Source: Candidatus Bathyarchaeota archaeon
GTDB lineage: Archaea > Thermoproteota > Bathyarchaeia > Bathyarchaeales > Bathycorpusculaceae
Length of the DNA: 64,000 bases
Assembly: GCA_963827165.1 (NCBI GenBank)
Contig: CAWGZR010000010.1
Location: forward strand, 71,394 to 135,393
Direction: 5' to 3'
Shown here: in pieces, positions 1 to 64,000 of the stretch
Position numbering within the stretch: position 1 is the stretch's first letter
Layout: every line of letters starts with the position of its first letter
Notes under the pieces: model-generated
Told to the model about the DNA's origin: nothing
The model's database searches: none
Seen by the model: the letters and a program-made list of their open reading frames with translations, nothing else
Translations under genes and position numbers: made by a program

Positions 1-8
1 TGTACACG

Positions 9-461
9 GTGCTACTCACCCCCGGGGCAAGCCTAAAAATCTACGGTTCATTTGAAAACGTTTTAGATGCAACCTTACTTAAACCCCTGCTGAACTTCGA
101 TTTGTCAACCGTTTCATTGCTCTACGCTCTTGTCCGCATGCCTTCAAGCATGAAAGAAAAGCTGCCTAGAGCGAAAATTGAGTTGGCAGTGGCAACTTGG
201 TTTAAGGAAAAAGCTGACCTGAAATCGATCTACATAGCGGAACCTGTCTATGTTGACGATGCAAGCGACCGTATTGACCTGGTCTTGTTTGTGGGTGGCT
301 TTGAGACTGCGGAGATGTTTTTAGATTATGAAAAAAGAGCAAAAAGCCTGAAAAGCCGTGCACTGCAAAAAGGTTTAGTGGACAAAAAAGAGTGGTTGAG
401 TATGATGAAAAATTTGGGTATAAAGAAGGATGAGGAAACTTCTCCTGAAGTTCCCGCTTAA
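9..461 (+). CDS. Hypothetical protein, probably the C-terminal part of a gene truncated by the window edge
   Basis: 150-aa ORF; the frame stays open to the window start (TAC ACG GTG...). No recognisable motif. Confidence 0.6.
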   Translation: MLLTPGASLKIYGSFENVLDATLLKPLLNFDLSTVSLLYALVRMPSSMKEKLPRAKIELAVATWFKEKADLKSIYIAEPVYVDDASDRIDLVLFVGGFETAEMFLDYEKRAKSLKSRALQKGLVDKKEWLSMMKNLGIKKDEETSPEVPA

Positions 462-464
462 TTT

Positions 465-3159
465 TTACTTTTTATTGCCGTTATTGGCTGCTACTGCGAC
501 GCCGTTTTGTTGGTTTACTATTTTGATTATGTTTCCGGCTGAGACTCCGTGTTCAAGCAGGTAGCTTCTGGATAGGTGTCTTTCGAAGTCGTTTGATTTG
601 TTGTATAGTAGCTGCATTTCATCGTATGCTTCCATGTCTTCGGGTCTTCCTCTTCCGCCGATGACTAGCACTCTTGTGGTCCATGCGTCTCGGGATTCGA
701 TGACTCGTACCGTGATGGTTCTTGAAACTTCGCTGGTGACGTAGCCTGCCAGTGCTGTGTAGACTTCTTGGGATAGGTCTTCAGTCCACATGTTGGGCGG
801 CGAAACTATGGTGACCCAGATGTAGTCGGTTTTGTAGGTTGGTTTGTATCCCATGATTGTTGGTGTCTTGAAGGCTCTGATTATGCTTCTGATGTAGTCT
901 TTGAAGTGTTCTAAGTCAAGGATATCCTTGTTGATCACTTCTCTTGTGAGGTTTTCTTCTTGCTCTGTTAGTATCTTGAAGATTATTCTAAGCTGCTCAG
1001 TTTCTGTCAAATCCGCGGATTTTTCGAAGTATTTCTTTGGCGCAGTGATTTCGTTCATAAGTTGTTCATATTCGCTGTTTATGTCAACGATTTTGCCGAG
1101 TCGCTTGCGGTACTCAGAAGTTAATTCAAAACGTTTACCCAATGTCTCGTATAGGTTGATTATGCTGTCAACTTTGTTGAGGTTGTCTAGGGCAAAGCCT
1201 TCTTCGGATTCTATGCGTTTTAGATCTCGATCAAGCTCCATGAGCTGCTCTCTTGCGTAACGTTTTCCCCCGAAGAGCTTTCTGTTTTGCCGCTCAAGCT
1301 TTTCCTTGTCGAATTCTTTGCGTTTCTTTGTCTCTTGTACTCTCATGACTTCATTTTCGAAGTTGCCTCGGTTCTGCATGCGTCTTGACAATATTTCGTT
1401 TATGTAGGTTACGTGTTCATCGATCATTTTTGCCTCGTCAGCCGGGGTTCTGAGCATGAGCTGGATTATCAGGTAAATGGTTGATAGTTCGGCTTGGATG
1501 TCTTTTAGGTCGTTGAGTTCGTTTTGGCTTTCAGGAAGCACTTGGTAGTATCTTATTAGAGCGTCAGTTAAGTATCGGGTTTCATCGTAGAACTGCTGTA
1601 AATCAAGTGCTCTCTCGGCGATCTCTGCTAAGTTCACTAAATCTTCGAGAATCTTCTTTTGCCTAACAGTGAACACTTGTGAGCTGGGAATCAGTTGGTT
1701 GAGCCGTTCGACGATTATTGCTTTCTTTTCGCGGAATTCCAAGTGGCTCTTCGTTAGGGTGGTGAGTAAAACTTCAAGGTTGTCGAGTTTTCTTGAGCCT
1801 TCCTTTTTCAACGTCAAATTGATAATTGAATCTTCGATGGGACCTGTCTTTCCCATAAGTTTTATGGTTGACAGGAGCTTCATGATTTCATCTAGCCAGT
1901 TTTTAACCTGTATCTCAACGCCTTTGACGTGTAGTGCCATGTCGTCTTCTAGACGTGGGTTGCTGGTGATTTCGGTTTTCAGTTTGTCTTCGAATTGTTC
2001 TTCGTTGAATGTGCCTGCTTTTATCAGGTAGTTCCTGAAGAGTTCCCGAGTTACGTCGTGGTCGACAGCGATGATGTTGCCGATTTCGTCGAGGATATCC
2101 AGTTTTTCCCTTCGCAGGTCTTGCAGTAGCTGGATGCCTTCGAAGTTGAGTTTGTAGGCTGAAATGTAATCTTCAACTGGGTAAACGACTTTTACCATGC
2201 CTAAGGTATGTGCTGAATTGTAGGTTAATCCGACTTCTGTGCCGATTCCACCCATTAAGTCTGCTAAGTCAAAGTCCATCAAAACATAAAGCATGTCTAC
2301 GACCATGTCGTCCATTTCTCTTCGGGCGCTGACGATGTTTCCTACCTTTGAGTAGGCTGGTAGCAGTGGCAGGTAGATGAGGGCGTTTAATGGGTTTCGG
2401 TAGCATTCGCCGTATTCTTTGACTACGTATTCGTTGTAGTCTTTGTTGAGGAACAGTGATAGCTCATTCATTGATGTGAAGGCTGAGCATCCTTTGGCTG
2501 GGGGGTCGTCTCCGCCGCATGGGGTGACAACGAAGGCTATGATGGCGACGCCTGAACCCAAAACTTTTCGCAGGTGCCTCGCGAAATCAAAGAATACTCC
2601 GCTTCCTGTGCCTCCGCCTAGTCCGTAGCATAAAACTACAGTGGGTGTAATAATCGATGACAATGCTTGTTCTTTGAAGGAGTTTATGCAGTTTTTAATT
2701 ATTCCGAGTTGATAGTAGTTCAATGCGTAGATTGCTTTTGCGAGGGCTCGCCGTCTGCCTGCTCCTCCAGCCATCGGTGGAATAGCCATGGTGGTTTCCA
2801 GCCACGGGTGGAAGTCAAGTTTGGCTCCCTCGGCTATGAGATATTCGCCGTATTTTTGGTTGATGAAGTCAAACATTGCCTCGGCGGTTGGGAACTTGAC
2901 TGACTGGGCAATCAAGCGCATTCTTTCTGCAGGGATACCGGCTTTAACCATTGATTTTTCGATTCCCTCGTAGGTTTCCTGGAGACTTCTGATTTCTGGG
3001 TCAGCGATGTCGATGGCTAAAAGAGAGAGTCTTGTGAGGTCACTCTGCAATAGCTCTTTGGTTTTCTTGTGGTTTAGGAAGGTTTCTACAATGTTGGTTC
3101 CCGCTGAACCGAGTCCGATTACCTGTACGCTATTTTGGTAAATTCTCGTAGCTTATCAC
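465..3159 (-). CDS. Tubulin/FtsZ-superfamily GTPase with a very long coiled-coil insert; 5' end interrupted by an apparent +1 frameshift
   Basis: ORF 465..3050 has the tubulin signature GLGGGTGSG and a T7-like DFDLAD. Reading upstream in frame gives VQVIGLGSAGTNIVE, but there is no start codon in that frame after TGA TAA at 3158-3153. A GTG at 3159 overlapping the upstream stop joins this frame if one A of CCAAAAT (TTTT at 3133-3136 on +) is removed. Confidence 0.85.
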
Positions 3160-4145
3160 ATCCCGACTAATCTTTTAAGCCGCTCTTTCACTGACTCCAA
3201 ATTGGAGGATGCCATTCTGTCGATCCTTGAAATTCTCATGGTTAAGCCTTCTAAGTCTTTGATTTGGTCTTCGACGACAAGTTGGAAGTAGCTAACTTTG
3301 CCTCTAACCCGCATAAACATAAATGCGAATACAGCGGCTAAAGCTGCCATAACGACTGCAATCGGGATAAGCAAGTCTGCACTGCTTGCTGACGGTGGGG
3401 AAGCAACGCTCAAGCCGTTTAGCATTTGGGTTGCTGCAGTTGCGAATCCTTGGCCTTCCATAACTTTGGATGCATCGATTACGTTTTGGTAGATCTGAGT
3501 GAATCCTGCGTCAACACCTGAACTCTTGTAGCCTTTGAGTGTGTTTTCCTTCTGATTGAGGACATTTAGGTAATTGTCTATGTTAGCGTCTGTGATGTTG
3601 ACGCTGACTTGGTCAAGGGCTGCCCCGCTCGGGTCTTGTAGAACAATTAAGTTAAGTGGGGTTGGAATGTCCAATGTTACACCGTTTGGACCAGTTTGTG
3701 ACACTGACCCTGACGGAACAAGTCCATAACAGGTGATTTGGAGGGTACCTTGGTTCTCTGGGAACGATATGGTTTTTGAGTTGGGGTCAAAGTTGCCTAA
3801 ATTGTAGTTTGTTGAGTCAAGCTCCCAATACATGTTGCCTTGCAACGCTGAGTGGTCAAGACTAGTTGTTAATGACAGGCTCGTAGATGGGTTACTTTGG
3901 CTGATGTCAATGGTTGCAGTGACAGATAACTCGTCGCCTTCAAGTACGTATCCGTTTTGGTTTGAAGCTGTGTCTATGATTGTTGCTCCATTGTTAGCAT
4001 TTTTCACATTGTACGATGTGATCCATTGCCCAGATGTTTGTTGGGTGCTCGTTTGAGCGTTAACATTCATAACTGAAACTGAAGTAAGATAGACTGCTGT
4101 TAATACTAAAATGAGACTTAAGGCTAGAATTTTCTTATTCAACAT
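3156..4145 (-). CDS. Secreted/membrane-anchored protein: signal peptide, extracellular domain, one TM helix, cytoplasmic helical tail
   Basis: N-terminal hydrophobic signal; TM segment LLIPIAVVMAALAAVFAFMF; charged helical C-tail; stop overlaps the inferred start of the tubulin-like gene. Confidence 0.8.
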   Translation of the reverse strand: MLNKKILALSLILVLTAVYLTSVSVMNVNAQTSTQQTSGQWITSYNVKNANNGATIIDTASNQNGYVLEGDELSVTATIDISQSNPSTSLSLTTSLDHSALQGNMYWELDSTNYNLGNFDPNSKTISFPENQGTLQITCYGLVPSGSVSQTGPNGVTLDIPTPLNLIVLQDPSGAALDQVSVNITDANIDNYLNVLNQKENTLKGYKSSGVDAGFTQIYQNVIDASKVMEGQGFATAATQMLNGLSVASPPSASSADLLIPIAVVMAALAAVFAFMFMRVRGKVSYFQLVVEDQIKDLEGLTMRISRIDRMASSNLESVKERLKRLVGM

Positions 4146-4361
4146 TATCCCCCATATTTTTACTCCATGTTTTCTATTGGTTGCCGCATATAACTCTTGT
4201 GCTAGTCACTCGTTTGCTATGCTTTCAAGCTCTAAACCTACCTGAAAGCCTTTTTCCAATGAAAATTGATCTTCTCTAAATTAAAAAGACCATTCGACCC
4301 CAAAATTTTACAAAGAATTAAGTGGACATGACAAAAGATAAGAGGTTACACAACTAAGCAG

Positions 4362-5313
4362 TTGATTGAGAGCGTGTCGAAGATGGAAATTGTAAATGTT
4401 CGTTTGCCTGAGAAGCTCGCTTCTGACATTGATAAACTAGCCAGCAAGCATGGTCTTAGCCGTTCAGAAGTTATGCGTCAAGCGTTAACACTGTATTTGC
4501 ATCTTGTGGATAACGTTGGAACTATGCTTCGCCCAATGGTTTTTCAAGTGAAGCCTGGCCAGTTAACTTACACTCGGAGAGGAGACGTTTCAATCGTTAA
4601 GGTCCCCACGGGGCACGCGATTGTGGCTGGTTCAACCTCGTCTGGAGCAGTGGGTCCTAAAGCAGAAGATAAAGTCAAAGTCGATGGCCGCGTGCTAGGC
4701 AAGTTTCTTGCAAGAGTCGGCTTGATGGATGTGATTGCGACGGGTGCATTCCCGATTCTTCTATCCGTTACAGCTAGGTGTCGAGAAGGAGCCGACTGGC
4801 GACGACATTTTGGAAGGGATTAGTCGAGAAGCAAGAACCCTTGGCCTCGACCCAGATCAGGTGCTTATGGAGAACACGGAGGACAACTTTGAAACCGTGC
4901 AAACCGGTGCAGGCTTAACCGTCATCGGCTTCGCAAACGAAGATCAACTGCGGCTTGGAAAAACCTGTCCCGGAGACTTGATTGTTGCCGTTGGAAAACC
5001 CAAAGTCGGCAACGAAGTCATTTTAGCCGAAGGCAAAGGCGAAATTGCAGACCTCAAAAACATATTGCAGCTTTCACAGAAAAAATATGTCCACGACATC
5101 GCGGCAGTCGGCACGTTTGGCATCGCTGACGAAGCCAGAATGATAGCTTATGCAGTTGGCAGGCAACTCAAACTTGTGGAAGCGAAAGGCTTAGACCTCA
5201 ACAAATCAGCCGGCCCAGCCACCGTAATTTTGGCTTCGATCGATAAAGAAAAACTTGAGGATTTGGTTGAGCTTATACGCAAGCCCGTCAGCGTCGTAGG
5301 CGAAATCCTGTAG
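4362..5313 (+). CDS. Ribbon-helix-helix domain fused to an AIR-synthase/alpha-ribazole kinase (CblS)-like domain; split by one frameshift near 4771-4777
   Basis: N-terminus VNVRLPEKLASDIDKLASKHGLSRSEVMRQAL is a CopG/NikR-type RHH. GAVGPK..D.VKVD..V.G.F.ARV..M.V.ATGA.P and LGVEKEPTG...TEDNFETVQTG.G.TVIG resemble CblS-family motifs. ORFs 4362..4823 and 4735..5313 join as LSVT-LGVEKEPTG if one base is removed. Confidence 0.7.
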
Positions 5314-5339
5314 AAACCCTTGTGTTCAGCAAAAACCGC

Positions 5340-5834
5340 CTATTTGGCACTCGGCTTTTGGGTTTTCTTAAGCAAGCGTCCGTTTCGATCTATTTCGCCG
5401 CGTCTGATTCGCGTGGTGGATATGGGGCCGCAGTTTTCCGCCGGGACCATGGTTACCGCGACAATCTCCAGCGGTGCAAGCTGTGCTTTGGCGCGTATTT
5501 CATTTATTTTGCTGGCTGCAGGTTCCGTTTCTTTACTTACAACTAAGGCTTGCAAGCCATCGCCGGAAACGGTTAAGCCGTATGGATCACTTAGAGGGAC
5601 AATTTCCGCCCTATTAGCCAAACCTGATGTCTTTAAAAAATCCTGCAGTTCGCTGAATCGTTCAGCATATGAGGCGGTTACGTGAGGTTTACCCATTTTT
5701 GAAACGAACTCGTCTGATGACAAGCCGATCACAACCCTTTCCCCAATTTCGAAAGCTTTGCTCAGCAACGATATGTGACCAATGTGCAGTTCGTCAAATG
5801 TCCCGCCCACCGCAACTTTTCTGAATCTTTTCAT
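5340..5834 (-). CDS. coaD: Archaeal-type phosphopantetheine adenylyltransferase
   Basis: VAVGGTFDELHIGH (HxGH), LVVSKET, ISTTRIRRGEID; coupled to pantoate kinase. Confidence 0.92.
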   Translation of the reverse strand: MKRFRKVAVGGTFDELHIGHISLLSKAFEIGERVVIGLSSDEFVSKMGKPHVTASYAERFSELQDFLKTSGLANRAEIVPLSDPYGLTVSGDGLQALVVSKETEPAASKINEIRAKAQLAPLEIVAVTMVPAENCGPISTTRIRRGEIDRNGRLLKKTQKPSAK

Positions 5835-6763
5835 TTTATCAGCCTAGCGCCTTGGAAATCGATTTTGCTCGTAAACACCTGTTCAGAGGGCAAAACCAGC
5901 TTAAAAGCTTCTGCCACGTCACCCGCATTTTCCTCAAGCACCAACGCATGAACCGCCTCACCCAACATATTTTGTGATGCACCAACTGCACCTGCATCTT
6001 TAGCCAGCTTGACAAGTTGCCGAACATTTTGGGTTGCAAACCCCGCGTTTTGAGAAAACTCCCAGCACCTATCAAGAAAATTACTTAAAGTAGGTTTGGC
6101 AAGAATTGCCTCCAAAGTTTTTCTGCCAAAACGGTTGATGACTTGCTTTCTTTTGGCGTCCCCTAGCACGGTTTTGGGGATGTTTGATTTTAAAAAGCCG
6201 GCTACCGCCATGTAGTCGGGCGTAATAGGGATGCGGTCAAGTTGGCAAATGCCCGGTGCACCCGGCTCCACCACCAACACGCATCCTCCTGTAAAAGTTA
6301 ATGAACTCACCGTGCCCAAACCCGTTCCGCATTCGATCTCAGCAACATGAGCCGTCCTACCGATTTGATTGTATGTCAACGGCAAATCCAGCGCTTCCTT
6401 AAGTGCTAAGCCAGCTGTTAATGCTCCGCCGGCGCTGGTTCCAAAACCCGTGCCTATGGGAACCTCAATTTTATGTTCAACAGAAACGTCGTATTTCTCG
6501 GCAACGCCGCATAAAATTTTCTCAACTGTCTTTCTCGTTGTTTTTGCCTCTTCAGCAAGCTGTGAGTTGATGAAAACTTTGATATTTGGATTCTCCGCCT
6601 CTTCAACCGTAACTTTAGTTAAGACCCCTTTTTGGAGCCCAAATCCCCCGCCCCTCGCACCAACCCTCTCCAAGTCAAGAATTGGCTTGCCGAGGTCGGT
6701 ATTGTGGACTTCAAAGAAGCTAGAAATTGCCGCTGGCGCAAATGCTTCGGCGGTTTTTTTCAC
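5831..6763 (-). CDS. pok: Pantoate kinase (GHMP family)
   Basis: AFAPAAISSFF, GARGGGF, PIGTGFGTSAGG (GHMP motif), AHVAEIECGTGLGTV, SQNMLGEAVHAL. Confidence 0.88.
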   Translation of the reverse strand: MKKTAEAFAPAAISSFFEVHNTDLGKPILDLERVGARGGGFGLQKGVLTKVTVEEAENPNIKVFINSQLAEEAKTTRKTVEKILCGVAEKYDVSVEHKIEVPIGTGFGTSAGGALTAGLALKEALDLPLTYNQIGRTAHVAEIECGTGLGTVSSLTFTGGCVLVVEPGAPGICQLDRIPITPDYMAVAGFLKSNIPKTVLGDAKRKQVINRFGRKTLEAILAKPTLSNFLDRCWEFSQNAGFATQNVRQLVKLAKDAGAVGASQNMLGEAVHALVLEENAGDVAEAFKLVLPSEQVFTSKIDFQGARLIK

Positions 6764-7593
6764 TAAACTTCACTTTCTTTTTCGAGTTCCCTTCTCTTTG
6801 AGAGTGTTGGAAAGGCTCTATTGATTGCGGTGATGATGGGGGGTCCAAGGATCAGTATGAAGGGGATTTCGGTGAAGAAAGTAAAGAAGAACGTCGCCAA
6901 CGCAACTGGTGTCGTGAATGGCGTAGCGGCTGGCGTGAAGAATTGACTGAAAACTGGCACAGTTACACCGATGATGCCAGCGCCAAGTAACATGCCGACG
7001 ATTGAGCCTACTTCGAAGCTTCGCCATTTCGAGTTTCTTAAAAACACCACTGGAACCAGAAATATGATGTAACTTGCAACTGCAACGCTTATGAAGGCTG
7101 TTTTAGCCCAGAAAGCAAGTCCAGTGTATTCGTAACCAATCCAGATGAATACGGCGGTAGCCACCCCGTATGCTGCCACGGGGGTTGCCCAACGAATTTT
7201 CTTTTTTGCGATATACCCGATTAAGAAGAAAGCCACAAAGTTGCTTGTTACTCCCGCCATGAGACTAAGCAGCAGGTTGCCTCCGAAGATAGCATCGCTT
7301 ATGAAGATGCCGACTGCCGCGCCGATTCCTCCAACGAGCGGACCGAAAACGACTGCGAAGACCGCTGGAACAATAACTGGCGGCCAGAATCTAACTCCAC
7401 CATAAGAAATTGGGATTAAACTGAAGAAAATATAGCCGACCGCAACATACAATGCTATGTTTAAAGCTAACCCTGCAACATCAATCGCTTTAAGTTTTAA
7501 CATCTTAACTTTTGCCTTTCCATTGAGATGGTTGTTGAACCTGTTGAGAGTTTCTTTTTGCAGATAAAACTTTCCTATGAATTGTTTAAACAA
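6763..7593 (-). CDS. ECF transporter S-component-like membrane protein; true start probably MLKLK near 7503
   Basis: Multiple TM helices; VRFWPPVIVPAVFAVVFGPLVGGIGAAVGIFISD is typical of S components; stop overlaps the pok GTG by 1 nt. Confidence 0.75.
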   Translation of the reverse strand: MFKQFIGKFYLQKETLNRFNNHLNGKAKVKMLKLKAIDVAGLALNIALYVAVGYIFFSLIPISYGGVRFWPPVIVPAVFAVVFGPLVGGIGAAVGIFISDAIFGGNLLLSLMAGVTSNFVAFFLIGYIAKKKIRWATPVAAYGVATAVFIWIGYEYTGLAFWAKTAFISVAVASYIIFLVPVVFLRNSKWRSFEVGSIVGMLLGAGIIGVTVPVFSQFFTPAATPFTTPVALATFFFTFFTEIPFILILGPPIITAINRAFPTLSKRRELEKESEV

Positions 7594-7687
7594 GTTTAAA
7601 CTTTTTCGGGGCTGTTACTTGGTTGTTTCTTTTTGAGGCAAAATGCTGTCGCCAAGAGAATTGACGTCAAAACAAACCTATTAAGTA

Positions 7688-8257
7688 TTATTGGTGATTT
7701 GTTAACCAAATAGGTTTTTGGTCAACCATTTCTCTCATTGATGGCAAGGGACAGGGCAGATCTAAAGCTGAAAAAACGCTCTCCTCAGTTTCTCCAGCCA
7801 CTGCCACGTCATCTTTTATCAGTCCTACGCTGTACTTTAGTCTGTACCCTTTTGTTATGGCGTAGCCTGCAAGCCACATGTTGTGGTCTGCTGATCCCGT
7901 CCGAATGAGCTCTTGTATGCCGAAAGTTTTCGGTATTGCTCGGTAAAAATCAACTTGAAAAAGGCTATCCTCAAATGGATAGTTAATTTTCGTCAAACTT
8001 GGACCAGAGCAAATGACTTTGGATTTTCTTAGCGTCGGAACAATTTTTGCCCAGTTACTATCCGTTGCTAACACGACAAAGTCGCAGTCGCCAATCAGTG
8101 GCTTTTTTCGTCTAATGCTTCCCACAATTTTCAGTTTAATGCATAAAGGCTTGATTGCTTCTTCAACTTGAAGGGCAACTCTCTCTGCCTTTGTGTATTC
8201 GAGCGAAGTCAAAATCGCTTGATCATCATCTGAACCAAACAATTTAGCTTGCTTCAT
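7688..8257 (-). CDS. polX: Minimal family X DNA polymerase (palm and thumb only)
   Basis: GSIRRKK...GD57CD59, QVD103F, RTGS, TEESVFSALDLP.P.P..RE. No 8-kDa, fingers or PHP domain; 189 aa. Confidence 0.85.
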   Translation of the reverse strand: MKQAKLFGSDDDQAILTSLEYTKAERVALQVEEAIKPLCIKLKIVGSIRRKKPLIGDCDFVVLATDSNWAKIVPTLRKSKVICSGPSLTKINYPFEDSLFQVDFYRAIPKTFGIQELIRTGSADHNMWLAGYAITKGYRLKYSVGLIKDDVAVAGETEESVFSALDLPCPLPSMREMVDQKPIWLTNHQ

Positions 8258-8388
8258 GCTTTGCCCTTACCTTATTGTAAACGGCTGGGTTTTAAAGCAT
8301 ATCTAAGCCGTTTAAAAAGCAAACTGAGAAACAACAATAAGCAATAGTAGTGAGAGGGGGTGAAAGTGAAGCTCGGTTACGTCGAGGG

Positions 8389-8667
8389 TTATACGGGTTC
8401 AAGCGTTACTTCAACGATGCAACCCGGTAGATTTGCTCTTTCATCTTGCCAGACTGATAAGATTTCTTTTGGGATTGATATGCGTCCGGCTTTTTCCATT
8501 TTTGCGTAGTAGAATTGCCAGCCTTTGAATTTGTCTGGGATGCTGAAGCCGACTTTTATGGTTTGGTGTGATTCTAGTTTGAATTCGACAATGATTAGTT
8601 TTGGAATTTGTATTCGCTCATGTTTCTGGAGTGATGCTTTGAAGGCTACTTTTCGTGTTAGCGGCAT
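8389..8667 (-). CDS. 92-aa tandem AbrB/MazE-like swapped-hairpin DNA-binding protein (copy A)
   Basis: Two K..RI.IPK motifs. The ATG at 8667 (MPLTRK) gives an ungapped alignment with 18332..18610 (36/92 identical by manual count). The longer ORF-track start runs through a non-coding repeat array. Confidence 0.75.
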   Translation of the reverse strand: MPLTRKVAFKASLQKHERIQIPKLIIVEFKLESHQTIKVGFSIPDKFKGWQFYYAKMEKAGRISIPKEILSVWQDERANLPGCIVEVTLEPV

Positions 8668-8700
8668 GTTTTTTCGCCCGCTTTTATCTTGGGCGTGTCC

Positions 8701-8860
8701 AATATATAAAGTGTATAATATTGTATTAATGTGTACAGACGCGTATGGACGTGTCTGAAAGTGTATGAAAGTGTATAATATTGTCTTTTTTAGACTCAAC
8801 CTGCAAACAATTCAAGCCCTATACCAAAAAACCATTCTAAAACACAATGGAAAAAAATCT
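8701..8860 (+). repeat. Module copy 1: 10-bp-period array (GTGTATNAAA-like, about 8-9 units) plus conserved A/C-rich motif
   Basis: gtgtataata/ttgtattaat/gtgtacagac/gcgtatggac/gtgtctgaaa/gtgtatgaaa/gtgtataata followed by gactcaacctgcaaacaattcaagccctataccaaaaaaccattctaaaacacaa. Confidence 0.85.
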
Positions 8861-8920
8861 TGTCCAGAAACCATCGGCTTGCCCTTCTGTAGGCTTCTGT
8901 CTTGAAATTTTCAAGCGATT

Positions 8921-9052
8921 ATTCTAGCTATTATAGCTTAATCTAGCGCATTTTAGCTTTTTTTAGCTTAAAATAGCTTATTTTAGCGCACAGTTGCAAT
9001 CTATCCAAGCCCCATTTCAAAAAAGCAGCCCAAAACACAAACAAAAAATTTC
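8921..9052 (+). repeat. Module copy 2: 10-bp-period array (NNNTAGCTTA, about 7 units) plus conserved motif
   Basis: ttatagctta/atctagcgca/ttttagcttt/ttttagctta/aaatagctta/ttttagcgca followed by cagttgcaatctatccaagccccatttcaaaaaagcagcccaaaacacaaacaaaaaatt. Confidence 0.85.
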
Positions 9053-9180
9053 TGAACCAAAAAATCGTGAAGACGCCGCCAAATAGAACTTTGCTCGCTT
9101 TCTTTGATTTCTATGAGCAATTGACGGGTTTTGACTTTTAGGTTATTTTAGATTTTTAGGTTCCTTTCAGGTTTTGCTAA

Positions 9181-9352
9181 GTGGACTTTAGTGAACGGTA
9201 ATGGACGGTAAAGAACGGTAGGGGACGGTAAAAGACGGTAAAGGACGGCAAGGGACGGTAATGGACTTTAAAGGACGGTAAAGGACGCAACCTGCAGAGA
9301 ATTCAAGCCCCAAACCAAAAAAGCAACCCATTTCACAAAAGAAAAAAATTCA
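9181..9352 (+). repeat. Module copy 3: 10-bp-period array (AAGGACGGTA, 11 units) plus conserved motif
   Basis: gtggacttta/gtgaacggta/atggacggta/aagaacggta/ggggacggta/aaagacggta/aaggacggca/agggacggta/atggacttta/aaggacggta/aaggacgcaa then cctgcagagaattcaagccccaaaccaaaaaagcaacccatttcacaaaag. Confidence 0.92.
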
Positions 9353-9510
9353 AAGCTTTCAGTTTTCTACCTTCCAAGTACTCTCATTGTCAACAAAAGA
9401 AAGTCACAAGTGGTCGCCCAGGCCCGCTTGCATTCGTAAAACACTCCCTATTGTCCCGGTCGGCGAGGGTGCTTCAAAAATTGGAATCGACTAAGACAGA
9501 AAGGAGTTCT

Positions 9511-9586
9511 TGGTAGCCCGGGAGAGACTCGAACTCTCGTCAAGGGCTCCAGAGGCCCCTATGCTTGACCGCTACACCACCGGGCT
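9511..9586 (-). tRNA. tRNA-Gln(CTG), CCA encoded
   Basis: Reverse complement AGCCCGGTGGTGTAGCGGTCAAGCATAGGGGCCTCTGGAGCCCTTGACGAGAGTTCGAGTCTCTCCCGGGCTACCA; anticodon arm GGGGC-CTCTGGA-GCCCT; T-loop TTCGAG. Confidence 0.96.
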
Positions 9587-9623
9587 TTAAGCACAACACA
9601 AACGTGGTTCACAATATTTAACT

Positions 9624-9848
9624 TTAATGTTGTGTTGCGTCGCCGTTATTCTTGGCCCTCAAGGCTTCTCGAACGCAGTAGCATTCTTGGCTAACCCTAT
9701 TGTAGCTCTCGCAACGCCATAGCGTGTCAACGATCGCGCTTTTGTTTTGGCCATAACGGGTCGAACAAAAAACCTTCGTGGGGTAATCGTAACTGTTGTG
9801 GCTATCACAGTTGCCGCAGTGTTCGTCGCCATCTGAATTTTGAACCAT
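9624..9848 (-). CDS. Small Cys-rich hypothetical protein downstream of dys
   Basis: 74 aa with CxxC plus four further Cys; ATG 4 nt after the dys stop. Confidence 0.5.
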   Translation of the reverse strand: MVQNSDGDEHCGNCDSHNSYDYPTKVFCSTRYGQNKSAIVDTLWRCESYNRVSQECYCVREALRAKNNGDATQH

Positions 9849-9852
9849 CTCT

Positions 9853-10926
9853 TTAGCTTCCTTTTACAGCTGTTTTTTCAAACTGCGGAGGGGGCATTCG
9901 ATTAAAGTTATCGCCCAAACGCTCAGTAGCACAGGCAACAAGAATCGGGAAAATCATTAGCGCCTCGCCGATGACCATGACGTGGGCGGCTTCACCCTTC
10001 ATTTTTCCCCAACTCACCGTTTCCTCTAAAGTTGAACCCGACAAACCGCCTGTTTCAGGCCTATCTAACGTTATGACGATGCCGTAGTCCAAGCCTTTCT
10101 TAGACGCCACGGCAGAAGATTGGATCGTGTTACGCGGCACACCGCCGCCTATAACTATCATCCCGTTTTTAGGCGACTTGCTACAGATCCCGCAGATTGT
10201 CGGCACATCCTTAAAAGCATCCAACTGCAACACAGGTTTTGGTTTGTCCTGCGCGGCGTGAAGCCAATGGATAAACCCGAATTCTGAGTCTCTAACGGAG
10301 GGCAAGAAAACTGGCACGTTCTCCTCGTACGCCGCTCGAAGAATAGAGTTTTCATCTGTGAGGCGCTTGCCTATTTCAAAGGTAAACTCGTTGGAAGCTA
10401 AACTTTCGCCTTTACGTTCACGGGCGATGTCATCATAGATGTCTGACATTTTTACGTCCAATCGAACGTAATCCTCTTCAGGGACAAGGATGTCGTAGAT
10501 CCGAAAAAGATGATACTTGTAGAGTTCCGTGTCGTTGGCTGTCCAGCTAGCTTTGTAGTGGTGACCGCCGACGGCTTCGATGGCGTCATGAACCATGCAT
10601 GCGCCTGTGCTAACTATCACATCGACCAAATGTTTCCTTATCAAATCTTTAACAAGTGTACGCATTCCTGCGGGAACAACGGCGCCTGAAAGCGCCAAGA
10701 AGATGGTGCAGTCTTTGTCCCTGAGCATTTTCTCGTAGATGTCGCACGCCGTCGCCAATCTGCCAGCCCCAAGTGAACCTGATTTCTTGAATTGCTGCAT
10801 CAGCTGGTCGACGGTTTGAACGCCGACTACTTTTATGTGCTCAACTGGATTTTGCAGGTAATCTTTCCGATCCATCCAAGCTGCATCCATTGTAAGTTGT
10901 TTGTGGATATGGAGTATCCTTTTCAT
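9853..10926 (-). CDS. dys: Deoxyhypusine synthase
   Basis: FLALSGAVVPAGMR, VSTGA..VHD, IGGGVPRN, GGLSGSTLEETVSWGK. Confidence 0.93.
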   Translation of the reverse strand: MKRILHIHKQLTMDAAWMDRKDYLQNPVEHIKVVGVQTVDQLMQQFKKSGSLGAGRLATACDIYEKMLRDKDCTIFLALSGAVVPAGMRTLVKDLIRKHLVDVIVSTGACMVHDAIEAVGGHHYKASWTANDTELYKYHLFRIYDILVPEEDYVRLDVKMSDIYDDIARERKGESLASNEFTFEIGKRLTDENSILRAAYEENVPVFLPSVRDSEFGFIHWLHAAQDKPKPVLQLDAFKDVPTICGICSKSPKNGMIVIGGGVPRNTIQSSAVASKKGLDYGIVITLDRPETGGLSGSTLEETVSWGKMKGEAAHVMVIGEALMIFPILVACATERLGDNFNRMPPPQFEKTAVKGS

Positions 10927-11097
10927 ATTTAAAGTTGAATTAAGATGCGGGATGAAGTATCATCGAACTAAAATTGGCAATTTCCAATTTGATCCTTTAT
11001 TTTTTCAAGCCCGTTTAGTGTCAGTGGCTTCAAGAAAAACTGAAACTTGGAAGAATAAAATAAACTAAAGAAAAACACGCGAAAAAAAAGGTTAGTT

Positions 11098-11574
11098 TCA
11101 GAGCCTTTTAGTCATTACATAAGCGTCTTCGCCGTCTGAGTAGTACCCGTTTAATGTTCGGGTAACTTCAAACCCAAGCTTCTTGTAAAGAGAAATTGCG
11201 GCCTCGTTGGTGACTCTGACTTCGAGGAAGCATTGTTTTGCCTTGTAGTATGCCATGCCTTCCATAGCCTTGTTGATGAGCGCTTTAGCGACTCCTTTTC
11301 GCCTGTGCTGTGGCATAACTGCGATGGATACCACGTGTCCCTTGCGAATCAAGCCGCCGAAACCGTAATTTGACAAGCCGACTTCTATGCGGCACATGAT
11401 GTAACCGTCCATTTCGCTGTTTTCTTCCGCCACAATGAAGGTTTCTGGGAACCTTTGGTGCAAGTCGATGAAGAAGAAGTCTGTGTAGTTTTCTGGCAAA
11501 CATACACGGTTTACCTGCATTACATTCTGCAGATCGTCAGGAATAAATTTGCGGAGCTTGAATGTCTGCTGCAT
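11098..11574 (-). CDS. ard1: N-terminal acetyltransferase, Ard1/RimI GNAT family
   Basis: CLPENY, GYIMCRIE, GHVVSIAVMPQHRRKGVA, LEVRVTNEAAISLYKKLGF, YYSDGEDAYVM. Confidence 0.92.
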   Translation of the reverse strand: MQQTFKLRKFIPDDLQNVMQVNRVCLPENYTDFFFIDLHQRFPETFIVAEENSEMDGYIMCRIEVGLSNYGFGGLIRKGHVVSIAVMPQHRRKGVAKALINKAMEGMAYYKAKQCFLEVRVTNEAAISLYKKLGFEVTRTLNGYYSDGEDAYVMTKRL

Positions 11575-11674
11575 TATTACGCGTCCTTAAAGGAGATTTC
11601 ACCGTTCAAACTTAAATGTTACGCTTATTCCCGCTTTAACAATCACCAACGCAGTTTTCGACAAAAATACGAAC

Positions 11675-12964
11675 TTAAGCTTTAGTTTCTTCAGGGGACT
11701 TAAACACTGGGAAAGTGTACCTGCCTTGAGGTACCGCCCAAACTCTTGAAGCGGAGCCTGCAATCTTGAATGCTTCAGCCAACGCATCGTTTACTGCACG
11801 CGCGGTCTTTAGCTTGAATATGCTTGTGGCATAATAGTCGGGCAGCGAAGAAACCAGTATTATCTGGTGATTTTGCAGAGCTTTTAAGAGGTAATATGCT
11901 TGGTGTCCGCCCATGACGAAGTTGCGTTTGATTTCGCGCTCCACATTTTTGAGGTCGCCTAAACGGGTCATCCAATCGTAAAACGCTTGGTTCCCATGCC
12001 CTTCAGGACACTCCGCCACCAGAATAATGACGCCGCCCCGTTTCACAGCGTCCAAAACGTTGTCCAACGCTTTGTAAGCTTGATAAAGATCCGCATCCCC
12101 CGGGGACCCACCAGCACTCACTACGAGAATCTCAGCTCTGCGATCCACTTCAACGAGGTACATATCATCCACAAGTTTAACGGCTTCCAAGAACGCTTGC
12201 TCCAAGTCGCCGGCGAAAGCTTCTACAATTTCGCCCTTCTTGTTTGTAACGACGTTAACGATAAAATCAACTTTGGCAAGTTGAGCTGCTTCAGTCATAT
12301 CCCGATGCACTGGGTTGTCTTCCAAGTTTCCCGTTCGAGAATTTGCATGCAACAGCATCGAATGGTTTTGCTTGATGGTTTCTTCGCCGCACACTGCGGG
12401 CAGAACGCTTTTTCTTCCGCCGCCATACCCAGCGTAATAGTGAAAGCCGACATCGCCCAAAAGCACTCGTACATCTGCATCTGCAAAGACACGGTTAACC
12501 ATAATTTTATTGCCATGTGTCTTTGTTGTGCCAACATTCACCAAATCGGCCGCTCGACAGTCATGGCTCACAACTTTAACCCGTTTCAAAGCGTCCGCAC
12601 CAATCAGAGCTTCGGCTTCCTCAGGTTTAACCGCTCGGTGAGTGCCGCAACCAAAAATAACCGTGACATTTTCGTCTTTGACCCCTGCGATGCTCAACTC
12701 GGCGAGCACGGGCAGAAGCATCGTTTCGGTTGGCGTTTTGCGGGTTACATCATCAACAACGATTGCGACTTTGCTTTCAGGTTTGGCGATTTCGCTAAGC
12801 CGCATTGAACCAACTGGAATGGTCTCTTTGAGGGCTCGTTCAACTTCTGCTTTCGCGTCGGCTACTCCTTGTCGGTCAGCGGGTTCAATTGTGCCAAGCA
12901 GGTTTCGGGCTGGAACTCGGACGCAAACGTCGGTTTTTCCGTAGGGAAGCCAAACATCAACCAT
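11675..12964 (-). CDS. larA: LarA-family nickel-pincer racemase/epimerase
   Basis: LPYG, IVVDDVTRKTP, FGCGTHR, FHYYAGYGGGRKSVLPAV, DLYQAYKAL, IILVAECPEGHG. Confidence 0.85.
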   Translation of the reverse strand: MVDVWLPYGKTDVCVRVPARNLLGTIEPADRQGVADAKAEVERALKETIPVGSMRLSEIAKPESKVAIVVDDVTRKTPTETMLLPVLAELSIAGVKDENVTVIFGCGTHRAVKPEEAEALIGADALKRVKVVSHDCRAADLVNVGTTKTHGNKIMVNRVFADADVRVLLGDVGFHYYAGYGGGRKSVLPAVCGEETIKQNHSMLLHANSRTGNLEDNPVHRDMTEAAQLAKVDFIVNVVTNKKGEIVEAFAGDLEQAFLEAVKLVDDMYLVEVDRRAEILVVSAGGSPGDADLYQAYKALDNVLDAVKRGGVIILVAECPEGHGNQAFYDWMTRLGDLKNVEREIKRNFVMGGHQAYYLLKALQNHQIILVSSLPDYYATSIFKLKTARAVNDALAEAFKIAGSASRVWAVPQGRYTFPVFKSPEETKA

Positions 12965-13124
12965 GACTGGTCACGTATTGGAATGTACTCAACCTAGGAG
13001 CTTTTAAGCCTTATCAAAACATGCGTGAAGAAAAACGAATGCGATTTTGCTAAATGAATTTATTAGGGTTCTAATGCAACAGTAGTGTTAAATCGGATTG
13101 GGAATCTTTCGGCTGGGAAACTGA

Positions 13125-14315
13125 TTGCGTAGGCGCCAAAGCGTATTCAAAGATGAGTCAAGACTTGACATAAATTACGTTCCGCAGAAGCTTCCCCACA
13201 GAGAGTCGGAGCTTCGTTTGCTGACGGAGTTCTTCAGCTTCGTTATCCATTGCCCAGAGCGTATGGCTCAACGTATCATCGTTACAGGCGATGTGGGAAC
13301 GGGAAAAACAGCTCTTGCCCAGCATTTCGGCGCCACCATAACATCAGAAGCTAACAGACGAGGCGTAAAATTCCGATATATTCACATCAACTGTCGAGAG
13401 TTCCGTGGCAACCTTCTCCAGATCATTCATCAGACACTCGCCGCTTTCCGCCCCACCTACCCGGCCCGTGGATACTCAGAACAGGAAATTCTCACCGCTC
13501 TGATGCAGGTTCTAGACGAAGAACAGGTCTCCGTGGTGCTGACTCTGGATGAGTTTGACAGCGTCATCGAAAACGAAGGCTCAGACGCCGTATACAAGTT
13601 GACCAGGCTGCAGGAGATGCGGCAGGGCAAACCGCAGCGGCTCTCATTCATTTTTATCATGCGCGACCTAAAAGCGGTGGAGAAGCTGGACGCGAGCTCA
13701 AAAAGCACCCTTCAACGCAGCATCATTTGCCTTGAACGGTATGGCAAACAACAACTGATCGATATACTCAGCGACCGTGTAGCCATGGCGTTTGAACTTG
13801 GCACTGTAGAAGAAGACGTCGTCGGATTAATTGCTGAGTTGTCTTTTAAGGAAACGGGGAACGCCCGCTTCGGAATCGAACTATTATGGCGCGCGGGCAA
13901 ATACGCCGATTCCACCGACGCCGAGATGGTTGAAGCAGAATGCGTCCGGATGGCAGTTTCCAGCATCATCCCAAGCATGCGACGCAGCGATTTAGCCTCT
14001 TTGGGACTGCATCAAAAACTGTTCCTCCTAGCCGTCGCACGCTTCTTCAAAGAGAACGAGCAAGCTTACGCGACGTTATCAGAAATTGAAAAAGCCTATT
14101 TGATTGTCTGCGAAGAATTCAATCAGAAAGCCAACAGTCACACGCAAATCTGGAACTATGCGCAGTACCTCTCGTCGCTGGGCGTCATCAAAATCGAAGT
14201 TGCATCCTCAGCCTCAAGGGGAAGATCAACCCAAGTTTCTCTGCCAGCTATTCCAGCATTTGAGCTTGAAAAAGAATTAAGCTCCTCGTTAACCTCAGAG
14301 AAAGAAAGGCTGTGA
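13125..14315 (+). CDS. cdc6: Orc1/Cdc6 replication initiator family AAA+ ATPase
   Basis: LDINYVPQKLPHRE, Walker A GDVGTGKT, Walker B LDEFD, GNARFGIELL, C-terminal wHTH with GRSTQV. Confidence 0.93.
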   Translation: MRRRQSVFKDESRLDINYVPQKLPHRESELRLLTEFFSFVIHCPERMAQRIIVTGDVGTGKTALAQHFGATITSEANRRGVKFRYIHINCREFRGNLLQIIHQTLAAFRPTYPARGYSEQEILTALMQVLDEEQVSVVLTLDEFDSVIENEGSDAVYKLTRLQEMRQGKPQRLSFIFIMRDLKAVEKLDASSKSTLQRSIICLERYGKQQLIDILSDRVAMAFELGTVEEDVVGLIAELSFKETGNARFGIELLWRAGKYADSTDAEMVEAECVRMAVSSIIPSMRRSDLASLGLHQKLFLLAVARFFKENEQAYATLSEIEKAYLIVCEEFNQKANSHTQIWNYAQYLSSLGVIKIEVASSASRGRSTQVSLPAIPAFELEKELSSSLTSEKERL

Positions 14316-14321
14316 TGCAGC

Positions 14322-14588
14322 ATGGAAATAGAAGAGGTTTTCTCATCGAAACTGCGTATGAAAATACTAAAAATGCTTTACGGTTTAGGCTACGTTAATG
14401 TTTCGGATGTTGCCCGCCGTCTGGGCAGCAATTTCGCAGTGACTTCTAAGCATCTAAAAGTTTTGGAGGCGGAAGGGATTCTGCAGGGAACAACTTACGG
14501 TCGGGTTCGCTTGTACAGGTTCAACGAAGCCTCAGCCAAAGCAAAAGCAGTCAAGAATCTCATAGAGGCATGGGAACAAAACAGATAA
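14322..14588 (+). CDS. ArsR-like winged-helix protein
   Basis: FSSKLRMKILKML...VSDVARRL...TSKHLKVLEAEGIL...YGRVRLYRFN. Confidence 0.82.
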   Translation: MEIEEVFSSKLRMKILKMLYGLGYVNVSDVARRLGSNFAVTSKHLKVLEAEGILQGTTYGRVRLYRFNEASAKAKAVKNLIEAWEQNR

Positions 14589-14706
14589 CGTCATAATCGT
14601 TTTTCTTCCATCCTGATCAAGCAGGGTCAACTCAAAAACAAAAAGACATACAAGAAAGGAAAACAGAATTATCAACTAGAACAAGAACGCTACAGAGGAA
14701 AACACT

Positions 14707-15147
14707 TTGGCTATGGTTGATGTTTCAGATAAGGCGGAAATTTTTCGGGAAGCGACCGCGTCGGGAACAATAAAGTTGAAGCCCGAGACAATCGGCTTGA
14801 TTAAGGCTGGAAAAATCGCTAAAGGCGACCCGCTCTACACTGCTAAAATCGCTGGTGTTCTCGCGGCGAAGAAAACAAGCAGTTTGATTCCTCTTTGTCA
14901 CCCTCTTCCCTTGACTAATGTGCAAGTAGAGGTTAAAGTGTCAGGCGAAGGCTCAGTTGAGGTTTTGGCGACTGTGAAAGCCAAGGCGCAGACTGGCGTG
15001 GAGATGGAGGCGCTGGCTGCGGTTTCTATGGGTTTGCTAACTGTTTGGGACATGACAAAGCAGTATGAAAAAGACGCAGCTGGACAGTACCCGTCAACAG
15101 CTATTGAAAACATTCACGTTGTGCGAAAGTTCAAACAGCAGGTGTAA
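14707..15147 (+). CDS. moaC: Cyclic pyranopterin monophosphate synthase
   Basis: MVDVSDK, KGDPL..AKIAG..AAKKT..LIPLCHPLPL, TGVEMEAL, WDMTK. Confidence 0.95.
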   Translation: MAMVDVSDKAEIFREATASGTIKLKPETIGLIKAGKIAKGDPLYTAKIAGVLAAKKTSSLIPLCHPLPLTNVQVEVKVSGEGSVEVLATVKAKAQTGVEMEALAAVSMGLLTVWDMTKQYEKDAAGQYPSTAIENIHVVRKFKQQV

Positions 15148-15150
15148 AAC

Positions 15151-15681
15151 ATGAGCGAAACCACAAAGCAACATAAGACTAAAGCGCCAAAAACTCTCAA
15201 CTTCGGAATCTACATCTGCAGCACTTCGCGGTACACGCTTGTACAAAAGGGTGAAAAAGTCGATGATCTTGGCGGCGACACACTGATTGAACTCCTCAAA
15301 AAGGCACAGCAGAATGTACTTTTTAAGCGGATAATCGCCGATGACAAGGAGCTGATTTCCGCAGCTGTAATGGAAGCCTTAGACATACCCGATTTAGACG
15401 TCTTGATCTTTTCAGGAGGAACAGGCATCACCCACACTGACATCACGATCGAAACTGTTACACCCTTCTTCGAGAAAACTCTGCCAGGGTTCGGTGAGTT
15501 CTTCAGGGCCATAAGCTTCAGTAAGGTTGGCTCCGCCGCAGTTTTATCCCGCGCCGCCGCTGGCGTTGCTAATGGGAAAGCCCTGTTTTGTATTCCAGGT
15601 TCGCCAGATGCCGTGCGGGTTGCGGCAGAAATGCTTATTTTGCCCGAGTCGCCACACATCGTTAAACACTCACGTGAATAA
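15151..15681 (+). CDS. moaB: Molybdopterin adenylyltransferase MoaB/MogA family
   Basis: SGGTGITHTDITIE, KTLPGFGEFFRAIS, FCIPGSPDAV. Confidence 0.9.
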   Translation: MSETTKQHKTKAPKTLNFGIYICSTSRYTLVQKGEKVDDLGGDTLIELLKKAQQNVLFKRIIADDKELISAAVMEALDIPDLDVLIFSGGTGITHTDITIETVTPFFEKTLPGFGEFFRAISFSKVGSAAVLSRAAAGVANGKALFCIPGSPDAVRVAAEMLILPESPHIVKHSRE

Positions 15682-15684
15682 CCA

Positions 15685-16617
15685 ATGAGTTTAACCGACA
15701 ACTGCGGCAGACCCCTTCTTAACCTTAGGATTTCAATTACCCAGCGATGCAACAACCGCTGCGCATACTGTCACCGCGAAGGGGAAGTTCAACGAGCTAA
15801 CCTTTCAGCCGAACAAATGACGTGTCAAGAAATTGTTCATATTGCACAAATAGCAATTAGCCTTGGTATCGCACGCGTAAAGTTGACTGGAGGCGAACCG
15901 CTCATGCGCCAAGACCTCCCAGAAATCGTTTCAGGCATCGCAGCGATTCAGGGTTTGAAGGACCTATCTTTAACAACTAATGGTCTGCTGCTGGGCGGGA
16001 TGGCGAAGGACCTGAATATACGCGGACTTAAGCGTGTTAACATAAGTTTGCCCTCGCTCAAACCGGAAACTTACCGAAGATTGACAGGCGGCAAACTCCA
16101 AGATGCGTTGGAAGGGGTTAAAGCAGCTATTGAGGAGGGCTTCTGCCCGGTAAAGCTTAACATGGTTATCTTAAAGGATGTGAACGTAGGAGACGTTCCA
16201 GACTTGATTGAGTACGCACGTCAAAACCATGTTGTCCTGCAACTTATTGAGCTCGACCCAGTCAACGTCGGCAGCGACTACTACTTGACGCATCACCGCA
16301 GCTTAGACGATCAGGAACAGCTCCTCAAAGAGCAGGCTTTGACTGTTGAGAGCCGACCTTTCATGCATAACCGCCTAATCTACCATCTGCCAAACGTAAC
16401 TGTCGAAGTTGTGCACCCTATCGAAAACACAGATTTTTGCATGCACTGCACTCGTATGCGCGTCACAAGCGACGGCAAACTAAAACCCTGCTTAATGAGA
16501 AACGACAACTTAACAGACATCCTGACACCGATACGCCAAGGCGCAAACGATCTACAATTGAGACAACTGTTTGTCCAAGCCAATCAGCTAAGAGAGCCTT
16601 ATAATAAAAGCAGCTAA
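15685..16617 (+). CDS. moaA: GTP 3',8-cyclase (radical SAM)
   Basis: LRISITQRCNNRCAYCHREG, KLTGGEPL, TTNG, FCMHCTRMRVTSDGKLKPCL. Confidence 0.95.
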   Translation: MSLTDNCGRPLLNLRISITQRCNNRCAYCHREGEVQRANLSAEQMTCQEIVHIAQIAISLGIARVKLTGGEPLMRQDLPEIVSGIAAIQGLKDLSLTTNGLLLGGMAKDLNIRGLKRVNISLPSLKPETYRRLTGGKLQDALEGVKAAIEEGFCPVKLNMVILKDVNVGDVPDLIEYARQNHVVLQLIELDPVNVGSDYYLTHHRSLDDQEQLLKEQALTVESRPFMHNRLIYHLPNVTVEVVHPIENTDFCMHCTRMRVTSDGKLKPCLMRNDNLTDILTPIRQGANDLQLRQLFVQANQLREPYNKSS

Positions 16618-16641
16618 TCAAAAGCAAAACGTTTTTTCGAA

Positions 16642-17139
16642 TTAAAGCTCAATTATCTTTGCTTCCTGCTTAGCCGTGTCCAGCAGAGCAATTGTGCATT
16701 TTCCAGTTAGGTAGCCGCAGAGTTCTCCAGGGTTTATGGCGAGTGTTTTTCCTCTTTTTTCGACGCGGCTGTAGTGAGAGTGCCCATGAATAACTGCGTC
16801 AAAGATTCCGCCTTCAATGATTGCATTGAGCAGCTCGGTTTCTTCCCCGTGTAGAAGCGCGATTCTGAAACCTTCGACCTCAACTTTGGCGAATCTTTCG
16901 TGTATTGTGCAGTTACTGGTTTCGCTGAAACGTCTTTTGAGGAGTTCGTGGTCTCCATCGTTGTTACCGAAGACGCCAACGAGTTTACAATTTAGCTGTT
17001 TTAGTTTGGGTAGAACGAAGCCTGCAACGTAGTCGCCTGCGTGAAGGACTAAACCAACTTTTTGGTCATTAAGGTATTTCACTGCCTTCTCGATTTGAGG
17101 CAGGTTGTCATGGGTATCTGAGATTGCGCCTACAAGCAT
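16642..17139 (-). CDS. Metallophosphoesterase, MJ0936/YfcE family
   Basis: SDTHDN, HAGD, GNND, LHG, HGHSH, INPGE. Confidence 0.9.
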   Translation of the reverse strand: MLVGAISDTHDNLPQIEKAVKYLNDQKVGLVLHAGDYVAGFVLPKLKQLNCKLVGVFGNNDGDHELLKRRFSETSNCTIHERFAKVEVEGFRIALLHGEETELLNAIIEGGIFDAVIHGHSHYSRVEKRGKTLAINPGELCGYLTGKCTIALLDTAKQEAKIIEL

Positions 17140-17670
17140 AACCGATCACAATTGATTTTTCACTCGTTGCTGCAATAAAGGTTTTCGCTTGTTTAACCGC
17201 GATTTGAAAAAAAGGATGGGAGTGCAGTTGTTTTCACGCTATCCTTTTTGAATGGAAAGAAGAAACAAACTGGACATAATGCCAGCATGCTGGAAACAAC
17301 TAAAAAAGAAAGATGGAACGAATTACTTCGTCCCAAATCCTAAACTTATTTTGATCATCCTCGTTTGAAAAAAGGTTTCTTGGTCGCACCCTGCGGTGGA
17401 CGTTAAACGCATTTTTTGTTGTTGTGGACTCAATAGCGGAAAAAGACTTCACAAGCTTCCAGCATTAATTCCCCGCCTTCAGCTTCATCGTACCTCGATT
17501 TTCTCATCGTCCAAGGTTTTAGGAACCCTAACGGGTTTATTTACGTTTTCCATAAGTCAGAGCCTTAGGCACCTAAAATAAAGCGTCAATTAGTTTGAGG
17601 TTGATTTGCCAAGTTGGTTTTAGGGTTACACCTAGTTTTTTGATGAAAGAAAAAAGTGGCTAAAGCAGGG

Positions 17671-18003
17671 TTAATCTGAGTTTAGTAGCTTAGCTTTCAG
17701 CGAGATTTCTTCCGAAATCTGATCTCTGGTTTTACCTTCTGTGGATATTCCCAAGCTTCTTGCTGCGTCAATCAAGACTTCGTCTCTGCTCTTCAAAGCA
17801 GGCGGTGGAGGCACATTAAAAGTTGTCACGGAACTTGTCTGTGGTGTTTCGCTCGCTGCCTTCGTGAATTCGTTCTGTGCTTTAGTGAATTCGCCCTTAG
17901 CCCTACCTAGTGCTTTAGCAAACTCGGGGATTTTCGCTGGACCCCAAAGGATCACAACTATGGCGATTGCGCCGATAATAAGCCATTCTATACCATCTAG
18001 CAT
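17671..18003 (-). CDS. tatA: Twin-arginine translocase TatA/E with C-terminal extension
   Basis: EWLIIGAIAIVVILWGPAKIPEFAKALGRAKGEF. Confidence 0.88.
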   Translation of the reverse strand: MLDGIEWLIIGAIAIVVILWGPAKIPEFAKALGRAKGEFTKAQNEFTKAASETPQTSSVTTFNVPPPPALKSRDEVLIDAARSLGISTEGKTRDQISEEISLKAKLLNSD

Positions 18004-18169
18004 AGCAAAAATTCTCCTGTTTTAAAAGATTATTTTCTTTACATTAAAGTTCTTTTTAATTCTTAAATAGATTTGTTGTTGTACCCTAGCAATCACCAAC
18101 TCGCTACTCCAAGTCTCTTTCTACTTTTTCTGTTTGGATGATTTTGACTAAAAACCGTGTGGGAAATTC

Positions 18170-18300
18170 TGCGAATTTTTCTTTGTGTTTTGGGTTGCTT
18201 TTTTGGTTTGGGACTTGGATTGACTGCAGGTTACGTCTTAAAATCTCCATAAATCTCTAGAAAGCTCCATAAATCTCTAGGAATATCCAGTAACCTCTCA
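18170..18300 (-). repeat. Module copy 4 (inverted): conserved motif plus 10-bp-period array (AAATCTCYAK, 6 units)
   Basis: Reverse complement of 18170-18237 is gacgtaacctgcagtcaatccaagtcccaaaccaaaaaagcaacccaaaacacaaagaaaaattcgc. Array on +: aaatctccat/aaatctctag/aaagctccat/aaatctctag/gaatatccag/taacctctca. Confidence 0.88.
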
Positions 18301-18331
18301 AAGAAAAGAAAACAAAAAGGAGACGAAAAAA

Positions 18332-18610
18332 TTGCCTCTAAACCAACGCCTAAATTTCAAAGCCACGTTACGTAAAATAGGCCGCATCCAAATCCCAAAA
18401 ATCATGCAGGAACAGTTCCAGTTGGAAACAACTCAAACGCTCAACGTAACAATCAGCCATGCGAACAGCTTAGGCGTAAATGAGCGCTTTATGGGAAAAA
18501 TGCGAAAAGACGGATGCATCACAATCCCACCCGCAGCACTATTTCTGCTAAAAGGAGAAATGCCAAACCTCGAAAACCACCTCCTAGACGTCACCATAGA
18601 ACCACTATAA
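18332..18610 (+). CDS. 92-aa tandem AbrB/MazE-like protein (copy B)
   Basis: KIGRIQIPK and KMRKDGCITIP motifs; ungapped paralog of 8389..8667. Confidence 0.75.
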   Translation: MPLNQRLNFKATLRKIGRIQIPKIMQEQFQLETTQTLNVTISHANSLGVNERFMGKMRKDGCITIPPAALFLLKGEMPNLENHLLDVTIEPL

Positions 18611-18869
18611 AGACAACCACCAGAAACCTAAAAAACCCTAAACGCAACCAATGCCCATATAGCTTGGACCATTTCCTCAACATACTCCCTGATTCATAAA
18701 TCAAACAAGAAAATCCAGCTCAAGACAAATTCGCTTCCCGTCTGCCCAAAAAAATGTAAGTTTGAGCATAAACCTGCGCCTTCCAAAAATCCAGAAGCAC
18801 ATGACTCATCAGGAGCCATTTTGCTTTCTCAAATTTTATTAGGAAGGGGAATGTTTTTAGTTAGAAAAG

Positions 18870-18944
18870 GGGTCCGTGGCGCAGTACGGATAGCGCGTCA
18901 GCCTTCTAAGCTGAAAGTCGTGGGTTCAAATCCCACCGGACCCG
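18870..18944 (+). tRNA. tRNA-Arg(TCT), integration target
   Basis: GGGTCCG-TG-GCGCAGTACGGATAGCGC-G-TCAGC-CTTCTAA-GCTGA-AAGTC-GTGGG-TTCAAAT-CCCAC-CGGACCC-G cloverleaf. Confidence 0.96.
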
Positions 18945-19185
18945 CTAAAGCTTCTCTCCCGAGAGAATCTTTGGCAAGAGAGGGGGAATTCAGGTTGTTG
19001 CGGTTCTCTATGGCTTGGATCAGGTCCTTCAAAACGTTTTCAGAGGCTTTTGACACGTTGATGCCAAGAGAATGCGCTTTTTCATAAACGCTTTTTGAAA
19101 TTGCTATGGAGACCTTAACTTTTTCTCCGTTTTGAGTATCTGTACCGTTTTGCACGTCTTTTTCTGTACTATCAGCTTTCTTCAT
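18898..19185 (-). CDS. Integrase N-terminal fragment int(N), containing a CcdA-like RHH segment
   Basis: Ends AGPVGFEPTTFSLE (the antisense tRNA att). KVSIAISKSVYEKAHSLGINVSKASENVLKDLI resembles CcdA/RHH. Confidence 0.85.
   Translation of the reverse strand: MKKADSTEKDVQNGTDTQNGEKVKVSIAISKSVYEKAHSLGINVSKASENVLKDLIQAIENRNNLNSPSLAKDSLGREALAGPVGFEPTTFSLEG
18903..18946 (+). repeat. att site (tRNA side), 44 bp
   Basis: cttctaagctgaaagtcgtgggttcaaatcccaccggacccgct, identical to 24620..24663. Confidence 0.95.
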
Positions 19186-19740
19186 TAGACTTCTAACCCA
19201 TCTGCTTTCAATTTTTCTTTCAGTCGCAGGAGAACCTCTTTAAACTCTGTTTTGTCTTTCTGGCTCATGACAATTCTAAGCAAACCCCATTGAGCTCTAA
19301 AAGAAGCTGTGTTTTCTTCCATGCGTTTGTTAAGCTCTTCAGGTTTTCCTTCTCCAAGCGTTCGCTCCATGAAAATTTCAAGATGTCTATAAGCCATTAT
19401 TCCAGCGAGTTCAACATACCAAGCAGCAAGATTTCCAAGGGGTAAGGAACTGAAATTATCAAGAATTTTCTTATACTCCAGATCATCTTTAGGAAGAACG
19501 AAAGAATATTCCACGTTATACTTGCTAATTGTGGTCTTTTTGACTTGTTTCTTCTTGACAAGGCCATTGAGATGTCGATAAACAATCTGGTCTGTCATAC
19601 CTGGGTTGATGGTTTGCCTGGCTAATGCAGTAAGTTCAGATGACCGTACTTTCTTTCTATTAATAAGGAGTTGAAAGACGTCGTTGCAAACATCACAATT
19701 TCCGATTCCATGAACTTGTTTTTTTGTCGTTTTTAACCAT
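19185..19740 (-). CDS. Winged-helix regulator of the element; 5' part separated by an apparent +1 slip in an A7 run
   Basis: ORF 19185..19598 extends upstream in frame (VFQLLINRKKVRSSELTALARQTINPGMTDQIVYRHLNGL), completing the wHTH. ATG at 19740 joins it if one T of 19719-19725 is removed. TAATG overlap with int(N). Confidence 0.65.
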
Positions 19741-19744
19741 CCTT

Positions 19745-19800
19745 GTCAGACTTTCACACTACGCGTACTTCTACGCACGCGTATAACTTATAAGACTTTC
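19745..19800. promoter_or_regulatory. Divergent control region of the element
   Basis: Palindromes TACGCGTA (19760-19767) and ACGCGT (19777-19782); direct repeat AGACTTTC (19748, 19793); symmetric CTTATAAG TATA-like box between divergent wHTH and RHH genes. Confidence 0.55.
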
Positions 19801-19832
19801 GGACATTCAAGCGATTAAGGAAAGTGAGTAAT

Positions 19833-19976
19833 TTGGAAAGATGTAGAATAACCGTTCAAATTAGGCCAACTGACAAAACAAAAATTGAGCAGCGAATCAA
19901 AAAAGACTATCCGAAACTCAAGAACACATCTGACGTCATACATGCTGCATTAGACCAATTTTTGAGCTCATCTTAA
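19833..19976 (+). CDS. 47-aa CopG-like RHH protein (not in ORF track)
   Basis: Manual translation MERCRITVQIRPTDKTKIEQRIKKDYPKLKNTSDVIHAALDQFLSSS; beta-helix-helix pattern with SDVI..AL..FL. Confidence 0.7.
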   Translation: MERCRITVQIRPTDKTKIEQRIKKDYPKLKNTSDVIHAALDQFLSSS

Positions 19977-20010
19977 AAAAAAATGAGCAAAGTGGTGGGC
20001 TTTACTCGAT

Positions 20011-20178
20011 ATGAAAGAAACACAGCTAAACCTTAAAAAATTTACGTTATCTCCTAAAGTAGAACGCTGCGGCCAATGTCTAAATTTTGAGAAAAGCAGC
20101 TGCAAACTCGGCTATGCAGTAAACTCCAGTTCTAAAGCGTGTCCTCAGGGATCCGCGCGCACGAGGCCACGGCCATGA
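20011..20178 (+). CDS. 55-aa Cys-rich protein (not in ORF track)
   Basis: MKETQLNLKKFTLSPKVERCGQCLNFEKSSCKLGYAVNSSSKACPQGSARTRPRP; ATGA overlap with the next gene. Confidence 0.55.
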   Translation: MKETQLNLKKFTLSPKVERCGQCLNFEKSSCKLGYAVNSSSKACPQGSARTRPRP

Positions 20179-20444
20179 CTGAAGCTGAAGTTAACCAATT
20201 CAAAGAAGCATGCAAAGAACGTATCCGATTAGCAGAAAAAAACCCCGTAGCAGACGTAGAAATACCGATCTGCGACACCTGCGGAAAACCCACAGTTCCC
20301 ACCCATATGGACGATGCTAAGACTCAGTGGTATAAATGCGAACAAGGACACCAAACAAGCACGCCAACTATTAGACGAAATCAAAGAAGGCAGACACCAA
20401 TGACTGAAGAACCAACCGCAGAACAACTTGAGAGACGCGGTTGA
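20175..20444 (+). CDS. Small zinc-finger protein
   Basis: CDTC...YKCEQGH; the ATG at 20175 overlaps the upstream TGA. Confidence 0.65.
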   Translation: MTEAEVNQFKEACKERIRLAEKNPVADVEIPICDTCGKPTVPTHMDDAKTQWYKCEQGHQTSTPTIRRNQRRQTPMTEEPTAEQLERRG

Positions 20445-22044
20445 AATACAAGCAGAGCAAAATGAGGGAATCATGGCAGAATTTTATAATGAAAAAGGCA
20501 TTTTCAAAACTGCCTTAGTGGCTCAGTACCTACATGACAATTACCACTTTAAAATCGACCGAGCAACCGAGATACTATATTATGGTGACGAAACAACAAA
20601 AACGTGGAAACCGAAAGGCGAAATCTACCTACAAGAAATCTTAAGCAGACTTTTGGGTGAAGAAAACACAAAGGCAATCTACACAAACGTACTCCATGAC
20701 CTAAAAGGCTTAACCTACACTAACATAGTTTTCAGCAAAAAATTAGCCGTTGAAAACGGACTATTGGACGTTGAAACGGGAGAGTTAACAGAGCCCATCC
20801 TAGAAGAAATGGCCTATCACCAAATTCCAGTAAAATATGACCCTGCAGCTGAGTGTCCTAATTGGGAACAATTCATAAGCCAGGTAGTTTACCCTGATGA
20901 TCTGGCCACAATCCAAGAGTGGAGCGGATTCCTATTTTTGCCGGATTATCGTTTTCATAAACTTTTATGGGTTCATGGCGCCGGACGAAACGGAAAGGGA
21001 GTTTGGCAGCGAACAATGGAAGCTATCCTGGGAGAAAGCAACATTTCAAGCGTAGGCCTCGAAGAATTTGATGGAACACACCGTTTCGCGTTAACACAGC
21101 TCTATGGAAAACTGTTTAATCCCTGCAGCGAGCCCACCACCAACAGGATCCTGCAAACGGCTCTGCTCAAAAAAGCCACTGGCCAAGACACGATAGAGGC
21201 AGAAATCAAAGGAAAACAGGCTAGAATCCAGTTTAGGAACTACTCAAAAATAACGGTCCTGGCCAACAAATTTCCAAAAGTCACTGATACAACCACGGCC
21301 TTCAAAGAAAGACGCCTTTTCATCAAGTTTCCAAACGAATTCACTGGAAAAGACCAAATTCAGAACGTAGAAAAAAACTGGCTTGTTATCAACGATGAAA
21401 AAGCCGGTATTCTAAACTGGATGCTTAAAGGCCTTCAAAGACTACTCTCTCAAGGTTATTTTACCGAGAGCAAAACACAGCTGGAAACAGAAATAGAATT
21501 TTTCAGAGCAAGTGACACGATTAGCGCCTTCCTAACTGAAATGGCAATTCTCGACAAAAACCGAGTAACTACAAGAAATGAGGCTTTCGAAGCTTACAAA
21601 AACTATTGTGATGTCCTATGTTTAGATCCTGAACCTGAAAAGAAATTTACTCAAAGATTGAAAAATACCCCAAAAATAAGTGTTTGTTTCGTTAGAATCC
21701 CAAAACAAGAACGTGCATGGAAAGGGTTAGGCCTAAAAAACATTGACGACGACGGAAAAATTACTCAAAATGCTACACTTGCTACACTTGCTACACGAGA
21801 AGGGGTAGTTATACCTCGCGATATTTCCGAGATATCTAAAAATGAGGTGAGTATAAACACCCATTTTCCTGTAGCAAGTGTAGCATCTGTAGCAAGAAAC
21901 TATCCTAACCGTTTTTGTTCTGAGGAGTGCAAAAATTTTGATAGGCCTTCTTGCATGGCTCCGAATTGGCAGAGTTTAAACAAAAAGTCAGAGTTGCCTT
22001 GCAGCTGTAAAGGCTACAGTTACCTCGGCGCGCAGGAGAGTTAG
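20428..22044 (+). CDS. P4-alpha/D5-like SF3 replicative helicase without a primase domain
   Basis: D5_N-like LAVENGLLDVETGEL...YHQIPVKYDP..CPNWEQFISQV; Walker A GAGRNGKG; LKKATGQDTIEAEIK; LANKFP; ERRLFIKFP; C-terminal wHTH and Cys-rich tail. Confidence 0.88.
   Translation: MRDAVEIQAEQNEGIMAEFYNEKGIFKTALVAQYLHDNYHFKIDRATEILYYGDETTKTWKPKGEIYLQEILSRLLGEENTKAIYTNVLHDLKGLTYTNIVFSKKLAVENGLLDVETGELTEPILEEMAYHQIPVKYDPAAECPNWEQFISQVVYPDDLATIQEWSGFLFLPDYRFHKLLWVHGAGRNGKGVWQRTMEAILGESNISSVGLEEFDGTHRFALTQLYGKLFNPCSEPTTNRILQTALLKKATGQDTIEAEIKGKQARIQFRNYSKITVLANKFPKVTDTTTAFKERRLFIKFPNEFTGKDQIQNVEKNWLVINDEKAGILNWMLKGLQRLLSQGYFTESKTQLETEIEFFRASDTISAFLTEMAILDKNRVTTRNEAFEAYKNYCDVLCLDPEPEKKFTQRLKNTPKISVCFVRIPKQERAWKGLGLKNIDDDGKITQNATLATLATREGVVIPRDISEISKNEVSINTHFPVASVASVARNYPNRFCSEECKNFDRPSCMAPNWQSLNKKSELPCSCKGYSYLGAQES
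21771..21894. repeat. Inverted 9-bp-period triplets inside the helicase gene (candidate origin)
   Basis: TGCTACA at 21771, 21780 and 21789; its reverse complement TGTAGCA at 21870, 21879 and 21888. They encode ATLATLAT and VASVASVA. Confidence 0.8.
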
Positions 22045-22046
22045 CC

Positions 22047-22268
22047 ATGTCTGCTACTAAGAACTTAAGTTTGGAAGTATGCGGTAAGATTTCGCTAAGT
22101 GAGCGTCAGCAACTTAAGATAGTTATCCTGGATCCTGAAACGGGGAAACCTCTTGTTTTTTATACGTATATTCGGGAAGTGGACCAGGCGATCCGGTGCG
22201 CGCCTTTCTATGCTAAGATCTTTAGAGTGAAGGATCCAATCGCTGAGTTTGAGGCCAAGAAACTTTGA
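22047..22268 (+). CDS. Hypothetical protein of the element (73 aa)
   Basis: Tightly packed between the helicase and the next ORF. Confidence 0.6.
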   Translation: MSATKNLSLEVCGKISLSERQQLKIVILDPETGKPLVFYTYIREVDQAIRCAPFYAKIFRVKDPIAEFEAKKL

Positions 22269-22741
22269 CGGAAGGCTTCTATCATCATTACCTCGATTTC
22301 TTCAGCGGCTTCATAAAGATCAATCTCGGATCCTTAACCGCTGTCACCTGCGTGATCCTATTTTTCATAACTAAGATCGGTTGGTTTTTGGCAGGGTTCA
22401 GCACAGCATCCATGGTGACTCTGTTCTATTCATTGAATTATTTCAGTAGATTCAGGGATTTTAAGGAAGAATTATATCAATTCTTTCCAAAGTTGGATAA
22501 ATTACAATTAAATTATGAAAATTCTGTAAATATTACAGAAGAAATTGATAAAATACTAGTTAACAACGAAGATTTACCTTTGAGGGCCTGCAGATTATAT
22601 GTGCAGGGTGAAACCTGCGCCGGTATTAAGCAGAAATTTGGCCTAAAGCATCCTGAGCAGGCGCATCGAGTGCTTCAGAAGGGAATTAAGCAGCTACTAA
22701 TCAGCTTTGAAGGAAAAAACCCTAATGAAACTCAAAAATAA
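22265..22741 (+). CDS. Two-TM membrane protein with a C-terminal HTH-like tail
   Basis: Hydrophobic residues ~17-60; C-terminal GETCAGIKQKFGLKHPEQAHRVLQKGIKQL. Confidence 0.6.
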   Translation: MTEGFYHHYLDFFSGFIKINLGSLTAVTCVILFFITKIGWFLAGFSTASMVTLFYSLNYFSRFRDFKEELYQFFPKLDKLQLNYENSVNITEEIDKILVNNEDLPLRACRLYVQGETCAGIKQKFGLKHPEQAHRVLQKGIKQLLISFEGKNPNETQK

Positions 22742-22871
22742 CTTAGAAACAGGTTACTTTCCAATTCACATCTCACGTACACTAGTTGAGGTATATTCCC
22801 ATACTGGAGTTATTGAGAGAGTGCCTTGTATGTGCGGTTACATAATAGACGTATATTATGAAATAAGGTGA
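22725..22871 (+). CDS. 48-aa hypothetical protein (not in ORF track)
   Basis: MKLKNNLETGYFPIHISRTLVEVYSHTGVIERVPCMCGYIIDVYYEIR fills the gap; its stop lies in the GGTGA ribosome site of the recombinase. Confidence 0.4.
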   Translation: MKLKNNLETGYFPIHISRTLVEVYSHTGVIERVPCMCGYIIDVYYEIR

Positions 22872-22878
22872 GGGTTGA

Positions 22879-23523
22879 ATGCAAGTTTCAGGAAAAGGAC
22901 GAAGAACTCTAAGAATGATAGAGCAGTACCCAGAGCCGAAAGAGATCTTAGCAAAGATTCTGGATCCTGCAACCGATTGGCCATACAGCAAAGACTTAGA
23001 TCTCACTCACAAGTCACAGCTATATTTGGCCAGGGACAGGGCCTTAGCCGCGGTCCTCTATAACGGCGAGCTCCGGATCTCCGAGGCCAGGCGCCTTCTC
23101 AAAGCACAGTTCAAAGACAAACCCTTCCGAATAGTAGCGGTCAAGCTGTCGAAGGCCGAGAAGCACAACAAGAAAACAGGCCTTGTCATAACTCGTAAAG
23201 ACCTCTACCGGAAAGAGATCAGGTTGCCAACGAAGGGGTATCGCGGCCAGATCAGCGGCCTAATCAAGCAGTACCTGGACCTTTTGATTGATAAGGAATA
23301 TGAGACGGTTCCAATTTTCAATATTGGAAATAGCCGCGTCGACCAAATCATAAAGACCAAGTTAGGTGTCCCGCCTCATTGGCTACGTGCTTACGGAGAA
23401 AACGAGCTCTACGGCCTATGGGATTATGACTTAATCGCAGTTGCCAACTACGTCCAGGTAGATCCGAGGACCCTCGCTAAGTATATTCACCGTGTACCTA
23501 ACAAGTACCTGGACCGAGAGTAA
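22879..23523 (+). CDS. Second tyrosine recombinase, catalytic domain only
   Basis: RDRALAAVLYNGELRISEA (R), PHWLR (HxxR), TLAKY (catalytic Tyr); 214 aa. Confidence 0.82.
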   Translation: MQVSGKGRRTLRMIEQYPEPKEILAKILDPATDWPYSKDLDLTHKSQLYLARDRALAAVLYNGELRISEARRLLKAQFKDKPFRIVAVKLSKAEKHNKKTGLVITRKDLYRKEIRLPTKGYRGQISGLIKQYLDLLIDKEYETVPIFNIGNSRVDQIIKTKLGVPPHWLRAYGENELYGLWDYDLIAVANYVQVDPRTLAKYIHRVPNKYLDRE

Positions 23524-23563
23524 CAAAAATAGAAGAAAAAAGCCAGGGTATTAGCTTAGAAAG

Positions 23564-23716
23564 TTAAGCAGGACCGGCCTTACATTCTTTAAGCAATCCT
23601 GCAGTGGCTTCATTTGCAACTTCATCGACGCTTTTTTCTGTAATCAAAGCAATCGCCTTTAGCCTATCATGGGTTGCTTTGTTGACACACACTTTTCTAA
23701 CCTTAGATTTCTCCAT
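23564..23716 (-). CDS. 50-aa RHH-like protein (not in ORF track)
   Basis: MEKSKVRKVCVNKATHDRLKAIALITEKSVDEVANEATAGLLKECKAGPA, preceded by GGAGGTGAT; overlaps the int(C) 3' end. Confidence 0.68.
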   Translation of the reverse strand: MEKSKVRKVCVNKATHDRLKAIALITEKSVDEVANEATAGLLKECKAGPA

Positions 23717-24653
23717 TCAAATCACCTCCCTGCTCTTTCTTTAAAAGAAGTTCACTGTTGACTTTGAGTAGAATTGCTTGTGTAGCTTGAGCAGCTCTCA
23801 ACTTGAGATCACTCACCAAAATAGGATTATAATAATGTGCGGAGAAGACTGACGCGCTAACCCTGCCCTGCAGGAAATCAATCTCTTCCGGTCGTAACCA
23901 TTTTGTGACAAAAGACGCATGGTTTTCTCTAACGTCGCCAAATCTCTGTTGAATATGTTTCCTTTCCAAAGCCCTGTTCTTGAGATGGTTTTCACTGATG
24001 AGACTCTGCTTTCCAATCAGATCCAACAGTTCAAGAGGTACAAAACTAAGAAACGCCTTCTTAGTGTTCCTTATGAAAACATTCCTAAACCTGAAATGTT
24101 CAAGGAAACCTGTCTGTGCATTATAGTATTTTTTGGCTAAAGTTTCCTCTTTCGATAGCTGTACAATCAAATTGTAGGCGTTTATTGCTTCTGAAAGTCT
24201 CAGTCCTGTCGATGCAATTAGATCCATGAAAATCGCGTATTGTGGACAGGCCTCTTTAACGGTCCTGATCCATTGAAAAATATCTTCAGAATCATCCGAA
24301 CGCGAAAGCCTCTCAATAATCAAATCGTCAACGCTACGGCTAACCCACGTTAAACCGTACGTTTTTCTTAAATATTGGAATTCTTCATGGCACCCCTGGA
24401 ACTTGGCTAACGCTGAAAAGGCGGCAATAATCTTGGACTGCGCGCTTAGCGAGAACTGTTTAATCGGTGAAAAATTTTTTGAAAAGTAGATGTCTGAGTA
24501 CCGCATCGCTACGCTGGAGATCTGTCTATCATAATTATGGCGGTAATTCTGCGTTTTTAGGTATTTCTGAAAAGCAACCCAATCCACGTTCTTTTTGTCA
24601 AAAACGCCTGTTTTAGGGGCTTCTAAGCTGAAAGTCGTGGGTTCAAATCCCAC
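23703..24653 (-). CDS. int: Integrase C-terminal fragment int(C), SSV-type tyrosine recombinase
   Basis: Starts inside att (GFEPTTFSLE); STGLRLSEA, FGDVRENHAS, IDFLQGR, HYY. Confidence 0.9.
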   Translation of the reverse strand: MGFEPTTFSLEAPKTGVFDKKNVDWVAFQKYLKTQNYRHNYDRQISSVAMRYSDIYFSKNFSPIKQFSLSAQSKIIAAFSALAKFQGCHEEFQYLRKTYGLTWVSRSVDDLIIERLSRSDDSEDIFQWIRTVKEACPQYAIFMDLIASTGLRLSEAINAYNLIVQLSKEETLAKKYYNAQTGFLEHFRFRNVFIRNTKKAFLSFVPLELLDLIGKQSLISENHLKNRALERKHIQQRFGDVRENHASFVTKWLRPEEIDFLQGRVSASVFSAHYYNPILVSDLKLRAAQATQAILLKVNSELLLKKEQGGDLNGEI

Positions 24654-24663
24654 CGGACCCGCT
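24620..24663 (+). repeat. att site (distal), 44 bp
   Basis: Identical to 18903..18946. Confidence 0.95.
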
Positions 24664-25023
24664 CTCTTTTTAATAACTCGACTTGAATTGAGCTTATTTG
24701 GTTTTTTAGAGCGTTAGGAAATCTCTAAGGTTCTTAGCAAATTTTCACAGATTATTCAAGAACCCTGCATGGCTAAGCAGTGTAAGTTCATCTGATAAAG
24801 ACTTAACTTTCTTTTTGATTTAATGTTTCAGGAAATAACTATAGTTTGGATTGAAATTGTAGGGAGAACAAAGATATTCTATTTCTTTTGAGCAAGTCAC
24901 TTATTTCTGACTCCGTTTACAGATTCAACGATATTTTGGGCTTAAAAAGGCTTTCAATGGCGTAAGAATCTATTTAGTTGAGAACTAAAAGTTTTTACTT
25001 TTAGACAAATCAGAAGTAAATAA

Positions 25024-26838
25024 ATGAAGCTTTCAGAAAGTGAAAAAACTTACACAAATCATAAACCAGAACAAGATAATATTGTACCTGTGGAATCTAT
25101 GAGATGCATGGGAAAGTCGCTGCTGACTGTTCTTTTGATTATAATTATGATTAGTGGATTAGCTTTTGTTACTTTGCATTTTGGCAAAGGTCAAAGTGGT
25201 ACTTCCGGAGATTGGATAATGTTCCACACAGACCCAACTCACAGTGGTGAGGGAACTGGTAATGCAGTGCTCACACCTGCTTTGCTTTGGAATTATTCTG
25301 CGGGAGGCGAAGCTTATTCGTCTCCGGCTGTTTCTAACGGTATAGTCTACATAGGAACTTCTCAGTACGTGGGTCCAAATAACCAGCCCCCGATGCCAAA
25401 TGTCGGCAATCTTTATGCCTTTAACGCCATTAACGGTGAAAAAGTTTGGAATCAAACTACTGGTGTCCTTACGTATTCGTCACCTGCCGTCGTTAACGGC
25501 GTAGTCTACATAGGCTCCGAAGATGGCAACATTTATGCTTATAATGCTATCAATGGTGACCAAATCTGGAATTGCACCACGCCACCAATCCCCGGAATAG
25601 AAGGCAGCAATATGATTTCTTCGTCTCCAACTGTCGTTGGCGGTATAGTCTATATAGGCTCCTCTGATGACAAGGTTTTTGCGTTGAATGCAACGAACGG
25701 TACGGAGCTTTGGGTTTACACTACTAACGGTTCTGTTCTATCTTCGCCGGCTGTGGTTAATGGCGTAGTCTACGTAGGTTCTGACGATGGCAATGTTTAT
25801 GCTTTGAATGCAGCAAACGGTGACAAACTCTGGAATTACACCACTCCTGATTACCCAATACTTTCCCATGGTAACTATATCAATTCATCTCCAGCGGTTG
25901 CAAATGGACTAGTTTATGTTGACTCTTATGACGATGAAGTATTTGCTTTGAATGCTAATAACGGTAATCAAGTCTGGAATTACACAACTGGCAGCGAGGT
26001 CGGTTCTTCACCAGCAGTCGCCAATGGTATCATCTATGTAGGCTCATACGATGGCAACCTTTATGCTTTGGACGCCGAAAACGGCAGTAAAGTCTGGAAC
26101 TTCAACATCGCATCTACAGGACAGATTGGTTGGTCATCACCCGCAATTGTGGACGGAGTAGTCTACGTAGGATTCAGTTTTAATGCAAGCCCGCAAACCG
26201 TAAATGGCAGCATTTGTGCTTTGGATGCTTATAGTGGAGCAGAACTTTGGAATTACACCACTAACAGCATTATTGATTCGTCTCCGTCAATAGTTGATGG
26301 CGTCTTATATGTCGGGTCGGATGATGGCGCAGTTTATGCGTTGGGTTCACCTACGCCATCGCCTTCTCCAACTCCAGCTCAAACACCAACCCCAACACCT
26401 ACATCGACGTCAGTCCTCACATCTACTCCCACGCCCACACCAACCGCAACTCCAATACCAACTTTAATGCAGAGCCCAACTCCAACAGGTTCTCCATTCC
26501 CTACGCCAGGGTCTACAACGACTCCCACACTCGCACCTACTTCAGCATCGACAATAACTTCAACCACTCCATCCTCAACATCTTCCACTGCTCAAACTTT
26601 GACAACTACCCCGACTTTATTCCCAACGCTTTCGCCAATTTCACAATTTATTAACTATAGTTTGGTATTTATGATCGCAATTATCGGGATTTTTTTGGGA
26701 CCATTAGCAGTAGTAATTAAATGGCAAAAAAACAAAGGGGAAAACAAAAAGCAAAGCACACAAACTAGACAAACAGAAAAAGAAGAGCGAGAACAAACAG
26801 AACGAAAACAACAAGAGCATTCAGATAAAAAGCCTTGA
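25024..26838 (+). CDS. PQQ/BamB-like beta-propeller surface protein with Pro/Thr/Ser linker and C-terminal TM anchor
   Basis: About 7 repeats of SSPAV.NG.VYVGS.DG.VYAL.A.NG...WNYTT; PT-rich stalk; TM helix; charged tail. Confidence 0.88.
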   Translation: MKLSESEKTYTNHKPEQDNIVPVESMRCMGKSLLTVLLIIIMISGLAFVTLHFGKGQSGTSGDWIMFHTDPTHSGEGTGNAVLTPALLWNYSAGGEAYSSPAVSNGIVYIGTSQYVGPNNQPPMPNVGNLYAFNAINGEKVWNQTTGVLTYSSPAVVNGVVYIGSEDGNIYAYNAINGDQIWNCTTPPIPGIEGSNMISSSPTVVGGIVYIGSSDDKVFALNATNGTELWVYTTNGSVLSSPAVVNGVVYVGSDDGNVYALNAANGDKLWNYTTPDYPILSHGNYINSSPAVANGLVYVDSYDDEVFALNANNGNQVWNYTTGSEVGSSPAVANGIIYVGSYDGNLYALDAENGSKVWNFNIASTGQIGWSSPAIVDGVVYVGFSFNASPQTVNGSICALDAYSGAELWNYTTNSIIDSSPSIVDGVLYVGSDDGAVYALGSPTPSPSPTPAQTPTPTPTSTSVLTSTPTPTPTATPIPTLMQSPTPTGSPFPTPGSTTTPTLAPTSASTITSTTPSSTSSTAQTLTTTPTLFPTLSPISQFINYSLVFMIAIIGIFLGPLAVVIKWQKNKGENKKQSTQTRQTEKEEREQTERKQQEHSDKKP

Positions 26839-26879
26839 TTCACGAAATTGGACTAATAATACGGTTGCTGTTCATCAAT

Positions 26880-27264
26880 ATGGAATAAGTAGCTTCTCAA
26901 GCGAAACAAGTGGTTATGATAGTACAGAGTCGCAGTACCGATTCAGCAGCATCGAAGTTCGGCTTGGTGCATCGGGAAACGCTCAAATTGATTATCAAAT
27001 TCAAGCGAGTTATGGGTATCTTACCATTACTTATGCAATTAGCCACCGAAACATCTTCTGACCCCAATCTTACGCACAGGCAATAGAAGTCAATACAAGC
27101 GATTGGAGCATAATCAGACAATAACTGTTGCAAGTGCAAATCCCTCAACATAGCCCTACCGTTCCAGAGTAATCTTAGCTCGGATGATTCTGCCTTTGCT
27201 TCTTTCATTATTCTCTGTCGCAGTAAAACTTGGGCATTGAAAAACCGCTAACCGAACAAAATAA
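26880..27264 (+). pseudogene. Decayed surface-protein 3' fragment with a PEF-CTERM-like sorting signal
   Basis: Fragments QIDYQIQASYGY, TSDWS, QTITV, SPTVPE*, ILPLLLSLFSVAVKL, broken by several stops and frameshifts. Confidence 0.55.
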
Positions 27265-27368
27265 CCTGTACAAGTGTTCCAGCTTTGGAACGGTCAGTTG
27301 TGCAGGTGTTCCATGATTAGAACTAAAAGTTAGCTGGCACTTCATTTGTTTAAGGAAAGGAGCAAACG

Positions 27369-27968
27369 ATGAAGGTATCAGTTCACTTATCAGCGGTACT
27401 CGTAACGGTTGTAGCACTTTTAGCAACTGTTCTTGCAGGAACAGTGACTTATCACAACAGCGTATTGGAAAACAAAAACTCCAAAATCGCTTCCCTGAAT
27501 ACTAAAATATCAAATCTAGCCAGTCAAGTAACAAACTTAACTGCAAAAACCAGCCAGATAAGAAACTTAACTTCAACAAATCTTGTGACAGCCATTGGGG
27601 TTGCGGAGGTCGTCAATACCTCAAGCGTATCGAGAGCTTACAATCGGCTTTACATTGAGGGTTCAGTTACCAATAATGGGTCAGGCTTTGCGTTTAATGT
27701 GGGATTACAGGTTCTGGCGTGTGCTGCAGATTGAACCTTAGAAATTAACATGACTGTTCCTTTAACCTACGGAGAGTTTGGAACCAATGCCGCAATCTAT
27801 TCTTACATTTACAGCTTTGACCCATACTGCACATCTTCGCCACAATTCGGAAATCTATCCAGTGGACAATCCGCAGAGGTCAATCTGGATATTTACCATG
27901 ACGGAACAGTGACCAATTGGACAATAACATCTGTATGGACAAAACACAAAATAAACGATTCAAATTAG
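27369..27968 (+). pseudogene. Secreted protein interrupted by an in-frame TGA at 27732-27734
   Basis: ORFs 27369..27734 and 27750..27968 are in the same frame (ACAAD*TLEINMTVPL); signal peptide and short coiled-coil at the N-terminus. Confidence 0.6.
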
Positions 27969-27984
27969 GTCCATAAATTTCGCC

Positions 27985-28212
27985 TTAGTCTTTTCTTGCC
28001 AAGTTTAATGTGCAGCCTACAAAAATTATGAGGACTGCCGCGCTACCGAGAAATGGCTGTAGACATTGTGAATAATACCCTTGTTGCCACAATGTGACTA
28101 TGATACCATAAAACACTGTAAAAAGAACCGCCAACATTATAGCAGAACTGATAAAGGCAAGCAAATATTGTGCTCGCTGGATAATCAAGCAGTGGACACC
28201 TAAGTTAACCAA
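27985..28212 (-). CDS. Small two-TM membrane protein
   Basis: 75 aa with two hydrophobic segments. Confidence 0.4.
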   Translation of the reverse strand: MVNLGVHCLIIQRAQYLLAFISSAIMLAVLFTVFYGIIVTLWQQGYYSQCLQPFLGSAAVLIIFVGCTLNLARKD

Positions 28213-28369
28213 GTATTTTCAGCAGATAAAAGGTTTTCTTCATATTTGAATTTGCTAGGTTTTCCATGAAGACAAATCTTAAATTTAATGGGATAGCGTC
28301 TGCTGGATATTTTTGGTCCACAGCAAATTATTGTGGAAAGAGTTATATTTTTGGTTTGGTTAAGATAAA

Positions 28370-28668
28370 ATGGTGATTGTTTTAGTTAGTTTTGATAAAC
28401 TTTCTGGGATGTTTGTTATTTGTGCAGGCGGTTTCGACCTCGGAGAGATTAATGGGATAGACTTGGACACTAACAATTGGCAAGTTATCAATTTGCATGT
28501 TAAGCTGTCCAAAGCAGCATCTGAAGATCTTGGATTCAAAAAAAGATTTAGAAGCTCAACCGTATGTGTTCCTATCTCGCTAATTTCTACATTGGTGACA
28601 ATGTTTTGTTAAACAAGACTCTTGACGAATTAAGCAGGCACCCAGAAATTTCAGAGTGCATCACTTAA
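28370..28668 (+). pseudogene. PRC-barrel-like protein, frameshifted near 28590
   Basis: GFDLGEINGIDLDTNNWQVINLHVKL...VCVPISLIS; continues in another frame as GDNVLLNKTLDELSRHPEISECIT*. Confidence 0.6.
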
Positions 28669-28933
28669 AAAAAAATAGTTCTTTCGGGAATTTTTCTTAC
28701 AGTTTCTTCTGCCAAACATTTTCTTTTTTTACCGCAGGTTTTTCTTTTTCATAGGTCCATTATTTTTTGCTAGGAAAATTGCTAATGTGGCAAAAATTGA
28801 GGCTCCGAGATGAGCGATAAGTGAACAAGGAATGACACACAAAAGCATAAGTTCACTTTGATCTTCACTTTACTCCAACTTGAATGGATGATGCAAAACA
28901 GCATGTTTCCTAAAGTGCCTTGGAGTCATTGAT

Positions 28934-30652
28934 TTGGGTTTTATTGATTACGCTTGGTCGGTTTCCTTACAAAAAGATAACACCAAGGTTAAGATACTTC
29001 AGGACCCTAGCTTAGATCAACCCGTTTTACAAAGTGACGAAATTGGATACACCATTAAGCTTCCTCTCTTCCGTATTTTGGAAGACGGAAATGTTTCTTT
29101 TCTTGGGCACCAGTTTAAAGGAACCAACGAAGGCAAAGCAAGGGTGGGACGATTATTTCGAGCATCTGTTCTGCATCTAACAACACATACTTTGGAGCCT
29201 TTTCAAAAAGACAAAATTACGCCTAATGCATCAGATTCGATTGTTGCGGCGTTTGCAAAGTCGCTAGTTAATGACATTTACGTTAATGCTTACATTCAAG
29301 CCTGGTATCCAGACAGGTTTTTTGACATTGCTTACGCAAATGCGTTGGCTTATCAGAAAATAAAGTCGTCCGGGAGAATTTTTACATCTTCGACAAGGCT
29401 TATGACGGCTTTATTGACTAAGCTTAATGTGGGATTAATCAAGAATTCTCCAGGTGTGGAGGAAGAGCAAATAGTTGATCAACTTTACAATGAGTTAACA
29501 GCTCTTAAAGACACTTTTTTGGGGTCGATGGCAGGCGAACAGATTAATCTGGAAGATTTGTTCGATGCTAAAGTGAAGGAAATAAAAGGTTTGCTCGAGC
29601 CTTTTGGTCCATTCCTGGAGTCTCCGTCGCTTAGGCACACTGAAAGTAACGGTCCCTGCAGTATCTACAGCGACGCGCAAACGACTGTTGAAGAAGATTT
29701 TGAAGGTCTATTTGTGCAATCTCTTATGACAATGGGCGGCACCGTACCTACCGTAGACAATATTGACCAATGTTGGAGACCTGAACAAGAAGTTGAATCC
29801 CTTCAAGCCTTTAACTCAGACAATTATCAAAAGTTGCGCGAAGAAAAGATTCTTGCCAAAATTTCGTCTTATGTGAGCTTAACTAGATTCAAAGGTGTTG
29901 ACATTCCAGAGGAAGATTACACTCAGTATTTGAGAGCTAGGAACCTAGTTCAGGGAGCATCTCGGCGGCTTTTGGATATTCTCAGGTCGTCTTTTAATTA
30001 TCTGGATGAAGATCCGAGGCAAGAAATGGGTCAACTGGATTTGGCGGCAGTTATTCAATCGTTGGCAAGCAACAAGCCGGCGACAGATGTGTTTGTTTTG
30101 GATGAGTACCTTAAGCCAAGCTTCGCTTGGTCACTTCTGTTTGACGTGAGTAACAGCATGCAAGTGAAAGGCGAGTATGGTCGGGCTTTGGCGATAGCTG
30201 TCGCTGAAGCTGCAAGAGAATTGATGACGGACCCGACTTCCTGGACCTTCTTCGCGTTCAACGACAAACTCCACATTTTAAAGGACAGCACGGAATCGTA
30301 CTCGAAGCGGGTTAGAGCAAGAATTGGCGGCTTAAAATTCGAAGGACTAACATACATAGCCGACGCAGTTCAGATTGCTGGAAAAATGCTTGCTAAAAGA
30401 TTCGAGGAACAACGTTGCCTCATAATCATCTCAGACGGCTGGCCATACGGATACGCGAATATGCCAATAGCTCTGAAGGAAAATGTGGATGATATGATGA
30501 GAAAAGGAGTTATCGTAATCGGAATAGGAGTGGAGACAGCCAGAATGGGCAATTTTTTCCAACTGCACACCTCAGTTTACACGCAAAAGGACCTCATCAA
30601 CAAGTTCGGATCAACATACGCAAACGCTTCCCAAAAAGCGCTTGAAACGTAA
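28934..30652 (+). CDS. vWA-domain protein, NorD/CbbO-like
   Basis: C-terminal vWA with MIDAS DVSNS, GLTY, IIISDG; preceding GQLDLAAVIQ...DVF. Confidence 0.8.
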   Translation: MGFIDYAWSVSLQKDNTKVKILQDPSLDQPVLQSDEIGYTIKLPLFRILEDGNVSFLGHQFKGTNEGKARVGRLFRASVLHLTTHTLEPFQKDKITPNASDSIVAAFAKSLVNDIYVNAYIQAWYPDRFFDIAYANALAYQKIKSSGRIFTSSTRLMTALLTKLNVGLIKNSPGVEEEQIVDQLYNELTALKDTFLGSMAGEQINLEDLFDAKVKEIKGLLEPFGPFLESPSLRHTESNGPCSIYSDAQTTVEEDFEGLFVQSLMTMGGTVPTVDNIDQCWRPEQEVESLQAFNSDNYQKLREEKILAKISSYVSLTRFKGVDIPEEDYTQYLRARNLVQGASRRLLDILRSSFNYLDEDPRQEMGQLDLAAVIQSLASNKPATDVFVLDEYLKPSFAWSLLFDVSNSMQVKGEYGRALAIAVAEAARELMTDPTSWTFFAFNDKLHILKDSTESYSKRVRARIGGLKFEGLTYIADAVQIAGKMLAKRFEEQRCLIIISDGWPYGYANMPIALKENVDDMMRKGVIVIGIGVETARMGNFFQLHTSVYTQKDLINKFGSTYANASQKALET

Positions 30653-30929
30653 AATTTCAATCGAGGTTTTTTTATGGTACTTTTTGAAGGTTTTTTTGGG
30701 CCAAAAATTAATTGTCTTTGCCCTTTTTTGCGTTTGAATAATTGTTCCCAGAGAAGGTAAAGCGTATGCGGAAGTCATCGACAACTTGCGTCTATACGTG
30801 AGCTAGTTCGGGGGCATCCAAAATTTGAGAAGTTGAATACGGGAGTCAATGGCAAAAGACTTACCTTTTTGCTTTTAAGAAAATTTTAAAAGCTCTTGAA
30901 CGCATAAGTGAGACGAGAGGGCGATTGGG

Positions 30930-31889
30930 TTGAGTGCACTTGAATTAGTGGCTATTGTTTTGCCAATAATCGTTATCATCATAGTTATTTATGCGCTTGT
31001 TTTGTCTATTCGAATCGTCAGGCCTATCGACAAGGGTTTAGTGGAACGTTTTGGGAAGTACCACCGGTTTGTGGAGGGTGGAATAACTTTTCTTTTCCCC
31101 TTTATGGATCGCATAATAAAAGTCAACATAACTGAACGTATGACGCCTGTTCAGCGCCAGGATGTCATCACCAAAGACAAGGTTTTCATGGGTGTGGATG
31201 CCGTGGTGTTCTACAAGATTAAGCCAGACGAAGTTTCTGTTAAGGCTTCCCAATACAACGTTGCAAACTTTTCTGCTCAAATTGACACTTTGGCTCGAAC
31301 GGTTCTGAGGGATATCATAGGCGGGATGGACATGGCGATTGCGAACACTTCTAGGCCTATTATTAACAGCAGCCTCAAGATGGCTTTGGATCAGCAGACA
31401 GAGAAATGGGGCATTGAAATCGTGAGGGCAGAAATCAAAGATTTGGAGCCGCCGAGAGAACTAATAATATCCATGGAGTCTGTGCTTAAAGCCGATAACG
31501 AAAGGCAAGCAGCTGAGAAAACAGCTATAGCTCAGGCCACTTTGGCGAGCGGAGAGAAAAACGCTGCGATCCAGGTTGCGGAGGGTCAAAAGCAGGCAGC
31601 TATCCTTCAATCTGAAGGTCAGAAGACAGCTACGATTACGATAGCTGAGGGCGATGCGCAGGCGACCAAGCTTAGGAATGAAGCGTTGACAACGTACTTC
31701 AAAGACAGCGCCGTCGTCTACAAGCAACTGGACACCATCGTGTCGTCATTGCAGAACAATACAAAGATTATTGTTCCCGAAGGCAAAGCCATATCGCTTA
31801 TTCTTAACGAACAGGAAAACCTGGCGAAAGCAACAATTATTCCGGTAACACTACCGCAACAGCAGAAAAACACGAAACAAACGTACTGA
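30930..31889 (+). CDS. SPFH/band 7 (stomatin-like) protein
   Basis: GLVERFGKY, QDVITKD, TVLRDIIGGMD, WGIEIVRAEIKD, ERQAA. Confidence 0.92.
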   Translation: MSALELVAIVLPIIVIIIVIYALVLSIRIVRPIDKGLVERFGKYHRFVEGGITFLFPFMDRIIKVNITERMTPVQRQDVITKDKVFMGVDAVVFYKIKPDEVSVKASQYNVANFSAQIDTLARTVLRDIIGGMDMAIANTSRPIINSSLKMALDQQTEKWGIEIVRAEIKDLEPPRELIISMESVLKADNERQAAEKTAIAQATLASGEKNAAIQVAEGQKQAAILQSEGQKTATITIAEGDAQATKLRNEALTTYFKDSAVVYKQLDTIVSSLQNNTKIIVPEGKAISLILNEQENLAKATIIPVTLPQQQKNTKQTY

Positions 31890-32042
31890 GTTTCCCGCCA
31901 ATTTCTTAGGAAACATTATTTTTCTTTTTCTTAAAGAAAAGAATATTGTATTTCAAATTAGACTATTTCCGAAGAAACTCAATTAATCTCTGCAACTTTT
32001 GGAACAGCGGGTCAACTTCAATTTTCTGCGTTTTCAAAATTA

Positions 32043-32232
32043 AAAAAAAATAAAAAAAGGAAATGATTTTTTTGTTTAGGTTTTTTCAGCTTATGGATGC
32101 TTTCTTGTGACGAGCAATGCGAGAACTGCGCCGATAACGATTATGATAATAGCGATAGCAACGATTCCATATTCAACAGTGGAGTTAGATGCTAAGTTAG
32201 TGGCTGGAGTTGTAGTTGGAGCTGTTGATGCT
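32043..32232. repeat. Near-identical 3' block shared by the two 901-aa genes (partner about 35197-35386), including the poly-T terminator region
   Basis: aaaaaaataaaaaaaggaaatgatttttttgtttaggttttttca followed by the same C-terminal coding sequence in both copies. Confidence 0.9.
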
Positions 32233-34796
32233 GGTGGTGCTCCTGCGTAGAGGAATGTTGAGGCTGATGATGGGTAGTATCCGTGTGATCCTGCGAAAAC
32301 TGCGTAGACTGTATAGTTGCCCGTGATGTCTGGAGTCCATGTTAATCCCCAGTCGCCTAGTGCGTTAGATGTTGTCTGTCCGATTGAGCGGTAGTTGTTG
32401 TTGCTGTCTAAGACGTATATTGAGATTGGTACTCCGGTTGTGTTGCTTGGTAGTGGCTGCTGTTCATATGCTGCTTCCATCAAACCAGACATGCTAGGGT
32501 CAGAAACGCATGGTAAGCCGTTGGGGAAGTTCTTTGCGACTGCTGATTGCGAAGCGCCTGGTGAAACGTCTGTAATGGTTCCTGTTATGGTTACTGGAGT
32601 CTTTGTTGTTGCGCCGATTGAAGGTGCGTTAATGGTTATTTTGCTTGGTCCTTGTGCGTATGCGTAGATTTGTCCGTCGTAGCTGTTGAATGTGGTCATT
32701 ACGCCGTATGCTACTGCAGTTGCCGTGTCATCAAAGCCTAGGTTGCTCCAGACTAGTTGACCAGTGTTGCCGTTCAATGCTACCTCTAAGGCTCCGTGTA
32801 ACAACGGTGGGTTGTATTCGTGCCCTTCAGAAAGGTACAGGATTGTGTCTGCGCCTTGACCTGCTAAGGCTTCATCTGAGAAGACCCACAGTGGATAGGT
32901 TCCGTATGGCGATTCTGTTCCAGCTGGTCCGTTAATCTGGTATGTGCTCCAAGACCACATGATAACGCCGTTGGTCATGTTGACCGCCCATACGTCGCCG
33001 CCTAAGCCCCAGATGTATAGGACGCCTGTTGTTGTATCTGGTGTTGTTGTTAAGCCATAAGAGTCGTATTGGTTTGGCATAAAGCCGTCAGACATTCGAA
33101 CGTTAAGGTTTGTTGTCCAGAGTTGTGTGCCTGTAACCAGTGAGTACCCAGCGATCTCGTATGAGTCATAGTTTATTTCGCAGTACACTCCGTCGCATCC
33201 AGCTGGTGTGTTGCTGATTCTCGTGTAAGCCGGGTTGAATACGCCGCCAGTTCTGTTGGTTATCCACATCAGTTGTCCGTTAGCTGTGCTGAATCCTGCT
33301 TCAACTAGCCAACCTTGTTGCTCTTCGACTGAAGTTGTTCCTTGCTGCATTACCAGAGTGTTGCCAAACCAGTAAGTTGTTGCGACTAGTCCGCTGGTGC
33401 CGAGTCCTTGGACGACTACACCGTTTAGTACGGCGTTCTCTGAGACTGCCCATTGTAGTCCAGTGTTAAAGTCGAATACGGTGCCTGCAGGAAGTGTCCA
33501 GTCGAATAAGCCGCCTAAAGCTGACATTGTGCCCGAATAAACTATCGCCTGTGTAAAGTTGTACATCTCCAGTACAGGTCCGTGAGTAACGGTGTTGAAA
33601 GTTTCAGCTTTGTATTGGACTTGACCAAGAGCGTTTATCGTAGGCTGTTGAACTGTCAATGTAGGATAAGTTGGTCCGAACGCAGATGAGTTGGTTGCTG
33701 CGATGTATCCAATCAGGTTTCCGTTTGAGTCGGCACCGAACGCGGTCCACGCGGGAACGTTTTTAACGGTCGCGACTTGCTGACCTGTCAAGCCGTCATA
33801 AATAGTCCATGCGTTTGGACTGGAGAACAATCCGCCTCCATTTTGGGCGATAATGTATGGTCCGACACAGCCGTATTGGTCGATGGTTGGGAAGTTAAGT
33901 ATCATGCCGCATCTCAACGTAAGTGTCGTGTTGATTATCCACATAGTCTGTCCAGTATACAAGTTGAACGCCATGATTCCTTGCGAGCTACCAGTTTGTG
34001 TTGTGTACCAGGTTGAGTATTCTATACCGTCCATGATTATTGGTGCGTATTTGGGGTCGTACTGTGACGTTGTCCAGTAGCTACTGGATTGTTCGTTGTT
34101 GCCGTATGGTCCGCCTGCGACTCCTCCGACACACCATGGTTTAGTCCATAGAATGTGTGAAGATGATGGCGCGACCGTGTACGGGTTGTAGTTGCTTGTT
34201 TCATTGTATCCCCCTGTAGCGGCAAATGTGTTTGCTACATATCCCATCCATGGTCCGGAAATAGAAGACCAAAGTTGGACGTTTTCAGAGTTGACTGGTG
34301 CTTCCCAGTAGTTTGTTGGGAGGGGTGTATCTGCTAAACCGCCTCTCGGAGTTGATGTCACGATCAGAGTTGCTGGTTCACTTATGCTGGGCTCGTTGTA
34401 GTATTGTGAATCTGCGCCAGTGTATTGTTGTCCTGCATATTTCAATTGGAATGTGTAGTTGCCTACTGTAGTCGGTGTATAGGTTGTGAATGTGCCACCG
34501 GTTGTGTCAGTCGTGAATGTTCCTAGTGATGTCTGTGTTCCGCCTGGAGGGGTAACGTAAATTGTCATGCCTACAGCACGTTCACTGTCGAATAGTGGTA
34601 CGGCTAGCCAGAAGTCAACTGTCACGGTTTGCCCGACACCGCATGGATTAGGTGCAACGTTGCAGAAAGCGATTGTTGGAACGTCTATGCTGCCCGCGGT
34701 TTGTGCATGTGCTGCCATTGCGACTGCTCCGCCAATAACTGTTATCATAAGAACCGACATAATGATTGCTGCAATTTTATTTTTTATTGAGTTCAT
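32091..34796 (-). CDS. 901-aa PQQ-like beta-propeller surface protein (paralog A)
   Basis: Signal peptide; repeats such as GIMAFNLYTGQTMW, VWAVNMTNGVIMW, VALNGNTGQLVW; C-terminal TM plus RKHP. Confidence 0.85.
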   Translation of the reverse strand: MNSIKNKIAAIIMSVLMITVIGGAVAMAAHAQTAGSIDVPTIAFCNVAPNPCGVGQTVTVDFWLAVPLFDSERAVGMTIYVTPPGGTQTSLGTFTTDTTGGTFTTYTPTTVGNYTFQLKYAGQQYTGADSQYYNEPSISEPATLIVTSTPRGGLADTPLPTNYWEAPVNSENVQLWSSISGPWMGYVANTFAATGGYNETSNYNPYTVAPSSSHILWTKPWCVGGVAGGPYGNNEQSSSYWTTSQYDPKYAPIIMDGIEYSTWYTTQTGSSQGIMAFNLYTGQTMWIINTTLTLRCGMILNFPTIDQYGCVGPYIIAQNGGGLFSSPNAWTIYDGLTGQQVATVKNVPAWTAFGADSNGNLIGYIAATNSSAFGPTYPTLTVQQPTINALGQVQYKAETFNTVTHGPVLEMYNFTQAIVYSGTMSALGGLFDWTLPAGTVFDFNTGLQWAVSENAVLNGVVVQGLGTSGLVATTYWFGNTLVMQQGTTSVEEQQGWLVEAGFSTANGQLMWITNRTGGVFNPAYTRISNTPAGCDGVYCEINYDSYEIAGYSLVTGTQLWTTNLNVRMSDGFMPNQYDSYGLTTTPDTTTGVLYIWGLGGDVWAVNMTNGVIMWSWSTYQINGPAGTESPYGTYPLWVFSDEALAGQGADTILYLSEGHEYNPPLLHGALEVALNGNTGQLVWSNLGFDDTATAVAYGVMTTFNSYDGQIYAYAQGPSKITINAPSIGATTKTPVTITGTITDVSPGASQSAVAKNFPNGLPCVSDPSMSGLMEAAYEQQPLPSNTTGVPISIYVLDSNNNYRSIGQTTSNALGDWGLTWTPDITGNYTVYAVFAGSHGYYPSSASTFLYAGAPPASTAPTTTPATNLASNSTVEYGIVAIAIIIIVIGAVLALLVTRKHP

Positions 34797-34896
34797 TTTT
34801 TCTTTTCATCCTTTTGTTTTAATTATGTTGAGCAAGTGATCTAATGTCATTACTCAACGAGTCCTCTTGTGGGATCAATGACTATATAAAACTTAT

Positions 34897-34919
34897 GCGG
34901 ATGCATGTTTTGCGTCCGC
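34897..34919. promoter_or_regulatory. Palindrome immediately upstream of the paralog A TATA box
   Basis: GCGGATGCA-N5-TGCGTCCGC next to CTATATAAAA (34882-34891). Confidence 0.45.
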
Positions 34920-35242
34920 TTTTTGAAGCATTCCCCCTCATTTTATTTCGCTTTTGCACCAAAAAACGTGGGAAAAAATTATTTTCATGAATAACCGTGA
35001 AATATTCTCACGTATAGTGTTCACTACATGAACTTGGTCTACCTTCTCTTTTGCGTTCCTTATCAAGCTGGTAATAGGGATCAACGCAGGTTTTTAACCA
35101 AAAAGAAACATGTTGTTTCGAAATTGGCTTAACCCTAAGTTTAGACGAAAAGACATAATTGCCGGTAGGTTAAATGCTGCTTTCATAAGACTCGAAAAAA
35201 AATAAAAAAAGGAAATGATTTTTTTGTTTAGGTTTTTTCAAC

Positions 35243-37948
35243 TTACGGATGCTTTCTTGTGACGAGCAATGCGAGAACTGCGCCGATAACGATTATGATG
35301 ATAGCAATAGCAACGATTCCATATTCAACTGTGCTATTAGATGCTAAGTTAGTGGCTGGAGTTGTAGTTGGCGCTGTTGATGCTACCGGTTCGCCTGCGA
35401 ACATGTGCGCTGTGGCTGATGATCCGTAGTATCCGTTTGTGCCTGCGAAAACTGCGTAGACTGTGTAGTTGCCGGCGATGTCGGGTGTCCAAGTTAGGCT
35501 GTATGATCCGCTTGCGTCTGAGGTTGTTGTGGCGACTGCGCGGTAGTTGTTGTTGCTGTCTAAGACGTAGATTGTAACTGGAACGCCTGTTAAGTTGCTT
35601 GGCATCGGCTGCTGCTCGTACGCTGCTTCCATTAATCCGGACATGCTTGCATCTGATACGCATGGCAGACCGTTGGGGAAGTTCGCTGCGACCGCTGGTT
35701 GTGATGCGCCTGCGCTTATGTCTGTGACTGCGCCGCTGATGACTATCGGGGTCTTTGTAGTTACGCCGATTGCAGGTACGTTGATTGTTGTTTTGCTTGG
35801 TCCCTGTGCGTACGCGTAGATTTGTCCGTCGTATGCGTTGAGTGTTGTCATGACGCCGTCTGCGACTGCGGTTGCTGTGTCGTCAAAGCCTAGGTTGCTC
35901 CAGAGCAGTTTGCCTGTATTTCCGTCAAAGGCTAGTTCTTGTGCACCATGGAACAGCGGTGGGTCATATTCGTGTCCTTCAGATAGGTATAGTACGGTAT
36001 TTGCGCCTTGTCCTGCTAGGGCTTCATCAGAGAAGACCCAGATCGGGTAAATGCCATATGGAGATTCAGTGCCTGCAGGTCCGTGAAGCTGATAGGTGCT
36101 CCATGACCAGATGATTGCGCCGTTAGTTATGTTGAGTGCCCATACGTCGCCTCCTAAGGCCCAAACGTACAGAACCCCGGTTGTTGTGTCAGGTACAGTT
36201 TCGAAGTCGAATGAGTCATATGGGTTCGGCATGTTGCCGTCAGCCATTGGAACGTTAAGGTTACTTGTCCAAACAGATTTGCCTGTGTCAACGTTGAAGC
36301 CTTCAGCCACGTATGAATTCTGGTTAATTTCCACGTAGATTCCGTCGGCTAATGATGGCGTGTTGCTTAGTCTGGTGTATGATGGGTTAAGCATGGGTGT
36401 GTCAGAGCTTGTACGGTTGTATATCCATTCGAGGTGTCCGTCTTTTGTGCTAAAGCCTGCTTCAACCTGGTATCCTTTTTGTTCCGCGACTGAAACGGTT
36501 CCGGTTGATGTGACTATGGTGTTTTGTCCCCAGACGCTGAATCCGAAGCCGCCTCCAGTTAAGCCTGATACGAGTGCACCGTTAAGATATGCGCCCATTG
36601 GGTTAGACCACATGACGCCGTTCTTCCAGAGGAACACTGAGTTCAAAGAGAAGCCGAAGTTGAATGCCGCATTGAAGTTCAAGGCAAGACTTAAGTTCCA
36701 AAGGTACAGGTTGGGTCCTAAAGTAGAGTTCACAACGAAAGTATGAGTAGTTGTCGTGGTTCCAAGTAGCGCGGTTCCAGCCCATGTTACGGTCATGGAT
36801 CCAGCAGTGCTGTTTGTGCCGTAGCCGATGATGTTTCCGTGCGCGTCTTCACCTAGGTATCCTGGGGCTGTTCCGTTGACGACTGCACAGAGGAATTGCC
36901 CTGTTAAGCCGTCGAAGATGTTGAATTCAGTTCCAGTGTTGTGCCAGCTTGGTGACATTCCGCCTGTCTGTGATGCGGGCATTGTGCCTGTGGTGATGAG
37001 GAAGGGACCTGTAACGCCGTATTGGTTGATGTTTTCAAAGTCTGTGACCATGCCGCATCTGAGGATGGTGGTTGTGTTCATTACCCAAAGGGTTTGGCCG
37101 CTGAATAGGTCAATTGCGATGATTCCTTGTTCGCTGCTTGTACTGCTTGTGTACCATGTTGAGTATTCTACTCCGTTGATTATGACGGGGGCATATTTGG
37201 GTTCATATTGTGATGTTACCCAGTAATTGCTGAATTGCTCACTGCCGCCGAGTTCGCCGCCTGCAATTCCGCCTGCACACCAAACTTTCGTCCATATGAT
37301 GTGGGCGGTTTTTGGAGTAGCGCTGTATGGGTTGTAGTTGCCGGTGAAGTTGTAGCCTCCTGTTGCTGCGAATGTGTTTGCTGCGAATCCGAGCCATGAT
37401 CCAGTTAATGCGGACCATAGTTGGACGTTTTCTGCATTGGCTGGTGTTTGCCACCACGTTGTTGGAAGTGGTGTGTCTGGTAAGCCGCCTCTTGGCTCGT
37501 TGGTTACGATAAGAGTTGCTTTTTCACTTGTGCTGCCTTGGTTGTAGTATGCCTGATTAGCTCCTGTGTATTGCTGTCCTCCATAAACCATCCAGAATGT
37601 GTAGTTGCCCACTGTGCTTGGAGTGTATGTGGTGAATGTGCCGCCGGTTAAGTCTGCTGTGAAGTTTCCTAAGGTGCTTGTTACTCCCGCGGGGGTGGTA
37701 ACGTAGACTTGTAAGCCAACTGCGTGTTCGCTGTCAAACATCGGGTCTGCGAGCCAAAAGCCTACAGTGACTACCTGTCCGACACCGCATGGGTTAGGTG
37801 CAACGTTGCAATAAGCGATTGTTGGAACAATGATGCTGCCTGCTGTCTGTGCATTTGTGCTTGGGATAAGTACTGAGGTACCGCTGATGATGAATATCAT
37901 TACAATCGAGATGGCTATCGCTGCAATTTTATTTTTTGTGTTTATCAT
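35243..37948 (-). CDS. 901-aa PQQ-like beta-propeller surface protein (paralog B)
   Basis: Same architecture; last ~40 aa identical to paralog A. Confidence 0.85.
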   Translation of the reverse strand: MINTKNKIAAIAISIVMIFIISGTSVLIPSTNAQTAGSIIVPTIAYCNVAPNPCGVGQVVTVGFWLADPMFDSEHAVGLQVYVTTPAGVTSTLGNFTADLTGGTFTTYTPSTVGNYTFWMVYGGQQYTGANQAYYNQGSTSEKATLIVTNEPRGGLPDTPLPTTWWQTPANAENVQLWSALTGSWLGFAANTFAATGGYNFTGNYNPYSATPKTAHIIWTKVWCAGGIAGGELGGSEQFSNYWVTSQYEPKYAPVIINGVEYSTWYTSSTSSEQGIIAIDLFSGQTLWVMNTTTILRCGMVTDFENINQYGVTGPFLITTGTMPASQTGGMSPSWHNTGTEFNIFDGLTGQFLCAVVNGTAPGYLGEDAHGNIIGYGTNSTAGSMTVTWAGTALLGTTTTTHTFVVNSTLGPNLYLWNLSLALNFNAAFNFGFSLNSVFLWKNGVMWSNPMGAYLNGALVSGLTGGGFGFSVWGQNTIVTSTGTVSVAEQKGYQVEAGFSTKDGHLEWIYNRTSSDTPMLNPSYTRLSNTPSLADGIYVEINQNSYVAEGFNVDTGKSVWTSNLNVPMADGNMPNPYDSFDFETVPDTTTGVLYVWALGGDVWALNITNGAIIWSWSTYQLHGPAGTESPYGIYPIWVFSDEALAGQGANTVLYLSEGHEYDPPLFHGAQELAFDGNTGKLLWSNLGFDDTATAVADGVMTTLNAYDGQIYAYAQGPSKTTINVPAIGVTTKTPIVISGAVTDISAGASQPAVAANFPNGLPCVSDASMSGLMEAAYEQQPMPSNLTGVPVTIYVLDSNNNYRAVATTTSDASGSYSLTWTPDIAGNYTVYAVFAGTNGYYGSSATAHMFAGEPVASTAPTTTPATNLASNSTVEYGIVAIAIIIIVIGAVLALLVTRKHP

Positions 37949-38241
37949 TTTTCTCTTTTCTTCCTTAATTTTCTATTATTTGATTGAGCAAAAAGCCTTT
38001 AGCTGTTTACCCAATAAGCTTTCTTATGCCTTCATAACGTATTTAATACTTCCGTGAAGCTACACCAGTGTACCTATGTATTGAGAAAAAAAGTTTTGTT
38101 GAACAAATATCCAGATGTCTGCCATTTTTCTCCTTGTTCTTGCAAGTGAGGAGGGTCAAATAAAGAAGAAGGCTAATCAATTCAACTCGCCTTAAGACTA
38201 ATGATCCTCCGAAAACAAGCCCTAAGCCGCCGATTTCGCGG

Positions 38242-39291
38242 TCAAGCGGGCTGCTGTTGCGAGATACAATGAATCGCGCCGAACCCACATATCAAATCGA
38301 CGCAGTTTACACCTACAACGGTTCTTGTTGGGAAAAGTTTCTGAAGGATATTAACCGCAATTTTGTCGTTTTCGCTTTCGAAAGTCGGAACCAAAACCGT
38401 TCGGTTGCCTATGTAAAAGTTTGTGTAACTCGCAGGCAACCTCTTCCCATCGTAGCAAACGTTTCCAGGCATTGGCAGCTTGATAACCTCGAGTTTGTTC
38501 CCTTCTTGATCTGTTGATTGCTCCAATAATTCAAAGTTTTTTCTTAAAGCTTCGTTGTTTTCGTCGTCTCCATCGTCATAGCCGCACACAACTGTAGTTG
38601 GGTTCACGAAACGCGCTAAGTCGTCAACGTGCCCATCGGTGTCATCTCCAACTATACCGCTTTTCAACCAGATTACGTGAGTGACACCCAAATAATCCAT
38701 CAGGAACTTTTCGATTTCCTCTTTCTTAAGGCATCCATTCCGGTTCTTGTTCAAGAGGCATTGTTCAGTGGTAAGCAGAGTTCCTTTTCCATTGACGTCA
38801 ATGGAACCGCCTTCCAAAACGACTCCAGGCTCAAAACATGGCAGCTGCATAGCCTTGTTGATTTCATGCGGTATCTGCGCATCCTTCATAAGTTCCTCAT
38901 ATTTTTCTCCCCAAGAATTGAAAGTCCAATGCACTATCGCCAAATCTGCGTCATGCTTAACGAAAATAGGACCGTAATCGCGGAACCAAACGTCAGCATA
39001 ACCGAACACAAAAAAACGTACCCTCTTCAGGTCAATATTGCGGGCTTGAAGCAGGCTAGATACTTCTTCCTTCATGCACGGGTCCTTTACGAAAAGATTA
39101 ACGTTCTCATCCTTGTGCAGCAAGCTGATGATTTGAACAAATGTTTCTTCAACTTTTTCAACCCCCGATGTAAATGTTGTAGGGTCATGTGGCCAAGCGA
39201 GCCAGATTGCCTCATGTTTTGACCATTCAGCGGGCATGCAGTAGCCAAGTTCTCGAGGCGTTTTTTCCTGGGCATTTCGCGGATTCTTCAT
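38242..39291 (-). CDS. aguA: Agmatine deiminase
   Basis: MPAEW..HEAIWLAWP, DVWFRDYGP, LEGGSIDVNGKG, DDTDGHVDDLARF, ASYTNFYI, GFGAIHCISQQQP; ATG at 39291. Confidence 0.93.
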   Translation of the reverse strand: MKNPRNAQEKTPRELGYCMPAEWSKHEAIWLAWPHDPTTFTSGVEKVEETFVQIISLLHKDENVNLFVKDPCMKEEVSSLLQARNIDLKRVRFFVFGYADVWFRDYGPIFVKHDADLAIVHWTFNSWGEKYEELMKDAQIPHEINKAMQLPCFEPGVVLEGGSIDVNGKGTLLTTEQCLLNKNRNGCLKKEEIEKFLMDYLGVTHVIWLKSGIVGDDTDGHVDDLARFVNPTTVVCGYDDGDDENNEALRKNFELLEQSTDQEGNKLEVIKLPMPGNVCYDGKRLPASYTNFYIGNRTVLVPTFESENDKIAVNILQKLFPTRTVVGVNCVDLICGFGAIHCISQQQPA

Positions 39292-39295
39292 TAAC

Positions 39296-40207
39296 TTAGG
39301 TGTCCTCCACGAGTTCGCGGTAAGAGTCAGGTCGCCGATTTCGAAGAAAACCCCAGCCATCCTGAATCCTCTTGTTTTTTGCAAGATCAACCTCAACAAC
39401 CAAAGTTTCCTCTTTCCTCATGCTTGCCTCTTTAAGCATCATGCCAAACGAGTCACATACAAATGAACCGCCCCAAAACCCAAGTTTCCCTTCCACACCA
39501 ACACGGTTCACAGCGGCCACATGGACGCCATTCGCGATAGCATTACCGCGCTGAACAGTTTTCCAAGCGTCATGCCAGTCGCCATCCGATGAGACTTCGC
39601 CTTCGATATAGCCAATCGCCGTTGGGTAAAAGAGGATTTCCGCACCCTTCAAAGCATTGATTCTTGCAGGTTCAGGAAACCATTGATCATAACAAATCAG
39701 CACCGATAAGCGGGCGTAACGGGTTTCGAAGACACGGTATCCTGTGTCACCTGCGTCAAAAAAGTTTTTTTCGTAAAACAGGGGATCGCAGGGTACATGC
39801 ATCTTGCGATAAACGCCCAAGGTTTTCCCGTCTGCATCAATTACAACGGCTGAATTGTAGAAATTCCCATTCCAAGCCTTCTCAAAAATAGGCGCAATTA
39901 TGACGGCGGCGTTCTTTTTCGCCAGCGTCGAAAATGTTCTTGTAGTTTCGCCGGGAACTGTTTCAGCCAAACCGCTTGCATCTTGTTTTTCGGTCTGCGG
40001 AAAATACCGTGATCTGTAAAGCTCGGGTAGGCAGATTATTTGAGCGCCCCTGCTTGAGGCTTCTTCAACTTTTTCGACCGCATTTTTCATATTGTCGGCT
40101 ATGACGTCTGAAGCAGCGGTTTGAATTAGCCCAACTTTGACGATTTTTTCTTGATCCAGTGGCTGAGAGATCCTCGAAACAGTAACCACCCTTTTTCTTA
40201 GTTGCAA
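39296..40207 (-). CDS. aguB: N-carbamoylputrescine amidase (nitrilase fold)
   Basis: Catalytic E-K-C: LPELY, YRKMHVP, ICYDQWFPE; YPTAIG; NRVG; FLRNRRP. Confidence 0.88.
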   Translation of the reverse strand: MQLRKRVVTVSRISQPLDQEKIVKVGLIQTAASDVIADNMKNAVEKVEEASSRGAQIICLPELYRSRYFPQTEKQDASGLAETVPGETTRTFSTLAKKNAAVIIAPIFEKAWNGNFYNSAVVIDADGKTLGVYRKMHVPCDPLFYEKNFFDAGDTGYRVFETRYARLSVLICYDQWFPEPARINALKGAEILFYPTAIGYIEGEVSSDGDWHDAWKTVQRGNAIANGVHVAAVNRVGVEGKLGFWGGSFVCDSFGMMLKEASMRKEETLVVEVDLAKNKRIQDGWGFLRNRRPDSYRELVEDT

Positions 40208-40428
40208 GTATGTAAGTTTTGAAGGTTATAACTTTTCTGAAGCTAGTTCAATGGAACCTGCTTTGACTTTTCCCGTGCGTTTGAAGAAAAAGAGCAACTT
40301 CACTGATGCGAATAGGGTACTTAGTAAAACTGAGGTTTGGGATTAAGGGTCGGGGCTTTAAAGGCCTTGCAGAACTGCTATCCCCGGCTTGAAGCAAACG
40401 GTTAATTTCTTGTCTTCCAAATAGTTAA

Positions 40429-41712
40429 TTGGTCAGGTTCTTTTTGGGTAAACCACAAGACGCCGCTCTAAAACCACAGCTTACGTTGTTTGATGCCATA
40501 GTCACGGGTCTCGCAGCAATTCTCGGCGCAGGCATATTCACAGTAATAGCGCCCGCGGCAGGACTAGCTGGACCCGCCATCTTGATATCCTTTGGCATCG
40601 CGGCGTTCGTGGCGTTTTGCAACGCGTCATCGTCAATCCAGTTAGCCGCTGTTTTCCCCCGTTCAGGAGGCACCTACGAGTTTGGAAGGAGAATGCTGGG
40701 CAACTGGTGGGGTTTCATTGCAGGCTGGATGTTCCTTTTGGCAAACACTGTGGGACCAGGCGTAAGCGCTATAGCATTCGGAAGCTACCTTCACGCAGTC
40801 TGGCCCGCTGTTCCAAGCCAAGTAGCAGCAATCGGCGTTGCAGTGGTTATGGTTCTTCTTGACGCCGTAGGAATTCGCAGATCAGTACGAGTGACAGGAG
40901 TAATAGTCATTTTGTCAATTGCCGCCCTCCTAACTGTCGCTGTGATCGGTCTCCCATCTGCGCATTTAGCTAATTTCTTACCGTTTGCCCCAGGCGGAGT
41001 CGTTGGAATATTGCGCGCCACAGGATTACTTTTCTTCGCCTACACTGGATACAGCAGAATCGCAACTCTGGTAGAAGAAGTGAAAAATCCGAAGAAAACC
41101 ATCCCGAGAGCCTCTTTGATAGCGCTCGGCAGCGTCACCTTCCTTTATCTCTTTGTAGTTGGAACGGCAATTGCTGTCTTGGGAGCATCGGGCTTGGCAG
41201 GTTCACCTTCGCCTTTGGAAGCTATGATGATAGCTGTTGGAAGTGGCTTGGGCGTGGCTTTGGTGGCGGGAGGCGCATTGTTAACAACCTTCAACGAGGG
41301 GCTCTCCGATCTTTTAGGAGTTTCTCGCGTTGCCTTCGCCATGGGCAGGGAAAGCGACTTACCTATTGGTTTAGCAAAACTTGGTGCTGGCAAAAACCCG
41401 TGGAGAAGCGTAATCTTTGTCGGAGCAGTCACGCTGATTGTTGCAGCTTTTGCCCCGCTGGAATTGGCGGTGGCGGTATCCAGCTTCGGCACACTACTAT
41501 ACTACTCCATAACCAACGTTTCAGCCCTTAAACTGCCAAACGCACAAAGAACTTTCCCACGCGCTCTTGCAGTAGCTGGACTCGCGGGATGTTTAGGGCT
41601 AGCATTTGCTTTATCCCCTGAATACATTGCAGTTGGACTATTGATTCTGGCGGCTGGCGCAGTATTCTATGTGATACGCAGAAGAATTATGCGGCAAAAA
41701 CAGTCAACTTAA
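40429..41712 (+). CDS. APC-family amino acid/polyamine permease
   Basis: About 12 TM; ILGAGIF, PRSGGTYEFG, FFAYTGY, EEVKNPKKTIPRA. Confidence 0.9.
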   Translation: MVRFFLGKPQDAALKPQLTLFDAIVTGLAAILGAGIFTVIAPAAGLAGPAILISFGIAAFVAFCNASSSIQLAAVFPRSGGTYEFGRRMLGNWWGFIAGWMFLLANTVGPGVSAIAFGSYLHAVWPAVPSQVAAIGVAVVMVLLDAVGIRRSVRVTGVIVILSIAALLTVAVIGLPSAHLANFLPFAPGGVVGILRATGLLFFAYTGYSRIATLVEEVKNPKKTIPRASLIALGSVTFLYLFVVGTAIAVLGASGLAGSPSPLEAMMIAVGSGLGVALVAGGALLTTFNEGLSDLLGVSRVAFAMGRESDLPIGLAKLGAGKNPWRSVIFVGAVTLIVAAFAPLELAVAVSSFGTLLYYSITNVSALKLPNAQRTFPRALAVAGLAGCLGLAFALSPEYIAVGLLILAAGAVFYVIRRRIMRQKQST

Positions 41713-42008
41713 GTTCTGGTTGTTTTCTTAAGGACGTAATCGAAGTACTTTTCAGTTGTTCCTTCACAGGACCATTCAGCCCGCAGCCTGGTTTTCTTTT
41801 CGGCCCTGCGCAACTCCGAAAGCAGCATCCGATTTACGTCCTTGATGCATTCGCCTTGGAATTCAGCAGTTACATCAAACCCGTCGCTGGTTGGTTTTAT
41901 TGTGCCGTTGCTACCGACTTTTCGTTCTAAAACGGATTTGATTGCTGGCGGGTTGGCGCTGCTTACGTTTGCAATCAACTTTATTTTTTTCCCAGGCATC
42001 AAAGTCAA
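41709..42008 (-). CDS. Hypothetical protein
   Basis: 99-aa ORF with a typical composition. Confidence 0.6.
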   Translation of the reverse strand: MTLMPGKKIKLIANVSSANPPAIKSVLERKVGSNGTIKPTSDGFDVTAEFQGECIKDVNRMLLSELRRAEKKTRLRAEWSCEGTTEKYFDYVLKKTTRT

Positions 42009-42065
42009 TCCTATAATGACGTGGCTTATCTGGTTTTAAAAGTCAGCCTGATTTAATATTATCTC

Positions 42066-42404
42066 TTACTTCTTATGCCTCTTGATTCTTTCCTGCCGCT
42101 GCGTTTTCTTTCGCCAATCTTTCTTGCGTTGGGTCGCAACAGTGAATTTTCCGCCTTGCCGTGGCATCTGCTCAACTTTGCGGTAACGTGAAACGTTTAC
42201 GTAGAATGTTTCGAGGTCTACTTTGTTAGATTTTAAATCCTCAAGATCCTGGTTCAATTCTTTTTTTGCGTCTTCGCCCGCATGGTCGAAAGCTTCGGAG
42301 TAAACGAGATATGCAGCATGAAACTGGAAGTTTGAGGTGTCGTCGATTAAAAGTTTCTCTGTTTGGGTTTCGCTTGTGGTCGGTTCGTTTGGTTCTTCAG
42401 ACAT
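42066..42404 (-). CDS. Hypothetical protein with basic C-tail
   Basis: 112-aa ORF. Confidence 0.65.
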   Translation of the reverse strand: MSEEPNEPTTSETQTEKLLIDDTSNFQFHAAYLVYSEAFDHAGEDAKKELNQDLEDLKSNKVDLETFYVNVSRYRKVEQMPRQGGKFTVATQRKKDWRKKTQRQERIKRHKK

Positions 42405-42504
42405 GTTATTCAGCTTTAATGATGAGCAATGTTGTTTTTCCCTCTTTTATATTTATGCCACGGAAAAAGCGGGTGTTTCTCTGAGCCGCAGGGCTAAAAA
42501 ATAG

Positions 42505-42924
42505 TCAGTGAATTAATTTTGCTCTGATTTTTTCAGATTCCTTTTCTAACTGCTCAGTGGACCACAGATCTAGTTCACGTTTGAATGGGTTTTGCGGCTT
42601 CATCGGGATAACGTGAACGTGCAGGTGAAATATAACTTGGCCAGCATCCGCTCCGTTATTCTGAACTATTCGGATAGCCTCTGTGTCTGTTGCCTCGCAC
42701 ACGGCGTGTGCGATTTTTTTAGCTACCACAAAGAGGTAAGCAGCTTCGCCCTCGGGGATTACATAGATGTTGACGTAATGCTTCTTCGGTACAACAAGCG
42801 TGTGCCCCTCGTTCACCGGGCGGTTACTTAAGAAAGCAGCGACCTGCTCATCTTCGTAGACTATGCTTGCAGGTGCATTTCTTCGAATTATTTGGCAAAA
42901 TGTACATCCGGATTCAGACATCAC
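42505..42924 (-). CDS. HIT-family nucleotide hydrolase
   Basis: CTFC, GHTLVVPKKH, NNG..AGQVIFHLHVHVIP. Confidence 0.93.
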   Translation of the reverse strand: MMSESGCTFCQIIRRNAPASIVYEDEQVAAFLSNRPVNEGHTLVVPKKHYVNIYVIPEGEAAYLFVVAKKIAHAVCEATDTEAIRIVQNNGADAGQVIFHLHVHVIPMKPQNPFKRELDLWSTEQLEKESEKIRAKLIH

Positions 42925-42989
42925 TCATACCTTTCAGCGGTTTAAAAGTGGGGTTAGCTTTAATAGAATTTCCTTCGATTTACTCTTTT

Positions 42990-44015
42990 ATGGATACTTT
43001 AGTTGACGATGTCGGAAGTTTTCCTCTGCCGCCCAACGTGAATAAGGAGGTTTTCAGCGAAGCCTATCGTCAGGCCAGGGCAGCGGCTGTCGATGGGAAA
43101 AACCTAAGAGAAGATGCTTTCTTAGAGAAGAACTTCTGTTCAGTCGTGCTCGATTCTTTTAGGCGGAAAGTCATGTCGGGTCTAGATGTGGCGAATTTTC
43201 CTCAGGAGTATGATGGGATGAGGCAAGTTGGAGACGTGTTGCATGCTGCGATGGAGCAAGGGTCTTTTCTCGTTGAACAAAAAACTGCGGTTTTGCCAGA
43301 AGTATACCTAATCAATCAGGAAGCCAAAGCCTTAAGCGAAGAATTCGGTAAAAAGATACAGTTACGAGTATCAATTTTTGGTCCGCTTGAGAATTATCTG
43401 CATGAAATAGGAACCACGCCCTACCAAGATGTCCTGGAAGGGTTGGCAGGGACGATTCAGCGCTTTGCGAAAAACAGCGTTCTAAACAGCAAGTACATCG
43501 AGACAGCGGTGGTTTCGATTGATGAGCCAAGCTTCGGCTTCAACAACATCCAAGCCCCATCCGACGTGGTTTGCGGTGTGCTGGAGAAAGCCTTCGATTT
43601 CAAAGGCGCGACTCGGCAGATTCATCTGCACTCAGCCGCCGGAGTTGGCGACTTGCTTTGCGTAAAAAACCTCGATGTCCTATCCTTTGAATATGCTGCA
43701 TCGCCGAAAAACATTGAGGCAGTTCCAAAAAGCATGCTTGATCGCATGGACAAGCAGATTCGGGTTGGAGTCGCTAGAACGGACATCGACGGAATATTGG
43801 CGGAACTCTACGAGAAAGGTGTCGTGAAACCTTCAGTCGATCAGATAGCTGAGGGGGTAGAGATAATAAAGAAAAGGTTTAGGGTTGCCAAGGAAAAATA
43901 TGGCGACCGGATGACTTTTACCGGTCCTGACTGCGGTTTAGGCGGGTGGCCCAGCCAAGAAGCAGCCACGCTACTACTCAGACGAACGGTTGAGGCTGTG
44001 AAAGCCGTTCAATGA
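42990..44015 (+). CDS. MetE catalytic-domain-like protein (core methionine synthase family)
   Basis: DVGSFPLP, NFPQ, IFGP, SIDEPS, QIHLH, SFE, GPDCGLGGW. Confidence 0.72.
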   Translation: MDTLVDDVGSFPLPPNVNKEVFSEAYRQARAAAVDGKNLREDAFLEKNFCSVVLDSFRRKVMSGLDVANFPQEYDGMRQVGDVLHAAMEQGSFLVEQKTAVLPEVYLINQEAKALSEEFGKKIQLRVSIFGPLENYLHEIGTTPYQDVLEGLAGTIQRFAKNSVLNSKYIETAVVSIDEPSFGFNNIQAPSDVVCGVLEKAFDFKGATRQIHLHSAAGVGDLLCVKNLDVLSFEYAASPKNIEAVPKSMLDRMDKQIRVGVARTDIDGILAELYEKGVVKPSVDQIAEGVEIIKKRFRVAKEKYGDRMTFTGPDCGLGGWPSQEAATLLLRRTVEAVKAVQ

Positions 44016-44888
44016 TTATTCTTGCGTCGTCTCCGGTTGGGAAGACTGCTGTTGCGATCTTGTCAGTGGCGGCCTTGTCTTTGCATGTTCCTGTTGTGCA
44101 GCAGTCAGGTCTTTGAAGCCGTACGTTCCAACTGGAGGCCAACCTGCTTCAGGCATAACCGATGGAATTAACATGATTGTGTTTGTTTGTGATTGCTGTC
44201 CTAATTCGTAGAGGATGTTCATCCATCTGAGTCTTAGTCCGTCTGGGCTTGCCTCGTATGCCTTGGCTGCTTCAATCATTTTCTGTGACGCTTCAAACTC
44301 GGCTGTGGCCAAGGTTACTCTTGCGATGCGTTCCCTTTCCGCTTGTGCTTGGCGGCTCATGGCGTCTTGCAGGTTGGGGGGGATTATGACGTCTCGAACC
44401 TCGACCGCAGTGACTTTGATGCCCCAGGACTCAGTTTTTTCATCGATGATTTCGCGCAGTTTAGCTCCGACTTTTTCCCGTTCAGCGAGCAGCTCGTTCA
44501 AGCTTTGTTTGCCAATGACTTCCCGCAGAGTCGTCTGCGAGGCGAGTTGTGTTGCTTGGTAGTAATTTTCCACTTGCAGGACGGCTTTTTCTAAGTCCAC
44601 AGGTTTCATGTAAAGCACGGAGTCCACATTTACTGGGACATTGTCTTTGGTCAGGGTTGATTCTGTTCGGAACTGGATGGTGTCGAGCCTGGTTGAGATT
44701 TTCAGCGGTGCCCTATCGATTATGGGGATAAGGTAGATTAAGCCGGGCCCTTTCAACCCCACGTAGCGTCCCAGACGCAGCACAGGCATTCTTTCCCATT
44801 CTCTTAGCACCCGTATTCCGCTTAGCAGGAATATGACTACGATGAAAACTATGAAGGCTATTAAGCCAATTAAAAGTTCACTTACCAT
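44016..44888 (-). CDS. SPFH/stomatin (slipin) protein
   Basis: RLGRY..LKGPG, TLTKDNVPV, QTTLREVIG, WGIKV..VEVRDV, AERERIA. Confidence 0.92.
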   Translation of the reverse strand: MVSELLIGLIAFIVFIVVIFLLSGIRVLREWERMPVLRLGRYVGLKGPGLIYLIPIIDRAPLKISTRLDTIQFRTESTLTKDNVPVNVDSVLYMKPVDLEKAVLQVENYYQATQLASQTTLREVIGKQSLNELLAEREKVGAKLREIIDEKTESWGIKVTAVEVRDVIIPPNLQDAMSRQAQAERERIARVTLATAEFEASQKMIEAAKAYEASPDGLRLRWMNILYELGQQSQTNTIMLIPSVMPEAGWPPVGTYGFKDLTAAQQEHAKTRPPLTRSQQQSSQPETTQE

Positions 44889-44928
44889 TATCTAACAACC
44901 TCGGTATCGTATTCAGCGCTCTACAGAA

Positions 44929-45324
44929 TTAAGCTTTTTGCTCGGCTGCCACAACCACAAGCGTTAAGCCATCCATGTCAACGACCTTTATCGCGGTGCC
45001 TGCGGGTATGTTTGTGTCTTTGGCTGTGGCTTCCCAGAACTCGCCGATCACGCGGACTTCACCTTTTGGGTTGAGGCCCGTAGTCGACGTGCCGACGGCG
45101 CCGATTAAAGCTTCTTTGCCTGTTTTGACACGTTTGAACTGGGCTCCGAATCCTTCGGCGAATATGACGATTATGATTGCTGCGACCGCGAACAGGGTTG
45201 CTGCCAAGGCGGCTTCGCCTGCTGTGGATAGTCCGATGAAGCTTATTCCGACGAGCGCTACGTATACGAGGAAGGCTCCGACAGCTATCAGGACGCCGAT
45301 GAGTAACCCAAGTGAAACATGCAT
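44929..45324 (-). CDS. NfeD-like C-terminal OB-fold membrane protein, stomatin operon partner
   Basis: TM helices then TGKEALIG..G...T.LNPKGEVRVIGEFWEA...I.VV..DGLTLVV. Confidence 0.85.
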   Translation of the reverse strand: MHVSLGLLIGVLIAVGAFLVYVALVGISFIGLSTAGEAALAATLFAVAAIIIVIFAEGFGAQFKRVKTGKEALIGAVGTSTTGLNPKGEVRVIGEFWEATAKDTNIPAGTAIKVVDMDGLTLVVVAAEQKA

Positions 45325-45444
45325 ACAGACAGCTCACTATTACATTGTTTGAATTTGCTTATAAAATTGATTGGCTGAGGGATGGGTTGGTTTTTTGTTG
45401 TTTGTGTTTTGTTATGAAAAAAGGTTTTTCATGCCACTTCTAAG

Positions 45445-45600
45445 AGAATTTGTTCCATAAGATTTGGGTTGCTTTGGCTGTTTGGGGCTGAAGCGTTTGA
45501 AAGTCACGTTTCTTCCCGTGGGATCCCGTTGAATCCCCTGCTTCCAGTGGAACCCCGCTTTTTCCGGTTTATTTTGGAATCCGTTTTCACCGGGACTGTT
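45445..45600 (-). repeat. Module copy 5 (inverted, more diverged): motif plus 10-bp-period TCCCGT-like array
   Basis: Reverse complement ...caggggattc/aacgggatcc/cacgggaaga/aacgtgactttcaaacgcttcagccccaaacagccaaagcaacccaaatc. Confidence 0.65.
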
Positions 45601-45606
45601 GGCCGC

Positions 45607-46356
45607 TTAGGTTTCAAGAAGATTCTGCAGCAATTTGATGGCTGACCATGCCGCCAACGCGCTCGTATGCGGATTGCCTGGGTGAGGGTCGTTTGCAAAA
45701 CGCAGAGACATCTCGCCGAACCGCCATCGAACCTGAATTTCATGCGTGTTCCTCGTTTCAGCTGGGTCGGAAATCACACGAACCTTCACCTTGGCAGGCT
45801 TAACCGTTAACGCTAAAGTGGCAGCAACATTCATCTCCCGCGGAAACAACTTTGCCGCCTCCTCCGCATACCCCTCATAAACAACGTCTTCAACCGCGTT
45901 ATCCTTGCCAAGCGCCTTGGGGTTCTTGCGTGAAGTCAAAGTCACCTCTTCGATACCCGCCAAAGCCGCGCTGGAAAAAGCATCCAAACCCCCGATGGCG
46001 CCCGACGGAACATGAACACGCCTCAAATCAACATCCAACCCAAGCAGCGCACCCGTACTCATCACTATAAGTTCAGCTCCTGACGCAGCAATTTTTGGCA
46101 CATATTCCTTCGCAGCCTGCTGAGAGGCGGCTTCAACCACAACCTTCGGCTTCTGGGCGAGAAGTTCATCCACGTTCTTCGCTATCTCAACAGGAAACTT
46201 GAGCGCGCCTTTGAGGTTTTGCGCTTTTGAATCGTCAATGTCGTAGACTACGAGTTCGTCGCAGACAACAAGTTTCCGTTCGATAGCTTCAGCTAGAACC
46301 GTGCCAATCGCACCGCATCCTATCAAACCAACCTTTTTCTTTACCTTGCCACTCAT
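45607..46356 (-). CDS. nadX: L-aspartate dehydrogenase
   Basis: GLIGCGAIG, VVEAASQ, MSTGAL, PSGAIGGLD, FPREMNVAA, RNTHEI, P.NP.TSALAA. Confidence 0.92.
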   Translation of the reverse strand: MSGKVKKKVGLIGCGAIGTVLAEAIERKLVVCDELVVYDIDDSKAQNLKGALKFPVEIAKNVDELLAQKPKVVVEAASQQAAKEYVPKIAASGAELIVMSTGALLGLDVDLRRVHVPSGAIGGLDAFSSAALAGIEEVTLTSRKNPKALGKDNAVEDVVYEGYAEEAAKLFPREMNVAATLALTVKPAKVKVRVISDPAETRNTHEIQVRWRFGEMSLRFANDPHPGNPHTSALAAWSAIKLLQNLLET

Positions 46357-46570
46357 GCGTTAAGCCTTCACAATGCCATTTTGCTGCCTAGCCGTTAAAG
46401 TTGGCGGTAAAAAAAACTAAAAATACATCTTGAAACATTATCGCGAGAATAGGTTAATGAGGTAGCCGAAAGATTCGTCTGTTGAATGCGTTTTTTAATC
46501 CGCAAGGTTAATATGAATAATTATTCATATGAATGATTATTCATAACATCATGGTCAGGACAGGAAAGAA

Positions 46571-46897
46571 ATGAAAAAAGAGCTAACGAAAATCTGCTAC
46601 AGATTCTTCACCAACCTCGCAAACCCCACCAGACTGGCTGCGATAGAGCAACTCTTGGAGAAACCTATGAGTGTAAACGAACTTGCAGAGGCGCTTGGAC
46701 AAGAACAAAGCATGATTTCACACAATCTCAAACCCCTCCTCCAATGCAACCTTATCGCCATAAAAAAAGAAGGCAAAAAACACATCTACACCGTCAACGA
46801 AGAAACTCTGTTGCCCATTTTCGGAGCTATTGAGAACCATGCTCAGAAATTCTGTCCGTCCGTCGGAAAATGCTTGAATGGAGCAAAATCATCATGA
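46571..46897 (+). CDS. ArsR-family regulator
   Basis: FTNLANPTRLAAI...MSVNELA....EQSMISHNLKPL. Confidence 0.9.
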   Translation: MKKELTKICYRFFTNLANPTRLAAIEQLLEKPMSVNELAEALGQEQSMISHNLKPLLQCNLIAIKKEGKKHIYTVNEETLLPIFGAIENHAQKFCPSVGKCLNGAKSS

Positions 46898-47547
46898 TTA
46901 AAAGGAAAATAGTAAAAATAAACGAATCACTCTGCAACGGTTGCGGCAGTTGCATCCCTAAATGTGCGGAAGGCGCCCTCCAAATAGTAGACGGTAAAGC
47001 AAAAATAATCAAAGAAACCTACTGCGATGGCTTGGGTGCCTGTTTGGGGCAATGTCCTCAAGGAGCAATAAGCGTGACAGAACGTGAGGCGGAACCCTTC
47101 GACGAAAAAGAAGTGCACGAATACCTCAAGAACAAAACAATCCCTTCGCCACCACAAAGCAGCCCAGCCAACTCGACGCCACAGAAGCCCCAGTGGCCTG
47201 TAAAACTGAATCTTGTTCCGACAAAGGCGCCATTTTTTGAAAATGCCGACCTTCTACTTGTTGCTGACTGCGCACCTATTGCAATGAAAAATTTCCATGA
47301 GACACTTATGCCTGGAAAACGAGTTATCATCGGATGCCCAAAATTCAACGACGCCAGAGAATACGCCCAAAAACTAGCAGAAATCTTCCAACAAAACAAC
47401 ATCGCATCCGTAACCGTTGCCCATATGGAGGTCCCATGCTGCGTCGGCTTAAAGTGGGCGACAAATAAAGCTCTTGAGTTATCCGGCAAGAAAATCCCAG
47501 TTAAAGAGTATGAGATAAAAATTGGAGGCGAAATAATTGAGCTCTAA
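46894..47547 (+). CDS. 2x[4Fe-4S] ferredoxin-domain protein
   Basis: CNGCGSCIPKC, CDGLGACLGQCP, QWPVKL, ADC, IGCPK, MEVPCC; ATGA overlap with ArsR. Confidence 0.88.
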   Translation: MIKRKIVKINESLCNGCGSCIPKCAEGALQIVDGKAKIIKETYCDGLGACLGQCPQGAISVTEREAEPFDEKEVHEYLKNKTIPSPPQSSPANSTPQKPQWPVKLNLVPTKAPFFENADLLLVADCAPIAMKNFHETLMPGKRVIIGCPKFNDAREYAQKLAEIFQQNNIASVTVAHMEVPCCVGLKWATNKALELSGKKIPVKEYEIKIGGEIIEL

Positions 47548-47791
47548 AGATAAACCCATGGAAAAGAACCCTCAAACATGCCCTGGACTTCGAGACCTGC
47601 TACAACCTAAACCAGCCTACATTAAATGTCATGTCTGCGGCGGCGATCTGGAAATTTGGAGTGACGAAGACAAGACAGTTTGCCCAAGTTGCGGAGCAGA
47701 GTGGAAACGCCCTGACAAGTCAGCCGCTTGCCTAGAATACTGCCAGTATGCTGACAAATGCAGAGGGATCATAGAATCCCGAAGAACCTGA
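47537..47791 (+). CDS. Cys-rich zinc-ribbon protein
   Basis: CPG, CHVCG, EIWSDE, CPSCG, CLEYCQYADKC. Confidence 0.75.
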   Translation: MSSKDKPMEKNPQTCPGLRDLLQPKPAYIKCHVCGGDLEIWSDEDKTVCPSCGAEWKRPDKSAACLEYCQYADKCRGIIESRRT

Positions 47792-47800
47792 CATAGGAAA

Positions 47801-47821
47801 TTTCTGGGATTAGCCCAGAAA
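47801..47821. terminator. Hairpin between convergent genes
   Basis: TTTCTGGG-ATTAG-CCCAGAAA. Confidence 0.45.
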
Positions 47822-47852
47822 AAACCCCTTCTTGTTTTAATAATTGGTGTTT

Positions 47853-48649
47853 CTACCGGTTTCTTTCGCTTCGAACGAAAAGGAAAGTTCCAACTGCAAA
47901 GAACGCTATCGAAAAGATTGTGATTATTGCTAAGTCGGCTATGGGGCTGTATAGAACTATGTGGCTGTAAGCTGGTGTTCCTTGATATACCTAGTCCTCT
48001 GAGCAAATCTACCTAGATAGGTCATGGGCATGGCATGAGCTAAAACGCCTAAAACCCCGGTTGAATCTTTTATAGGGATAATTGCACCCGAGAGAAACAT
48101 CTGAGCAAACGCAATCATTATCACTCCTTTATCCGCCGTCTTTGGACTGCTACTAAATATCCTAGCTATCAAAGCGCCTAATGAGCCACCTGCTACACAG
48201 ATAATGGGCGCCAACAGAAGAATCCATCCAATCGTTGACAACCCCACGGATATGCCCATAACTAAAGCCACAATAACAAAGGCAAATAGTTGTAGTATGC
48301 TTGTTATGGTGCCTCCTACGATTTTGCCCAAGATGATGGAGTAGCGAGAGATTGGCGCGACAAAGATTTCCTGTGTGAAGTCATTTTCGCGGTCTTCAAC
48401 TAAAGATGTAACGCTCATCATCGTGTTCATGACAAGCGTGTTTGCAACCATCCCTATGAGTGCAAACTGCAAATAGTTATAGCCCAAGCCGCTGCTAAGG
48501 TTTTGTGCAATGCTGCCGCCCAAAATGCCTAGGAAAAGCACGGGCATCATAAGGCTAAAAGCAAGCGAGGTTTTCCAGTCTTTGAAGAAACGGGCTATCT
48601 CCCGGGCACCAATGACTGCAATCGCGTTGAATTCTTTTTGAAATGACAT
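47853..48649 (-). CDS. ABC-2 exporter permease; C-terminus shifted by two apparent +1 G insertions
   Basis: ABC-2 motifs (EIFVAPISRYSIILGK, FLSGAIIP, MPMTY). Removing one base at each CCTAG (48012-48016 and 47990-47994) restores LVDLLRGLVYQGTPAY...GTFLFVRSERNR*. Confidence 0.8.
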
Positions 48650-49629
48650 TACTGAGCCATCTTCCCATTTTTGTCGCCTACTAAATCCATGTAGGCTTCC
48701 TCTAAGGATGGTGTATGAATCTCCATCAAGATCAGGGGCGTCTTGATTTGGCTTAGAATTTGCTGGGGGGTCTGCTGTGCAAAGCTTATTTTGAACTTGC
48801 CGTCTTCAGTGGTTTCTGGCTTAAAAGACTCAAGTTGCGAGCGTAATTCACTGCGGTTATCAGCATCTAGGAGCACATATTTTTCAAGCAGGCGATTTTT
48901 CATCTCCGTTGGCGTACCCAGAAAAACAATTTGACCGTGATTGACGATGCATATTCGGTCGGCATTTTCGGCTTCTTCGATGTAGTGTGTTGTTAGGAAT
49001 ATTGTAGTTTTTTGGATTTTGCTTACTTTTCTCAAATAAATCCATAGGTCTCTACGGGAAACAGCATCTAATCCCTGGCTTGGTTCATCTAAGAACAACA
49101 CTTTGGGTTTATGCATTAACCCCCGAATGATTTCCAATTTACGCTTCATTCCACCTGAGAAAGTTTTAAGGGGCTTGAACAAGTCTTCCCGAATGCCCAT
49201 ATATTCGGCCATCTCCAGGACTTGACTTTGATATTCCTGAGGCATGAGCCGAAAGAGAGGTTTGTATGTATAGACGCCGTAAAGGTTCACGTGTAAACGG
49301 ATATTTTCTTCAGCAGATAGATAGAGATCTAAACTTGGATTTTGGAAAATAATGCCTACGTTCTGACGGACTTCTTTTGCTTGAGAGTTTATATCGTAGC
49401 TGGCGATTGTTACGTTTCCGCTTGTTTTTGCCAGTGTTGTAGTTAAGATTGATATTGTGGTTGTTTTTCCCGCTCCGTTGGGACCGAGGAACGCAAAGAA
49501 TTCGCCGGGTTGTACATCGAAGCTGATGCCGTTCACGGCTGGTTTTTCTGATTTGCTGTATCGTTTGGTTAGGTTTTTGACTTGTATGATTGGTTGCATT
49601 TTGTTTTCGCCCATTTTGTTTAGCACCAA
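48649..49629 (-). CDS. ABC exporter ATPase, DrrA-like
   Basis: GPNGAGKTT, FSGGMKRKLEI, FLDEPSQGLD, TTHYIEEAE. Confidence 0.93.
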   Translation of the reverse strand: MVLNKMGENKMQPIIQVKNLTKRYSKSEKPAVNGISFDVQPGEFFAFLGPNGAGKTTTISILTTTLAKTSGNVTIASYDINSQAKEVRQNVGIIFQNPSLDLYLSAEENIRLHVNLYGVYTYKPLFRLMPQEYQSQVLEMAEYMGIREDLFKPLKTFSGGMKRKLEIIRGLMHKPKVLFLDEPSQGLDAVSRRDLWIYLRKVSKIQKTTIFLTTHYIEEAENADRICIVNHGQIVFLGTPTEMKNRLLEKYVLLDADNRSELRSQLESFKPETTEDGKFKISFAQQTPQQILSQIKTPLILMEIHTPSLEEAYMDLVGDKNGKMAQ

Positions 49630-49638
49630 TAAACCAAC

Positions 49639-49693
49639 TTAACAACGTTAAATAAAAGCTTAACTGTGTTAAATAATCACTTAACATGGTTAA
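49639..49693. promoter_or_regulatory. Three palindromic operator candidates, TTAAC-N3-GTTAA, spaced 21 bp
   Basis: Starts at 49639, 49660 and 49681 between divergent ABC and TetR genes; TATAAA at 49697 follows. Confidence 0.8.
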
Positions 49694-49726
49694 ACATATA
49701 AACAGCTAAAGCACAATCTTACTCAA

Positions 49727-50392
49727 ATGAAACCCAAAAAGACAAAAACGACAGGCATACAGCCTGAAGCCGTAATAAAAGCAGCTTTGGAAATATTAGA
49801 TGCTGAAGGCTTAGACAACGTAACCCTAAGACGCATAGCAGCAAAACTAAACGTACAAGCGCCCGCTCTGTATTGGCATTTCAAAAACAAACAAGATATT
49901 ACAGAAGACATGGCCCAAACCATCCTCACAAACGCAAAACTCGACAAATTTACCCCACCAGCCGACATCAACAATTGGCCTCAATGGCTAGCGGACTTAA
50001 TGCATTGCCTACGTAACGCGCTAATTGCTCACAGAGACGGCGGTCGCGTTGTTGCGGGAGCATCGTTTGGTCGCGCTTACGCTTTAGAAAAAATGTTAGC
50101 TCAAATTGCCAGGGTTTTAAACGAAGCTGGGTTTGACAGCTTTCCTGCAGGTCTAGCTGCCGCCACAACAATCGATTACGTTTGGGGCTTCGTAATTGAA
50201 GAGCAAGCGGGTCCTGAACCCGAAACACTTAGAGCGTACTTAGCCAACCCATCCACCAGGACTAATTCAGAAGACGACACATTCCTAAGCGCCTTTATGA
50301 ACGAATACCGCAAAATAACTCCCACAGAAACCTTTGACTGGGGCTTACAAGTAATAATAACTGGGCTAAAATCCGCCCTAACCAAACCCTAA
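49727..50392 (+). CDS. TetR-family repressor, TetR_C type
   Basis: AALEILDAEGLDNVTLRRIAAKLNVQAPALYWHFKNK; HRDGGRVV; FDWGL. Confidence 0.93.
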   Translation: MKPKKTKTTGIQPEAVIKAALEILDAEGLDNVTLRRIAAKLNVQAPALYWHFKNKQDITEDMAQTILTNAKLDKFTPPADINNWPQWLADLMHCLRNALIAHRDGGRVVAGASFGRAYALEKMLAQIARVLNEAGFDSFPAGLAAATTIDYVWGFVIEEQAGPEPETLRAYLANPSTRTNSEDDTFLSAFMNEYRKITPTETFDWGLQVIITGLKSALTKP

Positions 50393-50444
50393 ACTTTTCG
50401 GAAAGCTAAAAATAAAGCAGTATACACTGATTATTTCTTGTAGG

Positions 50445-50550
50445 GTAATCTGGGGAGCTGGGAAATTGACCTGGCTGAGAGGACGGCTATGTGCTGTCGA
50501 CCCTTAGAACCTGAACCAGATAATGCTGGCGGAGGGAAAAAAGTGGATCC
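50445..50550 (+). ncRNA. TPP riboswitch (THI element)
   Basis: GGGGAGC...GGCTGAGAG...ACCCTTAGAACCTGAACCAGATAATGCTGGCGGAGGGA matches the TPP aptamer core (CUGAGA, ACCUGA, AUAAUGC..GCG.AGGGA); upstream of thiamine genes. Confidence 0.92.
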
Positions 50551-51088
50551 AAACATACTAAGTATAACTAATGACCAACCAATTTCTCAGACAAAACGGG
50601 TAGCGTTAACAGGAGTTATGGCGGCTTTAATCGCGGTGACCACCATAGTTGCCATACCTTTGCCGCCGCCGCTTTCAACAATCAATTTGGCACCGGTAAT
50701 AATATTCACGGTTTGCATACTTCTCGGACCATGGGTAGGATTAACCTGTACAGTGATCGGGTGCGGCATCGGATACTTGGCGGGAACGAGCCTGGGAACA
50801 ATAATTGTTCCACCCGGTTTTCTCTATATTTACTTGGTTGGGTTGGTGGCTGCACGCGGTCCCATGGCGTTAGCTGTCGGTGGCCTACGAAAGAAGAGCG
50901 AAGTTGCAGGCATGGTTCTGGGCGTTGTTATTGAAACGGCGGTTTTCTTTTCTATTGATTTCGTGCTGTTCGGAATAGGCTTCGCTGTCTTTGATTTGGG
51001 AACGTTTGTTGACTTAGTGTTCGTACCCATCACCGTGGCGGTGCTTATTGCGGTTAGAAGGATTTTAGACACAAAGTACCTAAATTAG
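50543..51088 (+). CDS. ECF S component, probably for thiamine or a precursor
   Basis: RVALTGVMAALIAVTT, INLAPVIIF...LLGPWVG; GTG at 50543 lies 6 nt after GGAGGG. The ORF-track start lies inside the riboswitch. Confidence 0.75.
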   Translation: MDPNILSITNDQPISQTKRVALTGVMAALIAVTTIVAIPLPPPLSTINLAPVIIFTVCILLGPWVGLTCTVIGCGIGYLAGTSLGTIIVPPGFLYIYLVGLVAARGPMALAVGGLRKKSEVAGMVLGVVIETAVFFSIDFVLFGIGFAVFDLGTFVDLVFVPITVAVLIAVRRILDTKYLN

Positions 51089-51098
51089 ATGACGAGAA

Positions 51099-51779
51099 AT
51101 GGGCAGTCATACACGTTTTGAGAAGGAACGAACCGCAAAAGACTACGAAGCGTACTACGAAACCAAATACAAAAAAGCAGACGTGCTTGAGAAGAAACTG
51201 ATAACCCAGCTTTTTGCGCAATTTCCCAACGCAAAAAATGTTTTAGAAGTAGGCTGCGGAACTGGACACTTCACAGGATGGCTGAAATCTTCCATAGCCC
51301 TAGAAGCTGTCGGAGTTGACACCTCGTGGGCTATGCTAAGAGAGGCCAAAAGCTTTTTGCCCCAAATAGCCTTAGCTCAGGGGGAAGGTAGCCGTTTGCC
51401 TTTCAAAGACAAATCGGTGGATGTTGTGTTTTTTATGACTAGCCTGGAGTTTATTTCAGATGCTGTTGGAGCGCTCAAGGAAGCTGCAAGAGTGGCGAGA
51501 GTTGGAATAAATCTGGGTCTCATGAACAAAAATAGCCTTAGCACCCTGAAAAAAAGACTAAAAGCTGCAACATTAAACGACTCATTCTACAAGCAGGCAA
51601 GGTTTTATTCCCTTTCAGACATAAAAACAATAATGGAAAAAATTCTTCCCGAAGAGCACGAAATTGTTTTTTGCAGTACGACTGTTTTTTCCAAGCCATT
51701 CAGCAGCAAAGAGTCATCGGTTTTCCCTTTTGGGGGGCTTCTTGGAATAGCAGTTAGATTGGAGGGGTTTGATGAGTAA
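51099..51779 (+). CDS. Class I SAM-dependent methyltransferase
   Basis: VLEVGCGTGHF, GVDTSWAML, LPFKDKSVDVV, SLEF. Confidence 0.9.
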   Translation: MGSHTRFEKERTAKDYEAYYETKYKKADVLEKKLITQLFAQFPNAKNVLEVGCGTGHFTGWLKSSIALEAVGVDTSWAMLREAKSFLPQIALAQGEGSRLPFKDKSVDVVFFMTSLEFISDAVGALKEAARVARVGINLGLMNKNSLSTLKKRLKAATLNDSFYKQARFYSLSDIKTIMEKILPEEHEIVFCSTTVFSKPFSSKESSVFPFGGLLGIAVRLEGFDE

Positions 51780-52824
51780 AACTGGAAAGTTTTCTTATGA
51801 CTTAATTGAAAGGCTCGTTTACCCTAAACTTGGTGCAGACCGAGCTGAGGTGCTTGTAGGTCCAGGCGCGGGGCATGATAACGCAGTCGTCAAGTTGAAA
51901 GGTGGTCAAGTTCTAGTGGCAACCGCGGACCCCCTCTCAGTTATACCCGCTTTGGGAGTAAAGAACTCAGCGTATATCTCGTTTCATTTACTTGCTTCAG
52001 ACTTAGCGACCTGTGGTTTTTCTCCCGAATTTTTTATGGTTAATCTTAATTTGCCTCCTGAAATGAGCGATGAAGATTTCGATACGTATTGGAGCACCAT
52101 AGATGAAGAATGTAGAAAGCTCAACGTCGCGATTGTCGGTGGGCACACGGGCAGATACCCTGGATCAGGATACACCGTTGTCGGCGGCGGAGTCATGATG
52201 ACAATTGCGCCGGAAAACCAGTACTTAGCGACAACGATGGCCAAACCCGGTGACCTTATAATGATGACCAAAGGAGTTGCGATAGCAACAACCGGGATAC
52301 TTTCAAGGGTCTTTTCCGAAACAGTTGAGAAAAATTACGGATCCTCTTTTCTGAAGAAGGCTAAGCACTACCTTTATGATTTTAGCGTGGTTGAAGACGC
52401 GTTGATTGCGGCGTCCATAGGCTTGAGGGACGAAGGGGTTACCTCGATGCATGATGTTACTGAAGGAGGGTTGCTAGGAGCATTATACGAGCTTTCCGAA
52501 GCGTCAAACACGGGTTTAGAAGTTGATCTTTCCAAAGTGATTATCACTGATGAAGCCGCCAAAATTTGTGAACTTTTCAAGATATCCCCTTACCACACCT
52601 TAAGTGAGGGAACCCTAATCTTGACAGTCAAACCCGAAATGGCTTCAGCTGTTCAGCAAGTCCTAGATTTGAAAGGAATAAAAAACGCGGTGATAGGAAA
52701 AATTGTCGATGCAAAAAATGGCAAGTGGACCAAAAACGCAGACAGAAGCGAGATTCTGGGCAAACCTGAGGCTGACCCGTATTGGGAAGCTTATTCTATG
52801 GCAATTAGAGAGGGGTGGAAATGA
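51769..52824 (+). CDS. AIR synthase (PurM/ThiL/HypE)-family protein
   Basis: GHDNAV, ADP, SDLA, VGGHTG, GDLIMMTK, MHDVTEGGLLGAL. Confidence 0.82.
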   Translation: MMSKTGKFSYDLIERLVYPKLGADRAEVLVGPGAGHDNAVVKLKGGQVLVATADPLSVIPALGVKNSAYISFHLLASDLATCGFSPEFFMVNLNLPPEMSDEDFDTYWSTIDEECRKLNVAIVGGHTGRYPGSGYTVVGGGVMMTIAPENQYLATTMAKPGDLIMMTKGVAIATTGILSRVFSETVEKNYGSSFLKKAKHYLYDFSVVEDALIAASIGLRDEGVTSMHDVTEGGLLGALYELSEASNTGLEVDLSKVIITDEAAKICELFKISPYHTLSEGTLILTVKPEMASAVQQVLDLKGIKNAVIGKIVDAKNGKWTKNADRSEILGKPEADPYWEAYSMAIREGWK

Positions 52825-53462
52825 AAGGTTACCCTAAGCTTGGGGGTTTGTATCTTGTCGTTTCACCGATTTTGCCTGACGAGCAACTGCTTTTTGCAAC
52901 GGAGATGGCTCTTGATGGAGATGTAGATCTTCTTCAGCTTTCAGCAGGCAAAGAAACGCCGGGTCTGCACGTTTTGGGAACCAAGCTTGTAGACATGGCG
53001 AGGGAGCATGGGATCCCATTTCTAGTTAACAACAGCTTGGAGTTGGCTAAAGAGGTTAGCGCTGATGGGGTGCACTTAGATGCTTTTGATGTAACCCCAA
53101 CAGAAGCCAGACGCCTTCTCGACAGTGAAGCCATAGTAGGTTATACAGTGAACGTTGATTTGGAAAAAATCAAATGGGCAGAAGATGCAGGTGCAGATTA
53201 CGTTTCGTTTTGTTCAATTTTTCATCAATGCCCTGGCAATCAATGCCCAATAGTGCCTTTAGATACCGTTAAAAACGCGGCATCCGCTACAAACCTTCCG
53301 ATTTTTGCAGCCGGAGGAATAAATTTAGAAAACATTCTGTTGGTTCTGGAAGCAGGAGTGGAAGGAGTCGCAGTCACCTCAGCCATTCTTAAGTCAAAGG
53401 ATCCGCGGAAAACCGCGAGAGAATTTAAACAAATGATTAGCAAATATGGGAAGAAAAGGTAG
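52815..53462 (+). CDS. thiE: Thiamine-phosphate synthase, ThiE type
   Basis: LYLV, FLVNN..ELA....ADGVHL, IVGYT, GADYV, IFAAGGIN.EN, GVAVTSAIL. Confidence 0.8.
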   Translation: MEMKGYPKLGGLYLVVSPILPDEQLLFATEMALDGDVDLLQLSAGKETPGLHVLGTKLVDMAREHGIPFLVNNSLELAKEVSADGVHLDAFDVTPTEARRLLDSEAIVGYTVNVDLEKIKWAEDAGADYVSFCSIFHQCPGNQCPIVPLDTVKNAASATNLPIFAAGGINLENILLVLEAGVEGVAVTSAILKSKDPRKTAREFKQMISKYGKKR

Positions 53463-53486
53463 CTCGAAAGACCTTTCCAAATGATC

Positions 53487-54365
53487 TTATTTTTTGAGTT
53501 CTGATAAGACAAAGTTCACGATTTCTTCGGCGATGTTAACTTTGGCAACGACTTGGAGCCCTTTCCACCCTGGCTGGCTGTTAACATCTACAATTCTCGG
53601 TCCCTGAGGTCCTTCAAGGATGTCCACTCCCGCAATTTTGCATCCCACTGCCTTGGCGGATTTAATCGCTAATTCCTCGAATTCTTTGCTGATTGTAGCG
53701 GGTGCGGGTTTGGCGCCTCGGCTATAGTTGGTTTTCCATCCTTCCGCGACACGACGCATGGATGAGACCACTCGATCACCGATCACAAAAGCGCGAATGT
53801 CTGAGTGTCCATGGGGTACGAATTCCTGCATGTAGATAACGCCGTGGTGGAAGGTGATGGCTTTGAAGATTGTGTCAGCGATGTCTACGTCGTTTACTCT
53901 TGTTGCGCCTTGTCCGCGTGAGCCGAAAATGGGTTTAACAACTATGTCGCCGCCTAACTCATCGAAGGCTTTGAGAGCTTCGTTGACGCTTTCAGTTGCT
54001 AAGGTACGGGGTACGGGAACGCCGATGTCTTCCAAAAGCGCCAATATGTCATATTTGTCTACACAGTGCTCAATAGCTGTGGGCGGGTTCACCATGTAGA
54101 AGCCTTGGCGTTCAAGCTTGTAGAGCATGTCCATTCGGAAAACCAATTCCTCAAGAGAACCGCGTCCAATTGGGCGGATGATGAGGGCGTCCAAGTCGTC
54201 CAGTAGGCTGATGTCGTTGACTTTGAAGCAGGGTTTGTAGGCGAGTCTTGCGACGAGTCGTGGAAAAGTGAAGCATTCGTATGGGATGCTCCTTTTGGTT
54301 AATGCTTCCCGGACTTGGGTGCTGCTCCATGCTTCGGGGTTACGGGTCATTATTCCAAATCTCAA
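53487..54365 (-). CDS. RimK-family ATP-grasp L-glutamate ligase (MptN-like)
   Basis: DKY, VPVPRT, IVVKPIFGSRG.G, QEFV...SDIRAFVIG, WKTNYSRG, DVNSQPG. Confidence 0.88.
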   Translation of the reverse strand: MRFGIMTRNPEAWSSTQVREALTKRSIPYECFTFPRLVARLAYKPCFKVNDISLLDDLDALIIRPIGRGSLEELVFRMDMLYKLERQGFYMVNPPTAIEHCVDKYDILALLEDIGVPVPRTLATESVNEALKAFDELGGDIVVKPIFGSRGQGATRVNDVDIADTIFKAITFHHGVIYMQEFVPHGHSDIRAFVIGDRVVSSMRRVAEGWKTNYSRGAKPAPATISKEFEELAIKSAKAVGCKIAGVDILEGPQGPRIVDVNSQPGWKGLQVVAKVNIAEEIVNFVLSELKK

Positions 54366-54462
54366 GTTGGATCTAATCCTTGCGTATCTTTCTTGAAGAG
54401 ATGCTTAATTGCCTGTGCTCTTAAATGTTCTGTGACCAAAAAAAGGAAGGCAAAGTTATTTG

Positions 54463-54957
54463 CTAAAACTTGCTTTCGAAGAAAAGACTTATTTTTTCTT
54501 TGTTCTTGCCGATTACGTCCCCTATAAATGCTCCCGAAATCAAGCAGATGATCAGGGTTGTCGTGGCGAAAAAATTGTTTCCTATAGAACTCGCGATTTG
54601 AACCCGAAGGCCAGTTGCATTTGAAAAAAGCACTATGGCTGCCCAAATGCAAAACCCGATGACGGATGCTCCGACAAAAAGAAACGTTGCCCTGCTAGAA
54701 ATTTTTAGGGACGATGATGTGAATTTTAGGTAGTAGGCGAAGCCTATTATGAAAAGAACGCTTCCTAGCAAAAGCCCTATCCCTGCTGCAGCGACTTTCA
54801 TCGTGTACCCGTAAACTGACCCGAAAACAACCATCGTCACGGTCAGCATTAGCCAATAGGTTTTGCTTGATGTTATGCTTGTGGTTTTAGGCTGCACTTT
54901 GTTTTTTATCTTTGAGTCAGTCTTTTTGGGATGGTTTTTCGGGTAAGTTTTAGGCAT
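54463..54957 (-). CDS. Hypothetical four-TM membrane protein
   Basis: Basic N-terminus followed by four hydrophobic segments. Confidence 0.7.
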   Translation of the reverse strand: MPKTYPKNHPKKTDSKIKNKVQPKTTSITSSKTYWLMLTVTMVVFGSVYGYTMKVAAAGIGLLLGSVLFIIGFAYYLKFTSSSLKISSRATFLFVGASVIGFCIWAAIVLFSNATGLRVQIASSIGNNFFATTTLIICLISGAFIGDVIGKNKEKISLFFESKF

Positions 54958-55361
54958 GAAGTTAAGGTCACCATCTGAGGCTTATTAATTTTTCAATTTG
55001 GAGCTCACTCTTTCAGGGTCAAGTGGTGTTTCAGACTTAGCCTCTTGACAGTTTGACTCGAGGCGAAATCAAAAAGTAGTCAGGCAGAGAAAATTGCAAA
55101 GGACGCTCGTCATCCGTATGGTGAGTTGTCAGTAGCCATCGTACGATTACAACGCGGCTCAAACGTTCTCACCAACAATAATCCTAACAGCAATACCGCA
55201 AACCACGGTGTTTATGGCTTTGGCGGAAACTATCCGTCCAACGGTAACTCAGGCCACGGGATGGGAGGTATAATGCGTGGCTGCGGAATGGGAATGACGA
55301 GATAAAGCGGTGATTTCCATCCTTCAAAACTTCTTTTTTAGGCTAATTCTTCTTCAAGAGG

Positions 55362-57320
55362 TTATTTAACACGTTCAAGCCGCAGAGAATTAAGCAAAAG
55401 CAGCATGGTGACTCCGTCGTCGCCAGCGATTACGGTTGCAAGCAAACCAGTTACCCCAAGCACCCCTAATGTCCCCAAAATCAGTTTTATGACGAGTGAT
55501 GCTGCTATGTTTTGTTTGGCTATGCTCATGGTTTTGCCGCTTAACGCGATGAGGTAGGGGATTTGCGCCAATTCGTCTTTTACAAGTACGATATCCGCCG
55601 ATTCTAAAGCAACATCAACCCCGGCGGCGCCCATTGCGATCCCGACATCCGAGGTGGCGAGTGCAGGTGCGTCGTTGACGCCGTCGCCGACCATTGCCAC
55701 AAGCCCGTCTTTGCCCTTCATCTCTTCGATGCATTTGAGTTTGTCTTCTGGGAAAAGTTCGGCGTAGACTTCGTCAATTTTGAGGGCTTCAGCGGTTTCT
55801 TTGGCGATTTCTGCCCTGTCGCCCGTTAGCATCGCGGTTTTTATTCCTTTTTTCTTTAGGTCGCTTACGGCTTTTAATGCATCTCCCCGTACTTGATCTA
55901 CGACGCAGACTGTTGCGAACCCTTCTTTTCCGACGGAAACGCAGACTGAAGTGTGTGTGTCTGCTTCATCAATTGACATGGCTTCTTCGCAGTTACAGTC
56001 GAACTGTTTCATTAGCTCCGTGTTTCCGACTGCGACGAAGTTGCCGTTTACGTTTCCGATTATGCCTTTTCCGGGGACTTCCGTTAGGTCGGTGACTTTG
56101 TATTTGCTCAGGTCGATGCCTTCGTCTCTTGCCCTTCTGACTATGGCTTGGGCGACTGGATGATTTGAGAATTGGTCAAGGGCAGCTGCGAGCGCCAGAG
56201 CCTCCTTCTCGGTTCTGTGCGTCAACCTCACCTGATGGACGGCGGGTCTGCCAAGGGTCAATGTGCCGGTTTTGTCGAACACTACCCGTTTGACTTTAGC
56301 GAGTTTCTCCACATAAACACCGCCTTTGATAAGTACGCCTCTCCGGGCTGCAATGGTTATAGCTACGAAGACGGTTGCGGGAACCGAGATGATGAAGGCA
56401 CTTGGGCAGGACACCACTATGAGGATTAGGGAACGGTAGAGCCACGTATTAAAGGACGCGCCGAAAACTAATGTGGGAACAACAGCGGTTAGGGCGGCTA
56501 GAGTGATGATTATTGGGACGTAGACTTTTGCGAATCGGTCGACGAGATGCTCAATAGAAGCCTTGTGTTTGCCTGATTCAGAAACGAGGACCATGATTCT
56601 TGAGACAAGGGTTTCGCTTGCCTTTTTCGTAACTGAAACTTTCAGGATGCCGCTCATGTTCAACGTTCCAGCGAAAACACAGTCATCGATTCTCTTGGTA
56701 ACAGGCACTGATTCGCCGGTCACTAGTGCTTGGTCAACATGGGAGAAGCCCTCGGTAACGTTGCCGTCTAAAGGGATACGTTCGCCGGGTCTGACAAGCA
56801 AAATCATGTTGGGTTCGACTTCGTTGACACCGACGGTTTTTTCTTCTCCCCCGACGAAAATTCTGGCTTTGTCAGGCATGAACTTTGACAGTTTCTCAAC
56901 GGTTCGTCTTGCCCTGTCCTCGATGTAGCCTTCAAGGTATTCGGCGATTGAGTATAGAAACAAAACGGTTGCGGCTTCGAAAAACGCGTGAAGATATAGT
57001 GCGCCAAGGGCAGCTATAGCCATTAGGAATTCGACGGAGAACCTTTTTTCCAAGAAAAGCTCTCTCAGCCCGACGACGCCGATGTATATGGATGCGAAAA
57101 GCACCACTACATAGTACAGGACTATGCTCAGGGTGGCTTTGAAATTGACGAGCGGAATGGTAAAGTTAAGGGGTACGCCTGAGTAAAGGAGGGTAAGCAA
57201 GCCGCCTATGGTGATGGTTAAGCCTAGTAAAACTGCGAACGTAACCATTACACGTTTGTTTTCGGTCTGTTCCTCTTTCTGCGTGGGCTTTTCAACGCAG
57301 GTTTTGTCCTCAAAAGTCAT
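55362..57320 (-). CDS. Heavy-metal P1B-type ATPase
   Basis: TGES, SCPS, DKTGT, HP, TGD, MVGDGVNDAPAL, LNSLRL; no N-terminal metal-binding domain. Confidence 0.93.
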   Translation of the reverse strand: MTFEDKTCVEKPTQKEEQTENKRVMVTFAVLLGLTITIGGLLTLLYSGVPLNFTIPLVNFKATLSIVLYYVVVLFASIYIGVVGLRELFLEKRFSVEFLMAIAALGALYLHAFFEAATVLFLYSIAEYLEGYIEDRARRTVEKLSKFMPDKARIFVGGEEKTVGVNEVEPNMILLVRPGERIPLDGNVTEGFSHVDQALVTGESVPVTKRIDDCVFAGTLNMSGILKVSVTKKASETLVSRIMVLVSESGKHKASIEHLVDRFAKVYVPIIITLAALTAVVPTLVFGASFNTWLYRSLILIVVSCPSAFIISVPATVFVAITIAARRGVLIKGGVYVEKLAKVKRVVFDKTGTLTLGRPAVHQVRLTHRTEKEALALAAALDQFSNHPVAQAIVRRARDEGIDLSKYKVTDLTEVPGKGIIGNVNGNFVAVGNTELMKQFDCNCEEAMSIDEADTHTSVCVSVGKEGFATVCVVDQVRGDALKAVSDLKKKGIKTAMLTGDRAEIAKETAEALKIDEVYAELFPEDKLKCIEEMKGKDGLVAMVGDGVNDAPALATSDVGIAMGAAGVDVALESADIVLVKDELAQIPYLIALSGKTMSIAKQNIAASLVIKLILGTLGVLGVTGLLATVIAGDDGVTMLLLLNSLRLERVK

Positions 57321-57404
57321 CGTTTACCTAATAAAAAGAAAAATTAAAACAGCAAATATTAAGATGCTTGTGAAAAAAACGGTGGTTTTTAATAAACACC
57401 GCAT

Positions 57405-58391
57405 CTAAGGAAGGAACTGTTGGTATACTGGGTGGCCTTTGAACCGCAAAGTGGTTTCTGATGTTTCAATGGTTCCGCTGGGCAGCCGCATGCAAATCGA
57501 ATTCACGATAGCTCCATTTGGAATTACCCTTACGCCGTCTAACAGTTCGCCTTTTGTGACACCCGATGCTGCAAAAACCAGTTCTTTCCCTTTTGCAAGT
57601 TCATCCTGATTGTATGTTTTGTCGATTTCGACGCCAGTCGCCCGCAGGCGATCTAGGCGTTCGGGATCGTCTTTTTTATCCTGCCAAACCTTCGCAAGCA
57701 TGGTTCCGCCCAAAATCTTCACTGCTGTCGCGGCTATGGTGGCTTCGGGTCCGGCTCCCGCCCCGATGAGCATGTCTACTCCACTGTTTGGTAGACAGCA
57801 GACTACGGCGCCTGCAATGTCTCCGTCTGGGATAAGTAGGATTCGCACACCTAGTTTCCTGAGTTGTGCGAGCAGAGTGTTGTGTCTTTCTCGTTCAAGC
57901 ATGATAACGGTGAAGGTTGATAGAGGGATACGTTTTTCACGGGCTATTGTCCGAACCAATTTTGGAATGGGCATGTCCATGGATATTTTCCCCATTGAAT
58001 GGTAGTCTGTGGCGATTTTAAAGTAGTATCCGTCGTCAGGCAGCACTTGGAAGCATCCTGCTGGTGCACATGCTAAAGCGGAAATTGCATCTTTTCTGCC
58101 TTTGCTGGCAGCGGTGGTTCCGTCGACGGGATCAACGATGAATTCGACTTTTGGTCCTCCGCCTGTTCCGACTTTTTCTCGGCGTTCAAAAGAGGGTGCA
58201 TGATCTTTGGGTCCTTCACAGCAGATTACTTCGCCTTCCACGTCTGTTTGGGCAAGCACTGCTCTTGAAAACTCAACGGCCTTTGCATCAATTAAGTCGC
58301 AATCGCCTTGACCTACATGCAAAGCGGCGCCTACTGCGCCCGCGACTGTTATTCTTGTTAAAGATGGGGCTAAAGCTCTAAGAGAAACCAT
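57405..58391 (-). CDS. glpX: Class II fructose-1,6-bisphosphatase
   Basis: EGPKDHAP, VDPVDGT, ERERH, DGDIAG, GAGPE, FAASGVTKGELLDGV. Confidence 0.88.
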   Translation of the reverse strand: MVSLRALAPSLTRITVAGAVGAALHVGQGDCDLIDAKAVEFSRAVLAQTDVEGEVICCEGPKDHAPSFERREKVGTGGGPKVEFIVDPVDGTTAASKGRKDAISALACAPAGCFQVLPDDGYYFKIATDYHSMGKISMDMPIPKLVRTIAREKRIPLSTFTVIMLERERHNTLLAQLRKLGVRILLIPDGDIAGAVVCCLPNSGVDMLIGAGAGPEATIAATAVKILGGTMLAKVWQDKKDDPERLDRLRATGVEIDKTYNQDELAKGKELVFAASGVTKGELLDGVRVIPNGAIVNSICMRLPSGTIETSETTLRFKGHPVYQQFLP

Positions 58392-58616
58392 AACGTTATC
58401 TCCTCACAGCGATATTTGGTTAATTCGTTACCGACCAACCAATATATGCTTTGCTAAAAAAGCCTCTTATCAATAGCTGCGAATGTTCATCCCTGCTTTT
58501 TTGTTTTCAGATTGCAAGTTGGAAGTATTTGCCCAAATTTGTACGCAATCTGGTTAATTTCTTTTAGAAGTTTCTGGCGCAATCGTTAAATTGCCGCCTT
58601 CTAAGTATTCCCACCA

Positions 58617-59036
58617 ATGCCGAAAGACCAGGAAATAAAAGGCAATACGCTAAAGGCATATCTGTACCTTCTCAAACATGGTCCCTGCGAGCTGCGGGAG
58701 GTTCAGCGAGGTCTCGGCTTGTCATCAGCTTCTCTCGCGTCGTATCATCTTGGGAAACTTGCAGAAGCAAACTATGTGAAGCAAGATGAACAGGGAAAAT
58801 ACTACGCGGTCAAAGATGCCTCAGTTAAAGTTCTCGAAGGCTACTCCAAAGTCGGCCCTGCGGTTGTGCCTCAACTATTCTTCTTCTCGCTACTCTTCAC
58901 TATCGTAGCCGCCGTCTTCTCTTTTGAAGCTCTTTATGGCTCGAATTTTACAGTTTGGTTAGTAATTCTCTGCAGTGCCATGGTTGCAGTATTCTGGTAT
59001 GAAACATTGATTCTTTGGCGAAGACTCACGGCTTAG
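58617..59036 (+). CDS. Winged-helix regulator with two C-terminal TM helices
   Basis: YLYLLKHGPCELREVQRGLGLSSASLASYHLGKL followed by two hydrophobic segments. Confidence 0.8.
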   Translation: MPKDQEIKGNTLKAYLYLLKHGPCELREVQRGLGLSSASLASYHLGKLAEANYVKQDEQGKYYAVKDASVKVLEGYSKVGPAVVPQLFFFSLLFTIVAAVFSFEALYGSNFTVWLVILCSAMVAVFWYETLILWRRLTA

Positions 59037-59126
59037 CAGAACGTTTCCAAGGTTTTTTTCAATGCTTTTGAACAAGCATTAAATGGTTTTTAAAAGCCTT
59101 TAAAAAATGTAGGTTATTATTCTTTC

Positions 59127-60440
59127 GTGCCTATTTTCCGTCGATGCAAAATGACTTTAAAATGGACTACTAAATATGGTATAGCAGCTATACTCGCAGC
59201 CGCACTGATAATTTCGATTGTCTTTGTCGCCAACCCCAGCATCATACCCAAGCAAGCTTTGGGAAAATCCTCCTTCGCAGTTATGCTTACGGATCCACCA
59301 GTTGTGCCAGCTGGAACAACGGTGCTCAACCTCACATACTCAGACATCTCACTTGACATAAGCTACGTCAATGGAACTTCTGCGTGGCTTTCTGTGGGAG
59401 GTTCAGGAACAGTGAACTCTTTCGCATTGATTAACATGACCAAAACCATCGCATCAACCACTATCCCAACCAACTCCACCGTGAACAAAATCCAGTTTAC
59501 AATTGCAAACGTAACGGCAGTAGTTAATGGCACAACCTACAACGTAACCACTCTTTCAAACACTCTTGTAATGTCGGTTGCTAATAGCAGAATCAACCAA
59601 ACTTTCTCAGGCGTACTGGTTGACTTTAACCCCACACTCATCGAGATACAATCCGTTGATGCAAACGGAAACCCGGTCAACTACTATGTACTTGCCCCAA
59701 GCGCAACCGCAACGGTCGTCGGCAGTTTAGACCGAGCGCAAGTCAAAGTTGGTACAATCGTGAAAATCGGCCAAAACGGACAGGTAGGAGTAGAACGCGT
59801 CGTTCAGAACTTCAGCCAAAACGTCACAATCTCCTCCGCCTCGCTCTCAGTCAACGGCAACACCACAAACCTCTCAGTAACCCTCACAAACACCGCAGAC
59901 GTAACCTTCAGAATCTTTGGCATAACCCTCCAAGGCAAATTCAACTCCACCGTTAACTGGGCGCACGACTTCCAAATGCCATACCGCAACCCAGAAACAA
60001 TTCCATTCCAAATCAACAACACCGATTTAGTTCCGCTTTTCGGACCAAGCTTCCAAATGCAGCCTATGATTCCGCAGGATGTTCGACCACAGGCGATAAC
60101 TCAAGCAGCAAACCTCGTGCAGCCGCTCGACATGAGAATAGGAATGGGATACGGTAACCAAGGCGTCGGCTCGGGCTTTGGTGAAATGGGCATGGGCAAA
60201 GATCCTAATGGTCCCCAAGGCGGAGATGACGACAGACCGGGAACTCCAGCTACAACATATTTGGCTCTGCAGCCAGGCCAAACAGTCACATTGACTTTCA
60301 TCGGAGTCATCGGTAACCAGCAAGGGCAAAACTTCGATTATAGATCAGCATTGACAACTACCCCGATTGTGGGAAATGCATACACCATCCAGCTTACGGG
60401 CGAAGGCTTCCAAACCTACAGTGTAACCGCAACAACATAA
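59127..60440 (+). CDS. Secreted/anchored beta-rich protein, DUF4382-like N-terminus
   Basis: Signal/TM; VMLTDPP...LNLTYSDI..H-like motif; N/T-rich; Gly/Met-rich insert. Confidence 0.7.
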   Translation: MPIFRRCKMTLKWTTKYGIAAILAAALIISIVFVANPSIIPKQALGKSSFAVMLTDPPVVPAGTTVLNLTYSDISLDISYVNGTSAWLSVGGSGTVNSFALINMTKTIASTTIPTNSTVNKIQFTIANVTAVVNGTTYNVTTLSNTLVMSVANSRINQTFSGVLVDFNPTLIEIQSVDANGNPVNYYVLAPSATATVVGSLDRAQVKVGTIVKIGQNGQVGVERVVQNFSQNVTISSASLSVNGNTTNLSVTLTNTADVTFRIFGITLQGKFNSTVNWAHDFQMPYRNPETIPFQINNTDLVPLFGPSFQMQPMIPQDVRPQAITQAANLVQPLDMRIGMGYGNQGVGSGFGEMGMGKDPNGPQGGDDDRPGTPATTYLALQPGQTVTLTFIGVIGNQQGQNFDYRSALTTTPIVGNAYTIQLTGEGFQTYSVTATT

Positions 60441-60774
60441 AACAAAGAAAACAATCTTCCTCATTTTTTATCTGCTTTTCTTAAAAATAATCTTTAACTT
60501 TCTGAAAAAAGAATAAATCAAAAATTGTTAAAAATGCTTTGTTTCTCGGGATTAAGCCTAAGATTTTTGCTGCAGGAAGGTTCGGCACAACGAGTAATAC
60601 ATAACTTGCTCCGTGGCTCAGTGGACACCCGTCATGGCGGGGACATGGCCATTCCTCACCACTTGCATCATGTAGTGATCGCAGAAAGTCGTGACCCGAC
60701 CAACACTTGCTCTTTTAAACTAAGAGCTAAAAAGCCCGGCTAGACAATTTTAACTCCTAGAACGTGTTAGCAAA

Positions 60775-61404
60775 TTAATAAAAGCACGGAATATATTCGC
60801 GAACGCTAAAACCAACGGCTAGCCGATCCGCAACCGCCTTTACTCTTTCCAAGTCAACCTCCGGCATCCTGACAGCCGTCGTCTCAACCTCCAGAATATG
60901 CTTGGCGCCCTGTATGAAATCAACGGTTGCCTTGTAAGTTCCCTCAAATGTTGGCTTACAAATTTCCACGTAGGTTTCTTTGTCCCCAGCGTTTAAACTG
61001 ACACTTACCTTGTCAACGCCCGCTGTCCTCAGTTCAGTCGCAGTATCCCTGCCCATGTTAAGTATGTTACCGTGTCCGTTCGTGTCCACGCGAATCTTAA
61101 GTGGCTTGCAATAGTTCTTCCTTATCCACCGTGTAACCTCCAGCAAAAGATCGAGCCGCTCCGTGGGTTCGCCGAAACCGCAGAAAACCGCTTCATCCCA
61201 GCTCCGCATGCCCAACACCTTCTCAAGCTCGGATGTAATCTGGTCAAGGTTCGGTTCTTCAACAAGTTTAAGGTTGAATCCGCCGACGCCCCGCTTGAAA
61301 TTTTTGAAACAGAAAAAGCATCGGTTAGAGCAGCGGTTGGTGATGTTTAGGTAAAGTTTGTTGTCCAGCCAGTAGACAGCTTTGGGTTCCTCATCTTTAG
61401 CCAT
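60775..61404 (-). CDS. TatD-associated radical SAM protein
   Basis: LYLNITNRCSNRCFFC, VFCGFGEPTERL, RVDTNGHG, VSVSLNA. Confidence 0.85.
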   Translation of the reverse strand: MAKDEEPKAVYWLDNKLYLNITNRCSNRCFFCFKNFKRGVGGFNLKLVEEPNLDQITSELEKVLGMRSWDEAVFCGFGEPTERLDLLLEVTRWIRKNYCKPLKIRVDTNGHGNILNMGRDTATELRTAGVDKVSVSLNAGDKETYVEICKPTFEGTYKATVDFIQGAKHILEVETTAVRMPEVDLERVKAVADRLAVGFSVREYIPCFY

Positions 61405-61432
61405 GCCGTTCCTGCCTCATAAAATTCGGGCG

Positions 61433-61720
61433 CTAGCCGCCTGTCATTAGTGACATTATGATTACGTTGTCGCCGTTTTTAAGTGGGGTGTTGATGCCTT
61501 GAAGTTGGTCCATTAAGACGCCGTTGACCATTGTCACAAAGGTTGGCTTCATTTCTTTTTGGGTTGGATCGTAGACTTCTTGCGTGAATGGTTCGGCATA
61601 TTTTTCCGCAATGCTACAGAGCAACTCAGATAGGAGTGAATCTTGTTTTAGGTCGAATTCCTCTTGACTCGTTTTCGTGAAGCTTTTGACTAGGCTCAAG
61701 TAGTGAACTTTAACTTTCAT
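61433..61720 (-). CDS. MoaD/ThiS/SAMP ubiquitin-like sulfur carrier
   Basis: MKVKVHY..., MVNG, TPLKNGD, C-terminal TGG. Confidence 0.88.
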   Translation of the reverse strand: MKVKVHYLSLVKSFTKTSQEEFDLKQDSLLSELLCSIAEKYAEPFTQEVYDPTQKEMKPTFVTMVNGVLMDQLQGINTPLKNGDNVIIMSLMTGG

Positions 61721-61946
61721 TTCTACCACTGCAGTCGTTCTAGTGGATTGATAGAGGCACCTCTTATCTTTTTTCTGTGCCAAAAACAGCTTCTCACCTG
61801 CGAAACTCGAAAAAACGTTATTATTGCGAGTACAGATGGGAACCTTAAAACGCTTTTTTTAGCCATGAATTTCAAAAGTAAAATCCCATTAACTTAATAT
61901 ACTGTTCAACTGAGTATTTAGCTAAATTTAACGGAGGAACACGGGT

Positions 61947-63803
61947 TTGCTCGGTTACGCAGGAAAAATTCTACGCGTTAATTTATCCACAGGGAAGATT
62001 ACTGTGGAGAAACTCGATGAAGAAACCGCCAAAAAATACATTGGCGGTATAGGCTTAGGCATGAAACTTTGGCTCTCTAACTCAAAAGCAGGTGTTGACG
62101 CATTCGACCCTGAAAACCCGCTGGTTTTAGCGGTGGGTCCAGTTTCGGGAACAATGTTCCCAACAGGTGGAAACGGACACGCCTTCATTTCAAAGTCACC
62201 TGAGACAGGCGGCGTCGGCGAAGCCGTAAGCCACGGCACATTCGGCGCAGAAATCAAAAGAGCAGGTTACGACGCCTTAATTCTAGTCGGGAAATCCGAA
62301 AGACCAGTTTACCTTTGGATTGACGATGATTCAGTCCAGTTGTTTGATGCAGAAAAAATCTGGGGCAGATCACCCTCCGAAACCGAAGATGCAATTAAAG
62401 AAGAACTCGGCGACTACTATGTACGTGTCGCATCCATTGGATTGGCAGGTGAAAAACAATCCAAAATCGCCAACATAATAAACGAGAAAACACGTGCGGC
62501 AGGAAGAACAGGGCTGGGCGCAGTGATGGGGTCAAAGAACCTCAAAGCCATCGCTGTTCGTGGAACCAACGACATAGTGGTTGCCAAACCTGAAGAATTT
62601 ATTGAAATGGTCAAAGAGTTTCATGAGCGAATGAAGGGGCCAGCTGCACAGAAATACCGAACTTTAGGGACATCAGAAAACGTGATGATACAGAACTCAC
62701 TCCACTGCTTGCCCACACGCAACTTTAACAACTCATATTTTGAAAACGCTCAGAAAGTAAGCGGCGAAACCCTCAACGAACGGTACGTCGCCAAAATAAT
62801 CGCTTGCAACTCGTGTGCAATGCGGTGTGAACATGAAGTCATAGTCCACGAAGGACCCTACAAGGGAACCATGGCACGAATGGAATATGATAACATCTGG
62901 GCGCTTGGTCCCAACTGCGGCGTCGACAAGCTTGACGCAATTATCAAAGCGGCCGAACTGTGCAATTATTACGGATTGGACGCTACAAGTACAGGTGTAA
63001 CGGTCAGTTTCGTAATGGATTGCCACGAAAAAGGAATCCTAACACATGAGGATCTCCTCGGAATCGACGCTCATTTCGGCAACGCAGAAGCACTTCTGAA
63101 GCTTATTGAGAAAATAGGCAAGCGAGAGGGAATCGGCGAAATCTTAGCAGACGGGGTTAAAGCAGCCGCAGCAAAAATAGGTAAAGACTCAGACAAACTT
63201 GCCCAAAACATTAAGGGTTTAGAAGTTACAGGCTACGATTTAAGATGCTTAAAAACCGCGGCTTTAGGATTTGCAGTTTCTTTCCGTGGTGCAGATCACA
63301 ATCGAAGTGGCGCTTACACATTTGACATTTCAGGTAAAGTCGACCGTCTTAAAGCCGAAAAAGGCAGAGGCAAACTTGTAAAGGACTCCGAAGATGTCTA
63401 CTCATTAATTGACTCGCTTATTATCTGCAAGAACGCAAGAGGCACACTCTACAAAGAGATGCCTGATATGTCTAAACTCTACATGTTGGTAACAGGCTAC
63501 GAGATGACTCCACAGGAACTCAGCCTTGCAGGCGAACGCATAAACAATCTTGCACGGCTAATTAACATCAGAGAAGGATTTAGCCGAAAAGACGATACCC
63601 TTCCGTGGAAAGTTATGAACCAACCAATTCTTGACGATGGCCCAGCCAAAGGCGCTGTTGTAACTCAAGAAGAACTTGATTTACTTCTCGACGATTACTA
63701 TATGTCACGCGGCTGGACAACCAACGGAGTGCCAACCAAAGACGTTCTTACCAAGCTTGGACTGGAAGATTTATCAGACATAATCAAAGGAAAAGATGAT
63801 TAA
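61947..63803 (+). CDS. aor: Tungsten-dependent aldehyde:ferredoxin oxidoreductase family
   Basis: GYAGKILRVNLS, YIGGIGLG, SKSPETG, AAGRTGLGAVMGSKNLKAI, CNSCAMRC, GLDA, DSLIIC. Confidence 0.93.
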   Translation: MLGYAGKILRVNLSTGKITVEKLDEETAKKYIGGIGLGMKLWLSNSKAGVDAFDPENPLVLAVGPVSGTMFPTGGNGHAFISKSPETGGVGEAVSHGTFGAEIKRAGYDALILVGKSERPVYLWIDDDSVQLFDAEKIWGRSPSETEDAIKEELGDYYVRVASIGLAGEKQSKIANIINEKTRAAGRTGLGAVMGSKNLKAIAVRGTNDIVVAKPEEFIEMVKEFHERMKGPAAQKYRTLGTSENVMIQNSLHCLPTRNFNNSYFENAQKVSGETLNERYVAKIIACNSCAMRCEHEVIVHEGPYKGTMARMEYDNIWALGPNCGVDKLDAIIKAAELCNYYGLDATSTGVTVSFVMDCHEKGILTHEDLLGIDAHFGNAEALLKLIEKIGKREGIGEILADGVKAAAAKIGKDSDKLAQNIKGLEVTGYDLRCLKTAALGFAVSFRGADHNRSGAYTFDISGKVDRLKAEKGRGKLVKDSEDVYSLIDSLIICKNARGTLYKEMPDMSKLYMLVTGYEMTPQELSLAGERINNLARLINIREGFSRKDDTLPWKVMNQPILDDGPAKGAVVTQEELDLLLDDYYMSRGWTTNGVPTKDVLTKLGLEDLSDIIKGKDD

Positions 63804-63805
63804 AA

Positions 63806-64000
63806 ATGGTCAAAATTCACGAAAGAAAATTCGTTTCAGTTGACCCCGAAAAATGTGTAGGCTGCCAAATCTGCGAGTACGCCTGCTCATTCACCAAAGA
63901 GAAAGCGTTTAACCCGCTCAAGTCACGCATACGTGTTGTCCGTGTTAACCAAGTCGCCAACATGTCAGTAACCTGCAGGCTATGTGAAGACCCAGCGTGC
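63806..64000 (+). CDS. 4Fe-4S dicluster subunit, truncated by the window edge
   Basis: MVKIHERKFVSVDPEKCVGCQICEYACS...SRIRV...CRLCEDPAC. Confidence 0.85.
   Translation, partial: MVKIHERKFVSVDPEKCVGCQICEYACSFTKEKAFNPLKSRIRVVRVNQVANMSVTCRLCEDPAC

Follow-up and report, generated by a model that had tools for sequence, protein, structure and literature searches.

The mini-PolX gene and its active-site motifs

The window, which is the whole stretch of 64,000 nucleotides analysed here, belongs to the genome of a peat-soil archaeon of the Bathyarchaeia. At positions 7688..8257, on the minus strand, it contains an open reading frame that starts with ATG and codes for a family X DNA polymerase (PolX) of 189 aa composed of palm and thumb only, hereafter called mini-PolX; this coding region is supported by Pfam, by a fold model and by dN/dS values. 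The gene is flanked by intergenic gaps of 94 bp and 131 bp, which therefore leave no room for lost domains. In the upstream region (8258..8300, minus strand) a TTTAAAA box can be read in the sequence about 36 nt 5' of the ATG, and this box is probably an archaeal TATA-type promoter serving a monocistronic mini-PolX gene. Scans for sigma-70 promoters are not applicable to archaea.

The dNTP-binding motif G46-S-I-R-R50 and the first two catalytic aspartates, D57 and D59, are encoded at 8081..8122, on the minus strand like all the codons described here, and align with GSARR..GDLDF of Thermus PolX in a phmmer comparison. The third catalytic aspartate, D103 (7949..7951), lies within FQVDFYR, which aligns with LQVDL of the Thermus enzyme, and the thumb dNTP/template motif L117-I-R-T-G-S-A-D-H-N126 (7880..7909) corresponds to Thermus YLTGS. 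GSIRR (46-50), D57, D59, D103 and T120-G121-S122 are invariant among 33 aligned family members, as is the thumb pattern RTGSA.HN.WLA. In a broad alignment of 53 diverse members G46, S47, R49, R50, D57 and D59 are also invariant, and R119, T120, G121, S122, H125 and N126 are invariant or near-invariant in both alignments. The preliminary description of this DNA had reported a protein of 189 aa with D57, D59, D103, GSxRR and TGS, and the translation and the 33-member alignment bear this out. It had added that the protein contains nothing else, which holds for the 8-kDa, fingers and PHP domains, all of them absent, but not for the termini, where two further conserved motifs are present. One is the N-terminal linear motif K2-Q-A-K-L-F-G8 (8234..8254; KQxKLFG in the 33-member alignment), which resembles a truncated PIP box, and the other is the C-terminal motif K181-P-I-W-L185 (7703..7717; KPxWL), whose P182 and W184 are invariant.

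Domain searches agree with this reduced architecture. Pfam recognises the PolX thumb (PF14791) at residues 119-176 with 41.2 bits (cut-off 25; E = 1.5e-10) and matches the palm weakly, below threshold (0.0047); neither a PHP nor an HhH domain was found by Pfam in mini-PolX. Against the NCBIfam equivalog model of PolX-PHP, NF006375, mini-PolX covers only positions 156-316 of 571 and scores 32.5 bits against a cut-off of 426, which places it outside the PolX-PHP (PolX1) group. The missing model regions are positions 1-155, corresponding to the 8-kDa and HhH subdomain, and 317-571, corresponding to the PHP exonuclease. The best phmmer match in the PDB is Thermus thermophilus PolX, residues 172-315 (E = 5e-12), followed by the Pol X of African swine fever virus (ASFV; E = 3e-4 to 3e-3).

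The predicted three-dimensional structure is that of a PolX core. The AlphaFold2 model, obtained with the family alignment as input, has a pLDDT of 91.5 and a pTM of 0.85, with disorder confined to residues 1-6; the tail that follows R175-E176 is short, contains a strand and ends at residue 189. A Foldseek search of the PDB with this model gave 335 matches at E<=1e-3, and all 50 of the matches listed are PolX enzymes. The best one is Thermus PolX (3b0x; E = 2.5e-14, rmsd 1.8 A over 164 columns, 30% identity). Pol lambda matches with an E value of about 1e-11, and ASFV Pol X (6.8e-11) has TM scores of 0.70/0.75 (0.75 when normalised to 5hrf_B) and 16% identity. Among predicted viral structures the model resembles PolX-like proteins of giant viruses and phages. 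Mini-PolX is assigned to family X by GSxRR, the DxD and the third aspartate, by the thumb pattern xxTGSxxxN and by its three-dimensional likeness to the PolX palm and thumb.

Chromosomal setting

Mini-PolX lies between a conserved operon and a tRNA gene. The PPAT-PoK-ECF block (5340-7593), a conserved CoA operon, is syntenic in five congeners and its synteny ends at 7593, and the unit formed by DHS, a 74-aa protein and tRNA-Gln (tRNA-Gln at 9511-9586, minus strand) is conserved at other places in five congeners, the sequence beyond the tRNA being different in each. The intervening DNA (7594..9510, 1.9 kb) thus lies where synteny breaks and forms a patch specific to this strain. It contains mini-PolX, an AbrB-like gene (8389-8667, minus strand) and three modules of about 66 nt (8793-8858, 8986-9051 and 9284-9349) that precede arrays with a 10-bp period. 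Only the first of these modules is followed by the AbrB-like gene, and the other two appear orphaned. The AbrB gene, the periodic arrays and tRNA-Gln had been correctly positioned in the preliminary description, and its view of the locus as a small accessory patch agrees with the synteny break beside the tRNA.

The preliminary description had also proposed a survey for co-occurrence of mini-PolX with the AbrB/array module. This survey was carried out and the module was found beside no other mini-PolX locus, although the genome has 22 occurrences of its core motif. A functional link between mini-PolX and the module was rejected, and their adjacency is coincidental.

Mini-PolX is an accessory gene in its host genome. 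Of the 11 other genomes sampled from the genus, 2 have a short PolX, as do a few genomes from elsewhere in the class, and the closest congener (G187; 98% complete, 7 contigs) has no mini-PolX. The neighbours of the gene differ in every genome compared. For instance, in G038 they are a radical-SAM-like gene and two PIN-like toxin-antitoxin pairs (read by eye), in G175 large ATPase genes and in G169 a recombinase fragment, while in G136 they are integrase-like and P-loop protein genes together with deaminase-, NUDIX- and SIR2-like genes (the last three read by eye). Three homologues with 78-82% identity share a common site just downstream of rpP1, a site that in the genome studied here is taken up by different DNA, about 17 kb long. 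A search of 6700-9700 for att-like repeats of tRNA-Gln gave none, and no integrase or other mobile-element hallmark accompanies this copy. In its own genome mini-PolX would stand alone as an accessory gene, transcribed from a promoter of its own and lying in a variable patch beside tRNA-Gln.

A link with Ku and non-homologous end joining was considered and dropped, since Ku occurs both with and without mini-PolX. Ku is uncommon in archaea. It is present in the mini-PolX genome, in 45 of 201 genomes of the class and in 7 of the 11 other sampled congeners; G187, G157 and G193 have Ku and no mini-PolX, and G169 has mini-PolX and no Ku. The Ku homologue of the mini-PolX genome (G000) lies outside the window at C10:350840-351250 (PF02735, E = 3.7e-34), in a frame of 205 aa that covers model positions 2-146 only, and it may be truncated.

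The family of short PolX proteins

In a database clustered at 90% identity, 743 relatives of mini-PolX were found. The best 120 of them are 63-95% identical and, with few exceptions, 183-225 aa long; those among these 120 that are named by source come from Bathyarchaeia. A search of 1.84 billion representatives at 50% identity gave 1961 matches below 1e-3, and among the best 150 of these only 3 are longer than 300 aa, the rest having 61-262 aa and 118 falling at 145-270 aa. Many relatives are already annotated as 'DNA polymerase family X' by automated pipelines. Some representatives carry additional regions. P0213, P0253 and P0256 (218-259 aa) have near the C-terminus a Cys/His cluster (CxC..CxH) similar to a SWIM-type zinc finger, and P0163 and P0267 still possess some of the N-terminal HhH region, so that short PolX proteins come in several accessory-domain variants.

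Pairwise dN/dS values between mini-PolX and four homologues are 0.10-0.21, and the gene is intact and under purifying selection. No second PolX gene was found in its genome (3.13 Mb, 94.5% complete). Among 201 Bathyarchaeia genomes, 63 have a PolX match, mostly to the 560-600-aa form that belongs to other families. A quick maximum-likelihood tree of 142 rows places 12 full-length PolX-PHP cores of Bathyarchaeia from these other families with the canonical full-length PolX, and mini-PolX inside a clade of ~190-aa proteins with 98% support, whose basal subclade (99%) includes the protein of viral contig L048. The preliminary description had called for a phylogeny with viral and cellular PolX. 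The tree separates mini-PolX from PolX-PHP and unites it with a viral-contig protein; by profile scores ASFV Pol X is not its nearest relative.

Short PolX proteins in viruses and integrative elements

The mini-PolX core also occurs in proteins of 169-258 aa from nine IMG/VR contigs. The PolX of contig L048 is 39% identical to mini-PolX, and the GC content of the contig is near that of the window; L048 is a temperate head-tailed viral contig that carries a large terminase, a portal protein, a HerA-like ATPase and a tyrosine integrase. PHROGs contains no family for mini-PolX or for four viral-contig homologues, and a search of INPHARED phages gave two weak matches only. Eighteen plasmid records were matched, and the annotated matches are full-length PolX-PHP, except for one HhH-domain protein; the two unannotated ones that were inspected (H15 and H7) are also full-length PolX-PHP.

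A scan of species-representative genomes with the pattern of the 33-member alignment yielded 80 loci, 77 of them in Bathyarchaeota/Bathyarchaeia MAGs, which derive from peat, bog, palsa and Danish soils. In several of these MAGs mini-PolX is present in 2-6 divergent copies, often in 3-6, and some copies are truncated. Two loci come from contigs binned elsewhere: L061 (DATIXS010000028.1), a 7.8-kb contig placed by binning in the bacterium 'Candidatus Acidoferrum', with a mini-PolX 79% identical, and L117, a 4.7-kb contig binned as Nanoarchaeia, with a mini-PolX 50% identical. Both are probably binning errors and not cases of cross-domain transfer.

Neighbouring genes were clustered over the 80 loci, which were split at 59% identity to mini-PolX. 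Of the 51 loci below this value, 28 are immediately preceded by the small partners c1 (98 aa) and c3 (76 aa), and in 12 an integrase lies no more than 6 kb away. The 29 loci at or above it, which form the window's own subgroup, have these partners in 3 cases and an integrase in 1, and this subgroup is mostly solitary and chromosomal. A co-directional cassette recurs in Bathyarchaeia MAGs (L084, L085, L088, L107, L113, L114 and others), in the order c3 (76 aa), c1 (98 aa), mini-PolX and, further on, a PadR-like wHTH protein, c12 (86 aa), c6 (~130-150 aa) and a tyrosine integrase of 430-480 aa. The partners c1 and c3 have no Pfam match, and the cassettes that run from c3 and c1 through PolX to the integrase look like a family of small integrative elements. 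In three other loci (L087, L102 and L120) mini-PolX lies directly downstream of genes for a 767-aa family-B DNA polymerase, c1 and a Rad51/RadA-like protein. The window genome has an orthologue of this family-B polymerase (62-72% identity) at C4:209885-212170, with no mini-PolX beside it. G000 also has homologues of c6 and of the cassette integrase (50-54% identity) and, about 16 kb from them, a separate integrase fragment of 66 aa (C10:45979-47780 and C10:63674-63871 in all, about 8-25 kb before the start of the window). Together these genes, which are not contiguous with the mini-PolX patch, may represent an element that integrated here and whose integrase is split.

On sequence evidence, mini-PolX is one member of a large short-PolX group common to Bathyarchaeia, integrated elements and head-tailed viruses. 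A lineage of stand-alone PolX proteins of 145-260 aa circulates among Bathyarchaeia chromosomes, integrase-bearing elements and such viruses.

Proposed function and alternative readings

The palm of mini-PolX is predicted to be catalytically competent and its thumb to bind nucleotide and template. The enzyme would most likely add one or a few nucleotides to short gaps or recessed ends in repair. It would do so without proofreading and, as there is no 8-kDa domain, without dRP-lyase activity; its fidelity is probably low. ASFV Pol X and a truncated FvPolX of 19.8 kDa polymerise with a palm and thumb unit only (PMC13252658). Mini-PolX is therefore best described, with reasonable confidence, as a minimal PolX for short-gap filling that comes from the circulating short-PolX lineage, its polymerase activity, its repair role and its low fidelity being predicted from the motifs and the fold.

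The dNTP-binding motifs of Pol beta are 179GSFRR183 and 271YFTGSDIFN279 (PMC13252658). They correspond to GSIRR (46-50) and LIRTGSADHN (117-126) of mini-PolX, in which Y271 and F272 of Pol beta are replaced by I118 and R119, the latter being conserved to 90% or more in the broad family. In the motif alignment Ala130 occupies the position of the helix-N arginine of Pol beta (R283), and K263 and R270 of Thermus PolX align to alanine. The Ile-Arg and alanine substitutions and the lack of a PHP domain would predict low fidelity and perhaps a relaxed selection of the sugar. With Ile-Arg in place of Tyr-Phe and alanine at position 130, the choice of substrate (dNTP or rNTP, templated or not) cannot be assumed.

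Three other readings of the locus were weighed. That mini-PolX could be a decaying remnant of a full-length PolX-PHP gene, having lost the 8-kDa/fingers and PHP domains, is suggested by the existence of 560-600-aa PolX-PHP genes in other Bathyarchaeia families and by the fact that its best match among solved structures is the core of a PolX-PHP enzyme. However, the length of about 190 aa is uniform throughout the family, the dN/dS values of 0.10-0.21 are those given above, the two flanks contain no PolX or PHP fragments, and the protein has conserved motifs of its own at both termini; moreover, identity to the full-length genes of Bathyarchaeia is only 27-38% and these genes group apart in the tree. 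This explanation, which the preliminary description had named as a finding that would overturn its reading, is hardly tenable and we regard it as already refuted: mini-PolX is a complete stand-alone minimal PolX and not a remnant of a longer gene. A second reading concerns the origin of the gene. The same enzyme, with the same role, might be an old resident repair gene, inherited vertically, often lost and moved by rearrangement, and not acquired from a virus or plasmid. Mini-PolX is 68% identical to its G038 homologue while PoK, PPAT and DHS are 74-81% identical, and it is 78% identical to that of contig L059, where neighbouring genes show 62-86%; in addition, the site downstream of rpP1 is common to three contigs and an integrase is found near only one of the 29 loci of the subgroup. 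Since divergence between genomes is of this housekeeping-like kind, an old resident gene is kept as a live rival, although an unlikely one: mini-PolX is absent from the closest congener and from 9 of the 11 sampled genus members, its site differs in each lineage and always lies in variable regions, its sister subclade comes from viruses, and more distant relatives ride on integrative cassettes with several copies per genome. The virus- or plasmid-derived polymerase of the preliminary description finds backing in the ties of the wider clade to viruses and mobile elements, but not in the copy itself, which lacks such hallmarks; a recent mobile origin of the window copy is not supported by its mostly chromosomal subgroup and its housekeeping-like divergence.

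The remaining reading accepts the PolX fold and assigns it another activity, that of a terminal transferase, a ribonucleotide adder or another nucleotidyltransferase that mobile elements would use, for instance to modify ends or to counter defence. In its favour, mini-PolX has Ile-Arg, with the strongly conserved R119, where YFTGS has the Tyr-Phe pair that selects the sugar; it lacks both helix-hairpin-helix DNA-binding modules of canonical PolX; viruses or integrative elements carry many of its relatives as cargo; and a truncated viral PolX is a template-independent transferase (PMC13252658). Against this, N126, the counterpart of Pol beta N279, is invariant together with the whole TGSxxHN helix, which argues for reading of the nascent base pair, and the closest solved relatives (Thermus PolX, Pol lambda and ASFV Pol X) are templated gap-fillers. 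Such an activity seems improbable, and short-gap filling is the preferred reading of mini-PolX.

The terminal motifs and a possible link to PCNA

Q3, K5, L6, F7 and G8 are invariant in the 33 members, and the N-terminal stretch of mini-PolX, MKQAKLFGSDDD, is disordered in the model. In the L048 viral protein the N-terminus reads KKQTSLFPDE. The DP2 of PolD (identified by Pfam) of the same genome has the C-terminus KPKQAKLFDFGS, and DP2 tails of relatives end in KQAKLFDFE or KQASLFDFK. MKQAKLFGS of mini-PolX agrees with the DP2 tail of its own genome, KQAKLFDFGS, over the first six residues of that tail. It differs from archaeal PIP-box tails in being N-terminal and not C-terminal, and in lacking the aromatic pair at positions 7-8 of Qxx[LIM]xx[FY][FY]: Q3 and L6 are present, but these two positions are Ser/Asp or acidic in the 33 members, and the motif is not a canonical PIP box.

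Four C-terminal tails of G000 give the local PIP-box consensus, namely those of DP2 (C5:489781-493194, KQAKLFDFGS), NreA (C9:66893-68227, QKKISDFFKA), a Y-family polymerase (C11:90116-91219, QRQLTNFFQTS) and a DUF72 protein (C5:295416-296288, KQSELGAFFGQ), the latter three being canonical. A genome-wide scan for other proteins with an N-terminal QxxLF returned mostly chance or alternative-start matches, which were set aside.

The disordered KQxKLF segment would recruit mini-PolX, possibly to PCNA. Tentatively, it could be a truncated PIP box, copied from the DP2 tail or convergent with it, that tethers mini-PolX to PCNA in place of the 8-kDa and HhH domains; the protein might then be a clamp-dependent 'plug-in' gap filler that is carried by viruses and integrative elements of Bathyarchaeia and repeatedly domesticated by their hosts. 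If so, the mini-PolX proteins of prokaryotic viruses would be a plausible reservoir of minimal PolX forms, independent of those of giant viruses. The C-terminal motif appears as G[KR]PxW[LM] also in proteins of viral contigs with 63% GC and in several representatives at 50% identity. Its presence in these 63% GC contigs makes it more likely that the motif is intrinsic to the enzyme rather than host-specific.

A 20-kDa PolX core of the size of the ASFV enzyme is common, intact and selected in an abundant class of soil archaea and in its mobilome. As a small and probably soluble enzyme, mini-PolX would be suitable for studies of DNA binding by palm and thumb. It bears on whether a clamp-binding peptide can replace lost domains and on the use of polymerases by viruses and integrative elements. 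Minimal PolX scaffolds are of practical interest for enzymatic DNA synthesis (PMC13252658).

Comparison with known PolX enzymes

No archaeal PolX has been characterised (PMC9226535, PMC13252658). A survey of prokaryotic PolX published in 2022 described a near-uniform PolX-PHP architecture, with a mean length of 573 aa and 10 sequences below 400 aa (PMC9226535). Among known types, the bacterial and archaeal PolX1, represented by Thermus thermophilus (PDB 3AU2/3B0X), is the closest to mini-PolX in sequence and fold, and GSxRR, DxD, the third aspartate and TGSxxH are common to both. However, the Thermus enzyme has an 8-kDa/HhH subdomain and a PHP exonuclease, neither of which is found in mini-PolX, and its YLTGS contrasts with IRTGS.

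PolX2 has been defined by the lack of the 8-kDa and PHP domains, by a conserved active site and by an extra alpha-helical C-terminal domain (PMC12926913). Mini-PolX also lacks the 8-kDa and PHP domains and conserves the active site but, set against PolX2 by its description only, it ends 13 residues past the thumb and has no extra domain.

ASFV Pol X (174 aa; PDB 1JAJ, 5HRB and others) shares with mini-PolX a palm and thumb only, a mass of about 20 kDa, the absence of an exonuclease and a similar fold, and in that enzyme the core alone can fill gaps (PMC13252658). It differs in being distant in sequence and in belonging to a eukaryotic virus and not to an archaeon, and the KQxKLF and KPxWL motifs are defined only within the mini-PolX family. 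The family profile matches Thermus PolX at E = 2e-29, Pol lambda at about 1e-18 and ASFV Pol X at 6.5e-16. The preliminary description was right to take ASFV Pol X as typical of this architecture, but these profile values, together with the low identity and in place of a joint tree, indicate that it is not the closest relative. As the profile is nearer to Thermus PolX, on present evidence ASFV Pol X is an analogue in architecture and size and not the nearest kin. Minimal PolX was already known as a kind of enzyme, and what is added here is a large archaeal and viral lineage together with the suggestion that it may be tethered to the clamp.

Follow-up and report, generated by a model that had tools for sequence, protein, structure and literature searches.

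The four genes examined here lie behind a TPP riboswitch and, with a probability of roughly 40%, constitute a salvage operon that TPP represses in a soil bathyarchaeon auxotrophic for thiamine; the organism would obtain TMP without ThiC, ThiD, ThiM, or TenA and would depend on a separate ThiL to complete TPP. Three of the encoded proteins, namely a class I SAM-dependent methyltransferase (MT), a PurM/ThiL-superfamily protein (X), and a ThiE homologue, recur together in many bacteria that have no ordinary B1 pathway, a pattern suggesting a route to the vitamin not yet described. No description of this MT-X-ThiE module was found in the literature searched, whose coverage stopped short of subscription journals. 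The window analyzed is a stretch of 64,000 nucleotides from a Candidatus Bathyarchaeota genome (GCA_963827165.1, contig CAWGZR010000010.1).

Operon architecture and riboswitch control

All four ORFs are located on the same strand downstream of the riboswitch, in the order S component, MT, X, and ThiE homologue (Table 1). The original prediction had described this order with gaps of 10 nt or overlaps, and the ORF map and domain matches agree with it: 10 nt separate the S component from MT, MT and X overlap by 11 nt, and X and the ThiE homologue by 10 nt. Judging from the overlaps, the genes are presumably co-transcribed. A T-run lies between the operon and a RimK-like gene that converges on it and is likely an archaeal terminator. 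In addition, an ABC ATPase gene at 48649-49629 is paired with an ABC-2 permease and a TetR regulator, an exporter-like arrangement.

Table 1. Positions of the operon features within the window
Feature	Position	Strand	Basis
TPP riboswitch aptamer	50441..50554	+	RF00059, 57.7 bits
ECF-type S component	50543..51088	+	GTG start, PF07155
Class I SAM methyltransferase (MT)	51099..51779	+	Methyltransf_11
PurM/ThiL-superfamily protein X	51769..52824	+	AIRS + AIRS_C
ThiE homologue, MT-linked subtype	52815..53462	+	PF02581
T-run TTATTTTTTG	53488..53497		read from sequence

In the Rfam search, the aptamer was matched at full length (model positions 1-105) above the gathering score of 54.3 bits, and it was the single TPP riboswitch in the whole 3.13 Mb genome. 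The first gene has its ribosome-binding site, GGAGGG at 50531-50536, inside the conserved 3' part of the aptamer, 6 nt upstream of the GTG codon, and this location suggests translational control of the operon by the aptamer. A TPP match is present at the equivalent place in each of the 11 orthologous loci from Bathyarchaeia, in 10 of them above the gathering score (56.5-67.7 bits; the exception is L031, with 36.1 bits). The riboswitch that the original prediction placed before the operon is confirmed.

The S component scores 39.0 bits against PF07155 when read from the GTG (cut-off 26.7) and 38.6 bits from an in-frame ATG at 50489, which falls within the aptamer. PF07155 is matched by 11 of the 13 orthologues of this protein, and ThiT occupies the slot in two loci. 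In family f29 the position between riboswitch and X is filled either by a PF07155-type S component or by a true ThiT (PF09515, 158 bits; E 1.1e-44). The S component probably captures thiamine or a close relative.

Recurrence of the module and thiamine genes of its carriers

The complete arrangement of S component, MT, X, and ThiE with an upstream riboswitch was found in further Bathyarchaeia with differing flanks, and MT-X-ThiE is present in 38 of 80 related loci, which belong to Bacteroidota, Kryptonia, Bipolaricaulota, and Bathyarchaeia. A TPP riboswitch precedes the three genes in L099, L122, L076, L100, L072, and L065; among the module copies checked for one, only Kryptonia L062 is without it. 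Such recurrence across phyla is far beyond what chance can account for. Both the recurrence of the gene set under TPP riboswitches and the co-conservation of MT with thiamine genes, which had been put forward as checks of the original idea, were thus observed, the latter being strict, translationally coupled, and found in two domains of life.

Gene absences were assessed by HMM searches of draft genomes. In the window genome (94.5% complete), ThiC, ThiD, ThiM, Thi4, ThiN, and TPK were not found, and the thiamine enzymes it has are a single ThiE homologue plus a true ThiL encoded elsewhere (C5:55023-55979, 255.5 bits). Among the genomes tested that carry the three-gene module, ThiD and ThiC were each found in 0 of 9, ThiG in 0 of 5, and ThiM and TenA each in 0 of 14, whereas ThiL was detected in 14 of 14. 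Moreover, ThiD was absent from all 12 X-bearing Bathyarchaeia and all five Bacteroidota tested. The lack of de novo genes, together with an importer gene at the start of the operon, supports a salvage role; this part of the salvage route proposed earlier stands, while its assumption of a canonical ThiE does not (see below). The compound imported and methylated may be an analogue or degradation product of thiamine, as the original prediction supposed.

The surroundings of the module differ among bacteria. In Bipolaricaulota the genes immediately before it encode a ThiXYZ-type importer whose binding protein is NMT1/THI5-like, and a ThiB-like binding-protein gene, which probably serves thiamine uptake, has a separate riboswitch of its own. 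In the Bacteroidota carrying the module, TonB receptors and PnuT are under the control of the remaining TPP riboswitches, and we take them to be thiamine-type uptake systems.

A ThiE subtype with a replaced diphosphate site

The ThiE homologue contains a TMP-TENI domain (PF02581, 137.6 bits), and its structural model (pLDDT 91.3) has 1xi3 and 2tps as top Foldseek folds (TM 0.80-0.85), with 26-28% identity to the enzymes of B. subtilis (2TPS) and P. furiosus (1XI3). Its score against the equivalog model TIGR00693 is 128.2 bits, below the cut-off of 145.1. We compared 44 MT-linked ThiE sequences with 16 others, using B. subtilis numbering and excluding ThiE ORFs from 10 high-GC loci because they were wrong-frame calls. 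Based on the structural literature, Arg59, Lys61, Lys159, Asp93, and Asp112 are taken here as the diphosphate/Mg2+ site, and Gly188, Gly189, Ile208, and Ser209 as the thiazole-phosphate site, with Gln57 presumably contacting the pyrimidine. Arg59 is present in 16/16 non-MT-linked proteins and in 0/44 MT-linked ones, 40 of which have Trp instead; Lys159 shows the same 16/16 versus 0/44 distribution. The acidic residues at 93 and 112 are mostly lost from the MT-linked proteins, and Lys61 is a Lys in merely 4 of the 16 others. Three new invariant residues appear in 44/44 MT-linked sequences: an Asp in place of Gly (His-x-Asp), Thr in place of Ser130, and a new Cys. Like 2TPS and 1XI3, the MT-linked proteins have the TIM-barrel fold and keep Gln57 (44/44), the Gly pair 188/189 (44/44), and Ser209 (41/44); they differ from both in the replaced diphosphate-site residues and the new Asp, Thr130, and Cys. 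By these residues, MT-linked ThiE is a distinct subtype in which the presumed diphosphate/Mg site is replaced and the thiazole-phosphate site is kept.

The window protein itself has Ser, Gly, Gly, Asn, and Asp at positions 59, 61, 159, 93, and 112, which does not make up a diphosphate/Mg2+ site, and Q, GG, T, and S at 57, 188-189, 208, and 209, in keeping with intact thiazole-phosphate and pyrimidine contacts. In view of the TIGR00693 score and the 0/44 counts for Arg59 and Lys159, the view of this protein as a canonical thiamine-phosphate synthase has to be given up.

Protein X and its links to thiamine

Pfam domains in X are limited to AIRS and AIRS_C. It scored 91.5 bits against the thiL model TIGR01379 (cut-off 184.15), 78 bits against the hypE model TIGR02124 (cut-off 251.6), and 72 bits against selD. 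The C-terminal cysteine of HypE carries the cyanide precursor; X ends in ...AIREGWK without such a Cys, and no hydrogenase genes are adjacent to it. ThiL was ruled out as its identity by the score below the cut-off and by the coexisting true ThiL, which also means that X is not the TMP kinase of this genome. ThiL occurs alongside X in 20/20 and 10/12 genomes. X shares with ThiL the PurM-type two-domain fold and the Asp/His motifs of the ATP site and, if our proposal is right, the binding of a thiamine-type ligand, and differs in forming a separate family that coexists with real ThiL in nearly every genome. ThiM was found in 0/20 and 0/12 of the X genomes; X shows no homology to this enzyme (PF02110, ribokinase-like HK) and may work like it without being a member of its family.

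The X family is linked to ThiE, ThiN, ThiT, and MFS and APC transporters, and X genes were observed downstream of five kinds of transporter (ThiT, PF07155-type S component, MFS, APC, and ThiXYZ). Fusions of X with ThiN arose in three separate events and in both domain orders, one of them adjoining thiC-thiL. The tie of the AIR-synthase-fold enzyme to thiamine is therefore borne out by its TMP synthase and transporter links, although it holds irrespective of MT. X also has a widespread paralogue, present in 134 of 151 Bathyarchaeial genomes, that does not neighbour thiamine genes.

The ThiN fusions and the thiC-thiL neighbourhood at first made X attractive as a replacement of ThiD, and a quite unlikely reading is that X is a ThiL-like HMP-P (or HMP) kinase in this role, with ThiE still acting on HMP-PP in a rearranged pocket and MT pre-tailoring the pyrimidine. 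The fusions mirror archaeal ThiD-ThiN, the ThiD function is seemingly missing where one of them adjoins thiC-thiL, ThiD is absent from the X-bearing Bathyarchaeia and the Bacteroidota counted above, and the ThiL chemistry (phosphate to diphosphate) matches the conversion of HMP-P to HMP-PP. However, X shares an operon with ThiD in Thermoplasmatota (ThiD>X>ThiE) and adjoins ThiDN in haloarchaea (X>ThiDN), family f29 and other archaea have transporter>X pairs without any TMP synthase, and Arg59 and Lys159 are gone from MT-linked ThiE, along with most of the acidic residues at 93 and 112. Simple ThiD replacement was downgraded on the basis of these three gene arrangements. We also considered X as a PurL/PurM-type amide activator of oxythiamine, FAMP, or ring-opened thiamine; no evidence was found for it, and it leaves the phosphate at the ThiE site unexplained.

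We propose instead that X phosphorylates the hydroxyethyl group of thiamine, of hydroxyethylthiazole, or of both. Since f29 has an S component or ThiT followed by X and no TMP synthase, X would be useful there on thiamine itself only, so a HET-kinase activity is an extrapolation. Furthermore, genomes of the same genus lack X, TPK, ThiE, and ThiN and retain ThiL, which implies another TMP route in the class and weakens the argument for X as an obligatory thiamine kinase. ThiL structures show TMP bound with its pyrimidine facing the solvent (PMC6416309); a paralogue could thus take the thiazole whether or not a pyrimidine is attached.

The methyltransferase and Trm112

MT is a class I SAM-dependent methyltransferase by its Rossmann-type domain (Methyltransf_11, 66.6 bits in Pfam), an intact motif I (LEVGCGTG), and an acidic motif II with an invariant Asp74 (VGVD); Y16, E17, Y20, K32, and W61 are likewise invariant. 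It has no NCBIfam equivalog match, and look-ups of solved structures and the ESM Atlas returned generic methyltransferases only. The MT family is narrow and confined to the module, always adjoining X and the ThiE subtype. One distant homologue adjoins a PF01910 thiamine-binding-family protein and a second one a weak YkoF match, both of which are suggestive only.

In 33 Bacteroidota loci, a Trm112-like gene closes the operon. A complex model of MT with the Trm112 of the window genome scored 0.89 (best control 0.00), with a partner pLDDT of 93-94 and contacts agreeing in at least 98%; the mark applied to such models was reached by 58 of 80 solved complexes and 2 of 110 mismatched pairs. Because similar Trm112-methyltransferase complexes have already been solved, this score shows likeness and not binding. 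MT is predicted to pair with Trm112, and the modelled contact is an edge strand around residues 91-107. The Bacteroidota MT resembles the Trm112 holoenzymes (Trm9, Trm11, Mtq2, and Bud23) in being encoded with a small zinc-ribbon Trm112-like protein and differs in being locked into a thiamine operon, whereas the known partners methylate RNA or protein.

The Trm112 partners known to us modify tRNA, rRNA, or release factor, and every Trm112-dependent methyltransferase that we know of acts on RNA or protein, never on small molecules. MT could accordingly be an RNA or protein methyltransferase of this kind, either a passenger or a regulatory component, leaving X and the ThiE homologue as the only thiamine enzymes. 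The absence of any small-molecule-specific family match fits this, as does the Trm5/TYW2 tRNA methyltransferase gene adjoining Trm112 in the window genome. Yet MT accompanies 44/44 proteins of the ThiE subtype and 0/16 others (L096 is truncated where MT would lie), and the gene order behind TPP riboswitches is constant from archaea to Bacteroidota. A hitch-hiker would not co-vary with the active-site residues of its neighbour, and we regard this explanation as improbable.

Another precedent is the bacimethrin (bcm) cluster of Clostridium botulinum, which is also controlled by a TPP riboswitch and encodes a SAM methyltransferase and a pyrimidine kinase. By analogy, MT might O-methylate a 2-oxo pyrimidine such as 5-hydroxymethylcytosine, and the resulting 2'-methoxy-thiamine would be an antivitamin or an alternative cofactor. 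The bcm methyltransferase gene stands beside CMP hydroxymethylase and glycosidase genes; neither these nor any other gene for making or releasing 5-hydroxymethylcytosine was present in any locus examined, and the diphosphate site required by bacimethrin diphosphate is gone. In addition, the carriers are auxotrophs that have no thiamine genes beyond the module and ThiL and would harm themselves by making a toxic product. We give this explanation hardly any weight.

A possible methylation-activated route

For the salvage operon favored here, the gene layout, the co-conservation, the lost genes, and the exchanged ThiE residues are observed, whereas we infer every substrate and both chemical steps as follows. 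At low TPP, the aptamer would free the ribosome site and the S component would bring in thiamine or related compounds. X, as a ThiL paralogue using ATP, would transfer a phosphate to the 2-hydroxyethyl group on the thiazole, trapping thiamine as TMP and/or converting hydroxyethylthiazole to thiazole phosphate. MT, aided by Trm112, would methylate a salvaged pyrimidine and thereby provide an alternative donor for the altered ThiE; our best guess for its substrate is the amine of 4-amino-5-aminomethyl-2-methylpyrimidine or a similar HMP-amine adduct. The methylated amine would be positively charged and would leave instead of diphosphate, and the altered ThiE, with its diphosphate pocket rebuilt from Trp, Asp, Thr, and Cys, would join this donor to thiazole phosphate. 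The separately encoded ThiL would then carry TMP on to TPP. The specific chemistry, in which SAM methylation by a Trm112-dependent MT replaces ATP diphosphorylation and a charge-reversed ThiE displaces the methylated amine with thiazole phosphate from the ThiL-like kinase, is a tentative and rather doubtful proposal, and MT would be the first small-molecule Trm112-dependent methyltransferase that we know of. The ThiXYZ importer and NMT1/THI5-like protein before the Bipolaricaulota triad provide a pyrimidine link for the favored salvage operon. Against it, the window ThiE has Ser in place of the subtype Trp and Val at one subtype Cys position, and the ThiN fusions and thiC-thiL neighbourhood would suit an HMP-P kinase as well.

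The same genes could serve analogue repair or proofreading without any coupling reaction, X being a thiamine kinase that traps its substrate and MT and ThiE converting or neutralizing phosphorylated damaged or analogue thiamine, a reading that we hold to be unlikely. It agrees with the placement of MT-linked X in clade B together with X copies that have a transporter alone, with the interchangeability of the S component and ThiT, and with the presumed thiamine-type uptake under the other Bacteroidota riboswitches. The ThiE subtype also keeps its presumed thiazole-phosphate and pyrimidine sites, as a TMP-like ligand needs, and X is the sole known source of thiazole phosphate in the triad genomes. 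On the other hand, we know of no natural thiamine analogue that methyl transfer would repair, and the Bipolaricaulota triad lies behind a pyrimidine-type ThiXYZ while the ThiB-like gene has its own riboswitch. The new invariant residues, moreover, cluster in the presumed former leaving-group pocket, indicating chemistry at the bridging methylene.

Comparison with known salvage systems

The bacterial thiM-thiD-thiE and thiW-thiM-thiE operons likewise combine a riboswitch, an importer, one or more kinases, and a TMP synthase in hosts that scavenge thiamine fragments, and the Thermoplasmatota operon (riboswitch>MFS>ThiD>X>ThiE) has the same layout with X in the place of ThiM. In contrast, the window genome and the triad genomes tested lack ThiM and ThiD; a PurM-superfamily enzyme and a SAM methyltransferase stand in for them, and the leaving-group pocket of the synthase is rebuilt. 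Salvage of base-degraded thiamine (formylaminopyrimidine) by ThiXYZ, YlmB, TenA, and ThiD is similar in scavenging the pyrimidine half, and one triad is located directly behind a ThiXYZ-type importer. That route proceeds by hydrolysis and then diphosphorylation, whereas activation here would be by methylation, and the triad genomes tested lack TenA and ThiD.

Organisms in soils, sediments, and oceans exchange thiamine and its fragments as nutrients, and genome-based prediction of auxotrophy depends on knowing all salvage routes. None of the three module enzymes has an assigned function. Solving the module would fill the missing ThiM, ThiK, and ThiD roles in carrier lineages, reveal how a ThiE with a rebuilt leaving-group pocket acts, possibly extend Trm112 beyond RNA and protein methylation, and alter the scoring of B1 dependence in metagenomes. 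If the methylation-activated route is true, thiamine breakdown products could sustain many of the Bacteroidota and archaea that are scored as auxotrophs for the vitamin. The tested genomes, in which no thiamine enzymes besides the module and ThiL were found, include those of the cultured and tractable Mucilaginibacter, Pedobacter, Chryseobacterium, Cyclobacterium, and Gramella.

The riboswitch-led operon and its genomic context

The original prediction described a riboswitch followed by genes for an ECF S component (S), a class I SAM methyltransferase (MT), an AIR-synthase-family protein (X) and ThiE, with a 10-nt gap or overlaps between them. This observation is correct, since the TPP riboswitch and four plus-strand genes were found as described, and their junctions are, in order, a 10-nt gap, an 11-nt overlap and a 10-nt overlap. 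A GGAGGG motif lies within the aptamer, 6 nt upstream of the S-component start, and beyond the operon's final stop codon is a T-run. The riboswitch is the sole copy in the genome (3.13 Mb, 94.5% complete). MT, X and the ThiE homologue all fall outside the curated NCBIfam equivalogs: X reaches 91.5 bits against thiL (cut-off 184), 78 against hypE and 72 against selD, and the ThiE homologue scores 128.2 bits against TIGR00693, under its cut-off of 145.1.

Coordinates of the operon, its neighbours and related loci
Feature	Sequence	Position	Strand	Match or remark
TPP riboswitch	window	50441-50554	+	Rfam, 57.7 bits (gathering score 54.3)
ECF-type S component	window	GTG 50543 (most plausible start)	+	PF07155, 39.0 bits (38.6 for the ORF from ATG 50489)
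MT, class I SAM methyltransferase	window	51099-51779	+	Methyltransf_11, 66.6 bits
X, PurM/AIR-synthase superfamily	window	51769-52824	+	
ThiE homologue	window	52815-53462	+	PF02581, 137.6 bits
RimK-family ATP-grasp ligase	window	53487-54365	-	MptN, 265 bits (cut-off 350)
TetR-family repressor	window	49727-50392	+	
DrrA/DrrB-like ABC-2 exporter pair	window	47957-49629	-	
Split MT	L008	5329-6008		two ORFs, 115 and 108 aa
Second PurM-superfamily paralogue	L056	3605-4612		G000:C10:229616-230602
ThiN-X fusion and MnmA-type gene	L057	6001-8435		
MT homologue locus	L052	2928-4292		
PnuT locus, Marivirga aurantiaca	L170	383-1503		
Trm112 homologue and Trm5/TYW2-type gene	L175	2914-4086		G000:C5:546413-547585

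When curated models were applied to the whole genome (G000), ThiC, ThiD, ThiM, Thi4, ThiN and thiamine pyrophosphokinase (TPK) were not found, the ThiM and Thi4 models giving weak partial matches only. A bona fide ThiL (255.5 bits) is encoded on a contig other than that of the window, and the operon contains the single ThiE homologue. Judging by this gene content, the organism is predicted to be a thiamine auxotroph. The window DNA occurs in soil metagenomes, and both the named homologues and the related records belong to Bathyarchaeia.

Convergent to the operon is a RimK-family ligase gene, whose best match is MptN, the tetrahydromethanopterin:alpha-L-glutamate ligase, below the cut-off. It adjoins the operon in the close relatives L008 and L010 and is probably unrelated to it, because this neighbourhood is not kept in L012. 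Directly upstream of the riboswitch, a TetR-family repressor gene is divergent from an ABC-2 exporter pair, and together (47957-50392) they look like a separate unit.

Conservation in Bathyarchaeia

X has hundreds of metagenomic relatives at 60-93% identity, and the order S>MT>X>ThiE is present on three long contigs, one with wholly different flanks. In a long-read-derived relative (L008), MT is broken into two ORFs, possibly by a frameshift or through an assembly error. True X orthologues were detected in 12 of the 151 species genomes of the class. Four of these 12 (G000, G072, G077 and G148) carry the full operon, seven from one family have S>X alone, and in G093 S>X is followed by the contig end. 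Two of these seven have a genuine ThiT in the S position (PF09515; 158 bits and E 1.1e-44, respectively). A TPP match lies upstream at all 11 Bathyarchaeial loci besides the window (10 above the gathering score, L031 at 36.1 bits), with one TPP riboswitch per genome.

ThiD, as a ThiDN fusion, is encoded in 71 of the 151 genomes and in none of the 12 with X; ThiN occurs in 82, among X genomes in G093 only. Full-length ThiE is confined to the four operon genomes and one canonical thiM-thiE genome, and ThiL is present in 132 genomes, including 10 of the 12 with X. In five near-complete genomes of the window's genus (G038, G094, G102, G127 and G133), ThiL is present and searches for ThiD, ThiE, ThiN and X found none. 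Therefore, the class probably has another route to thiamine monophosphate (TMP), either uptake of TMP or a thiamine kinase yet to be recognised. Outside the window lies the gene for a second PurM-superfamily paralogue (L056). Its protein shares about 32% identity with X, occurs in 134 of the 151 Bathyarchaeia and forms the sister clade to the X family; thiamine genes were not found near it.

The module in other phyla

An exhaustive profile search yielded about 375 clusters of X relatives (50% identity, E<1e-30), including three X-ThiN fusion proteins that show both domain orders and independent origins on the tree. One ThiN-X fusion gene (L057) overlaps the start of a homologue of MnmA-type tRNA 2-thiouridine synthase, a sulfur-transfer enzyme in a thiamine setting. 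We examined 80 X loci, taken from one genome per species, and assigned neighbours by tblastn with reference thiamine proteins. MT>X>ThiE (the triad) was found in 38 of them, mostly in cultured Bacteroidota (Mucilaginibacter, Pedobacter, Chryseobacterium, Cyclobacterium, Emticicia, Gramella, Arenibacter, Rufibacter and Marivirga) and also in Kryptonia, Bipolaricaulota and Bathyarchaeota. ThiE>X occurs in 22 loci (21 Actinomycetota and one Planctomycetaceae MAG), ThiD>X>ThiE in one Thermoplasmatota locus, X>ThiDN in two haloarchaea, and ThiT>X or S>X in other Thermoproteota; X adjoins ThiN or ThiL in further loci. In other archaea X stands directly downstream of APC or MFS permeases, in one case with a divergent upstream ThiN-domain (ThiR-like) gene. 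A TPP riboswitch stands immediately ahead of MT in five Bacteroidota; in Bipolaricaulota it precedes a ThiXYZ-type ABC importer (NMT1/THI5-like binding protein) followed by the triad, and in Thermoplasmatota MFS>ThiD>X>ThiE; none was found in the Kryptonia locus L062.

ThiD, ThiC and ThiG were not found in five triad Bacteroidota genomes, nor was a real ThiM in any of 20 X-bearing genomes, all of which have ThiL. TenA was found in none of the 14 triad genomes tested, and TPK in only two of 25 genomes. Among the families searched, the module and ThiL are the sole thiamine enzymes found in many carriers. Other TPP riboswitches of the carriers govern TonB-dependent receptors and PnuT. In Marivirga aurantiaca (L170), a TPP riboswitch precedes PnuT and a 183-aa AAA_28 (NadR-kinase-like) protein, which may be another candidate thiamine-trapping kinase.

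A methyltransferase-linked ThiE subtype

Alignment of 44 MT-linked and 16 other ThiE sequences revealed consistent replacements, with Gln57, Gly188-Gly189 and Ser209 retained in both groups.

Residues that differ between ThiE groups (B. subtilis numbering)
Position	Not MT-linked	MT-linked
Arg59	Arg 16/16	Trp 40/44, never Arg
Lys159	Lys 16/16	never Lys
Gly at His107 +2	Gly 16/16	Asp 44/44
Ser130	Ser 15/16	Thr 44/44
Conserved Phe -2	Val/Gly/Ser/Ala	Cys 44/44
Asp112	Asp 14/16	Pro 30/44
Asp93	Asp 12/16	mostly Asn or Glu

From B. subtilis ThiE structures, we take the lost residues to be those that hold Mg-diphosphate and the retained ones to bind pyrimidine and thiazole phosphate. With these roles, the once basic leaving-group pocket appears to have become aromatic and acidic, still under selection, and the alignment indicates that MT-linked ThiE is a distinct subtype. 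The sole member scored as lacking MT lies on a contig that stops at the expected MT position. The window homologue has Ser for the subtype Trp and Val for one subtype Cys, and its predicted fold is unchanged (pLDDT 91.3; TM 0.80-0.85 vs 1xi3 and 2tps).

Proposed role of X and chemistry of the module

Genomes that encode both X and ThiL show that X is a different enzyme from ThiL, and operons that hold both X and ThiD show that it does not simply stand in for ThiD. ThiM was found in no X-bearing genome examined. X either accompanies a TMP synthase (adjacent or fused) or stands directly behind a thiamine-type importer. In its tree, clade A comprises X with canonical ThiE, ThiD or ThiN, and clade B comprises transporter-only and MT-linked X. 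Where ThiT>X occurs with ThiL but without a TMP synthase, thiamine is the only sensible substrate; beside ThiE or ThiN it is hydroxyethylthiazole (HET), which carries the same hydroxyl. Our proposal is that X acts as a kinase of thiamine, HET or both. Solved ThiL leaves the pyrimidine of TMP exposed to solvent (PMC6416309), so a paralogue could take the thiazole alone or with the pyrimidine attached. One caveat to this role is the other TMP route implied in the class by the same-genus genomes that keep ThiL, in which X and the TMP synthases were not found.

In the triad genomes tested, the presence of MT, the rebuilt ThiE pocket and the lack of ThiD and TenA coincide, which together suggest a pyrimidine donor other than HMP-PP. 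Only one importer of known type, ThiXYZ, is attached to the triad; its cargo is formylaminopyrimidine or HMP-type compounds. MT might N-methylate the aminomethyl group of a salvaged aminopyrimidine or a similar HMP-amine adduct. The methylated amine would become a cationic leaving group, like thiamine's own C-N+ bond, and the ThiE subtype would exchange it for thiazole phosphate, with SAM instead of ATP as the driving force. The subtype's conserved Cys residues are reminiscent of TenA and thiaminase I, both of which use cysteine catalysis at the same carbon. This chemistry of MT and the ThiE subtype is a coherent proposal built on inferred substrates, and it provides a testable hypothesis for the module. 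The module itself, of which no description was found in the literature searched, is a real, conserved, riboswitch-controlled salvage module containing three enzymes without assigned function, and there is good support for its general reading as a route by which auxotrophs make TMP without ThiD.

A possible Trm112-like partner of MT

A small gene for a Trm112p-like zinc ribbon lies downstream of the ThiE subtype in 33 Bacteroidota loci. The Trm112 homologue of G000, 36-39% identical over about 80 residues, is encoded 34 nt after a Trm5/TYW2-type tRNA methyltransferase and shares with the Bacteroidota operon proteins a PDE-R...P....W tail past the zinc ribbon. A complex model of the window MT with this homologue scored 0.89 (best control 0.00; partner pLDDT 93-94; contact agreement at least 98%), a mark that was reached by 58 of 80 solved complexes and 2 of 110 mismatched pairs. 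As Trm112-methyltransferase complexes have already been solved, the model indicates likeness to known complexes and is not proof of binding. Elsewhere (L052), a 37%-identical MT homologue follows genes for a PF01910 'thiamine-binding protein' and a DnaJ-domain protein, which hints at a wider MT family with further thiamine links.
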